Shown: in pieces, positions 1 through 64,000 of the stretch | Numbering within the stretch: the first letter of the stretch is position 1 | How the letters are laid out: each line of letters begins with the position of its first letter | Assembly: GCF_963921235.1 (NCBI RefSeq) | Contig: NC_086097.1 | Span: 154,072,001 to 154,136,000 of the forward strand | DNA: 64,000 nucleotides | Reading direction: 5' to 3' | DNA from: Mobula hypostoma | Taxonomy: Eukaryota | The notes under the pieces: generated by a model | Seen by the model: the letters and a program-made list of their open reading frames with translations, nothing else | Told to the model about the DNA's origin: nothing | Databases searched by the model: none | Program-made: the position numbers and the translations under genes

Positions 1-121
1 CTTGTCACTGACGTAGGAACGCAAGATCCAGCACAAACATCTTAGACATTTAAAAACAATCATAACCAAAAATAATTGCAACCTATAACAGTTACAAACA
101 TAATAAAGATATTACATTTAA

Positions 122-189
122 GATATTGCGTTCACCAGCAACTTTGATGTGTGTTGCTTGAATTTCCAGCATCTGCAGAATTCCTGTTG
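122..189 (+). mobile_element. Short Penelope 3'-tail insertion with a 12-bp TSD
   Basis: gcgttcaccagcaacttt...ttccagcatctgcag flanked by tattacatttaa at 110-121 and 190-201. Confidence 0.85.
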
Positions 190-1606
190 TATTACATTTA
201 AAACTTTTTTCTAAAAGTCATTATCTAATTCTTACCATGGTCTCTCACAACGGTCTACTAAATGTAAAGTAATGGGGAATCTTTCTTTACACTATACCCA
301 ACCTGGCACAGGATGTTGATGAAGATTCCCATTGTAAATTGTGGGGAATCGCTGAAGCCTCTTATTTCCATGGTCTGTATTAACAACACTGCTGGCAAAA
401 TAATAGTAAACCATTCACAGCAACTTCTGGATTTCTATGCTTCTGTGTATATGTGTGAAAATCTACCAAATGTTGACAGATTTTTCACTAGTTTTGCTGA
501 CAGTTCCCTGCAAAACCATGGGCCACGCTTCTTATTGTCACTATTCATTAATTGCTCATTCTAAGGTGTTCTACCAGTTGAGAATGCAAATTGTGTACAT
601 ATTTACTTTTTTGGAGTATGATTGAGTTGCAATTTGTTCATGATTGGTAGAACACTTCATTTTCAATAGGACATTGTATGAAGCAACCAGACCTTTAATC
701 TATTGCTGAATTTCTGAAACATGCCAGCACTGAAATCTCTGACAGCATTACATATACCTTGAAGGAAGTACTGATAGATTCTATGGAGAAATTATTGAAT
801 TAACTCTACACAATTATAAAACCTGAAAAGTGTAAATATGCTTCTTGCTGACTAAGCCCCATAGTACTTAGGATACACGACAAATGAATTAGATTTTATA
901 TGCTGTGGGAATAAACGGATAATTGTTTAAGCCTGCGTTAAATTGTTCAGCATGTCATATTCTTCTATTGAATTAACATATGGAATACCTGTAAGAAATT
1001 CTAAAATGGATTTGAGTTATGATTCAACACAATGAGAATTAATTGTCAGGTTTGAACTGCTACCTTTTAAGAGATAAAGTGAAAGCATGGTATTAAACTT
1101 TTGAGGGAGGACAAAGCTATCTGGGCTTTGAAAGAGAAAACAGTCTCAAAATTGCCTGAATTTGAATGCAGATGTCGGATGATGAAAGTATGAATTTCAA
1201 AACTCACTGTTGTTGGTTGGCTTCCAAACACCACCAATTAGTGATGCATGAGATGAAGATCCCCTTGAATGGTATGCTGTAGGTATGAGAACACCTGTGT
1301 ACACAACTGTAGTTATTTGCTTTCAAGGCAAAAATAACTAATGAGGCTGTAATAAGAAGGAGTAAAGCAGAGCACACACTACGTAAAACACAAAGGCTTA
1401 TCTCTGGCCAGCATCCATCTGGAAGCTCTGTTCTGCAGGATCCATTGCTTGCAAGCCTTGTGCACCCAGGCCCACACTATCTTCAAGGCTCCATTCTCCA
1501 GGGACATGTTTCATTTGACATCTCCAACCCTCTGACCCCAAGTATCTTGCCAGCCAATGCTCTAAACCAGCCCCAGCCTAGTCCCATTCCCAGCTTCGTA
1601 CTTCTA

Positions 1607-1858
<252 letters not shown>

Positions 1859-1987
1859 TCAAGCAGTTTTCCTGTCAGGCTTAACAATCACGATTAAAGA
1901 GCTAAAAAACAAAGACTGGATCAGCAACAAATTTGCACATATAATGCTCATCTGAGAGTTCTTTATCCCTGGGTTGAATCACACACT

Positions 1988-2843
1988 TGAGGGGCTTAGA
2001 TAGTTTAGGAGAATGGGCAAAGAAGTGGCAAATGAAATACAATGTTGGAAAGTGTATGGTTATGCACATTGGTGGAAGAAATAAACGGGAAAACTGTTAT
2101 TTAGATGGGGAGAGAATTCAGAATGCAGAGATGCAAAGGGACTTGGAGTCCTTGTGCAGGATACCCCAAAGATTAACTTCCAGGTTGAGTCGGTGGTGAA
2201 GAAGGCAAATGCAATGTTGGCATTCATTTCTAGAGGTATAGAATATAAGAGCAGGGATGTGATGTTGAGACTCTATAAGGCACTCGTGAGTCCACACTTG
2301 GAGTATTATGTGAACTTTGGGCTCCTTATTTTAGAAAGGATATACTGACATTGGAGAGGGTTCAGAGAAGATCCCAGGAATGAAAGGGTTATCGTATAAG
2401 GAATGTCTGGTAGCCCTTGGGCTGTATTCCCTGGAGTTCAGGAGAATGGGGGGGGATCTGCTAGAAACATTCCGAATGTTAAAAGGCCTGAACTGATTAA
2501 ATATAGCCAAGTTATTTCCCATGGTAGGGGAGTCTAGGACAAGAGGGCATGACTTCAAGATTGAAGGATGTCCATTTAGAACAGAGATGCAGAGAAATTA
2601 CTTTAGTAAGAGGGTGGTAAATCTGTGGAATTTGTTGCCACGAACGGCTGTGGAGGGCAAGTCATTGGGTGGTTTAAGGCAGAGATAGATAGGTTCTTGA
2701 TTAGCCAGGGCATCAAAGGGTAAGGGGAGAAGGCAGTGGTGTGGGGATGACTGGAAGAATTGGATCAGCCCATGATTGAATGGTGGAGTAGACTTGATGG
2801 ATCGAATGGCCTACTTCTGCTTCTATATCTTATTGTCTTATGG
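1988..2843 (+). mobile_element. CR1 3' fragment
   Basis: ORF pieces EWAKKWQMKYNVGKC and LRLYKALVSPHLEY, followed by a 3'UTR with a (TCTTATG)-like tail. Confidence 0.88.
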
Positions 2844-3603
2844 CTTTTGTATGCATTTGCATACCATCCCTGCATGCCTGATGCAATCTTCCGGTCAGTT
2901 CTTGTGTTGTGATTCTTTCGAAAGTGAGTCAGGGAAGGCAGTTATGAAGAGTGACCACTTCTGGACACTCCCTAAACAATCATGAGTCTATTGTGCTGCT
3001 GCAGCCCTTACTAAAAATGGCCGCTTTGAACAGAACCAAGTTCAGAGCCAAGAGCCCAGTCTAGGTAGAATCCCATTTACTTTGTGATTACTTGTCCTCG
3101 TTGGATTCCACTCTCTCATTCTACATTGAGCCATCAGCCAACCCTTCCCACGGTCATCTGCTGAACTTGGGTCCAAATCCTTACCTTTCTCAGTTAACAA
3201 TCCCTAAGCAATTTGATAGCACAAAGTCCTGACCTGCAGCTATCCCATCCTTTGGCCCTCATCCCTACGCACTGTCGACATTCTCCAAGGCTCTTCCCTC
3301 CTTCTCATTGTCCATCTTCTAGCTCAACTGACAACCTCACCTCTCACCCCCCACCTCCACCACAGAACCAACTGCAGTGCTAAGCTCACCATAGCTTCAT
3401 TTGCAAGGCAATAGACAAACAATATACCCATTGGTTCTAGGCTCAGATACAACTGAGGTGGATGCCAAACCAGAGTGGTTGCTGTCTTACCATACAGCAT
3501 TCTTTCAGTGGGGCAGTAAATGCAAATTTGCATTTCTAAACCAGTGTTAATGAATGATTAGGTTCTATCTGGCATGTGTTCAATGCATTTCAGAAGAAGT
3601 CTG

Positions 3604-3870
3604 ATATAGCTACAGTTTGCCGCTTTGAAGGAGAACTCCCAGGAACAGCAATGAAAAATGGGTGGTGGGTGTATGGAACCAGCTATCAGAGCAGGTTATA
3701 GATTCAGGTTCAAAGTTTACAAGACATTTGGACAAGTATATGGATAGGAGAGGTTTTCATGGAGATGGGACAAATGCAGATAAGTGGGATTAGCTCAGGG
3801 TGGGGCACCTTGGTCGGCATGGAGAGTTGGGCCGAAGGGTCTGTTTCACTGTTGTATAACTCTGAGTATA
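3604..3870 (+). mobile_element. CR1 3' terminal remnant
   Basis: Resembles the CR1 3' ends elsewhere in the window (gggtgtatggaac...ttggacaagtatatggatagg...gggccgaagggtctgtttc). Confidence 0.7.
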
Positions 3871-6800
3871 GCTGAGCAAAAATTAAACTTTAAAAATGTG
3901 CAGGTTAGAACAGTAGCAGAACCAGACAAATAACATTTATTTTTCAATGTAAGACAGGTTTAGAAGAGTTGCAAGGGTGGATTATTGAATCATAGAATAG
4001 TAACAGCATATTTGGTCCCTCAAGTCAGCAATCTATAACACCTGCTAATTTGAACCTCAAGACCATGCATTGGGAACACACAGGAGCACTGTATAAGCAG
4101 TGGAGGGACACATCACATCTCAGGCTAGACAATCTTTCTGCCCCTTCAGCCATCTCCTACACCACCCCATGAGCTCAGCAGTCACCAACAGATTGGAAGT
4201 AAGTCATCCTTAACCCCAGGGGTCAGCCTAAGATGAAATAAAGGAATGGCAGCTGAAAGGCAGCTAATATATCCATAGGAAAAACCTGTTCTTTTCTAGT
4301 ACAATGGCCAGTAAGCTCATGAGAAAGATAGCCAAGAACTGATTGAAAATCATGGGACAAGCAATCGGGAATTAGTTACATAGCACAAATAGGGGAGAAG
4401 GGCCACAAGTAAATGGGATTTTAAATAAAGCACTCATCTCTCAACTGAAATGCTTTTTATACTTCACTGAGGCCAGTGTGATCCTAGATTGGATAACCTG
4501 TCCAGATTTTCAGACATAGAGAAAGGAAAACTGCTGTTAATATCATATCTAGCCTGATGTTTAATGTACAGTCTTTCTCTCAAAGCCATGGTGCTCAAGA
4601 TTGACTTACCCAGTTTTGTAATCAGCAGTGTAGTTTTGACAATTTGCTGAGCATTCTACCATTATGGCGGGTAATGAGGATTCTATTATAATTAGAATCA
4701 GTTCTTTACCACCAGGATTAGAAATTTGTTTTAACAGTGCCTCCTTTGCCTGCCTTGCTCAGACTCATGGGAAAGTGATTTTAACCCTTGCTGCTTCAGA
4801 GCACCATTCCCATTTCCCTCACACCAGAGGCACTCTGAATGAGTTTGGCAATTAGTGCAGAATTGTCTGCAGGTGTTTCCCGGGAATCATAACATCAGCG
4901 TTGAGTGAGGCAGCCAAATTCATTACAGGAGAAACAGCAAAAATGTGAGAGAAAAAATACACTCATAGTGAAAGAGACAGACAGTGACTAAAATTAAAAG
5001 TGACAGAGGGAGACCTTTGCCAAGAAATTTGACTCATTTGCACCTGGTTTCATACACAAATTGCATATAAAATCCATTCTGGGAATGTTAGATCATGCTA
5101 GCAACCACTTTCAGGCACCATGCCTCAGGTACCTTACTTCTGCAGTGTCGGTTGTGGACCTAATGAATTATCTGATGTTTGAACACATAAATCAAATAAT
5201 CTCCCAAAATATTTCCCTTATTTTTGCTAGCGTTACTATTTTATGTAGACCACCTGATTGGTGAAAAGCAGAATCCCTCAGCACCCCCAAAACTTGACAG
5301 TGAAAGCAGAGATACCATGACACCTATACAGAGATATGATGCAGTTTAACCTGAGCATTCTGAGAAATATTAAATTGTAAATTTCAGAGATGCCAGGATC
5401 ATGTGCTTGCAGCAAATAGACAGTTAGATTGCCGTGAATAAACTGAGATTTGGTAAAGGATTGTTCAGATCTGATCAGCCTCTGAATGGATTTTATAGAT
5501 TATATTTTTTTAGTACTAAACTATTGGTACAAATGTCTCCAATCATGGCTAAATGATTGGTGTATACTCAGCACTCTCTAACCTTGCTTCCAACGCTTTT
5601 CATTAGCAAGCATTTGTTTCCAACAAAATGGCAAGAAATACCTCTATTTTCAGGCAGAAGAAGAAAGAGGATTTTGAAAAAAGGTGTTTCTATTTATTGA
5701 ATTTGCTGAAAGTAGATTCTTAACACTTCAGTGAGGGACAAGCTGTTGCGGCTGCAATTTGGATTTTGCTTGCCAAAAATATTTAGCTAACTGCACGTAG
5801 ATAATAACAGAAAAATCTATGTCTATGACTTCTCTCCTCCTTGATGATGATGCCCCCTAGCTGGTACCTTGGTTATGAGGGCTCCAAATCTACTAGAGCA
5901 GTGTATGGGATTATAAAAGAAGGCATCAGATTGTTATTTAAAATGATCAATGGCACTCAATGATGTCCATCACTGTTCCTCATCATATCTTATTTGACAG
6001 TTAAGAATGGTTACATTGAAAGTCAGTTCATTTATATAGCATGTTAATAATCTCATGATCAAAGTCCCAAGTAAAGCTAATTAAGTATTTTGAGTGTTAC
6101 AATTTAAGGAACATTGTGCTTAATTTGTGCAAAAAATATAAAATGAAATAAAAGCTAGGTAACTGGTTTGAATAATGCTAATTAAGGTGCTGGATGAAGT
6201 CCAGAGCACTGGAGAGAGCTCTGCTGGTGTTCAGAACTGTACCACTGAATGTACTCTGGGGGAAGGAACACATGGTGATACATGGCTAGGTGGCAGTGTG
6301 GGCTTTGAGGAGGATGCAGAGAGGCTTCAGGGGGTTATGCTCAAGACTAAGTAAATAGCCAAGGACAGGACACAGTTGGAGCATGCCATGGAAAATTCTG
6401 AGGTCCTCCTCTACTATTGCTAGGGAAAATAGAAAGCTCAAATATTTTTTAATTGGTGAAAGAACATGGAACATATTTGGTGAAGGTGGAGATGGGAAAA
6501 GATGACAAACTATTGGGCACTGGTCTCATCGGTGACAAAAGTGAGATGAAGATGAGTATATTAACATATATATTGGGTTTGGTTTGGGAGGTGTTATTAA
6601 ACTGATATTAAGGATATCCATAGTTTGTTTTAATCTAAGTAAGTGGTCAGGGAAGATTATGGAATTAGCCTTCAATGCACAATTTATTGCAGAATGAAAA
6701 GTAAGTTTGTTTATCAGTAATTTAGCACATTGATAGACAGTAGAGCAAGGTGTGTTTAACATGTATGTGGAAAGTTTAAAGTGTTTCTTACTAGCTGCAT

Positions 6801-6906
6801 CAGAATCACTACTCATAATTTATTTAATAAGTCAATTCAGATCTTTCAAAATATCTACTGAGTCTCACTCATAACCAAAACACCCACTGTATTTCCATTA
6901 TTTTTA

Positions 6907-7131
<225 letters not shown>

Positions 7132-8617
7132 TTATTCCATGATCACTCCACTGAATGATGAATATGTGTTACTAACAATTAACGAGCTAAGTATTTTCCA
7201 AGACAGAAGATACATATCAAGGTTCAATCACAAAATCCAACATCCCACAGGGTAGTGGTTCACATCCATAGGAGACACATAATTTGCAATATCAGACAAA
7301 GCCCAAGATAATTGTCTAGGATTTTCTAGTGAATATATACCTGTACATCTCATGATATACACTATCCAGTGAATACTGTGGGCATAATGAAAATTCTACA
7401 TACCATTTATTGCCATTGGTTCCTATGTGTTAAGCTGCTTTTGCTATGTCTCTGAAAGTATTCCTTTACTTGTCACATAAAAGTGGATCATATATAGACT
7501 TCGTCATATGTAGATCGCAACAATAACTCTTGTTACCAAGTTATAGGGCAAAAATGGGTACCGAGAGTTTGGTTTCACACTAGCCATGTTTACACTGAAC
7601 AGTAGGAGAGACTCAGTGGCTTGCTCCTGTCCCTACACAGAGCAGGTATGAGAGAAAGTGCTCTTCCAGGTACCACATTCACAGAAGCAGTATGAAACAC
7701 AAACAGCAGATCCCCTGGTAAGCTATAGTGTTTTGTCTGCTCTCACAATGCAGTATAATGTGGCTACCATAGAACTAAACAGGTTAAGGTGTTTTTTTTT
7801 TGTTTAAGAAAAATTATCTCAGATAATAGTTAAGGTGTAGTTCATTGCACTTTTTGAAAGAGAAAACCTGCCGCAGTCATGAGGCGGAGGGGAAGAATAT
7901 CAGAGCAGCAGCATGATTTTGTGTTGTTCCATCTCAGAAAGCAGTGCATGACACAACTGACTTGCTATGCTGCTTTTGATGTTTCCAAGGCATATCCACG
8001 GGCATATGAACCACATTGATTATATTTCCCATTATACAGCTCCTGAAGCACCTAACCAGCACTGCTGCGAAGCAATTGTCTCCACAGGCTCCACGTCTGT
8101 GGAGGGACAATTACAGAACTTCACCATATGCTGTACCATCTGTAGCCAACATGGTGGTTATGTCAATGGCAATATCCTGGCTCCTGCCCATTCAGCCAAG
8201 CACTGCGGTGTTAGTTAATGAGCTGACAATCAACGTAACCCGCAAGTTGAGGGAAGCAGCAGTGAGCACTGCTGCTTCGTCTAATGAAGAGAGAAAACAG
8301 CCTGTCTTTTTTGGAAATATTAATGCTTTCCATCATTGAGGGCTGAGAGCACGTACACTTTGTCCTGTTTATACTGTGATGCACAGTCGAAATTCCATAT
8401 ACCATTTAATGCCGCTGTTTCCTTTGTGTTAAATTGCTTTTTTCTGTCTTTCACAAGCATTCCTTTGCTTGTGGATCATATATGGACTCATCGTAACTGG
8501 ACTGCAACAATATTCCCATGACTTTCTCAGCCTTTCTTTATTCCTTGAATACAGTTCTTAAAACAGATGCCATCAAGCAAAGCTTCTGACCTTCTGATAT
8601 AATATTCATTATGTAAT

Positions 8618-9092
8618 ATACACACAAAAAACTGGAAAAACTCAGCAGGTCAGGCAGCATCTATGGAGGTAAATAAACAGTAAACACTTTGGGCTGAGCC
8701 CCTTCATAGGGCCCAAAATTGGGACGGCATGGCAGCACAACACTTCACAGTACCAGCGACCCAGGTTCAATTCCTGTCTGTAAGGAGTTTGCATGTTCTC
8801 CCCCTGACCTCGTGGGTTTCCTCCGGGTGCTCCAGTTTCCTCCCACAGTCCAAAGATGTACCGGTTGGTAGGTTAGTTTGTCATGGTAAATTGTCCCATG
8901 ATGAGACTAGCAATAAATCGGGGGATTGCTTGATAGCGCGGCTCAAAGGACCAGAAGGGCCTATTCTGTGCTGTATCTCAATAAATAAAATAAATTCTCT
9001 AAATAAATACTGTCTGTTTATTTCCTTCCACAGATGATGCCTGACCTGCTGAGTTCCTCCAGTATTTTGTGAGTCCAGTATCTGCAGAATCT
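8618..9092. mobile_element. Inverted pair of Penelope termini with a SINE in the centre
   Basis: actcagcaggtcaggcagcatctatgga (~8640-8667) is mirrored by tccacagatgatgcctgacctgctgagt (~9027-9054). Confidence 0.78.
8721..8996 (+). mobile_element. tRNA-derived V-SINE (HE1-like) with a CR1-type 3' tail
   Basis: B-box GGTTCAATTCC near 8765, core gtgggtttcctccgggtgctccagtttcctcccac, and tail gaagggcctattctgtgctgtat shared with CR1 ends. Confidence 0.88.
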
Positions 9093-9669
9093 ATGGTGTA
9101 TATATTGATTATGATTATATACTGTAGTTCATTCTCAACTTCTGTAAGGTAACATCTCTGTGTCATCACTCAGATTAGGTCATCTTTCAGGTTAATTCTC
9201 TTAATTGTGAGTAGATTAGCAAATTATTTCATACAATTTTCCCCAGGGGATTGAGTTTATACCGCAAATAGTAAATTTTACTTTAAACTTTAAAAGAAGG
9301 AAACTTGACAGACCATGTGATTGTACAAATGATCAGAAGCCAGGATAATTTTGATAAGTCAACCCCAATTAACCGTCTTCACATTCAAGCCTTAAGCCTT
9401 GTTTGAATGCTCCATGAACTGTTTTTGGAAATTATTCATTATGTCTGTTTCTATAGTCTTCCTTGATCACCTATTTCATAGCTCTATTATATGCTTCGGA
9501 AGTTCCAACTGACTGCTTATTATAATTTTCTAATTTGCTTCCTAATAGCAGGGTTCCTTGATAAGCAATTGTCTGCATGAACCTTGCAAAATCAGTCATA
9601 AACTTGACAAGTTTCATTACTAGCTCTGTTACTGTGCTGCCCTAATTCGATGCAGAGCTGTTGATTGAC

Positions 9670-9930
9670 AGCCTCAGCAGCTTGTGATCCATTGTAACTT
9701 CTGTCTGTGTGGAGTTTGCATGTTTTCCCGGACAATATGGGTTTCCTCCCGGTGCTCTGATTTCTCAAAGGTGTGATAGGGTAATTGGAGATGATATGAC
9801 AGAGAGTCTGTAGGAAAGTGATAGAACATGCAGGGAGGTGAACAGAATAAAATGGGATTAATACTGATCAGTGTTTGATGGCACAAATACGAAGGGCCAA
9901 AGGACTGTTACTGTGCTGTATGAATCTATT
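9670..9930 (+). mobile_element. V-SINE copy, diverged
   Basis: gtctgtgtggagtttgcatgtt...gggtttcctcccggtgctc...gggccaaaggactgttactgtgctgtat. Confidence 0.78.
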
Positions 9931-10512
9931 TTCCAGTAAAATGTCTTGGTATCTTTCCTTTGTTTCTTTAAGTTTTTATCTTTCAAAATATAATAAGTAT
10001 GTTTTGTTAAATAAGTCATAAGGATTTATAAATGAAATGGTCAAACCATTGTAGAATTATGTATTTTTCCACTTTTTTTTCCTCCTCAGCAGAAGGTACA
10101 CACAAATGAAGAGATGTGCAGGAGAATTGGCATTCTGCCTGTTGGAGTAGGTGCATCTTGGCCTCCAAGTCTTGCTGGTGTGTTTAAATCCTGATCAGGC
10201 AACTCAAAACATACATAAAAGTTAAGTTTTACATTGAAATGCCACTGTTCACACCTCAATCACTGAAGGCAGGTATTTCCCAATCCACCTGAACTAGCAG
10301 GGTTTCCTCTTTGTCTGAAAATCCCCCGAGTTCATGTTATGTGTCCTGTCCCTTGGCATCATAGGGTCATACAGCATGGCAACATGCCCCTTGGCCCATG
10401 CTGACCAGCATTCCCATCTAAGCTATTCTATTTTCCTGCACTTAGCTGAGCTGATACCCCTCTAAACATTTCCTGTCCATGTACCTGTCCAAATGAAAAG
10501 AAGTATTGCTCA

Positions 10513-10797
10513 TTTATTTATTTATTCATTCAGAGATACAGCGCAGAACAGGTCTTTCTGAAAGAACAAGCCCTATTGCCCACTAACCTACCTGTTTAAC
10601 ACCAGCTTAATCACAGGACAATTACAACGAACAACTAACTTATTAACCTATCTATCTCCATACTGTGGGAGGAAACTGGAGCACTCGGAGAAAACCTACA
10701 TGGTCGTGGGAAGGACATACACACTCCTTATAAAATTGAACTCTGACACCCCAATCTGTAATAGCACTGCACCAACTGCTACACTATTGTGGCACCC
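10513..10797 (-). mobile_element. V-SINE copy
   Basis: tgtgggaggaaactggagcactcggagaaaacc is the reverse complement of the V core. (ttta)n tail at the left. Confidence 0.8.
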
Positions 10798-13013
10798 TAT
10801 TACTCATTAACATTTAAATGTTTAGAGGGTGTCCTGGCAAGGGTAATAATTCACAGAATTTTACAGTCCTTCAGAAAAGCTCTTCAAAAGCACAATTAGT
10901 CCAGTAACCAACATGCCCAACAGTGGGTGGGTCCTAACTAAATGAATCTCATTGGCACAATGAATTCCATCAGTTAGTGCCGGTACCTCTCAGCTCCACC
11001 AATTCAGATTCAATGCAGATCTTTGGTGCGGTCTCTGCAGGTGTTTGCACACTGCCTCAAAGATGCACTGGTGTGTGAATTGGTGTATGGAAATCATGTA
11101 GCTAAGTGAAGGGCAGGAGAATTGGGTTGAGTTATGGGCATGTGTGAGAGAATAGATTACAAGGGAATGAGGCAAAGGAAATAATCTGAGAAATGGTACA
11201 GATCTAATAAACAAATGACGTGGAAATGTGGAAAATGTTCTGGACCCAATTTCAGTGTTGGATGAGTCCTGAGTACCTGGCACAGTATCAGAGGTGGCCC
11301 TGACACCTGCACCTGGGAATTCAAGTTCTTTTCTTGAGTCTTTAGCTTCAAGCTCCACAGCACTTGTATTTACCACACCATGCATGGTCTCCAGGTAAAC
11401 TGATGAAGAAACTTCCCTTTTGCATGTGGGAAAAAAGTCTGCAAACTTTAGGCTCTGTCCAGAACCTCAACCAGTGACTACAACCCATGGTCGCACTTTG
11501 ACCTTGTTTGGAAATAGTGCCAGCCATCAACCCTGAACCAAGTCATAATACCAACTGGCATCCAGACCTCTTACAGTGCCCTGCTACTTTCCTGAACCTA
11601 ATAAATGATGCTGATCTAACTATAACACAACCATCTCAGACAAATAATTAATCAATGCATGTTTCTGGCATGTGTTGCTCCAGACCTCGGTTAAATGATG
11701 AGGAAAAGGGCACTGAACCTTGGCCTGGTCAAGAAAATTTTAGAAGGGCGATGGTTGAAGTATAAAGAACATAAAGGGGATTATAGTGGTGGAGGTCAAT
11801 TGGAAAAAGTCTAATTTACAATCAGAATGTGAGCTGGACAATGGCTTTAATGTAGAATTGAAACTCCTGCTTCTATCAGCTCCTGCTTCTATCAGTTTCT
11901 TTTAAACTTATGCCTTTCAACTGTCTCTGGTTAGTGGACTTGACATAGATCCAACTTCCCTGTATGCTATTGGTTCAAGGAACTTACTTTGTATAGATGA
12001 CCTCAAAAGAACCTGAAGTCCCCTATTTACTGAGAATGTCTACTCAAGGGCTCAGGCTCTCTATAGCACTGCAAGGATCAAAATGGTGGAAGTTTATATC
12101 TGGTTCATGATGTCCTATTATCTAAAACTGTAGACGTATGACTTTGAATGTAAATCTAGGAGGACAATTTTATAAATGTACTTAGCTTTAATTAGAAAAA
12201 GGACTACAGCAAATAAAATATACTCCTTATAGTCATTACATCCCATTTGAAATGCAGTAAATTATGAGCCTTGGAAGTGCAAACAATTCAGCTATGTGTA
12301 GTGTAACATTATCCTCAGCAATAAATCGTTGCCAACAATTATTCTCCATTTGATTAGAAAAAAATCATATTGAAAATTGTTTCTTTTCATTTTGATGGAG
12401 AAAAGAAAGAAATGATTTACTGTTGGGAGTGAGACAATCACTTGTGCTTCAAAGATTACCATTCCTTTCACATAACTCCTCAATCAACAGTTACACAGAA
12501 AGTGATGCTTGCTGACTGAACTGGATATAATCTATCTTGCCCACTTGGAATTGTCTCAGGAAAGACATGGAGGAGAGGCAGTGAATGGTCTGTAAAATGG
12601 AGCCAAACAATTTGCAGGTAAAGCATTTTAGACAATCTAACATGAAATGATTTTTATGAGCTATCCATCATTTCATGACAAAGGACATGGTGGATCACTG
12701 TAACTTGATAGCAATTCTTCCCAAAGGCACTCGTGCTGGTTAATTTTATTTTTGGTATATTGCTTTACTCAACATCTGACATAACTGCTGCAGATTGGCA
12801 CATCTCTTTTTGCTCCAATATTTTGCTAGTCTGAGCTTCGTTCCTATTGAGGAGTGATACCTAGTCCATGGGAATCAAATGCTGCACTTTTAGACCAATT
12901 CTTTCCCCCAAGGTTAAATGCATTGTCTGTGATGTTCTAGACGTAACTCCAATCCAAATTCTGGGATGGAAGAAATTTTTGAAAAATGGCTAGAAGTCCT
13001 AGTATCACTAGAG

Positions 13014-13093
13014 CTGAGGTCCCCAGCCTTTTTTATGCCATGGAGCATTACCATTGACTGAGGGGCCCTTGGATCTCAGATTGGGAATCCCTA
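13014..13093. mobile_element. hAT-type MITE (80 bp)
   Basis: Imperfect terminal inverted repeats ctgaggtccccagcc / gattgggaatcccta and an 8-bp TSD cact(a/g)gag at 13006-13013 and 13094-13101. Confidence 0.7.
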
Positions 13094-13649
13094 CACTGGA
13101 GGGATATATGTAGGTCAAACATAAACAAATAGGGCTAGCTTAAATATGCAACTTGGGAGGCAGAGATGAGATGGGCCAAAAGGCCTGTTTCCGTGACAGG
13201 GCACACCAACTGCAGAAATATCTCAACATGAAGGGAAGGCAGAAGTTATGAATGGTGTTAGTCCTCTCAACAGCACACCCCATGATTCTCTTAAACATGA
13301 GAGAGAGGAGAAATACTGCATCTCAAGCCGCCTGTAGCTTAAAACTGCAATCATGCCTGATCTTCATTAGTGCCAGTTCTCCTGTCAGAAGTAGAGTGGT
13401 TGGATGTCTCCAATGGCCTGGCCACAATGCAATAGACATCCTGAACTGCCACCACAAAATATGTGTGAGAATACAAAAAAGTACTTCACACTGGCCTTAA
13501 AATAATTTTTTAAATTTGTTGCACAAAGTAGCACAGATTTGCTTTTAGCTGTACATTGTCTACACATGACTAACATGTTGAATCCCAACAAAGGTTCTGT
13601 CCCTGTGTAATCATAAACACGAGAAGTTCTGCGGATCCTGTTAATCCAA

Positions 13650-14580
13650 AGCAACACACACACACACAATGCTGGAGGAACTGAGAAGGTCAGGCAGCAT
13701 CAATGGAAATGAACTAACAGTCAATGTTTCGGGCCAGGACTCTTCTTCAGGACTAGAAAGAAAGGGAAGATGCCAGAATAAAAAGGTGGGGGGAGAGGAA
13801 GGAAGCTAGCTAGAAGGTGATAGGTGTAGCCGGGTGGGTAGGAAAGATAAAGGACTGGGGAGGAAGGAAACTGATAGGAGAGGAGGGTGGGCCATAGGAG
13901 AAAGGAAAAGAGGACCCAAGAGTGGGCCATTGGAAAAAGGGACCCACGGAAATGCGACAGGCAGGTGAGAAGAGGTAAGAGGCCGGAGTTGGGAATAGAA
14001 GAAGGGAGGGGAGAGAAACTTTTTTTTTACTGGAAGGAGGAATCAATATTCATACTATCAGGTTGGAGGCTATCGGATGAAATATGTGTTACTCCTCTGC
14101 CCTGAGGGTGGCCTCACTGTGGTATAAGAGGAGGCCATGGACCAACGTGTTGGAACGGGAATGCGAATCAGAATGAAAATGTTTGGTCACCAGAAAGTTT
14201 TGATTTTGGCTGGTGCAAAGGTGCTTGACAAAGCAGTTCCCCAACTTATGATGGGTCTCACTAATTTAGGGGAGGGCACATTGAGGGCACCGGACATAAT
14301 TGGCTATCCTACCAGATTTGCTGCTTGGGGCCCTGAATGGAAGAAGTGAATTGGCAGGTGTTGCACTTTGGCTGCTTGCAGGGATTAGTGCCAGGAGGGA
14401 GATTAGTGGGAGAGACAAATGGACAAGGGAATCATGGAGGGAGCAATTCCTGTGGAAAGCAGAGGCAGAGAATGAAGATATGTTTGGTGGTAGGATCCCT
14501 TTGGAGATGGCGAAGGTTGCAGAGAATGATGTGTTGGATGCAAAGTCTCAAGGGGTGGCAGGTGAGGACTAGGGGAACTC
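13650..14580 (-). mobile_element. Penelope-like element fragment
   Basis: Colinear with 20750-21614/22294-22350 and the reverse complement of the 36.7-37.7 kb copy. Confidence 0.86.
13718..13755 (-). ncRNA. Penelope hammerhead motif, partly decayed
   Basis: UAGUC CUGAAGA AGAGUCCUGGCCC GAAAC AUU GACUG. Confidence 0.52.
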
Positions 14581-14629
14581 GTTCTGACAGTTACTCCAAA
14601 GAAATTTCTTTGCAAAATGGATGAATGAC

Positions 14630-15120
14630 AAAACCACATCCTTTGTTACCCATGAATGGAAATATTGCTTCTGCACCACCCTGTCAATCCCCCTCAACAG
14701 AATCATCTCTCATTCTTCTAAACTCTAGTGAGAATAGCCTCAACCTTCCTGTCTTTCCTCGTAAGACAATCCCTTCACCCCAGCAATAATCCTAGTGAAT
14801 CTTCTCTTAAATGCTGCCACTACAAATATATCCTTCCTTCAATAAGGAGACCAAATTTACATACAGTAAACTTGGTGGGGGCTGACTGTACCCAATAAGA
14901 CGTAGTCATAATTCCCTATTTTTATATTCCCTCTGCAGTGCAACAAAGGCCATTAATTCAGTTGTCTTCCTAATTCTTTGCTGTACCTGCATCCTAATTT
15001 TCTTTTCTACAGTATATACACAAAGGCACATAGAATTCTGTATTTTCTCTCCATTATGCAATACTCCACTTTTCTAATCTTCCCATCAAAGTGGATAACC
15101 TCAAGTTTCTCCACATCAGG
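14630..15120 (-). mobile_element. Degraded CR1 RT C-terminal fragment
   Basis: Loose similarity to the minus-strand CR1 copies (ctagtgaatcttctc...ggagaccaaatttacatacagta). Confidence 0.6.
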
Positions 15121-16223
15121 CATCTGAGTGGATGCGGCAACTAGTGGTAAATTAAGAATACTCCCATTATATGTGCCCAAGGCTACTCAAAACTAGATTG
15201 AACTTTTCCAATTACCCATTGCAGCCTTGCAGGCAACAGACTAAAGTAACTTTCACCTCAGTAGCTTAAACTAGATTTGTAATCACGTTCAGCATTTGGG
15301 AGATTGATATCCACAGTCAGTGGAGTGTTCAGCCTGCTGGAAAAGTAAGGCATTATACAACATAAGATGCTCTATAAAACCAGGACTGTCTACGCCCTTG
15401 GAGTGATTAATCTGAGAAGTGGTTGAGCAACTTATTTATATCAATCACCTATCATGGTGGCACACTTTGTAACTTCCTCCAATGTCATACAGTTTACAAA
15501 TGATCTTAATAACACTTTGCAAATGGAAATGGTCTGAAACCTCAAAAAACAAATGACTAATAATTGAATATTCGTTCAGTGTCATTCTTCCTGGCCTTTC
15601 TGAGGCCAGTACAACCATGTCTACATGTGACGTAATCAGCAGCCACTAGCAACAAGAAGTTGGAATCAGGAAGAAAGCGATAGCTTCACATTAGCCCGGG
15701 GGATTGTTACTGGTCATTCCTGATTGCTTCCCCTCCTTCTTGATTTTTCTGTCCCCATTGGAATTGTCGCTACTCCTTCCTCCACTTCACCCTATTTACT
15801 ACCTCCCAGCCTTCTGTTCGTTAACTCCCCATGATCACATTCTCTTGTCTCAGTTCCTACATTGAAGTCTTTGCCAGTGACACAGGTACAGCTATCTATC
15901 AGTTTAACTCCAATTTAAAAGTGGCTGCAGACACAATTTTGATTAGGATTTGGACTTAACCTTTTCAGGCCCAACGCTATTTAACCCGCTTATTTTCCCA
16001 TTGCGATAATTAGTCGATCACCTTGACTTCCTTTACTGGAGCTATTTCTTTAATTTTGGAACTCTCAGTAAAATTGAGCATTTATACAAGAAGCTGCAAT
16101 TGCTGAGAATACTTTAAAACATAAATACTTGGAAGTTTTTAAAAAATGTTTTTTCAGAATCTGGACATCGCTAGCATTTTTTTCGATCCAGTTTATTAGC
16201 TACCCTTACTTTCTGTAGTTGGA

Positions 16224-16412
16224 AACACAAGGGACTGCAGATGCTGGAATATGGAGTGAAAAACCAAACAGCTGGCAGGACTCACTGGGGTGATTGGCAA
16301 GAGTGGATGGTCGATGTATTGGTTGGAGATTCTGCTCCTGAAGTATTGCTCATCCCTTTTCCTTCACGAATGCTAGTGAGCCCACTGTGCTCTTCCAGCA
16401 GTTTGATTTCTA
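16224..16412. mobile_element. Degraded palindromic Penelope-terminus relic
   Basis: ctgcagatgctggaat...aaacagctgg on the left and ttccagcagtttg on the right. Confidence 0.6.
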
Positions 16413-17401
16413 TTTAGCCTGGTTCTCATGGTGGAATCATGACAACGGGGCTTTACATTGTTGATCTCTACCTCTGGATTACTGGGCTGGTAATGTAACT
16501 CTCGTGCTCTCACTGTACCCCTGGTACTGAAGCTGTTTGATAAGGCTGTCAACGGTGGTGAATCTTACTGGCATTGGTGTACCACACAGAACTGTAGCCT
16601 AAATCTTACTAAACCTGTACTTACATGACCCAAATGTAAAGAGCCTAGATTATGATAAAAGCGCCCAGGACTTCTGGGGGTTATCTGCTGGCAAACTCAG
16701 AAACCCTGCCCCTGAAAGACCTTAGAAGTACTGACGGCTGGTAAAACACCACCTCACCTGTCCAGCCTGTAAAAAAACGAAGATTACTTAATATTTTCTC
16801 AAATATTTCAAACTAAGAATATATGTTATCATAAATATCTAATTTGAAATGCAAATAACCATAGCCTTATTAAAGTTTTTAAGAGAGACAAAAACTCCAA
16901 AAATAGACAAATAAATCCAACAGAAATAATTTAAAAAGGAACCTATCCTCCTCTTTGCTTTCCGGCCAAGGGCTACTTTCCCCATTGAAATCTATGGGAT
17001 TGTGGATCTCCGTTAGGTCTGACCAAAGGAATTAGAGTATTTCATCAAGATAGCACACCACTACAGACCAAATTGATTCAACATTCCAAATTTACTCTGA
17101 CATTCAGGAATTCTATGTTTAACAAGGCGTTGTGGAAGTCCTGTGCTTGCTTCTATTTAGATAGGTGAATGTTGATGGTTTATATTAGAACAGCCAGCCA
17201 TTTCCGTGCTATGGGATTGGTTTCACCATAAAATGATGTTGAATGCATCCCCCCTCATGCTTATTTTTTGACTTTGGAAGTATTACCTCAAGTGCTTCAA
17301 AACATTCTTTTTACATATCTCATGATTTCCACTTTTCACTGATAGATATGAATAGTTTGCAGATGGACAATTATGTATCAAGTAAGAGACCAGATCTGTT
17401 A

Positions 17402-17506
<105 letters not shown>

Positions 17507-18019
17507 TCAAATGGATTCAAAACAAAACAGTGGCAATGTCATTCTGGTCAAAGAACTGAGATAACCATCTGTCTTGATTCACCAGACAGCACATATATTT
17601 CAAGGGCGGAAAGCTGATGGTATTGCCATAAAAGAGATAACTTTTCATTTTAGCTCCGCGTAAATAAACAAAACAGAATTTAGACCACTTTCAATCCCTA
17701 GCTCACCATTCCCTCGCATCGTTTATCTAAAATTGAATGATCTAATTCCACATGGAAGAATTCAGCAAATAACAATTAAATACATTAAGTACTCAATGAA
17801 TTCAGCGTAGTATCATACATATAATCATCAGATTGCTGAACCCAGGAACACCAGCTCACCATTTTGCTCTTTTTGCACTGTATTTTGTTAATATTCTTAC
17901 TGTAATTTATAGTACATATTCATGTATTGCACTGCACTGCTCCTGCAAAACAACAAATTGTATTTCATACTATACGTCAGTCATAAGAAACCTGATTCTG
18001 ATCAGATACTGAATTACTC

Positions 18020-18740
18020 AAAGTTCAAAGTAAACTTTATTATCAAAGTACATATGTCAACCATGAGTTTCATTTTCTTGTTGGTATACTCAATACATCA
18101 ATAGAATAATAACCATAACAGAAACAATAAAAGACTGCCAAACTAGAACATTCAACCAGAGTGCCAAAACAACAAAATTTGTAAATACAAAAATAAGAAA
18201 TAATAATATTAAATAAATAAGCAATAAATATCAAGAACATGAGATGAAAAGTCCTTGTTAGTGAGTCCATTAGGTGTGAGAACAGTTCAGTGATAGGGCA
18301 AGTGAAGTTATCCCCTTTGGTTCAAGAGCCTGATGGTTGAGCGGTGATAACTGTTCCTGAACCAGGTGATGTGAGTCCTGAGGCTTTTCTACCTTCTTCC
18401 TGGTGACAGCAGCAAAAATAGAGCATGTCCTGAGTGGTGGGGTCCTTGATGATGGATGCTGCTTTCCTGTGACAGTGCTTCACTAAGATGTGCTGAATAG
18501 TTGGGAGGGATAGACCTGTGATGGACTGGGCTGTATCCACTATATATTGTAGGATTTTCTGTTCAAGGGCTTTGGTGTTTCCTTACAATGCTGTGATGCA
18601 GTCAGTCTATATACTCTCCAATACACATCTATAGAAGTTTGTCAAAGTTTTCGATGGTTATGCTGAATATCTGCAAACTGCTAAGTAGAGGCACTGTCAT
18701 GCTTCCTTTGTAATTGCACTCATGTGCTGGGCCTAAGACA
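18020..18740 (-). mobile_element. Rex1/Babar-like LINE 3' fragment, tail-to-tail with a plus-strand 3'UTR remnant at ~17840-18005
   Basis: ORF 18322..18540 (DTAQSITG..LPTI..RKAASIIKDP). Reverse complement of the 48.9-49.6 kb copy. Confidence 0.82.
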
Positions 18741-19370
18741 AAATAATAACACCAAACTCCTAATTGTTAAAGAAAATAGTGTTATCTTTATCTTTTTGTG
18801 TATATTATCACTGTTTGTGTATATTTTCTCTTAGCTGTCTGGTCATAGTGCTTATTTTCCTCTAGCTATTTCTCCTCTAAGAAAATAATGCCTTGTACTA
18901 ACTTTATACCTTTCTTAACATTACTATCCACTCTATTATGATTCCTCCAAAACACATCAGGCTATTTCCTTGTAAATTCCCAAAAAGTGAGCTGGATCAT
19001 CTGACCTGCAGAGGGAACTATTTGTCAGGTCTTGCCTTTGGTTCTGGTGGAGAGCTGGATCAATGGAATAGATTGCTGATCACTAAGCTCACAACCTTCT
19101 GACAGCATGCCCTCTGCATGGCGCCTCACTGCACTGCTGTCAGCTGGAATCTCCCAGCCTTTACCTCAGCATCTGGCCCTGCCATTCAGTGATCCAGCTC
19201 TGCTGAGATTGCCAAATGCTAAGAAGCATTTAGTTGTAGAAGACACATACATACAGCTCAGACTGAAACTCCACACATGACTGGGAAATGACGTCCATAT
19301 AACTGTTTGCCCAAAATATCCATCAACACACAGGTATTTTGAGTGATTGAGTAGACAAAGACAGAAGTTA

Positions 19371-19490
19371 CACTCAGTAGCTAATTTATTAGGTACCTCC
19401 TATACCTAATAAAGTGGCCATTGAATGTATTTCTGTCGGTAAGTGGTCTCCTGCTATAGCCCATCTACTTCAAGGTTTGACATGTTCTTC
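19371..19490. mobile_element. Tc1/mariner-derived hairpin element
   Basis: TA|cactcagtagctaatttattaggta...tacctaataaagtggccattgaatg|TA (19371-19427 inverted repeat), followed by sequence resembling a Tc1 interior. Confidence 0.7.
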
Positions 19491-20808
19491 ACACACTAAG
19501 TTCCTCCTTGATTGATAAATAAACTCCAGGATATTCCTCAGCTGTGTTTATTTTGGGGGTGGGGCAGATGGAAGAGGGGATAGCAAGTAGGGGTGCCATT
19601 CCCCACTGAACAGAAGTGCATAACCGACAAGCCTCCACAAGGATTTCTATGAGAGTCATCTATAAAACAAAAGAAGTTACAGATTTAACACAAGATGTCA
19701 TCATGGGACCAACCTCCCTAAGCCAATGAACATAATCAATAATGTAGTAGGCCATCAATGGTTTCCTAATAAGGTTTCCGCAAGTATGAACAGAGCTGAT
19801 GAGATCAAGGCTGGCCAACAGAGGTAAGGTTGGGCAATCCAGCCCTTTGTATCATTATTTCTTTCAGTCTGATTTCACTAAGAAGCACACCAAGTTACTC
19901 TCTTCCCTATCAGCCGAATGAATGCAAGGTGCTGTTCTCGGACGCTCTATAACTGCTGCTTAAAGACAGTCTGTGTAGATTTTCCCCAAATGTGAAAACG
20001 TTTCATCCAGCTGGATGATAACTTTGAGTGAATGCAGCAGAGCCGATGAAAAGGGTTAATTAGAGCAGCAGTGGAGAACTTACTGCTAATTTGACAGTGA
20101 TAGACTCAGCCCATTAACACGATATGGCTTGATTTCTTTTTTAGATAATAAGGTCTCTGAGTTCAGTCTCACTGTGGGAAATGTTTCTTTTTGTCTGAGA
20201 AAAGTGATGATCTAGTTATAAGCCACAATACATAGAAGTACCTAATCAGTCAGAAGACTGCTTTTTTTTAAGTACTGTGCCTGTGTTGTGGCATGAACAT
20301 GGGAGGGAAGGAGGAAGGTACAAAAAGTAATGGGAATGGGCTTCCAAGACATGAGGGTACTAATTCAGAAAACATATTCATTGGACCACATGTTGTACTG
20401 ACCTTTTGACTGACTCTAAAATCAGTCAAACTCTTCCCTCACACAGAGCTCTCCATTTTTTCCATCAATGCCCCATATTTTAGAATCACTTAAGCAACAG
20501 CTTTGGGTGACATTCATTGTCTGTTGCAATCTATCCATCACTGGCCAAACCTGCAGACTAAAGTAATTGGAGATGGTCGCAAATGCATTTCTGCCGAGAA
20601 ACAAGTAAACAAGTAATTCAGAGATACACAGCAACTTGCGCATGTGAGTGTGGAGATGTGCTCTGGTGTTGAGGGGCATTGCGGAAATCATCAGCAATTC
20701 TGAGAGAAGAGCTTGTAGTTATTTGTTGATGAACTTATACATATGAAGTAACACACAAAATGCTGGAGGAACTCAGCAGGTCAGACAGCTTCTACGGAAA
20801 TGAATAAA

Positions 20809-20846
20809 CAGTCAACATTTCGGGCCAAGACCTTTCTTCAGGACTG
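20809..20846 (-). ncRNA. Penelope hammerhead motif, partly decayed
   Basis: CAGUC CUGAAGA AAGGUCUUGGCCC GAAAU GUU GACUG. Helix I is perfect; helix II and III are mutated. Confidence 0.55.
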
Positions 20847-21614
20847 AGAAGGAAGGGGGAAGGTGAAAAGGAAAGGGAGGGGAAGGAGGCTAGCTGGCAG
20901 GTGATAGGTGAAGCCAGGTGGGTGGGAAAGGTCAAGGGCCAGAGAAGGAGGAATCAGATGGGAGAGCAGAGTGGACCGTAGGAGAAAAGGAAGGAGGAGA
21001 GGACCGGGGGGGGTGGGGGGGGGGAGGGTGGAAATGACAGGCAGCTGAGAAGAGGGAAAGGATCAGAGTGGGGAATAGAGGAAGGGGGGATTTTTTTTAA
21101 ATAGAAGGAGAAATCAATATTCATGCAATCAGGTTGGAGGCTATCCAGACGAAATATAAGGTGTTGCTCCTCCATCTTGAGTGTGGCCACTTCTTGGCAC
21201 ACAAGAAGGCCATGGATCAACATGTCAGAATGGGAATTGAAATGTTTGGACACTGTGGCAGATAGGGTAGAGGTGCTTGATGAAGCAGTCCCCCAATTTA
21301 TGACGGGTCTCACTAATGTAGAGGAGTCTGCATTGGGAGCATTGGGCACAACAGACGACCCCAGCAGATTCCCAGGTGAAGTGTTGCCTCACTTGGAAGG
21401 GCTGTTTGGGGCCCTGAGTAGAGGTGAGGGAGGAGGAGTATGAGCTGGTGTAGCACTTAAACTGCTTACAGGGATAAGTACCAGGAGGGAGATTAGTGGG
21501 GAGGGATGAATGGACAAGAGAATCACAGAGGGACTGATCCCTGCAGAAAGCAGGGAGATCGGGGTGGTAAAGATATACTTAGTGGTAGGATCCCTTTGAA
21601 GATAGCAGAAGTTG

Positions 21615-22293
21615 GACCCTGCAAAGGGAAGATGGCGGCCCGACACAGCTCACAGCGGCCACTCCGGTGGTGATGTCTGTTATTTGTCAAGTAGGGTGCC
21701 GTGCACAATCCTGATCTGATGGAGACAGACATGAGAGCACGGAAGAACAACTAGTGAAACTTCTGAAATGCCTGCTTCGCTGCTGCTGCTACTGTGTGGT
21801 CCAGAATCTCTGGAGGGGAAGGCCCCGAGTCCTCGGCTTTGCTTGTTGCTTTGCGGCTGGGGTAGGGTCAAAGCGCTCGGCAGAGGATTGTACTCGGAGA
21901 GGCTGTGTCGGAGGGGCTGGACGGAGGCACGAAGTTTTTGGACGGACTCAGAGTCCACTGCGGTCGGGTGCTTCCAATGGTGCTGCATCAGCGAGCTGGC
22001 GGCGCTTGGAGGTTCAGGGCGGAGACAGTTCCTCCCTTCTGCTGCCTGCGTGGGATGATGAGTCTATCGGGACTTTGAGACTTTTTTTTACCATGCCCAT
22101 GGTCTGCTCTTTATCAAATCATGGTATTTTTTGCACTGTTGTAACTATATGTTATAATTATGTGGCTTTGTCAGTTTTAGTCTTGGTTTGTCCTGTGTTT
22201 CTTGTGATATAATTCTGGAGGAAATTTGTATCATTTTTTAATGCATGCATTTCTAAATGACAATAAACGAGGACTGAGTGTCCTCATAATCTA
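21615..22293 (+). mobile_element. ~0.68 kb non-autonomous retroelement, family A copy 1
   Basis: AAGTTG TSD at 21609-21614 and 22294-22299 inside a Penelope copy. 5' AAGATGGCGG, 3' aaatgacaataaa plus a GAGGAC-loop-GTCCTC hairpin and cataat tail. Homologous to 40535-41178. Confidence 0.85.
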
Positions 22294-23539
22294 AAGTTGT
22301 GGAGGATGACGTGCTGGATATGGAGGCTGACGGGGTGATAGGTAAGGACAAGAAGACCTCTATCACGGTTAAGGCAGCGGGAAGATGGGGTGAGCACAAA
22401 TACATATGAATATCTATTTGGGGCAAGCAGACTTCCCTGCTGTTAAATTATTGCTGGAAAGTTTTAACCAGGAATTGTCAGGCATTGCGGGGGCGGGGGG
22501 GGGGGGGGGCTAGTGTTTACCAGCATAACTACTGGGTTCAAGTAAGTTAGATTTTCCATGAATATCTAGGAATCCTTATTAGAGTGTGAAAATCCAACAT
22601 GCCATGAATATAAAGGCCGGAACAAACTTTCCAACTTGCTGCTTGTCTGACGTATCATTTTTAAGTCAATAGCTCCCTCTTGTGTAATTTGTTAGTAGCA
22701 TCAAATTGGAGCTGCTTTGAAGTAGCTGGTCTCCTACAGTGTTTAATTTACAAGGTATTACGCACCATCATCCAGGAAGGATATCAGCCGCTGTCAGTCC
22801 TAATTCACTGGAGACTGCTGTTAGTAAAAGCCTATATTATTTGCACACCATGTATTTAAATGCTGGACTAATTTTTCCTCCCCACTATTCTTTCTGTGCA
22901 AGTCTAGACAGCAAGTGTGCTGGACATGCTGTTTGACTGTGGGCTGAGAGGAAGTGGAGATGGGGCAAAATAAATATAGTTTTCCAAGACATATTTAATA
23001 GAGTTTAAAAATACGAACAGTGAAGCTAGTTTTACAATGACCTAATGCACATTTGCAGACTATTTGGCAGGCAACAACTCTGGCGAAAAGACCAACGGGG
23101 TTCTCCCCTTACAAGGCTCACTGAACAGATGATTAGGAGCAAGAACTCTGACTCTTTTTAAACACAATTTCATTACAGATTAACTGCTATATGCTTTAGC
23201 TCCCTGTTGTCGAATACATTATCAAAACACAGACAAGCTAATCTCCAGTCAACTGTCCCTAATTATCTTTTTACAACTGCATCTTTCTCCTCTGTAAAGG
23301 CTTTCCTTCATACTTACTTCTTCAACTGAGCCCTCTCCAATGTCTCCTGCTTTGGCTCAGTGTAAAGTCTGGTCATATTACATACCTGTGTAATGCCTTG
23401 AATCGCTTTAAAACCTTAAAAAGGTGCTGTGTTAAATTCACGTTGTTGCAATTTATAAGCATGAAGTTTCAGTCAGAGCAGTAGACTGTTGTAACTTGTA
23501 CGAAGGAGGTGGGGGTGCAGGTGGAGTCACAATGGCTAA

Positions 23540-24378
23540 ATTGTGATTCTTTTGTGTTCATCTACAATAATAGCTTTTCTACCTTTGACGTCTCTCTTTT
23601 TCCCTTTCAGGGTGGATGGGGTTCTGTTAAAGATCCTGACCTGGAGTTACACTCAGACTTTGGTTCCTTGCGGTGGTGGGACCCACTCCCGGGGGCTCTT
23701 GGCTGGTTACTTTTCAATATCCTGAAGACACGGCCTAGAAGACGAGCACAACTTTAGGGGGTTTTGAGGTTTCGCGGCCCTGTGGATGGACTGATTCTAG
23801 CTGGTGCCGCCGACTGAAGCATCACAGGAGAGAATGGAACATCAGATCAGCTATTGGAGGATGAGTACTTGGCGGGTTGTGCTGTCTCTCTTGTTGGTGG
23901 GTGAGAGATTGTTGCCGATTCTCAGGTCACAGTACTCGGGGGGAAAAACGTGACACGACAGAGTTTTAACACCTTAAATCAGCGAGATGTTTTGTTATGT
24001 CTCCTCTCTCGCTGTGAAATGGGACACTTCTTTTTCCCTTTATTAGGGAGAACGAGAGCCTGTGGCATGTCGAATTGTCCGGTGAACAATTAGTTTTTGT
24101 TGTACTGCAGATGACGGACTTTTTTGGGGGCTTTGCTGTTGCATGCTTGGTGGGTAGAGGGTGCGGATACTTTTTTGCTGAAGTAGGGGTGGGGGAGTGT
24201 TGTGGGTTTGCTGCTGCTTGTGTGTGGGAGGGGGTCGAAGGGTGCATTGGGGTTTTAACTATCACTCATTCTTTGGAGCACTTGTCTGTTTTTGTGGATG
24301 TCTCAGAAGAAAAAGAATTTCAGGATGTATATTGTATACACTTCTCTGGTATTAAATGAAACTGCTGAAATATTGAAC
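23540..24378 (+). repeat. Unclassified GC-richer interspersed repeat with a Rex1-like 3' end
   Basis: Ends in aagaatttcaggatgtatattgtatacac...attaaatgaa..ttgaa, similar to the Rex1-type tail at ~49545-49612. Confidence 0.5.
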
Positions 24379-24720
24379 GTCTGTACTGTTGAACTACTGA
24401 ACTGCATTGTTTCTTCATCTGTGATTGAGTTTTGTTTTATTATCCTGCACTGTCTCAGAAACCTTGCAACCACTTTAAGATTCAGCTTTAATTTATTCTC
24501 ATGTTTGTGGGCAGGGAGAAAAAGGTTGGAAGAGAGGAGTTGCCGTACTTAAACTAGGTAGCTCTGTAAACCTCGTTTCTTTATCTTCCATCTAAACATG
24601 AATAATTCATAGGGGAAATAGTACATATAATAGCTGATTTCTCTCTGAAGCATCTAAAACAACAACGGCCTAAACTCATTATGTTCCTCAAATGCAATAA
24701 TGGTAATTAGGTACGTTACT

Positions 24721-26100
24721 GAATCAGAATCAGGATCAGGTTTAATATTACCGACATATGTCATGAAATTTGTTAACTTACTGGCAGCAGTATAATGCAA
24801 TGCATGATAATATAGAAGAAAATATATATGTAAATCAACTACAGTAAGTATATAGATGTATATTATATTGTTAAATTAAAAGTAATGCAAAAACAGAAAT
24901 AAGAAGTAAATGTGAAGTGGAGTTCATGGGTTCTATGTCCATTTAGGAAAAGGATGGCAGAGAAGAAACTGTTCCTGAATTACTGAGTGTGTGCTTTTGA
25001 GCTTCTTTCCCTCCTTCCTGATGGTAGCAATTAGAAGAAGGCATGGCCTGGGAGATGGGGGTCCTTAAAGATGGACACTGCCTTTCTGAGGCACTGCCCC
25101 TTGAATATGTCAAAGATACTATGGAGGTAAGTACTCAAGATGGAGCTGACTAATTTTACAACTTTCTGTAGCTTCTTTCGACCCTGTGTAGCAGCACCCC
25201 CATATCAGACACTGGTGCAGCCTGTCAAAATGTTTTCCACGGTACAAACATAGAAGTTTTTGAATGTCTTAGGTGACAAATCAAATCTCCTCAAACTCCT
25301 AATAAAATATAGCCACTGTCTTGCCTTTGATACGTTGGCACCAGGTTAGATCCTCAGAACTCAGGAACTTGAAATTGCTCCCTCTCTCCGCTTCTGATCC
25401 CTCTTTAGTCTTACTAAAGGCTGCTGCTGCAACACCACTCCACTAGCTGAATATTTCCTCCAGTCATCTGTCATCTCCATCTGAAATTCTGCCAACAATG
25501 GTTGTATCATCAGCAAATTTATAGATGGTATTTGAGCTATACTTAGTCACATAGTCATGTGTAGAGGGAGTAGAGCAGTGAGCTAAGCACACACTCCTGA
25601 GGTGCACTAGTGTTGATCGTCAGCGAGGAGGAGATATTAACACCAACCTGCACAGACGGTGGTCTTCCGATTAGGAAGTCCAGGATCCAATTGCAAAGGG
25701 AAATACAGAGGCCCAGCTTCTATAGCTTATCAATCAGGACCACAGGAATGATGGTGTTAAACCCTGAATGATAGTCAACGAACAGAATCCTGACATGTGT
25801 TTGTATTGTTCAGGTTATCTAAGGCCGTGCGAAGAGCCATTGAGATCGCGTCTCCCGTAGACCTATTGTGGCAGTAAGTCCAGGTCCTTGCCGAGGCAGG
25901 AGTTGACTTGGGCCAGGACCAACCACTCAGACATTTCATTGCCATAGCTGTGAGTGCCACTGGATGATAGTCATTAAGTGCCTTCTTGGACACTGGTATA
26001 ATTGTTGCCCTTTTGAAGCAGGTGAGATCTTTTGACTGCAGATGAGAGGTTGAAAACATCCTTGAATACATCTGCCAGTTGATTGGCACAAGTTTTCAAG
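24721..26100 (-). mobile_element. Rex1/Babar-like LINE RT fragment
   Basis: ORF 25775..26089 (FKRATIIPV..LNDYHPVALT.AMKC). FADD region at ~25505-25520. (gaatca)n tail at 24721. Confidence 0.82.
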
Positions 26101-26521
26101 TGGATGTAAAGCTTGGAAGTGCTATGACTTTAGATTTCTAACATGTCAGAATGGTTCCAAAGAGTGACAGAAAAGATGGAAAGAAAAGGCAAGATTAGTA
26201 GTGATGTACCATCTGGAGGATTACAGCTATAGTATGTTCCAATGTATTCTACAGCAAATGGTGGACATGAGATGAATTTACTATCTAAGTTGGAAACATG
26301 GCAATACATCCCTATAAACACTAATCTAGTAATTAATTGAGGAATGAGTATAGGCCTGGAGCTCAGAGCTAGCTCCACGACCTTCAAAACTCTACCATTC
26401 CATTCCTCTAAATTGAGCAGCTAAAGGCTTGATTTCATGCTTCATTCTAAAGATAAATGTCAGAACAAAAAATATACATTATTTTTTTCCAAAGGTAGTG
26501 GCAATTTTAGTTCACGTTTCA

Positions 26522-26734
<213 letters not shown>

Positions 26735-27291
26735 TTATACAAAAAGCCTTCACCAGGTGCTTCTGATAGGCATGAGCAAAGAATAACTGATGCTGGGCTC
26801 AATAGGGCTATTGCTCATACTTTGTAGTTTGGTTGAGGAGGGATTTTAAAGAAGGATTTAAAGCAGGAAAGAGAATTAACGTGGTAGGGAGATTAAGAGA
26901 GAAAATTCTAGAAGTTAGGACTTGACAGCTGAAGTTAGTGGACCAATAAAATCCACAGGTGAACAATGTGCAGCAGCTGTTGGACACATACCTTGGAGGG
27001 CTGTCAGAGATTACAGTGACCAGAAGGTACAATGAAGACGTCATTTGGAAAGACAGAAATACTTTTACTATGATTGCACTGTTTCATGGGCAGTGCACTG
27101 TTTTGTAGCCTGTATAAGTGGGCAAGTACAGGAGTGATAGTTGAAGATAACATAAGTCATAGACTTCAGATGACCTCAAGCTCCAGTGAAGTAAAATGAG
27201 AGAAGCTATCAAAGACAGTAAAAGGATGATAAAGCCTGGAGATAGAAAGGGAAATAAGGTGAACAGAATGTGGTCGCAAATGACGCTTCTA

Positions 27292-27522
<231 letters not shown>

Positions 27523-27552
27523 TTATTTGTAAAAATACATATAAATTACTTG

Positions 27553-28413
27553 GCTGTAAATGTAGGTTGCCTGATTAGAAAGTTTCTAGATGACAAGAAA
27601 ATTGGTACAATTGCAGATAGTGAGGAAGGATACTGCAGGATATAGATCACTTGGAAGTGTGGGTAGAGAAATAACCGACGGAGTTTAATCCTGACACCTG
27701 TGAGGTGATGCACGTTGGGTGATCAATATAAAAGTAAAGATCACAGTAAACAGCAGCATCCCTAAGAACGCTGACTTGCAGAGGGACCTTGGGATGCAAG
27801 TCCACAGCTCTTGGAAGTGGCAACACTAGTGAACACAATGGTAATGAAAGCTTATGAAATTCTTGCCTTCATCCATTGTTTATGTTGTCCCCCATTAGCA
27901 AGTCAATATGTTGCTGCTTCAGCCACTTTCAGAAATGTATAGTTCTGGTTGTCATTTAACAGGAAGGACACAGTTTGGGGAGGATGCAGAAGAGAATCAC
28001 CAGGGTATTGCCTGGATTGGGGAGTATTAGTTACAAGCAGAGGTTGGACAAACTTGAATTTTTGTTGGAGCATCGGAGGCAAAAAAAATCACCCAATTGA
28101 AGTACATAAAATTAGAAGAGGCTTAGAGAGGGTGGATAGTCACACTTGTGTTTCTTAGCATGGAAATGTCAAATACTAAAGGGCTTTGGTTTAGAGAGGG
28201 AAAGTTTAAAATAGATTTAATTTTATTTTATACAGAAGCCGGTAGGTGCCGGAAATGCATATACGATAGCATTGCTTAAACAGCTAGCCAAGCGTACAAG
28301 CAATAAAGGAAGAGAAGTAGATAGACTCCATGCAGGCAGATGGGATTAGTTTAGGTGAACATCTTGGCTGGCACAGGCATCATGTTCTTCCTTTGCTGAA
28401 CTACTCCATGTTC
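27553..28413 (+). mobile_element. Degraded CR1 3' fragment
   Basis: KFLDDKKIG (FADD region), cagagggaccttgggatgcaagtccac and a CR1-type 3'UTR. Confidence 0.75.
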
Positions 28414-29419
28414 TCAAAGTGAACAGGAATTTGAAGGTAGTTGTCTTTCACTTCTCAAGTAACTGAATAATAACTGAAAAATTTATTATTTTACAGAAGG
28501 TCTGTTTCAGAATTTTTTGTTGCAAATACTGTACCTCACAATTTTAAGAAAGGGAGATCCTTATTTCTTAATACTCTAAAGTGCCATTTTCTCTCACCAG
28601 AGAAAGAAGTAATGATGCAATTATTCAGCCCTCTTCATAACTTCACAATTTCTATTTTGCATCCAGTGAGTTCTCAGTAATTGCCTTGTATGTGTGAGAT
28701 TGACCAGATAATGTTAACAAAATAGATGGAGGGACATGTGTTGGCCAGAAAATTGGGAAAAACTCACCTGCAGTTCTGCAATAATGGCACGAGGATTCTT
28801 ACATCCACTTGTGAAATGCTGGAACCTCTCAGTACCTCAGTCATCAGCAAGACTGATGTTACAGATGTTTATATTTTTAGTCGAATCCACAACCAACATA
28901 ACTTTACTCTTTTCTCATCAGAATCTGATTGACTGCATTGTATCTTTAGCATTAACCCTAGCTGCAGAAATTTGTTCCGATGTGCTTAAATTGGTCACAT
29001 TATATTTGCCCTCCAGTTAATTTTTTTAGGAAATATTTAGGGCCAATAACTTCAATAGAACTGCTTATCAGAAGGTTATGAAACAGACACCCAAACTTTC
29101 AGTGAGACTGCCCAAGATGAACTTCCACTTGATCAGTGATGAATCCATTTTCCCAGTATTGCCCAAATATCAAATGCACAATAGCCACATTTCACATTTG
29201 AGATCAAGTATCAAGATCAGGATCATCAGCATTTTTTTCTTAATTCAAAGAACTACACATAATGCAATTCTAAAATGAGGAAGTTTAAAGGTAGGATTCA
29301 GGTACTTAATCTGAAATCTAATAAAATGAAAGCATATTGTTTACAAGGCGTCAATTATCTACTTACCCCCTAGAAGATACCTGGATTACTGGATGATAAT
29401 CATGCAATCCTACTGAATC

Positions 29420-30020
29420 AGAGAGTTGTACAACACAGAACTGGTCCTTCCACCCATGTTGATCTTTTATTCCCCCAACTACACTAATCCCTATTGTCCA
29501 CTTTATGACAATATCCTCTTGTGGCTTGCCTATTTAAGTATCTGCCAAAATGCTTATTAAATGTAGAGATTGTATCTGATTCCATCACCACATTGGGCTG
29601 TAAGTTCCAGATATTAACTTGCCTCTCAGATCCTCTTTAAAACTTTTTCCTCTTGCTTTAAAACTATATCTTCTTGTGTCTTTGATAAGTCTACCACAGG
29701 AAAAATATTTTGACTATCTACCCTATCTTTATCTCTCATAATCTTGTATGCTTTTATTAGATCACCCCTTAGCTTCTTCGCTGCAGGGAAAACAATACTA
29801 GACTATCTAATCTCTTTCCATATCAAAAGTCCTTCAATCCAGCCAATCTCATGGTGAATCTCCACTGCACCATCTCCAGTATAATCACATCTTTCTGGAA
29901 GTGCACACAGTACTCTAAGTGCAGTCTAACTAATGTTTTTTTAAAGTTGTAACAAAACATTCCCATTTTTATATTCTGTGCCCTGAACTATGAATGTAAG
30001 TGGGCAATTTGCCTCCTTCA
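29420..30020 (-). mobile_element. Degraded CR1 3' fragment
   Basis: Colinear with the other minus-strand CR1 3' ends (ctatctaccctatct...ctcataatcttgtatg...cagtactctaagtg). Confidence 0.72.
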
Positions 30021-30577
30021 CCCACTTTCTGCCCTACACATCAACAGTCCATTTCTCTCGATAGATGCTATCTGACTCTGGGTAATTATCCATCGTCAAC
30101 TGTTATAGCACATCTAACACCTCCACCTTCTTTATACTGACATGGCCCAGTTAATCAACATATTCATCAAGTCAATTTATTAATGGATTGTGGAGCTCTT
30201 TCTAATGAACATTGCTTAATGATCATGAAAAGTTACATTCACAGCTACTACCAAATAGTTCGCTTTGACGAACACCGAAATACTGAGATTTAAAATAATG
30301 TAAGCAACTAACCATCATCTTCAGCCGAAGAGAAGAAGTTCCCATATGTCAGTAATAAAGTCCTTTGCTAAACAAGGAAGTCTCAAAAGGTGAAATTTGG
30401 AGATATGTGAATTTGTTCAGGTAAATTATCTTAATTATTATAAACAAGATTTTAGATAATTATCATTAATTGTGTGGCAAACTAAGCGACCAACTGTTTG
30501 TCCCAGATGAGAGTAACTCATATTGGATTACAAAGGTATTTGAGGTAAAGCTTTAAACAAAGTAATTTGTCTCAGGA

Positions 30578-30646
30578 ATAAGAGAAAATCTGCAGATGCT
30601 GGAAATCCAAGCAACACACACAAAATGCTGGAGTTCCTCCAGCAAC
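30578..30646 (-). mobile_element. Minimal Penelope tail ending in a fold-back
   Basis: aaatctgcagatgctggaaatccaagcaacacacacaaaa followed by tgctggag-ttc-ctccagca. Confidence 0.75.
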
Positions 30647-31451
30647 TTGTCTCAGGTATGTGGACCAAATGTTTCTACTTCTGTTCTTGTACTTAAAATA
30701 ATTTTCGTGTTCGCTGGTGTCTGGTGAAGAAAGTAAAGACCTCAAGTACGATTTTGTGATGTTAGGTGGTATTAGGAAACTCACTCTCCCCCAAAATATA
30801 ATCACAGTCAGATCCAATGAAAACCTGAAAACCAGGAATGATACTTGATTCTGCCATCTTCTAACATTGGCAGTGTTCTTTTTAAAAATTTTTAATTAGC
30901 CTTTATTTTGTTTGGTTAAAAAAGCATATTCATACTGACACAGCCAAGGATAGGCACAACGACTGTGATCTAATTGAATGAGGAACATGATTGAGATGCT
31001 GAACATGAACTCTTTCCATTTGGTACATGAATGGTTCAGAGTGATAGTCTGTGCCAAGTTTAGACATAACTTTGTGTCTGATTGAGTTCTCACATTCACT
31101 ATTCCTGTTGTACTTCAAAACCACCTGTTTAAAACAGTCAGTCTTCGCCTAGTACATGCTGCCCTTGGTTCCCAGATGATGATATGACAGGGTAAATATT
31201 AATTTTTAAATAATAACCCAATTCATTTTTACTTTCCTAGCTTACAAGTACTAACATTTGGATTTGATTCTAAAAGTCCTCATCCCCTGCCTTGGGACAG
31301 GTGTGATTACTGGAGAAACAGCTAAGCTAACTTAAACACGGTTTATGTGCGATTATCTATAGTGATTGCTGGCCATTTAATTTACCATTTGTGGGAAGGT
31401 TTAACCTTCCCCTGACTTCAGGACATTTGAACTCCAGAGCGGTTCTTTCTA

Positions 31452-31720
31452 GAATCATAGCACAGCACAGAACCAGACCCTGCAGCCTAACTTATCCATG
31501 CCAACCAAGAAATCCATCTAAACTAGTCCTAGTTGCCTGCATTTGGCCCAAATCCCTCGAAGCTTCCTGTGCATGTATCTGCTCAAGAATTTTTTAACAG
31601 TTGTTATTGTAACTGACTCAAATATTTCCTGTGACAACTCATTCCATATTTCACTCCAAGTGAAGAAATTACCCCTCAAGTCCTTTCAAATCCTCCCTCT
31701 GCTTAAATCTTTCCCTCCTA
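31452..31720 (-). mobile_element. CR1 3' end remnant
   Basis: gaatcatagcacagcacagaac...gtgaagaaattacccctc matches the reverse complement of CR1 3' ends. Confidence 0.62.
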
Positions 31721-31957
31721 ATCTTTTTGGCTGTATATATCATACATAATCTGTCAGTAAATGTACTTTGAACTTTTTTGGTGCCAGAATGTTTTTGTCA
31801 ATTTCCGGCACCCATTTTGATGCCCCAGCTGAAATTGGCTAATCCGGCTCCAACACTGAACTCACATCCACCAACTCCAAATTCCTTGGTCACGTTGCAA
31901 CCCACTAAAGCACAGTGGCTTGAAAGAATATGAATCAATAGCTGGTAGCATCCTTAC

Positions 31958-34013
31958 CTTACCATTCTCTCATTGGTTTCTTCATCGTTGTCCTGTGAAT
32001 TAGCCGGCACAACTCCAAAGGAGCCCATGGGCTGTCTCGTGATGGGTGACGCCACCTGCTTGGAAGGAAAGGCAACTGGAGAATCCCTGAGCATGGAAGA
32101 AAATGGCAGACACGTAGCTGTACATGAAACAGAGAGATTCACAACCTCAACCATGTTCCTTTTCTCAAACACCATGCCTGAGCCAGCAGCTCCGGAGGGA
32201 GTTGCACCATCAACGAGGGGCTCAAGTTCACATTCGCTGTTACCGATGGGTTGCACTTCTCCTCCAAACTCATCAAGTTGCTGGGCGAGACTGTCACAGT
32301 GCTGATTATTGTTAACTGCAGATTCCATTTTTCCTTCCCGTAGGCATGGGAGCTCTTCGTGACAAAGCCTCTCATTCAAAACCACTTCACTGAAAGGAGC
32401 TGTGGTTGGTTCCAAAGCTTCTGTTGACTCAGACTGTGTGGCCATTTCATATGTGGATACCTCGCCAATATTGTCTGGTACAAATTCCCCATCTGGTAGC
32501 ATGGTGTCAAATGAACCAGGCTGGCCATTCTGGACCTCATCAGAAAGGGGAGGTAGGGAGTGTTTAATCTCCTCTGTGTGACTGTTAGGGTCATGTGCGT
32601 TACTACTTCTACCTAATAACTCACTGAAATCCACCTTCTTGCACAGAAGCTCTTCAATGGTATGGTCTGTGCTGTCCTTAGGGCTCGTAGCATCAAGTGC
32701 ATCTGCACAATGGTGGCAATCATTCACTTCACAGGATATCCACTGATTTTCACCTGCATCATTGGAGTTTTTCTCAGCAGCCTTTGCATAAGCATCGTTC
32801 TGCACTGATTCTTCTAAGCTTGTTTGTAGGATTTCTTTATCTGCAGGGGAATCAAAAACATCTCCTTGAATTGCATCCATTTCATCGTTGCCTTCCTCTG
32901 TCTTTTCTGAGGGATGCCCACTGACCCAGCCACTTTTATCTACTGTTCGGTTCTGCACCAGAGAGTTGGGAGTTTCATCCAACTCATCAGAGCTGCTAAT
33001 CTGCGGGGCCGAGAGAGATTTTGTTAATTTGCTGAGTTCTATCTCCTCTTCATCTTCAAAAGGCAATGAACTGATTGATGTTAAAGAAGCTTGAATGCCA
33101 CTTGGCAGACTAGTGCCACTTTCAGTGTGACCACCCTCTAGGGAATTCCTGTGTATTGCCTGTGCTCTGACTATCTCTTGCATGAGGTCTCGGTCATTCG
33201 ATGAATCCAGAGGTTTGCGCATCTCAGGCCAAGCCACAGAACTGGGCTCACTCTCTATGCCAGAGTCAGATATAATTGAAAGAGACCGCTTCATAACCCC
33301 ATAAATATTGGGATAGTCAGCATTCTCGATTTTTCTTTTCACAGAGTCTTGCTCGACAGACTCACTGTCTACATGTTCAGAGCTCATTACAGAATGCAAC
33401 AGTTCCTCCTTTTCACTATCTTCACAGTCATTAGATAGAGACGATTCATTTGTATCTGTATTATTTGGAGAACAAACTCCTAACACAATGTTTCCATGAT
33501 AAAGATCCTTGTTGCTGTGTTTTAGTTCTATATCTGTCAAATCTAAATCTGATCCAGCTTGTTTGACTACTGCTGCACTATCAGATTCAGGAACCATTTC
33601 TTGTTGGTCAGAACCTATTGAGATTCCATTCAATCTGAGGGATTCAGTTTGATGTTCATAGATTGTTGAGAGATCCCCTTGACTTTGTCCAACAAATCTG
33701 TCCACTTCTAAGCTCCGAATGCTTTTGACTTCAATCTCACTGAGTTCATCGTATTCTTGGCTGACAAATGCAGCCAGATCAACACAGTTGTGCATCGTTT
33801 CCAAGGAAACAGTTTCATTCAAAGCTTGTGAGCTGGGCATGCTTGTCACAAGCATTTTGAAGGTTTCAGAGGAAGAGCAACTATTTTGCACTTGCTGGTA
33901 CTGTTTCACTCCGGCTGGTAAACTTGCAAACTCTGAAATCTGAGTGTCCAATACATGGTTAAGCTTAGTTTCCATTTCCTTGTTGGATGTGCCATTGTCA
34001 AATTTGTGATTTG
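31958..34013 (-). CDS. FAM135B: FAM135B large central exon (2056 nt), acidic Ser-rich, probably disordered linker
   Basis: Lies within the 756-aa ORF 31954..34224. Acceptor tttctttacttttacag|CAAAT, donor ATGGTAAG|gtaagg. Conserved islands SDSGIESEPSSVAW, HRNSLEGGHTES, LPSGIQASLTSISSLPFE and VEVVNLSVSCTATCLPFSS. Length 2+2052+2 keeps the frame. Confidence 0.93.
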
Positions 34014-36249
34014 CTGTAAAAGTAAAGAAAATAAACAATGACAAATCAGAGCAAAAGCAAAATGCCAAAGGAATACTCAACAATCTCAAGACAATTCTTA
34101 AGTCTATGACTTTAATACAAACCAGTGATTTTCCAATTAATGTCCTGAAGAAGTAAGCTGCCATTTTCAGTGCGCTGAGCTGAAGTAATGAGCAAGAGCA
34201 CATTAAAATTAGTGTAATTTCCAAACTGGGAAGTTAGGATTAAGAAGAAATGTGGGGATACATTTTTATTGAATGTATGAATGGCATATGGAATAAAGCA
34301 GAAATTAGATGCACTTCAGGATACTTGACAGCTGTAGGATGAAGACAGCCCAACTGAGCTGATTGATCATAGGGTGCCAAGCTTGTTGGGAGGAAAGATT
34401 TCTAAACTCCTTAGGCTTTTACCTTGTTTTCCCTCAACTGACAAGTATTCACAGTAGGTTTTAGATACAAGAAAGTACATATTAATGTTCCATTGATCCA
34501 GCATTGAACACTTCAAATTGGTGACAGCAGTTTCACCATAACCAGACTGAGGCTGAGAGGAAAAATAGATCAGCCGTGATGAAATTGTGGTGCAGACTCA
34601 ATGGGCCAAATGGCCTAATTCTGCTCCTATATCTTCTGGTCTAACGTTGGAAGGGCACCAAAAAAAAAAGCTGTTTCATGCTCTACAATACTTCCAATGC
34701 ATGACTATGAAAAAAAATGTAAAATACTTTCTCCTAGTTGTTACTCAAAGCAAAAAAATTGGAATAATAAGGAACCCACACATTATGTGCAAGTGTAAAA
34801 ATAACAAAGAAGGAATACCTATAAAAAAAAAGCTCAATTTGTCTGAAAAAAGAAAAACAACTGCTTTGAAAACTATAAACTTATACTTTTCCCTCAAGTT
34901 CAGCGGAAGGGTCAATGACTCAAAATATGAACTATTTTCTCTTGCACAAATTCTGCTTCACTGGCTGACTTTGTCCAGCAATTCTGTTTTGTTTCAATTT
35001 GTTCTGTAGATTCAAGCATACACTTTGCATATCTTTCCACTTAGGATACAGTTTTACTTAAAACAATATTTAAAAGGGCAGAAATGAGAATTATGTAAAA
35101 AGTATTTATATGGTAGTGTTTTATGATATAATCTATGTGCAGGAGATAAGAATCCTTCATCACAATACACAACTGAGGCAGATACAATAACTTTGCTTTG
35201 TGGAAGATTTTTTAAAAAATAGAACAAATAAGAAATACGATGAGGGAGCAGAATATTCAGAGAAATTTGGACATCCATGGGACCATGTCCTAAAGGCTGT
35301 AAACTTCATTAGATCATTTTCTTGAAATAAATATCCAAGTGCCAAGGGCGCTATTGTGTCTAGCACCACTAGATGGCTGCAAAGGGCAAATCACACATGC
35401 TATATTCTGATTTGAGCATCATCTCAATTTTGTTTTGCAAATGTTCCAGTTATTAATTTAACTGTGTATACTAGTCAAACATGAATCCCTCTGGAGTACT
35501 TTTTCAGACTGTTTACATTTCCAATATTTATTTTCTTAATGTGAAAGATGCAATGCTTAGGAATATAATAACTTTAAAAAAAAATTCTCAGCAATATACC
35601 TCCGGATGAGTTAGATAAATATAACTTCCACTTATATCATGCCAAGAACAACAAAAACACCTATCTTCTTCCAGGGGTTTTATCAAAAGTTAACACCAAT
35701 GACAAATGACAGGTTACAGATCTCAAGGGTACAATGTTTCCAAAATGGAAGAAGGAGAGACGTAGAGATTGTGGAAGAGAATCCCATCCATTTAAGTCTT
35801 AATTTACCAAAGAAGGAACTATTAAGTACAGGGATGAGCAAAAGGTCAAAAGGTTGTGATTAGTGGATTGCAGGTTCCTTAAAGAATTATGGAGATGGAC
35901 AATATTGCAGAGATATGGAGTGGGCTTGGGTGAAAATGACAATCAAATTACTCTTCTGCTAAGAGTCAAAATTAACTTTACTACAAAGTCTGCTTCATTT
36001 AAAGGAAATAATTTTCCACAGAGAGAACCTGGAAAAGTTGATCGCACAAATCTGCTTTTTTACAAAAAGTATGGTAGTTCCAGACAAGCTATAAAAGAGG
36101 TTGAAACATACAGTATGATAGTTATGATATCAATGAACCATAATTTTGGTGCTTCTTATATCATAAATAACTATTTGTTTCTTTACCCTGGGAAAAATCT
36201 CAGAAAATCTATCTCTTTCAAATAGCTGTGATCAAAGATATTGTTGCCC

Positions 36250-37750
36250 AATAATTAATACATAGCGACTACATTGATGCTGCTTCCTGAACCCATGCTG
36301 AGCTTATTGACTTCATCAAATTTACTTCCAACTTCTATCCTGCCCTGAAAATTACTTCATCAATTTCCGACACTTCCGACCCCTTTCCTGATCTCTCTCT
36401 CTCTCTATCTCTGGAGACAATCTATTCATCAATACCTTTAATAAACCCACTGATTCTCAGAACTACCTGGAATATACCTCTTCCCACCCTGTCACTTGTA
36501 AATATTCCATTCTCTGCTCTCAGTTCCTCCGTCTCTGCTGCTCCTGCTCTCAGGATGAGGCTTTTCATTCTAGACCTAATGAGGTCTTCAAGGAAGCTCC
36601 TTCTTCAAAGAAAGGGGCTTTCCTTCCTCTGCCATCAATGCTGCCCTCATCTGCATCTCTTCCATTTCACACACATCTGGACTCACTCCATCCTCCCGCC
36701 ACAATTCCAGGTGTAGAGTTCCTCTTATCCTCACCTACCACCCTATTAGCCTCTACATCCAGCACATATTCTACATAACTTTCGCCATCTCCGATGGGAT
36801 CCCATCACCAAGCACATCTTTTACACCCCCCACTTTCTGCTTTCTGCAGGGATCACTCCCAATGCAACTACCTTGTCCATTCCCACTGATCTCCCTCCTA
36901 GCACATATCCTTGCAAGTGGAACAAGTGCTCCACCTGCCCTTACACCTCCTCCCTCACTACCATTCAGGGCCTCAAATAGTCCTTCCAGGTGAGGCGACA
37001 GTTCATCTGTGAGTCTGTTGGGGTAACCTACTGCATCTGCTGCTGCTGGTGTGGCCTCCTGTATATCGGTGAGACCCAACGTAGATTGGGAGACCGCTTC
37101 GCCGAACACTTACGATCCATCTGCCAGAAAAAGCGGAATTACCTGGTAGTCACACATGTCAATTCGATTTCACTTTCCCATTCTGACATGTCAGTCCTTG
37201 GCCTCCTCGTCTGTCGCAATGAGGCCACACTCATGTTGGAGAAGGGACACCCTATATTCTGTCTGTGTAGCCTCCAACCTGATGGCATGAACATCGATTT
37301 CTCGAACTCCCGGTAATTATTAATTGCACCCTCCTCCCACTTCACACTCCACTTCCCTATTCCTTATTCTCTCTCTCACCTTATCTCCTTATCTACCTCT
37401 GGAGCTCCTCCTCCCTCCCTTTCTTCCATGGTCTTCTACTCTCTCCTATCAGATTCTCTCTTCTCCAGCCCTTTATCTCTTTCACCAGTCATCTTCCCAG
37501 CTCTTTATTTCAGCCCCTCGTCCTCTCTCAGTTTCATCTATCACATACCAGCTTGTATTTCTTCCTCCCGCACCCCATCACCCACCTTCTTACTCTGACT
37601 TCTCAGCTTTCTTTCAGCCCTGATAAAGGGTCTCGGCCCGAAATGTCTACAGTTTACTCTTTTCCGTAGATGCTGCCTGGCCTGCTGAGTTCCTCCAGCA
37701 TATTGTGTGTGTTGCCTTGGATTTCCAGCATCTGCAGGTTTTCTCGTGGT
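36250..37750 (+). mobile_element. Penelope-like retroelement, 3' part (RT end, GIY-YIG endonuclease, pyrimidine-rich UTR, terminal repeat)
   Basis: ORF 36990..37316 reads GVTYCICCCWCGLLYIGETQRRLGDRFAEH...QPDGMNIDF (GIY-YIG type). Tail ...ttccagcatctgcag. Confidence 0.9.
37615..37652 (+). ncRNA. Penelope hammerhead motif with a core mutation (CUGAUAA), probably inactive
   Basis: CAGCC CUGAUAA A GGGU-CUCG-GCCC GAAAU GUC UACAG. Confidence 0.5.
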
Positions 37751-38232
37751 TGCCAGACCAATGTCTATCGGGCTGTTGCCTCATGAGGAAAGCTTTATAA
37801 ATGAGGAGAGATTTGTTTGAAACATGTAAGATCCAGACAGTTTTTAACAGGATGGAAAGAATCTTTCCTTTTGTGTGAGTGAAAGCTTACAGATTAAGTG
37901 GGTCGGGTCACTTTTTTTTTTAGAAAAAAGGGTTGTTCATTTAAGACAGAGATGAGGATTTTATTTTCCTTGCGGAGAGTCCTGAAAGAAATCTCTTCCT
38001 CACAGAGCAATAAAACCAACATCTTTCAATATTTTTTAAGATGGAAGTAGGGAAATGCCAAGTAAGAATAGGGAAGAGCAGAAACAGATTTACTATCGCT
38101 GAAATGACATGAAATATTCTAATAGGTTTTCACAGGTGGGTGAGAATATAGAGAGTTGTGGTTACAATTAGAGCAGTCATGATGTCAAATGGAAGATTAG
38201 GCTTGATCTATTCCTCCATTGCAGTCCTTTTA

Positions 38233-39349
38233 GGACACAGAATAGTACAGCACAGTACAGAACCTTCGGCCCACTATGCTGTGCCGACCCGCAAACCCTG
38301 CCTCCCATATAAGTCCCCACCTTAAATTCCTCCATATACCGGTCTAGTAGTCTCTTAAATTTCACTAGTGTATCTGCCTCCACCACTGACTCAGGCAGTG
38401 CATTCCATGCACCAACCACTCTCTGAGTAAAAAACCTTCCTCTAATATCCCCCTTGAAATTCCCACCCCTTACCTTAAAGCCATGTCCTCTTGTATTGAG
38501 CAATGGTGCCCTGGGGAAGAGGTGCTGGCTATCCACTCTATCCATTCCTCTTAATACCTTGTATACCTCTATCATGTCTCCTCTCATCCTCCTTCTCTCC
38601 AAAGAGAAAAACTCTAGCTTCCTTAATCTCTGATCATAATTCATACTCTCTAAACCAGGCAGCATCCTGGTAAATCTCCTCTGTACCCTATTTAATGCTT
38701 CCACATCCTTCCTATAGTGAGGCGACTAGAACTGGAAACAGTACTCCAAGTGTGGCCTAACCAGGGTTTTATAGAGCTGCATCATTACATCGCGACTCTT
38801 AAATTCTATCCCTCGACTTATGAAAGCTTTCTTAACTACCTTATCTACCTGTGAGGCAACTTTCAGTGATCTGTGGACATGTACCCCCAGATCCCTCTGC
38901 TCTTCCACACTACCAAGCATCCTGCCATTTACTTTGTACTCTGCCTTGGAGTTTGTCCTTCCAAAGTGTATCACCTCACATTTCCCCGGGTTGAACTCCA
39001 TCTGCCACTTCTCAGCCCACTTCTGCATCCTATCAATGTCTCTCTGCAATCTTCGACAACCCTCTACACTATCTACAACACCACTAACCTTTATGTCATC
39101 TGCAAACTTGCCAACCCACCCTTCTACCCCCACATCCTGGTCGTTAATAAAAATTACGAAAAGTAGAGGTCCCAGAACTGATCCTTGTGGGACACCACGA
39201 GTCACAATCCTCCAATCTGAATGTACTCCCTCCACCACGACCCTCTGCCTTCTGCAGGCAAGCCAATTCTGAATCTCCCTGGCCAAACTTCCCTGGATCC
39301 CATGCCTTCTGACTTTCTGAATAAGCCTACCGTGTGGAACCTTGTCAAA
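38233..39349 (-). mobile_element. 5'-truncated CR1
   Basis: ORFs 38726..39415 ([23 protein letters not shown]) and 38177..38704, plus a CR1-type 3'UTR. Confidence 0.93.
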
Positions 39350-39536
39350 CTTTTGGTGAAAGTTCTTGTATGGTGAGGTTGGATTGGAGTTTCCAGGATA
39401 AAGAACTACCAACAAAGAACACTAGTGACTAGACACTAGAATACTACAGCACAGTACAGGCCCTTTGGCCCTCGATGTTGTGCCGACCCATATATTCCTT
39501 AAAAAAAAGTACTAAACCCACACTACTCCGTAACCC

Positions 39537-39791
39537 AAACACGAGGAAATCTGCAGATGCTGGAATTTCAAGCAACACACATAGAAGTTGCTGGTGAACG
39601 CAGCAGGCCAGGCAGCATCTATAAGAAGAGGTACAGTCGACGTTTCGGGCTGCGACCCTTCGTCAGGATTAACTGAAAGAAGAGCTAATAAGAGATAGCC
39701 TCGGCTAGTCTCGGCCCAAAACGTCGACTGTACCTCTTCCTATAGATGCTGCCTGGCCTGCTGCGTTCACCAGCAACTTTTATGTGTGTTG
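39537..39791. mobile_element. Palindromic Penelope-terminus insertion with a 14-bp TSD
   Basis: Arms 39571-39656 and 39708-39793 are near-perfect reverse complements. Flanked by ctactcc(g/a)taaccc at 39523-39536 and 39792-39805. Confidence 0.9.
39634..39671 (-). ncRNA. Minimal type I hammerhead ribozyme motif (Penelope-associated), core intact
   Basis: Minus strand: UAAUC CUGACGA A GGGU-CGCA-GCCC GAAAC GUC GACUG. This gives the CUGANGA/GAAA/NUH core, a 4-bp helix II, a weakened helix I and a palindromic loop-less helix III. Confidence 0.72.
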
Positions 39792-40534
39792 CTACTCCAT
39801 AACCCTCTATTTTTCTTTCATCCATGCGCCTGTCCAAGAGTTCTCTTAAATACCCCACCACCATCCCTGGCAAGTCATTCCAGGCACCCACAACCCTCTG
39901 TGTAAAAAGCTTACCCCTGACGTCTCCCCTAAACTTCCCTCCCTTAACTTTGTACATATGCCCTCTGGGGTTTATTATTCGTGCCCTGGAAAACAGGTAC
40001 TGGCTATCCACCCTATCTATACCTCTCATAATCTCGTAGACCTCTATCAAGTTCCCTCTCATCTCTCTACGTTCCAAAGAGAAAAGTCCCAGTTCTGCTA
40101 ACCTTGCCTCATAAGACTTGTTTTCCAATCCAGGCAACATCCTGGTAAATCTCCTCTGGACCTTCTCCATAGCTTCCACATCCTTCTTATAATGAGGTGA
40201 CCAGAACTGAACACAATACTCTAAGTGTGGTCTCACCAGAGATTTATAGAGTTGCAACATGACCTCTCTACTCTTGAACTCAATCCCTCTATTAATGAAG
40301 CCTAGCATCACATAGGCCTTCTTAACTATCCTATCAACCTGTGCAGTGACCTTGAGGGATGTATGGATTTGAACCCCAAGGTCCCTCTGTTCATCCACAC
40401 TCTTAAGTAACTGACCATTAACCCTGTACTCAGCCTTCTGGTTTGTCCTTCCAAATGCATCACCTCACACTTATCCAGATTGAACGCCATCTGCCACTTT
40501 TCTGCCCAACTCTGCATCCTGTCGATATCCTCTT

Positions 40535-41178
40535 ATTATGATTATGAGGACACGCAGTCCCCTTTTATTGTCATTTAGTAATGCATGCATTAAGAAATGA
40601 TAAAAATGTTTTTCCAGAATGATATCACGAAAACATATGACAAACCAACTTAAAAACTAACAAAAACCACATAATTATAACACATAGTTACAACAGTGCA
40701 AAGCAATACCATAATTTGATAAGAACGGACCATGGCACAGTAAAAATCTCAAAGTCTCTCGAAAGTCCCATCATCTCACGCAGACGGTAAACCTCCAGTG
40801 CTGCCAACTTGCCAATGCAGCATCCTGGAAGCATCCAACCACAGTCCGACTCAGAGTCCAAATGAAAACTCCGAGACTCCGACCAGCTCTCCGGCACCGA
40901 TGCATCGAGCACCATCTCGGCCGAGCGCTTCAACCCCGGCCCCGGCAACAGGTGATACACAAAGCCGAGGATTTGAGGCCTTCGTCTCCAGAGATTCTCG
41001 ATCACGCAGTAGCAGCAGCAGCGAAGCAGGCATTTTAGAAGTTTCTCTAGATGTTCCTCTGTGCTTCTCATGGCTGTCTCCAGCAAATCTGGATTGTGCA
41101 CGGCACCCCTAGTTACACATATCGATTTTCATTCGGAACGGCCGCGCGCGCTGCGTCGCGCCGCCATTTTTTCCTCCC
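40535..41178 (-). mobile_element. ~0.64 kb non-autonomous retroelement, family A copy 2
   Basis: The reverse complement shares AAAATGGCGG, gggtgccgtgcacaatcc, aaatgcctgcttcgctgctgctgctactg and aaatgacaataaa...gtcctc(ataatc)n with copy 1. Confidence 0.85.
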
Positions 41179-41285
41179 TTCCTTAAAAAAAAGTGCTAAA
41201 CCCACACTACTCCATAACCCAAACATAAGGAAATCTGCAGATGCTGGAATTTCAAGCAACATACATAAAAGTTGCTGGTGAACGC
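41179..41285 (+). repeat. 107-bp direct duplicate of 39495-39601
   Basis: Hand alignment shows no gaps and 6 mismatches. It spans the CR1 3'UTR/Penelope junction. Confidence 0.92.
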
Positions 41286-41619
41286 CAGTTGCTTGTAACC
41301 TTCAACAACCTACAGCTCCATCCACAACTCCGCTGATCTTCGTGTCATCCACTAACTTACTCACCCATCCTTCTGCCTCTTCATCCAAAAATCACAAAGA
41401 GCAGGGGGTCCCAGGACAGATCCTTGCGGCACTCCACTAGTCACCGACCTCCAGGCAGAATACTTTCATTCCACTAATACCCTCTGCTTTCTTCCTGTAA
41501 GCCAATTATTTGTCCAAACAGCCAAGATTCCACTAATCCCATGCCTCATGACTTTCTGGATGAGTTTCTCGTGGGGGACCTTGTCAAATGCCTTGTTAAA
41601 ATCCATGTAGACCACATCT

Positions 41620-43972
41620 TAGATCTTCTATTAGGAAACGAGTTAGGACAGGTGACAGAAGTTTGTGTAGGGGAACACTTTGTTCCAGTGATCATAACAC
41701 CATTAATTTCAACTTGATCATGGATAAAGATAGATCTGGTCCTCGAGTTAAGGTTCTAAACTGGAAAAAGGCGAAATTTGAAGAAATGAGAAAGGATCTA
41801 AAAAGCGTGGATTGGGACAGGTTGTTCTCTGGCAAGGATGTGATTGGTAGGTGGGAAGTCTTCAAAGGAGAAATTTTGAGAGTGCAGAGTTTGTATGTTC
41901 CCCCTGTCAGGATCTTTAATCCTGTCAGGATTAAAGGCAAAGTAAATAAGAATAAGGAACCTTGGTTCTCAAGGGATATTGGAGCTCTGCTAAAGAAGAA
42001 GAGAGAGATGTATGACATGTATAGGAAACAGGGAGCAAATAAGGTGTTTGAGGAGTATAAAAAGTGCAAAAAAAAAACTTAAGAAAGAAATCAGGAGGGC
42101 TAAAAGAAGACGTGGGGTTGCTTTGGCAGCCAAGGTGAAGGATAATCCAAAGAGCTTCTACAGATATATTAAGAGCAAAACGATAGTAAGAGATAAAATT
42201 GGTCCTCTTGAAGATCAGAGTAGTCGGCTATGTGTGGAACCAAAAGAAATGGGGGAGATCTTAAATGGATTTTTTGCGTCTGTATTTACTAAGGAAACTG
42301 GCATGGAGTCCATGGAAATAAGGCAAACAAGTAGTGAGGTCATGGAACCTATACAGATTGAAGAGGAGGAGGTGCTTGCTATCTTGAGGCAAATCAGAGT
42401 AGATAAGTCCCCAGGACCTGATATGGTATTCCCTTGGACCTTGAAGGAGACTAGTGTTGAAATTGCAGGGGCCCTGGCAGATATATGTAAAATGTCGGTA
42501 TCTACGGGTGAGGTGCCAGAGGATTGGAGGATAGCTCATGTTGTTCCGTTGTTTAAAAAAGGCTCTAAAAGTAATCTGGCAAATTATAGGCCGGTAAGTT
42601 TGACGTCGGTTGTAGGTAAATTATTGGAAGGAGTACTAAGTGATAGGATCTACAAGTACTTGGATAGACAGGGACGTATTAGGGAGAGTCAACATGGCTT
42701 TGTGCGTGGTAGGTCATGTTTGTCAAATCTGTTGGGAGTTTTTTGAGGTAGTTACCAGGAAAGTGGATGAAGGGAAGGCAGTGGATGTTGTCTACATGGA
42801 CATCAGTAGGGCCTTTGACAAGGTCCCGCATGGGATGTTAGTTAGGAAGATTCATTTGCTAGGTATACATGGAGAGGTAGTAAATTGGATTAGACATTGG
42901 CTCAATGGAAGAAGCCAGAGAGTGGTAGTGGAGGTTTGCTTCTCTGAGTGGAGGCCTGTGACTAGTGGTGTGCCACAGGGATCAGTGCTGGGTCCATTGT
43001 TATTTGTCATCTATATCAATGATCTGGATGATAATGTGGTAAGTTGGATCAGCAAATTTGCTGATGATACAAAGATTGAAGGTGTAGTAGACAGTAAGGA
43101 AGGTTTTCAGAGCCTGCAGAGGGACTTGGACCAGCTGGAAAAACGGGCTGAAAAATGGCGGATGGAGTTTAATACAGATAAGTGTGAGGTATTGCACTTT
43201 GGAAGGACACACCAAGGTAGAACATACAGGATAAATGGTAGGGCACTGAGGAGTGCAGTAGAACAGAGGGATCTGGGAATACAGATACAAAATTCCCTAA
43301 AAGTGGCGTCACAGGTAGATAGCGTCGTAAAGAGAGCTTTTGCTACATTGCCCTTTATAAATCGAAGTATTGTGTATAAGAGTTGGAATGTTATGGTGAG
43401 GTTGTATAAGGCATTGGTGAGGCCGAATTTGGAGTACTGTGTGCAGTTTTGGTCACCAAATTACAGGAAGGATATTAATAAGGTTGAAAGAGTGCAGAGA
43501 AGGTTTACAAGGATGTTGCCAGGACTTGAGAAACTCAGTTACAGAGAAAGGTTGAATAGGTTAGGACTTTATTCCCTGGAGCGTAGAAGAATGAGGGGAG
43601 ATTTGATAGAGGTATATAAAATTATGATGGGTATAGATAGAGTGAATGCAAGCAGGTTTTTTCCACTGAAGCTAGGGGAGAAAAAAACCAGAGGACATGG
43701 GTTAAGGGTGAAAGAGGAGAAGGTTAAAGGGAACATTAGGAGGGGGCTTCTTCACACAGAGAGTGGTGGGAGTGCGGAATGAGCTGCCAGATGAAGTGGT
43801 AAATGCAGGATCACTTTTAACATTTAAGAAAAGCTTGGACATGTACATTGATGAGAGGTGTATGGAGGGATATGGTTCATGTGCAGGTCAGTGGGACTCG
43901 GCTCAAAAATGGTTCAGCTCAGCCAAGAAGGGCCAAAAGGCCTGTTTCTGTGCTGTAATGTTCTATGGTTTT
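41620..43972 (+). mobile_element. 5'-truncated CR1 of the same subfamily as 57170-61295
   Basis: Colinear and highly similar to ~58963-61290. ORFs 41663.., 42012.. and 42640.. give the endonuclease end and RT. TTCTATGG tail. Confidence 0.95.
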
Positions 43973-44959
43973 ATCTACCACCTTACCCTCAGGAATACAG
44001 ATATAGTTTCAAATAGGAATGGTGTGTGTCCTGGAACGGAAACCACAAGTGATCTTTCCAGTTGCCTGACATCCTTTTCCATCTAGGTGGTTAAGGTTGC
44101 TTACACATAGCATACACACTGAGGCAACAAGATGGTGGTGGTGGAGATATGAATCCTTTGGACAGTGGATGTGGTACTACTGAAGTTGGTTGTTTTCTTC
44201 TAGATTATAGGAAGCTTCTTGAGTGGTATTGAAGATGCATACATCCTATCCATTTGGAGTATTCTGACACACTCCTGACCTTCACTTTGCAGATGGTGGA
44301 AAGGTACTACAGCAACAGCAGATGCATCACCCATTCACTGCAGTCAACCTTCAATCTGCATTTACAGACTAAGTGGTACCTGGTCCAGCTGAGATTTCTG
44401 TCAAGGGTGTCCACTAGGATATTGATGGTGGCAAACTCAGGGATGGCCATCCCTTTAAATGCCAAGATAAGCGCTCAGACCATCTCCTGATCTAGCACTT
44501 TTGTAACATGTATGTTGTGTGCAGACATGGGCTACTTCATTTAATATACAGTTATGAAGAGAACTGAATTTTGCAGTTGTCCTCAATGTCCCCACTTGTG
44601 ACCTAATAATGGAAGGTCATTGATGAAACCACTAAGGATGGTTTAGTTTTGGACACTATCCTGAGGAACTCATGCAGTATTGCCCAGTGGCTGGAATTAT
44701 TGACCTCCAATAACCTCAACCATCTATCATTAAGTAAGGCATGACTTGAATCACTGGAGTGTTTTCCTCTTAATACTCATTGACCACAGTTTTACAAAGA
44801 CACCTTCATACCACAATTGGTCAAATACTGCTTGATTCAAGCATAGTCACTCACATCTCCCCTTTGAAATACACCTCCTTCGTTTATTCTTGGATCAATT
44901 CCATGATGAAATCTGGTTAGTAGGCCCAACCAATAAACACAAAATGAAAAGTGATTCCC

Positions 44960-45780
44960 ACATAACTGACAAATACTGCAGATGCTTGAAATATGAGATA
45001 AAAAATAGAAAATGCTGGAAATACTTATCAGGACAGGTAGCATCTGTAGAAAGACAAACTGAGTTAAGGTTTTAAGTTGAAAACAAATTATTAAAGAAGA
45101 GGCTTATGAAGTTGCCATAAAAAGCAGTAGCCTTAAGGATTGGGAAATTGTGGATGTCAACAGAGATGAACCAAGAATTTGTTTAAGAAAGGCACTGGAC
45201 CAAATGATAGGAAACCAGTGAGACTGGACTCCTATACCTTGGAGAAACCAAATAGAGAATGGATGATTGCTTTGCATTGTGTCTATACACAGAGGTATTC
45301 CTCACTGTCCCCTTGCCTGTCACATTAATTCCCTTTGCACTGCCACTCTGACAATCCGTGGCCTCTTGCATTGTTACAACAAGTCCAAACACAAGCCTGA
45401 AGAGCTCATCTTCTTGGGCATGTTGTTGCCTGCAGGACAGAATATTGAGTTCTCTAACTTCAAATATTTCACTGACGCTTTCTCCTTGCAATAAAACTGG
45501 CCATTTTTGCTGGACGTATTCCAGAGTGTTACCATTAACATCAAATTACAATCACAAAAAAGCTTAATCTTATTTTAACCACTTAACTGCCACATAAAGT
45601 CATCCTGCCTCAGCCTATCAAGGAAGTTCTCTTCTTCCACCTGCCCCGTTCCCTATCTCTCTTCTGCCTCTACTAACTTAATTCTCTCTTCCATAGTTCC
45701 AATGAAGGGTTGCAGGCCTAATTTGCCAACTACTTCTCTTTCCATAAATGCTGACTGAATTTGATAATCAACAGCTTTTT
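44960..45780. mobile_element. Old Penelope-like relic with inverted terminal segments
   Basis: Left end actgcagatgcttgaa...aaatgctggaaata (minus-strand tail). GIY-YIG C-terminal remnant on + (ELIFLGMLLPAGQNIEFSNF). Degenerate plus-strand tail at ~45690-45780. Confidence 0.68.
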
Positions 45781-47053
45781 CCGGTGCCCTACTAGCTCTC
45801 TTTTTTGATTTGTAGAACTAAAAATTCTTTAAAAAGCATTCAGGACAACCAGCTCATAGATTGAAGGGATTGAAATAGAATGAGTTTAAGGTACGGTGGT
45901 TCAGCATGTGTTTAAATCTGAATGTCTGAAATTACTGCTCAAACATCCGCCAGGAAAAATAACCAAAATAAATTCTGTAACAGGCTGAATGACAGCATCT
46001 ACAACTTAGTTAATAAAGGTAATCAAGCCTGCTATGAAACTCACAGATGCTCCTCTCCTCTTGGAACTAAAACATTTCACTGACAACCAACAACTGTAAT
46101 GAACTTAATTGATTCATAACTCTAGAAATCACAATTGACTTTACAAGTAAATAAATAGCCAAGATAGCTGCTTAGTGTTCTTCTACTTAACCATTTTAAT
46201 AAAGTCCATAAACCATTTAAACCAAAAGATTATCAGCTCTGCTGTAGCATCGCATTAGACACTGTCATTCATACAAGATAACTTTACTAGCTGATGTTGC
46301 TATTACAAATTTATGATCTGAGCAGGGTATACTCTCAGGTTCACTAATAACAATCTCCTCTGTAGGTGAATTCACCATGATTAGTTCACCTTCGTTGCAT
46401 AAAATTAAGTCAGATGACAGATCATGGTAGAGGAGATGGTGTGTTTATACTGGCAAATATTCTCCTGCTATTCAAATTTGGACACATCATTTAATCATAC
46501 AGTTAGGTGTGTTTTTCTGCACAAACGGTGATGATTACAGAAATTTCATTTCATTTTATAGCATTCCTCAGAGCAATGAAAACAATACACACACTATATT
46601 ACCGTATTAACATGCTCAGTACAATTTTGGTAATCAGTAATTTCTTCTACAGTGGTTTAGAATTAAGTTTGAAGAGAAAGTTAAGCAGCCTGTAAATTCA
46701 TTTGGCATGTACTTTCTTAGCTGTAATAGAAACCAACCGACAGTACTCTATGCCTGAGGACTGGCTGGTTCACCTGACATTAAACTAGCTTCTAAACTGC
46801 AATATATTGCACAAACTTCCTTGTGCTGTACAGAACAGTCTTTTCAGGGATGTCAGTGGAACTCCATTTGTTTTAAATTGCAAGGAAAAGACTGCAATTG
46901 TTTGTAGATGCTTCAGTAGAGTATAATACTTCATAGCAAAATTCAGATTTTACTCTCTATGCTGCAAGCCACACTAAGTATATAAAAATATGAAATGGGT
47001 CAATCACCAGTTTACAGGCCACAATCTCATGCAGTTAAAACAGAAATTACCTA

Positions 47054-47305
<252 letters not shown>

Positions 47306-48789
47306 TCAGATAATTGGGTTCCAAGACACTAAGCTAGAATGGTAGGTGCCCACACGTGACAGGTTTAACATTTACCTCAAATTTTCAGTGATGATATTCT
47401 CCAACCTGGAAAACTATTCTGATTCCTGTCAACTCTCCAATGAATGAAGATTTAAATGACACTTTTTTAAACCATTGATAATAAGGAAATTCAGATACAA
47501 ATATCTACTGAGTTGCCTTTAATGATAAAATCACATGCAAAGGAGTCAGACAGAATAATAAGACCATAAAGTATCAGACAGAATAAGGTCAAATCTACTC
47601 CATCATTCAATATTGCCTGATATTTTTTCCCATCTCTGGGGGCAGGTTAAAGTAGTACTAAAGGCTGTGGAATTTTGGAATCTTCTTCCACAAATGTCAG
47701 TTTTTGATGTGCCAAATGTTAATAGGATTGTCGCTTTCTAGGGTCGGTCCCATCCAAGTAATATAATGTACTTGGTTACCTCCAAAACATCCCCACACGT
47801 TAGTGAAGTCCACCTTCTTTCCTGTTTACAAACCTTTCCTGATCCTATCAATGATGACTGATTTGCGAACACAGAAGTACCATATTCTCAACAACTGATG
47901 ATTGACAGCTGCAGCCCCTCCAACTCCTATCAATTTCTCTCCAAATCATCTGGAGGGAACCCTCAGCTAACCTACACCTCCTATCAACTTACAGCCCTGT
48001 TCTTTCCTCTGATCTCTAGTTTAACCCCACTACCAATCTGCTGACTTAACCTCCTTGCGGGGTTGATCCCTCTGCCAACCTACTTACTAAAAACTTCTTC
48101 TAATCCTTGGCCTGATTACTTTACCAATCATCAGCATGATTTCCCTTAGCTACTCTTGCCTGACGACGCCTTACTGTGTCTGACCAACTGATTCACCTTC
48201 AGATCGCTGCACTTATCACCATCCTCGATTCCACTATAGCCCTTTCCCGGTTCTGACTCCATCCTCACATAGCCTCACCCTGAACTTCTGGAAATCTCAA
48301 AAGGCCATCCCTATATGCAAGGTCCATCAAGTGAGACATGACCTCCTGGCCTGATGTACTACTGAAATTTTCAGCAGAGGGACTTGACCTGCTGCTTACT
48401 AACCTGATTGGTTAAATAATTTAAGCAGGCAAGTTAATATTCTAAAGTTAAGTGGGACCTTGACTTTATAAAGTGCATTGGTGTGAGCCAGCCTTGACTG
48501 TTAATCCTGGGTATCAATCCATAATCCCTGCAGAATGTAATGAAAACTGCCTAAAGATAATTTTCCTGTATGCATCAGCTCTATTCTGATCACACAGCTA
48601 AAATCTCAAGACAATAAAGTTGGACTTTAGTCCTTAGTTTAATGGGCACGGTTTGAAGATCAGATGTTACTAATTTCAATATTAAATTTAAATTTACTAT
48701 TTTTTGAAGTAATGAGGCAAAACCAACAACAATTCATCCTCTCTTTACAGCCAACCTTTGCCATCTCTTATTCAATGTCAGTAAGACCA

Positions 48790-49612
48790 GGGCCCCTATT
48801 ATTGACTTCAGGAGGAGCCAGACCTCAGTGGAGAATCAGTGGTGGAGAGGGTCCTCAGTGTTATCATTTCAGATCACCTGTCCCAGGCACAGCACATAAG
48901 TGCAATTATGAAGAAATCAGGACAGCACCTCTATTTCCTTAGGAGTTTGTGAAGATTCAGCATGACATCTAAAACTTTGATGAACTTCTATAGATGTGTG
49001 GTGGAGAGTACCGACTGGCTGCATCAGAGCCTGCTATGGAAATACCAATGCTCTTGAATGGAAAATCCTCTAAGAAGTAATGGATACAGCCCAGTCAATC
49101 AGGGGTCAAGCCCTCTCCACCATTGAGCACATCTGCATGGAGTGCTATTGCAGAAAAGCAGCATCCGTCATCAAGGTCCCCGACCACCCAGGTCATACTC
49201 TCTTCTCACTGTTGCCATCAGGAAGAAGAGAAAGGAGACTCAGGAGCCACACCACCAGGTTCAGGAACAATTATTACCCCTCAACCATCAGGATCTTGAA
49301 TCAGAGGGGATAATTTCTCTGAACTTCATTTGTCCCATCATTGAAATGTTCCCACAAAGTATGGACTTACTTTTAAGGACTCTTCATCTCATGTTCTTGA
49401 TATTATTGCTTAATTATTTATTATTTTTCCTTCTCTCTTTCTGTATTTATACAGTTTGTTGTCTTTTGCACACTAGTTGAACACCCAAGTTGGGGCGGTC
49501 TTTCATTGATTCTATTTTGGATTTATTGAGTATGCCCACAAAAAATGAATCTCCGGGTTTTATATGGTGACATATATGTACTTTGATAATAAATTTATTT
49601 TGAATTCTGAAC
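48790..49612 (+). mobile_element. Rex1/Babar-like LINE 3' fragment
   Basis: ORF 49080..49313 KAASVIKVPDHPGHTLFSLLPSGRR..RFRNNYYPSTIR. 3' end ctttgataataaattt..tgaa. Confidence 0.82.
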
Positions 49613-50512
49613 TTTATTGGCCTATATACACCAGGAGTAAATGATAAGCCAAAGGACTACATTAGCTTTAATCATAAATTGGTAGCTTTGCAGTTATCAG
49701 TCAACATTATCCAGGAGTTAAGGTTAATCTTTTCTTGCCTAAGGGTTTGTTTATCTCTTACCTCAAAGTAAAGATTTCAGCGTCTCATGCTCACTTGCAG
49801 TCAATGGGGTGATTAACACACTTGAAAATTCAACAAGCTTGCACATTATCCTTATTTTCCATGTTTTTCCCATAAAAGCAAAAAATATTTCCCACCTTAT
49901 GAGGACTCAGTGGTGCCAAGGATGTTTCATAATCTCTTCTCTCCTCCACCAAAGGAAATGTTTTATCCTTGGGCTCCGTGACATCAGTAATCAGTCTCCA
50001 TGTTACCATGTCCAAACACCTCTTTGGATGAACGAAGCTGAACTATGAGTGTTCTGACAGTTTCCAGCAGAATGCTTGAAGGGCATTGATCAGGCACATT
50101 TACCCTGGTTGATCTCTTGTCTTCATGGCACAAGAGTTCTGATATCATGAGCAGCCTCTCAGGCGACACTTTGCAAATCTCATTTATTCAGCACAAAGCA
50201 CAAAGTTAAAAGCGCTGTCAAAATATGATTAACTGTATCCTAAAGGAACTGTAATTTAATATCAATATAAGTAAAAGGATACTTTTATTAAAATGGAGGG
50301 TTACTGGCAAAGCAAATCAGACTGAGCCGAGGATGAGCAATGAGATACGCTGCCTAGAATTAATGATAACATTAAAAAGTAGTTAACTGATTTAATTTAA
50401 AGTTGCATTTCTTTCCCTTGGGTCAATAAAGCTATATTTTCCATCTGCTTAATTTATCAAGGAGGACATTTCCTTCCTAACTCTGAAAATGGAATGGAGC
50501 TCAGGGGTTAAC

Positions 50513-52745
50513 TAGAATCAGAATCAGGTTTATTATTCCTGTCTTACATGGGCATTTTTTTTTCTTATTTTATGGCAGCAGTTCAGTGTAAAGACCATAA
50601 ATTACAAAATAAATAAACAGTGAATAAAAAGGAATATTGAGGTGGTGTTCATTGGTTCATGGAGCATTTGGAAATCTGATGATGGAGAAGAAGCTGTTCC
50701 TAAATAATGGGATGTGTCACCATCTGGGACATGCCCCCTTCTTATTCCTACTCACTGACGGTAGGAATAAGAAGAGGGCATGTCCCAGATGGTGAGAGTC
50801 CTTAATGATGGATGTTGCCTTCTTAGCGTGCTGCCTCTTGAAGATGCCTTTAATGGTAAGGAGAGTTGTGCCCATGGTGGAGCTGGCTGATTCTACAGCC
50901 CCTCAGCAGTCTCTTACATCCTGTGCATTGGAGCCTCCATTACAGACTTTGATGTAACCAGTCGGAATAGAGATTTGCAAGCTTTTGGTGACAGATTAAA
51001 TCTCCTCAGACTTCTAAAGAAATAGAGCCATTGGTACAATCACAAAGAAGGCATATAAATGTATCAGGCCCAAAACACGTTTAGAGATATTGACATCAGG
51101 AAGTTGAAGCTGCTCACTCTTTCCACCACTGACCCCTCAATGAGGACTGGTGCATGCCCTCCTGAATTCCACAATCAACTTCTTGGTCTAGCTGACATTG
51201 TGTGCGAGGTTCTTGTTGTGACATCACTAACCTGTTAATCTAACTCACTGTTGTAAGCATCCTCATTACCATCTGAAGTTCTATCAATAACAGAGATGTC
51301 ATCTGCAAACTTAAAAATGGCATTTGAGCTGTGCTTAGCCACATAATCATGAGTGTGGAGAGTCGAGCAGCGGGCTGAGCATGCATCCTTGAGGTGACTG
51401 TCAGGGAGGATGAGGTATTATCTCCAATCTGTACCGACTGTTTTCTCCCGATGAAGAAGCCAAGTATCCAGTTGCAGAGAGGGGCCCAGATTGAGAAACT
51501 TAGTGACTAATGCTGAGAGGATGAAAGTTCTTAACACCAAGCTATAATTGATAAAAAGCGACTTGATATATGCTTTCCTGTTGTTCAAAGCAGTGAGAGA
51601 GGCTGTGAGATTGCATGCTCTGAAGACCTATTACGATGTTAAGTGAATTGCAGTGGGTCCAGATCCTTGCTTTGAAGGAGTCAATTCCAACCTAAGCAGA
51701 TCATTGGAGTAAACGCTGGTGCCACTGGGTGATAGTCATTGAGGCAACTCACCCTGGTCTTCCTGGGCACTAGTATAACTGCTTTCCTTTTGAAGCAGGT
51801 GGAACCTCAGACTACAACAATGAGAAGTTTAAAATGTCCTTGAACACTCCAGCCTGTTGGTTGTCATAGGTTATCAAAACCTGGCCAGATCAACATCAGG
51901 GCCAGATGCTTTCCGAGGGTTCATCGTCTTGATGGATGTTCTGGCATCGACCTCAAAGACAAAGATCACAGGTTCATTGGATGCTGTGGGGATTTGTATA
52001 AGTGTAGTATTAATCTCCCTTTCAAATCCTATATAAAAGGCATTAAGGTTATTGGGAAGCGAAGCACTGCAGCTATTTATGCTGTTAGATTTCATTTTAT
52101 AAGAATTAACAGCCTGCAAATCCTACCATAGCTGCTATGCATCGGGTTGTGTCTCAAATTTCACACCGAATCCCTTTTCAGTGTCACTCTGGACTCAAGA
52201 TCATCAGTCTTAAATGCCAGAGATTTAGACCGTAGCAGATGTCAAATTTCCTGGTTCATCCAGGGCTCCTAGTTAGTGAAAACATGGATGTTTTCAAAGG
52301 CACACTCATATCCACATCTTGATAAAATCAGTGACAGCTGTGGTCAGACCTGAAGATGAATTCCTTGTCCAATTTACCAGTTCAAAGCAGTCCTGTAAAA
52401 TGCACCTCCACCTCCCTTAACCACAACTCATGGTCCTCACCATTCTTAGTTTGGTCCTTAGTCTCTGCCTATATTGCAGGAGTGAAAGTAGAGCCAGGTG
52501 ATATGACTTACTAAAGTGTAAGCATAGGTATGGGATGGGAAAGTAAACATTCTTGATGTTGATGTAATAGTGAATGCATGTGTTGGCTCCTCTGGTTCAC
52601 TAGGTGACATGTTGGTGGTAGTTGGCCAAAGACTTCTTCAAACTGACCTGATTGAAGTCCTCCATGTTGATCAGGACAGCATCAGGATGCACTGTCTTAT
52701 GACTATTGATTTCAGTACTCAGCTCCTTCAGTGCCAGCTTGACAT
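50513..52745 (-). mobile_element. Rex1/Babar-like LINE fragment (endonuclease end and RT)
   Basis: ORF 51874..52119 (SLPNNLNAFY..NPRKASGPD). Colinear with 24721-26100. (agaatc)n tail. Confidence 0.82.
50717..50795. repeat. 35-bp inverted repeat with a 9-nt loop
   Basis: 50717-50751 versus 50761-50795, 34 of 35 positions complementary. Confidence 0.95.
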
Positions 52746-53429
52746 TTAATGTTTACTACAAACACCACTTAGCTATATGAAAGGTCAACACTCAATTCAG
52801 CATATAGACTATGGGTCAACTTTCCTCTTACTCACACAGGAAGATTTAAAGGTGACCTATATAAATTTTTAAATCAAGATAATTGGAAATTTGGGCCGAA
52901 CATATCTTTCAGGATGATACAGGTCAAAATCAAGTGACTTGTTAAATAATTAAGAAATGAACACAGTAGGAAAGGGACATGATTACTGCAAAAGACAATT
53001 CTTTTCTTTATCTGTAACACTTGCTTCAAGTGGGGGTGTCCAGAGACACTAGTTTGGTATCTCGATATTTACAAGGGTGTCAGACCTGAAGTAATAAAAC
53101 CAAACCGGTTTCTCTTTTCATAGATGTTGCCTGATCTGCTGACTGTTTCTCGTAACTTGGGTTTCTATTTCGGACATCCAGCATTTGCAATTTTCTTTTA
53201 CAAGTCCTTTAGCCCTACCAAAATTCAATCTTTCCATATCTCCAGTTATTTGTGCAAATTGTTTTCCAGCCTTCAGCTGATTGTTCTCTTTATGTCACTT
53301 TGGCTCCTTGATCCCCATTGAGATGGTGCTGGTGAAGTACAGCAATGACTTTCTGGCAGCAAGAACAACTATTAATAAAGTAGTAATACTTTATTAATCA
53401 CACTTTTTCTTGAAAACAATCACTGCAAT

Positions 53430-54152
53430 CAATAGCCTGTACCTTCCCTTTTGGAGTGGAGCTTTCGAACACCCGTACGACCTGGCATTTTTGTGGTGTG
53501 AAGTCTCAAAGGTGTAGGACGTTTGTGGCATGCTCTGGGCCTAAGAGCGGGGAACAAGCCAATGTTTGGCTGCTGGAGCAGACTTGGAGGTGATTTGAAG
53601 TGGTAGAACCAAGGAGAGGCAGATTCAAGGCATCGGAGACTGGGCCCGAGAACGATGAGCAAGCTTAGGTTTGACCGATTTAAGCACTGCGCCGGGCGGA
53701 ATTGGAAAATTTGGGTATGGATCAAAGCGAGGCAACATATCCTGGACTCGACAGCATTTTCAAGTGGCAGGGCCCGAGTCTGAGAGCAAGGAATGACCCA
53801 CTGTTTGGCTGACTTAAGTGCCAGGCCCAATTGAAAATGTCAGGGTGTCGGGGCCAGAGGGGAGGGAGGCCCAGTGATCAGCTTGCTTCTCAGTAAGGTT
53901 TACTTGTCACTATGCTGAACAGAAACTGGGGCCTGCAACGAATGGGCTCCTGGATCGGCCGTGAACTCATTTTCATGAAATTCAGTTCTGAATGTTAGTT
54001 ACGTATTTCTATTGTTTGCACAATTTGTGCTTCTTTGGCACACTGGGTGTTTGAAGGTATTTTTAGTAATTTGTTCTGTTGGGTTTCCTTGTTTTGTGGC
54101 TACCCTGTAAGGAGACAAATCTCGAGGTTGTTTATAGTAAACATACTTTGAT
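53430..54152 (+). repeat. Unclassified interspersed repeat with a Rex1-like 3' end
   Basis: Ends in gagacaaatctcgaggttgtttatagtaaacatactttgat, parallel to the tail at ~49545-49590. Confidence 0.5.
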
Positions 54153-54399
54153 ATCCCTCCTTATTCATAAAGGTATATATCCAGTCTTATTATCTTTCTC
54201 TTACTGGCTCTGGTCTCCTTGCTGAAAACACTAATATACATTGCGTCTAATTATTTTTTTAAGTTGAAGATTCCAAATTTCCAATCTGTTATTCCTGTTT
54301 ATGGGAAAACAATTGAGAGGATTAGTGAATCCACGGTATTCTACATTTGTGATTGAAAGCAAGGCCCACAGCTCTACTTCTACCTTCCTTTTTTATGAA

Positions 54400-55247
54400 T
54401 GTGACAAGAATACACATAGATAAGATGTTAGCTGTCCTGTGTGATCAGCAGTTGGTCTGCCACCTGTCTTCAAGAGAGAGGTAAGGAACACAATGAAACA
54501 GCATCTGGAGATGGGTAATGAAGGGACGGGAGAGAGAGCTGTCTGGAGCGGCTCCCCCTTTGAACCCTGAACTGTTCTGAAGTGATGGACAGGCGATACC
54601 CCAGCAGGGGGATAAAAAGGGACAGGTTCGCTAAGGCAAGACACACACGACACTTGAGGTAACGAGACCCTGGAAGCGGTGCGCCTCTCACGAGTCGGTG
54701 GGAAGTATCGGACCTTAAACGCACAGGGTGGATAGGTACGATCAGCGGGAACCCGGTGTGTGTCCGCCCTTGCTTGGGTGCCGGGTTCACTGCAGAGGAT
54801 CGACCGCATCTGGAGGAGGGGTCACAGTCGGTGACCTCAGGTGACATCACCAAGGACCTGCCCGAAAGCTGCTTGTGAGCAATATCGCCGGTCTGTGAGT
54901 GGAAGCCGTGTTTGAATGATCAGTCGTTCCCGTTCTCTCTCTCCCTCCCCCCACATTGTCCATCGCCATGGCAACGATTACTGCGAACTGAACTAAATTG
55001 GACTGAACTTTTGTGTCACTTTGAAATTTGGTCATTTACCCCTAGACAACGATAGAGCTTGATTGATGCTGTTATCTTAATTCTGTGCACATGTGGGTTT
55101 ATCATTGCTGAACTGTTGCATTTATTATCCTTTCGATTACTGTGTTGCTTGTTTCTTTAATAAAACTTTCTTAATTCCAGTAATCCAGACTCCAACTGAG
55201 TGATCCATTTCTGCTGGTTTGGCAACCCAGTTACAGGGTACGTAACA
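54400..55247 (+). mobile_element. Solo LTR (848 bp; Gypsy- or ERV1-like, 4-bp TSD)
   Basis: Termini TGTGAC...GTAACA, TGAA duplicated at 54396-54399 and 55248-55251, TATA-like GATAAAA near 54612 and AATAAA near 55159. Confidence 0.88.
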
Positions 55248-56084
55248 TGAAGAAGCCATCACTTGTACATGTCAATACTCAGAATCCAAGCCCTAAATGA
55301 TGGTTGATTTCCTCACTGAAGTGTACAGACCTATGGGCCTTGTGCTCTTCAGCTGGAAGACAAAGATCTTTTACCATGTTGCCCCTTGCAACACATTGCA
55401 ATCAACCTGACAACTGAGATCCAGACAGAGAACGTAAGGCGATGACTGCTGCCAGCAGCTAACAGCTAACAGCTACAGCTGTGCAAAGCATGATGCAAAA
55501 CAGGAGAAGCCAATTCACATGAGCAACAATTTATTGTGAGAAGAAAAATAGATATGACTCATAGCCACACCAGAGCAGAAAACTGTGCAGCGTCTTCAGT
55601 TCGAAGAAACAGAAGAACAGATGGCCTGTGATGCTCTCTGAGAATTTCCAAAGACATTGGTAACAATAACATTGAACAGTTGTTCTCTATTGTAGTATCA
55701 TAGAATGTATCAGGTATTGTTCTTAGAAACCATCTGTAGTGAGCAGACTGTGAAATAATGTTTTAAACGAAACCTTCATTAAATAAAGAACTATATTTCC
55801 CTGAGACACGTTATTTTCAGTAAGGGGTAATTTAGCTTTGTTGGCATTCAAGGTTTCCAAAGCAGGCAGAAGAGCTTGTGGTGCCTATGCTAATAAGTGA
55901 TCACTACAGGTTAAAATGGTGAAATGCTTAGCTGGGAAGACATGGTAGTTAGACCCACATGGGAAAACTTTCCAGAGCAATCAATTCCTTGAACCCTATT
56001 TCTCATTGACTTAAATGTTTGAAGAGTCCCAACAATCTGAATAATGACTTCTGTATAAACATATAAATAAAAAAAGCATCAAAT

Positions 56085-57169
56085 AAGGTTCCCCATGCGA
56101 AGCTTATTCAGAAAGCAATGAGGCCTGGGATCCAAGAAGACCTTGCTTTGTGGATCTAGAACTGGCTTGCCCACAGAAGGCAAAGGGTGGTTGTAGATGT
56201 TCGTATTCTGCATGGAGGTCGCAGACCAGTGGTGTTCCACAGGGATCTGTTCTGGGACAACTCCTCCTTATGATTTTTATAAATGACCTGGATGAGGAAG
56301 TTGAAGGGTGGGTTAGTAAGTTTGCTGGTGACACAAAAATTGATGGTGTGTGGATAGTCTGGAGGGTTATCAGAGGTTACAGTGAGACATCGATAGGATG
56401 CAGAACTGGGCTGAGAAGTGGCAAGTGGAGTTCAATCTAGAGAAGTGTGAAGTGGTTCATTTTGGTAGGTCAAGTTTAAAGACAGAATATAATATTAAGG
56501 CAAGACTCTTGGCAGTGTGGAGGATCAGCAAGATCTTGGGCACCGTGTCCATGGGACACTCAAATCTGCTGCGCAGGCTGACAGTGTTGTTAAGAAGGTA
56601 CATGGTGTTTTGGCATTCATGAACTGTGGGATTCAGTTCAAGAGCTGTGAGGTAATGTTGCAGCTATATAAGACCTTGGTTAGACCCTACTTGGAATACT
56701 GTGTTCAGTTCTGGCCACCTGACTACAGGAAAGATATGGATACTATAGGGAGAGTGCAGAAGGAATTTACAAGGTTGTTGCTTGGATTGGAAGGCATACC
56801 TTATGAGAATAGATTGAGTGGACTTGGCCTTTTCTCCTTGGAGCAACGGAGGATGACAGGTGACCTGACAGAAGTGTATAAGATGATGAGAGGCATTGAT
56901 CATGTGGATAGCCAGAGGATTCTCCCCAGGGCTGAAGTGGCTAACATGAGGGGGCATAGTTTTAAGGTGCTTGAAAGTAGACACGAGGGGGATGGCAGAG
57001 GTACGTTTTTCGCACATAGAGTGATGGGTGCGTGGAATGCACTGCCAGTGACAGTAGTAGAAGTGGATGCAATATGGTCTTTTAAGAGGCTCCTAGGTAG
57101 GTACATAGAGCTTAGAAAAACAGTGGGCTATGCAGTAAGGAAACTATAGGTAATTTGTAGAGTAGGTTA
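56085..57169 (+). mobile_element. Older 5'-truncated CR1 (RT C-terminal half); its 3'UTR resumes at 61296-~61400
   Basis: Fragmented ORFs with [19 protein letters not shown] and LYKTLVRPYLEYCVQFW. (TTCTATG)n-like tail at ~61350-61400. Confidence 0.88.
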
Positions 57170-57357
57170 AACCTTGACGTAGCGCGCCAAGGTTTAAAAA
57201 GCTGAACACCATAGCGGCCATCATTGTAGCGGCCATCATCGGAGTGGACTGAGTCAGAGTGGGACGGCTTTGGCTCAAACAGGCTTCGGCGAAAACAGGC
57301 AAAGGCCAGGGTAGGTTCCGGTAAGTTTTTTTGTTCAGATTGTTTAGTACAGAGAGA

Positions 57358-58292
57358 ATGCCAGGCAGGATGTTGGAATGCTCCTCTTGCAGGATGTGGG
57401 AAGTCAGGGAGCCCTCCGGTGTCCCAGACAACCACACCTGCAAGAAGTGCATCCAGCTGCAGCTCCTGACAAACCGCGTTAGGGAACTGGAGCAGGAGCT
57501 GGATGACCTGCGGATCATTCGGGAGAATGAGGAGATTATAGATCGTAGCTACAGGGAGGTAGTTACGCCAAAGGAGCAGAGGACAGGAAATTGGGTCACT
57601 GTCAGACGAGGGAAGAGGAAAGGGCAGGCAGAGCAGGGTTCCCCTGTGGCCATTCCCCTCAACAACAAGTATACTGCATTGGATACTGTTGGAGGGGGAT
57701 GACTTACCTGGGACAAGCTGCAGTAGCCGGATCTCTGGCACTGAGTCTGGCTCTGCAGTGCAGAAGGGAGGGGGAAAAGAGGAGAGGGGTAGTGATAGGG
57801 GACTCGATAGTTAGAGGTGCAGATAGGAGGTTCTGTGGTCGTGACAGAGAATCCAGGATGGTTTGTTGCCTCCCGGGTGCCAGCGTCAAGGATCTCTCCG
57901 ATCGATTGCATGACATTCTGAAGTGGGAGGGTGACCAGCCAGATGTCATGGTGCACATAGGTACCAATGACATAGCAAGGAAGAGTGAGGAGGTCCTGGA
58001 CAGTGAGTATAGAGAGCTTGGTAGGAAGTTGAAAAGCAGGACCTCGAGGGTGGTAATCTCAGGATTGCTACCTGTGTTACGTGCCAGTGAGGGTAGGAAT
58101 AGGATGCTCTGGAGGATGAACAGGTGGCTGAGGAACTGGTGTAGGGGGCAGGGTTTCAGATTTCAGGATCATTGCGACCTCTTCTGGGGCAGGTGGGACC
58201 TGTACAAGAGCGACGGGTTACACTTGAACTACAGGGGGACCAATATCCTTTCAGGGAGGTTTGTTAGTGCTATTGGGGAGGCTTTAAACTAG
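57358..58292 (+). pseudogene. CR1 ORF1: C-x2-C-x16-C-x2-C zinc finger, leucine heptads and SGNH/GDSL esterase; frameshifted in G runs
   Basis: ATG at 57358 (MPGRMLECSSC...TCKKC...LTNRVRELEQEL). Esterase blocks IGDS, PGA, GTND and DGLH in ORF 57591..58292. Inferred +1 G at 57694-57698 and 57770-57774. Confidence 0.9.
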
Positions 58293-61222
58293 ATTTGCAG
58301 GGGGATGGGAACCAGAGTGCCAGAGCTGACAGTGTGGCTGGGGTAAAAATAAATGATATTAAATTTCAAGCAAATCCGCTAATAGAAAGGTTGTTAATGG
58401 TGGTAAAAATCTTCTGAGGTGTATATATTTCAATGCTAGGAGTATTGCGGGGAAGGCGGATGAGTTGAGGGCGTGGATTGACACGTGGAATTATGAAGTT
58501 ATAGCAATTAGTGAAACTTGGCTACAGGAGGGGCAGGACTGGCAGCTTAATATTCCAGGGTTCCGATGTTTCAGCTGTGATCGAGGCAGAGGAATGAAAG
58601 GTGAGGGAGTAGCATTGCTTGTTAGGGATAATATTACAGCAGTGCTCAGGCAGGACAGATTAGAGGGCTTGTCCACTGAGTCCTTATGGGTGGAGCTGAG
58701 AAACAGGAAAGGTATGGCCACATTAGTGGGATTGTATTACAGACCACCCAATAGTCAACGAGACTTGGAAGAGCAAATCTGCAGAGAGATAGCAGGCAAC
58801 TGCAGGAAACATAAAGTTGTGGTGGTAGGGGATTTTAATTTTCCATATATTGATTGGGACTCCCATACTGTTAGGGGTCTAGATGGTTTAGAGTTTGTAA
58901 AATGTGTTCAGGAAAGTATTCTAAATCAATATATAGTGGGACCAACTAGAGGGGATGCAATATTGGATCTCCTGTTAGGAAACGAGTTAGGACAAATGAC
59001 GGAAGTCTGTGTAGGGGAGCACTTTGGTTCCAGTGATCATAACGCCATTAGTTTCAACTTGATCATGGACAAGGATAGATCTGGTCCTAGGGTTGAGGTT
59101 CTGAACTGGAAGAAGGCCGAATTTGAAGAAATGAGAAAGGATCTAAAAAGCGTGGATTGGGTCAGGTTGTTCTCTGGCAAAGATGTGATTGGTAGGTGGG
59201 AAGCCTTCAAAGGAGAAATTTTGAGAGTGCAGAGTTTGTATGTTCCTGTCAGGATTAAAGACAAAGTGAATAGGAATAAGGAACCTTGGTTCCCAAGGGA
59301 TATTGCAACTCTGATAAAGAAGAAGAGGGAGTTGTATGAAATGTATAGGAAACAGGGAGTAAATCAGGTGCTTGAGGAGTATAAGAAGTGCAAGAAAAAT
59401 ACTTAAGAAAGAAATCAGGAGGGCTAAAAGAAGACATGAGGTTGCCTTGGCAGTCAAAGTGAAGGATAATCCAAAGAGCTTTTACAGGTATATTAAGAGC
59501 AAAAGGATTGTAAGGGATAAAATTGGTCCTCTTGAAGATCAGAGTGGTCGGCTATGTGCAGAACCAAAGGAAATGGGGGAGATCTTAAATAGGTTTTTTG
59601 CGTCTGTATTTACTAAGGAAACTGGCATGAAGTCTATGGAATTAAGGGAAACAAGTAGTGAGATCACGGAAACTGTACAGATCGAAAAGGAGGAGGTCCT
59701 TGCTGTCTTGAGGAAAATTAAAGTGGATAAATCCCCGGGACCTGAGAGGGTGTTCCCTCGGACCTTGAAGGAGACTAGTGTTGAAATTGCGGGGGTCCTG
59801 GCAGAAATATTTAAAATGTCGCTGTCTACAGGTGAGGTACCGGAGGATTGGAGAGTGGCTCATGTTGTTCCGTTGTTTAAAAAAGGATCAAAAAGTAATT
59901 TGGGAAATTATAGGCCGGTAAGTTTAACATCGGTAGTAGGTAAGTTATTGGAGGGAGTACTAAGAGACAGAATCTATAAGCATTCGGATAGACGGGAACT
60001 TATTAGGGAGAGTCAACATGGCTTTGTGCGTGGTAGGTCATGTTTGACCAATCTATTGGAGTTTTTCGAGGAGGTTACCAGGAAAGTGGATGAAGGGAAG
60101 GCAGTGGATATTGTCTACATGGATCTCAGTAAGGCCTTTGACAAGGTCCCGCATGGGAGGTTAGTTAGGAAAGTTCAGTCGCTAGGTAGACATGGAGAGG
60201 TGGTAAATTGGATTAGACATTGGCTCAATGGAAGAAGCCAAAGAGTGGTAGTAGAGAATTGTTTCTCTGAGTGGAGGCCTGTGACTAGTGGTGTGCCACA
60301 GGGATCAGTGCTGGGTCCATTGTTATTTGTCATGAATATCAATGATCTGGATGATAATGTGGTAAATTGGATCAGCAAATTTGCTGATGATACAAAGATT
60401 GGAGGTGTAGTAGACAGTGAGGAAGGTTTTCAGAGCCTGCAGAGGGACTTGGACCAGCTGGAAAAATGGACTGAAAAATGGCAGATGGAGTTTAATACAG
60501 ACAAGTGTGAGGTATTGCACGTTGGAAGGACAAACCAAGGTAGAACATACAGGGTTAATGGTAAGGCACTGAGGAGTGCAGTAGAACAGAGGGATCTGGG
60601 AATACAGATACAAAATTCCCTAAAAGTGGCGTCACAGGTAGATAGGGTCATAAAGAGAGCTTTTGGTACATTGGCCTTTATTAATCAAAGTATTGAGTAT
60701 AAGAGCTGGAATGTTAAGATGAGGTTGTATAAGGCATTGGTGAGGCCGAATCTGGAGTATTGTGTTCAGTTTTGGTCACCAAATTACAGGAAGGATATAA
60801 TTAAGGTTGAAAGAGTGCAGAGAAGGTTTACAAGGATGCTGCCAGGACTTGAGAAACTCAGTTACAGAGAAAGGTTGAACAGGTTAGGACTTTATTCCCT
60901 GGAGCATAGAAGAATGAGGGGAGATTTGATAGAGGTATATAAAATTATGATGGGTATAGATAGAGTGAATGCAAGCAGGCTTTTTCCACTGATGCAAGGG
61001 GAGAAAAAAACCAGAGGACATGGGTTAAAGGTGAGGGGGGAAAAGTTTAAAGGGAACATTAGGGGGGGCTTCTTCACACAGAGAGTGGTGGGAGTATGGA
61101 ATGAGCTGCCAGATGAGGTGGTAAATGCGGGTTCCTTTTTAACATTTAAGAATAAATTGGACAGATACATGGATGGGAGGTGTATGGAGGGATATGGTCT
61201 GTGTGCAGGTCAGTGGGACTAG
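58283..61222 (+). pseudogene. CR1 ORF2: APE endonuclease plus reverse transcriptase, split by single-base indels
   Basis: Endonuclease motifs YFNARSI, ISETWL, GLYYRPP, VGDFN and SSDH in and just upstream of ORF 58465..59406. RT motifs [27 protein letters not shown] and FADD in ORF 59372..61222. The 5' boundary is inferred. Confidence 0.9.
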
Positions 61223-62500
61223 GCAGAAAATGCTTCGGCACAGCCAAAAAGGGCCAAAAGGCCTGTTTCTGTGCTGTAGTTTCTATGGTTTCTATGGTTA
61301 TATGGTCGGCACATCATTGTGGGCCAAAGGGCCTGTAACGTGCGGTAGATTTCTATTTTCTATGTTCTATGTTCTAAGTTAAGTTCTATGTTAAGTTCTA
61401 AGTACATTGGCAGTAACACCTCCAGAGACCAATTATCAACAAGAAAGAAGAACCACCTCAGATGTTGGACATGAGTGACAATCGGGACTCCTGTAGAACC
61501 GAGCTGGACAGGTTGGGAAAAAGTGGGCAATACTCCACTCTTAACGCACCAGTGCCAGAATAGTTTACAAACATTTTTTTTGGAAAAAAATATATAAGAA
61601 GGATTTGGAATAAACCAAGCATATGTATGCTGCCAAACATATGAAGTGTTTTATTTTCTATAGCTAATCAAAACACAATATTTTACAGTAAACAAAACAT
61701 GGATCAACTTGCATACCTTGGTAGCCAACCCTCAGTTGACAATGATGACAATAATCATTCTTCTTTCCAATGTCCTATATAACCTTCAGCTGACTGAGGA
61801 AAAGGACTTTTGAAGACCAAGACATGGGACTAATCTCTTACTCTACTGGGTGACCGTTTTTTAAAAAATCCTTCTGCATGCTTTAGAGACAAAAGAAGGT
61901 ACTTAAAAGTAGTAGCATGAGACCTCCAGGAAGATGTTCGCAATGCCTCCTAGGGAAAAATGTAACATACTCAGACACTCAGGGGAACCTCTGCCTTGCA
62001 ACACAAAGTGAAGAAGAGTCACTGAGCACCTTAACTCTGTAGGGCAGTGACAAATGAAACCAAAGTGCAAATAGAGAAGGAGTGTACAACATCCTAAATT
62101 AGAACATTGGCCCACTTCATGAATCACCAGCTGCCATCTGCTAACAGTGCATCCAGATCCCATAAAACACTTATCGGTAAAGTTTGATGCACAGAAATAG
62201 ATTGGAAGCAAGTCATCCAAGTCCTGGAGAACTGCCCAAGAGTAAGTGACTCCCTGATCATTCACCCTTCCTGCCCAAGAAGGCATTTCACCACTGCTTC
62301 ACCAAAAGAACTTACAAAGTAATTCTCAGCGGTATACTTCCATTTACTTATCACTCATCCGTCTAATAACCAATAGCCTGGCCCAAAGAATAGAAACATG
62401 CTAGCACAAGTACTTCCTACACAGAAAAAGATGTTAACTGAGAACTTTAATTTGCTTAATAAAAAAGTAGCACCTGATAATAATTAACAAAAATACTCAC

Positions 62501-62574
62501 ATGTGTTCCTGGAATGTAAGTGCCATCTGTTTCTGGTGTTCCATGTAGAAGAAGGCCTCTGAGAATCTTCTTAC
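62501..62574 (-). CDS. FAM135B: FAM135B internal coding exon (74 nt), VRRFSEAFFYMEHQKQMALTFQEH
   Basis: Minus strand reads gcacag|GTAAGAAGATTC...GAACACAT|gtgagt. The peptide matches the FAM135 N-terminal-region segment, and FFYMEHQK is the B-paralog form as I recall it. It ends in phase 2, compatible with the next exon. Confidence 0.93.
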
Positions 62575-62839
62575 CTGTGCACAAACAAATAAGAATCTCA
62601 GTTCTCTCCCTAATTATATAAACACTTACTTTGTGTCTTTACTGATCTTTCAGTATATTTTAAAACATTGAGTTTCTGACCTATTTGTACTCCTCAAACC
62701 AAACCTTAGGGAAGTATTAACTAAAGATATTCCCATGCACAGTTCAATCTTCTGTACAATGAAGTTTTTACCAAAATGACTATGAGATTAAAGAGACTCA
62801 CTGGAGTGCAACACTGAGAGTAATTGTATGTATGGGTCA

Positions 62840-63470
62840 AGTGAAGTTCAAGTTCATCGTCAAGTTTAGACAGATAGATAGACATACTTTATTGATCCCG
62901 AGGGAAAATGGGTAAATTGTCATAAAAGTTTAATTGTCATTCAACCATGCATGAATATAACCAGACGAAACAGCATTACTCTGGGGCCAAGGTGCAAAAC
63001 AAAGTGCCAACTGTACTTTACATCACAAGGCAAGTATAGCACAAATAAGACAGGAGTAAAATACAGGCACACAAAGAAGACATAAAATCAAAGTCCCCGA
63101 GTCCATGAATGTTGCAGCAGACTGTAGTTAAACACAACATATCTTGGTTTCTACTGAAAGAACACTGCAGGGCAGCATCAACTCCAGCATTGACACCATG
63201 CCACACTCTCCGGTGGAGGGCACCAACTCTAACACCTCTCTCCTGGGTAGCTGCTAACAAGTGACACCGCCGTTTAAGGCTTCATCTTTGCTATGACCGA
63301 GGCCACATGTTGTCTGCCTCCACCATTCAGCAGTAAAACAGTGAACCAGACTTCAGTATTCCACATTACCAATGTCCAACAGAGTCTTGCCATCGTACAA
63401 AAAGCGTCTAAAGCAATCACTCGCTGTTGGATTGCACACTGCCTTTTCACACCAACTCCTGGCTGACGGA
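62840..63470 (-). repeat. Unclassified interspersed repeat with a Rex1-like tail, plus a short (agat)n-tailed insert
   Basis: (aagttc)n tail, tttaattgtcatt and agatagatagacatactttattgatcc. Confidence 0.45.
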
Positions 63471-63599
63471 GGTAGCAGTTATTTTGTATAACGATGTTAA
63501 CAATGGAAACACCATCTTGCTGAAATGATATAACGATAACCCATGTTACTACATTTTCAGACAGCTAATTGATGGATCACAGTGAATTCGTGAACGGTT

Positions 63600-64000
63600 A
63601 GATTAATTTCTGTTCTTGAGAAATTTCTAGGACATCAAACAGGGAGTAAGGAGTAGATCATGGTGGACAAGCCTTCTAAATTTTTTGAAACAATGACTAA
63701 GGCAAGGGAAGAAGCATGCCTGTGGGTGATGTGGATTTTGAAATAGTAAATGATAAATCCCTCAAATGCTAAAGTTAAAGCCCATGGAATTGACTCAGCA
63801 AGAAAGCTGCCTGACCAGGAGATAGAGAGCAGTAACAATGACTCATTCACAAATTGACTGCATGTGATAAGTAGTATTCTGCAAAGATTTGTATTGGGAT
63901 TATACTACTCAATTTAATTGTAAATGACTCAAATGAAGGGTTAGTAAATGCATACCCAAGTTTACTATTATCAAACCACAAACAATATGCATGGAGGCAG
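63600..64000 (+). mobile_element. Highly degraded CR1 RT fragment
   Basis: Loose colinearity with the RT region (gtggattttg...aaagcccatggaattga...gtattgggat). Confidence 0.5.

Follow-up and report, generated by a model that had tools for sequence, protein, structure and literature searches.

Most vertebrate species have CR1 as their dominant retrotransposon, according to the available part of PMC13343379, and the excerpts of PMC3708506 at hand call the translation of LINE ORF2 unclear. A CR1 copy of Mobula hypostoma, within a window of 64,000 nucleotides (the whole stretch of DNA analysed here), raises the question of how ORF2 is reached from an ORF1 that ends directly behind the heptamer T_TTA_AAC. 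On comparative sequence grounds, we consider it very likely that in canonical CR1 LINEs ORF2 is translated through programmed -1 ribosomal frameshifting, as an ORF1-ORF2 fusion. The observations that carry this reading are the phasing of the heptamer, the continuity of the -1 frame in relatives, conservation at the nucleotide level, a compensatory exchange of heptamers and the absence of a start codon conserved in position. The initial annotation had proposed such a fusion; the comparative tests favor it, and the slippage and the fusion protein are what we infer from them.

The CR1 element and its ORF junction

The element in the window is a decayed ray-type CR1 LINE with an esterase ORF1 and an APE-RT ORF2, as identified from the sequence and by Pfam. 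Its parts are as follows:

57160..57357, + strand: CR1 5' region ahead of ORF1 (from the sequence; left boundary approximate)
57358..57702, + strand: N-terminal part of ORF1, with two Cys-x2-Cys pairs and a coiled-coil-like stretch
57768..58292, + strand: SGNH/GDSL esterase domain of ORF1, ending Ala-Leu-Asn-stop (Pfam Lipase_GDSL_2, E 1.2e-12)
58283..58289, + strand: slippery heptamer T_TTA_AAC, candidate -1 frameshift site
58290..58292, + strand: ORF1 stop TAG, adjoining the 3' end of the heptamer
58289..58413, + strand: -1-frame linker joining esterase to endonuclease; the window copy lacks a base near 58361-58364
58300..58309, + strand: G-rich tract 11 nt past the heptamer, conserved in position (G-run 58300-58304)
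58414..59040, + strand: APE endonuclease domain of ORF2, first motif from 58414 (Pfam Exo_endo_phos, E 2.5e-15)
59363..61222, + strand: reverse transcriptase and C-terminus of ORF2 (Pfam RVT_1, E 2.8e-34)
61279..61403, + strand: two short TTCTATG-type terminal repeat tracts (Tandem Repeats Finder, sequence)

The APE endonuclease and reverse transcriptase of ORF2, the esterase-type ORF1 (all by Pfam) and a 3' end of short microsatellite-like repeats, not poly(A), are those of a canonical CR1. The N-terminal part of ORF1 matched no family in a Pfam search and aligns with the N-termini of full-length homologs (alignment A1), and an ATG scan of 57161-57357, in the 5' region, was empty. In this copy, a surplus base within a G run near 57693-57700 interrupts the ORF1 frame; contigs from runs X1, X4, and X13 have one base fewer at 57693. 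A second frame break lies near 59363-59406. The terminal repeats, located by Tandem Repeats Finder at 61279-61306 and 61351-61403, are the 3' end of the CR1 element plus the end of a second short element behind it. The remaining CR1 copies in the window are 5'-truncated and carry no junction.

The reverse transcriptase domain is the usual classifier of LINEs; our placement tree was built on the endonuclease domain instead. There, the element falls in a clade (17 of 34 rows, support 99/98) with endonuclease proteins of Anas, Anser, and Pelodiscus, which we take to be CR1, and all the heptamer-bearing loci that were treed lie in one clade (99/98) with these bird and turtle sequences. An esterase-type ORF1 is given as a canonical CR1 feature in the available part of PMC13343379, and canonical vertebrate CR1 (PMC13343379, PMC4316615, PMC3905857) has an esterase ORF1, an APE-RT ORF2, and short terminal repeats, as here. 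A term search for frameshifting gave no mention in the available parts of these three papers, whose passages do not take up the translation of ORF2.

ORF1 codons begin at positions divisible by 3, and the frame ends GCT (58281-58283), TTA (58284-58286), AAC (58287-58289), and TAG (58290-58292); T_TTA_AAC is thus phased as X_XXY_YYZ within the upstream ORF and abuts the stop, as the initial annotation had read it. Its description of the spacer held as well: the -1 frame is open from the TAG at 58265-58267 across the spacer, while the 0 and +1 frames both have stops between the heptamer and 58362; the window endonuclease sits in the +1 frame (ORF 58363-59406), so that the loss of one base is required; and no in-frame ATG precedes the endonuclease, the first Met of that ORF being residue 78, inside the domain. 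The spacer ATGs, at 58305 and 58353, belong to the ORF1 frame. One detail has to be corrected: under the standard tandem slippage model, which is established knowledge, the Phe-Lys seen when the -1 frame is translated conceptually would not be part of the product, and the fusion would read Ala-Leu-Asn followed by Leu-Asp-Leu-Gln. On both strands of the window, TTTAAAC occurs 21 times and TTTAAACTAG once; in-frame X_XXY_YYZ sites take up 31 of 6402 codon positions (0.5%) in long ORFs, counted over seven related loci together with the window element.

Continuity of the -1 frame and the start of ORF2

An open downstream ORF in the -1 frame is present in relatives and not in the decayed window copy; continuity of ORF2 in this frame, a check that the initial annotation had called for, was found in the intact ones. 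In a relative 89% identical (P0315), no break separates the -1 spacer from the endonuclease; the relative is colinear over the window's break, and its gene call begins at the spacer TTG. A contig of run X13 over 58171-58640 has one extra base behind 58360 relative to the window and is -1-continuous into the endonuclease. On the other side, the same extra base is carried by only one contig in X1 and two in X4 (0.3% and 1% of depth), although in these runs depth drops about fivefold in the bin behind 58360 and the ORF1 lesion likewise stands at only 25-36%; in X21 the stretch was covered by just 7 reads, too few to be informative. A Hypanus RefSeq model (P0018) likewise connects the esterase to the endonuclease by way of the -1 frame, although, being a gene model, it may include an annotation artefact.

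We collected 80 metagenome loci by the esterase motif, not by the heptamer, and 41 were scorable. The heptamer stands at the ORF1 stop in 6 of these 41, and in four of the six the -1 frame runs on to the endonuclease profile free of stops and of Met; in a fifth (L004), the first endonuclease motif is reached in -1 and a later indel follows. A locus with a degenerate junction on a contig without endonuclease (L040) was left uncounted. In four of nine junction copies (the window, L009, L012, and L019), the -1 frame is interrupted in the present sequence, and from the alignment we read these breaks as probable copy-specific indels. Among viral contigs, neither the esterase nor the alignment, endonuclease, or junction pattern had a match, prokaryote genomes gave one weak unrelated match, and plasmids gave none.

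Alternatively, ribosomes could terminate at the UAG and restart at an AUG or near-cognate codon of the linker, as in mammalian L1 and SART1, giving a separate ORF2p and making the conserved sequence a termination/reinitiation signal. The stop is indeed retained immediately past the heptamer, an in-frame Met lies 15 residues ahead of the endonuclease motif in five Anas/Anser ORF2 models and 28 residues ahead in a Pelodiscus model, L003 has two Met just ahead of it, and in the window a TTG stands two codons past the stop. Reinitiation is, moreover, documented for SART1 (available part of PMC3708506) and the favored route for L1 (available part of PMC5009743). However, the six junctions compared (window, L001, L002, L003, L004, and L006) have no AUG or near-cognate codon in a common position close to the ORF1 stop that would open the ORF2 frame, the ATG of the TAG ATG in L002 is in the closed ORF1 frame, and no ORF2 start AUG is conserved in position, a conserved one being what the initial annotation had named as speaking against frameshifting. 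Reinitiation predicts neither a fixed -1 frame nor the exchange of X_XXY_YYZ heptamers with a co-varying first base described below, and we regard it as unlikely overall, although it may apply in the duck/goose, turtle, and L003 lineages with their in-frame Met.

Conservation and exchange of the heptamer

Free synonymous variation, which the initial annotation had also proposed to look for, is absent from the heptamer. Among the loci found by the esterase motif, terminal Leu-Asn is coded T_TTA_AAC in 7 of 7 cases, whereas none of 32 internal Leu-Asn pairs is. Given the three terminal residues, the chance of the heptamer is 0.03-0.22 per family, and the families are merely 27-41% identical. A second subfamily in runs X1 and X4 (344 and 320 contigs) diverges until exactly 58283, where the heptamer starts. 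In a distant family (L003), G_GGA_AAC replaces T_TTA_AAC, a TAG follows, and ORF2 is still in -1.

The ORF1 esterase homologs (n=204) extend this pattern. Their C-termini are LN in sharks, rays, bony fish, turtles, lizards, and one bird (120 of 199 intact C-termini), and others are GN or KN. The residue preceding LN has a codon able to end in T in 119 of 120 proteins, that preceding GN a codon able to end in G in 12 of 12 (Gln in 9), and that preceding KN a codon able to end in A in 16 of 16; Q, E, or K precedes GN in 9 of 12 and LN in 1 of 120. This residue co-varies as three known shift sites demand, and together with the terminal codons it amounts to nucleotide conservation beyond coding need. 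Nine of 27 ORF1 clusters (50% identity) have none of the terminal patterns. In another group (20 proteins) FF or FL occupies the same position, which may be a U-rich shift site; two members are incompatible with one.

The retention of LN at the protein level could also reflect a constraint on the ORF1p C-terminus, such as Leu-Asn packing on the esterase, with the heptamer incidental. This is largely refuted by codons that are fixed at the terminus and not internally; the distance from the catalytic DGLH to the terminus goes from ~24 to 39 residues, yet LN stays at the stop, and the class of the preceding residue shifts in the GN and KN variants. We hold such a constraint to be highly improbable as the explanation.

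The stop is TAG in all six scored heptamer loci and in every DNA-level junction examined, which would equally suit a splice acceptor, with ORF2 made from a spliced RNA without ORF1, and a donor-like GTAAGT lies near 57321 in the 5' region. However, that region has no ATG, the sequence upstream of the TAG is purine-rich with no pyrimidine tract, the -1 translation Phe-Lys-Leu-Asn of P0018 would imply a TAA stop there, and splicing leaves the heptamer unexplained; there is hardly any probability left for it.

Proposed mechanism and related systems

A 3' stem-loop or pseudoknot 5-9 nt downstream is usual, not universal, in -1 frameshift signals. No such structure was found here, pseudoknots being probed through the duplex-partner scan alone. 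Shuffled sequences fold at least as well as the downstream RNA of the window (z +0.9 to +1.4), local folding and a whole-element duplex scan of the other junctions gave no common fold and no conserved long-range partner, and Rfam gave no match. The window's best duplex partner, ~650 nt upstream in ORF1, is without counterpart in other loci. A G-run of at least four begins at +11 in eight of nine junctions and at +13 in L003, against a background of 71 of 2203 ten-base windows; the tract had been placed about 10 nt downstream by the initial annotation, and in the window the run starts 11 nt past the heptamer. A G-quadruplex at the junction was set aside because most junctions have only one G-run.

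In programmed frameshifting as we propose it, the majority of ribosomes would terminate at the UAG, freeing ORF1p (zinc-finger-like, coiled coil, esterase), and a minority would slip one base back on U_UUA_AAC or G_GGA_AAC, and elsewhere probably on A_AAA_AAC. Slipped ribosomes would cross the variable linker into the endonuclease and reverse transcriptase, producing an ORF1p-ORF2p fusion at a fixed high ORF1p:ORF2p ratio, like gag-pol. The adjoining stop and the G-run at +11 may have a stimulatory role, and the coiled coil of the fusion might draw free ORF1p into the RNP. Pfam detected no protease domain in ORF2; therefore, the fusion would not self-cleave.

Retroviral and LTR gag-pol and nidovirus ORF1a/1b use -1 frameshifting at X_XXY_YYZ. 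CR1 differs from them in the adjoining stop and G-run at +11, with no downstream pseudoknot or stem-loop found. The Dictyostelium elements TRE5-A and TRE3-A are APE-type LINEs said to need a -1 frameshift for ORF2 (available part of PMC5911963); compared by description, they differ from CR1 in their amoebal host, in an ORF1 to which no function is assigned, and in the ZF domain of their ORF2. L1 and SART1 have, as CR1 does, a bicistronic LINE RNA needing low-level ORF2 (PMC3708506 and PMC5009743, available parts), but these and the 2A-containing LINEs make a separate ORF2p through a start codon or ribosome skipping, whereas the CR1 frame is fixed at -1. Sister LINEs without the heptamer have an in-frame UGA-C in 19 of 26, a candidate readthrough signal. 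The chances seem evenly balanced that LINEs repeat the retroviral gag-pol split between frameshifting and readthrough, and that CR1 is among the most widespread cases of cellular -1 frameshifting in vertebrates.

We found no report of CR1 frameshifting in a literature search whose scope stopped short of the 1997-2003 founding papers (Haas 1997, Kajikawa 1997, Kapitonov and Jurka 2003), Repbase reports, and supplements (PMC13343379, PMC4120745). If the proposal is true, the annotated starts of CR1 ORF2 would be wrong, assays with reconstructed CR1 would require the native junction, and the absent RNA structure would hint at an undescribed kind of frameshift stimulator. The active CR1 enzyme would itself be a fusion, and this would bear on how the esterase ORF1p enters the RNP, a question that PMC3905857, in its available part, asks of an ORF1p without RRM domains.

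The CR1 element and its ORF1 end

We found a near-full-length LINE in the window, whose ORF1 codes for a Cys-rich N-terminus and an SGNH esterase and whose ORF2 codes for an APE endonuclease and a reverse transcriptase. The closest named proteins come from rays, with Mobula hypostoma endonuclease fragments at 91-92% identity. None of the further CR1 copies of the window, one of which is 90.6% identical across 2357 bases, has the ORF1/ORF2 junction.

CR1 features of the window
~57.2 to 61.3 kb, + strand, near-full-length LINE (ORF1 + ORF2)
41547-43971, + strand, 5'-truncated CR1 copy
38330-40529, - strand, 5'-truncated CR1 copy
56067-57149, + strand, 5'-truncated CR1 copy

At 57168-57196, just upstream of the apparent 5' end of the element, inspection by eye showed a 9-bp inverted repeat enclosing a short loop rich in GC.

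ORF1 ends in GCT TTA AAC TAG (58281-58292), with the slippery heptamer T_TTA_AAC in phase, and in the spacer that follows the -1 frame is open and both other frames are closed. The endonuclease of this copy lies in the +1 frame, its ORF has no in-frame Met upstream of residue 78, and the ATG at 58397 is copy-specific (A>G in >98% of depth in sequencing runs X1 and X4). The initial annotation, which proposed a -1 fusion of ORF1 and ORF2, had described the ORF1 end, its phasing, the frames, and the absent Met accurately. The copy is decayed: its reading frame is broken three times, near 57693, near 58361, and near 59363-59406. Use of the TAG as a splice acceptor is extremely unlikely, since the site has neither an upstream ATG nor a pyrimidine tract.

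Conservation of the -1 frame and of the heptamer

The proposal that ORF2 is continuous in the -1 frame, one base having been lost from the window copy, was borne out by relatives. The predicted protein P0315 (89% identical over the region) follows the -1 spacer and then the +1 endonuclease frame of the window, colinear and unbroken, and a single contig of run X13 crosses 58171-58640 with one extra base behind 58360. The Hypanus RefSeq model P0018 joins the esterase to the endonuclease by way of the -1 frame. The Anolis carolinensis gene model P0355 crosses the end of ORF1 in -1, reading His-Phe-Lys-Leu-Asp; combined with the 0-frame Thr-Leu-Asn-stop of the family, this predicts T_TTA_AAY and then TAG for a lizard. 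The extra base is present in one contig of X1 and two of X4 (0.3% and 1% of depth). We read this low share as short-contig clipping, because depth falls about fivefold in the bin holding 58360 and the ORF1 lesion at 57693, copy-specific by full-length homologs, likewise reaches just 25% and 36% of depth; positive support comes from neither X1 nor X4.

Metagenome contigs were scanned with an esterase motif that excludes the heptamer, and the best 80 of 156 confirmed loci were examined. Automatic scoring covered 41 of these 80 (of the rest, 28 lacked an endonuclease within 600 nt, 9 fell short of the esterase end, and 2 had no stop). An X_XXY_YYZ heptamer stands at the ORF1 stop in 6 of the 41, with TAG next in all 6. 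The -1 frame runs to the endonuclease profile, with neither stop nor Met, in L001, L002, L003, and L006, and in L004 it reaches the first endonuclease motif and breaks later. The endonuclease is +1 in the heptamer locus L019 and also in L009, which is too short for the endonuclease profile, and the heptamer of L012 is damaged; L009, L012, and L019 all have single-base gaps versus their siblings.

In the test that the initial annotation proposed, the heptamer is free of synonymous variation: T_TTA_AAC encodes the terminal Leu-Asn in 7/7 junctions, the window included, versus 0/32 of the Leu-Asn pairs that lie inside long ORFs of this DNA. Protein constraint on the ORF1 C-terminus fails this codon test, and we regard it as very unlikely. 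Given the last three residues, the probability of a heptamer is 0.027-0.223 per family, and the product over four families sharing only 27-41% identity is ~8e-5, with shared ancestry as a caveat. L003 ends in CAG GGA AAC TAG, a change of the triplet from TTT to GGG that keeps the site slippery. A second subfamily, seen in 344 contigs of X1 and 320 of X4, is divergent through 58282; its match begins at 58283. In an endonuclease tree of 34 rows, several of them short fragments, one 17-row clade (support 99/98) holds the window, every heptamer locus in the tree (four), and proteins of Anas, Anser, and Pelodiscus; the 17 loci that lack a heptamer all fall outside it.

Production of ORF2 by reinitiation is unlikely. 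It retains some support, since a Met precedes the endonuclease motif by 15 residues in the duck and goose ORF2 models and by 28 in the turtle model, and L003 has two, but under reinitiation neither the constancy of the frame nor the exchange of heptamers would be expected, and no start codon is common to the junctions.

ORF1 ends in proteins and in sister LINEs

The C-terminus is intact in 91 of the 120 homologs listed, 77 of which end in LN; it is also intact in 116 of the 150 representatives taken at 50% identity (LN 50, GN 12, KN 3). In a pooled, redundant set (199/255 proteins kept), the codon of the preceding residue can end in T before LN (119/120), in G before GN (12/12, nine being Gln), and in A before terminal or near-terminal KN (16/16). 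These patterns match the requirements of putative U_UUA_AAC, G_GGA_AAC, and A_AAA_AAC sites, respectively, which passages of the Atkins review place among the four most shift-prone heptamers on mammalian ribosomes (PMC5009743). At 50% identity the pooled set forms 27 clusters, mainly LN in 6, GN in 3, KN in 2, internal KN in 3, other internal patterns in 4, and no pattern in 9. Ten LN-ending proteins picked for taxon names included three from turtles, four from lizards, one from a swallow, and one from an eel; ORF1 homologs also occur in sharks, rays, and a sturgeon-labelled entry.

An ORF1 group (P0080, P0124, P0128, P0138, P0142, P0144, P0146, P0150, P0153, P0154, P0170) carries x-Lys-Asn at a fixed distance past DGLH, with the stop 2-12 residues beyond, compatible at the protein level with a candidate internal A_AAA_AAC site. 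Shark-type CR1 ORF1 and ORF2 proteins also appear under bacterial names (P0026 and P0256; Pseudomonas aeruginosa, Carnobacterium maltaromaticum), most likely through host DNA contamination of those assemblies.

Among the 35 scored non-heptamer loci (from the best 80 of 156), the endonuclease is in frame 0 in 26, with no further stop in 23 of them; 11 frame-0 loci have neither stop nor Met ahead of the endonuclease. Across the frame-0 loci the ORF1 stop is TGA in 24/26 and TGA-C in 19/26, C being 19% of bases; with a 50% cut-off the pattern spans about nine families, one of them large. UGA-C is a leaky stop context, and these sister lineages, which sit outside the canonical CR1 clade in the endonuclease tree, suggest candidate UGA-C stop-codon readthrough.

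Loci flagged for in-frame ORF2 / UGA-C at the ORF1 stop
L007, L008, L010, L011, L016, L026, L034, L035, L036, L044
L052, L055, L058, L061, L064, L069, L070, L072, L073

Proposed fusion, its stimulator and its precedents

The comparisons establish that the heptamer is in phase, that relatives are continuous in -1, that the codons are fixed, and that heptamers are exchanged, and programmed -1 frameshifting is very probably the right reading of the CR1 junction. The Leu and Asn tRNAs would slip in tandem, giving Ala-Leu-Asn then Leu-Asp-Leu-Gln, and the fusion would carry, at low stoichiometry, a zinc-finger-like domain, coiled coil, esterase, linker, endonuclease, and RT. Extra N-terminal domains on LINE endonucleases are tolerated elsewhere, as with the PHD before the APE of some ORF2s (PMC3708506, PMC4120745). 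Since the ZfL2-1 esterase ORF1p forms dimers through its coiled coil, and stable RNA binding was not seen with the purified domains (PMC3905857), the fusion could, speculatively, link ORF1p to the RNP.

The frameshift reading is weakest on the matter of a stimulator. We found no significant downstream RNA fold in the window, neither a fold nor a duplex partner common to the eight junctions compared, and no match in an Rfam search. Candidates are the adjacent stop and a positionally fixed G-run, which starts 11 nt past the heptamer in 8/9 junctions and 13 nt past it in L003 (background, 71/2203 windows).

Our literature search, with the founding CR1 papers outside its reach, found no paper tying CR1 to ribosomal frameshifting. 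CR1 is unmentioned in the first 300,000 of the 449,034 characters of PMC5009743, and the word "frameshift" is absent from the portions consulted of PMC13343379 and PMC4316615; portions of PMC3905857, PMC3708506, PMC4120745, PMC4176376, PMC4255032, PMC5006619, and PMC7175516 were also included. The nearest precedent is Dictyostelium TRE5-A and TRE3-A, ORF2 of both being said to require a -1 frameshift (PMC5911963, figure legend). The proposed CR1 frameshifting is probably new, and the founding papers may have noted the ORF overlap.

Taken together, the comparisons indicate that the heptamer junction of this ordinary copy of CR1 is a genuine recoding signal with deep conservation. The mechanism itself is known; for this family we found no report of it. 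ORF1 is absent altogether from many CR1-group elements (PMC13343379, section 15); therefore, the fusion is probably a means of setting the dose of ORF2 and not an enzyme requirement.
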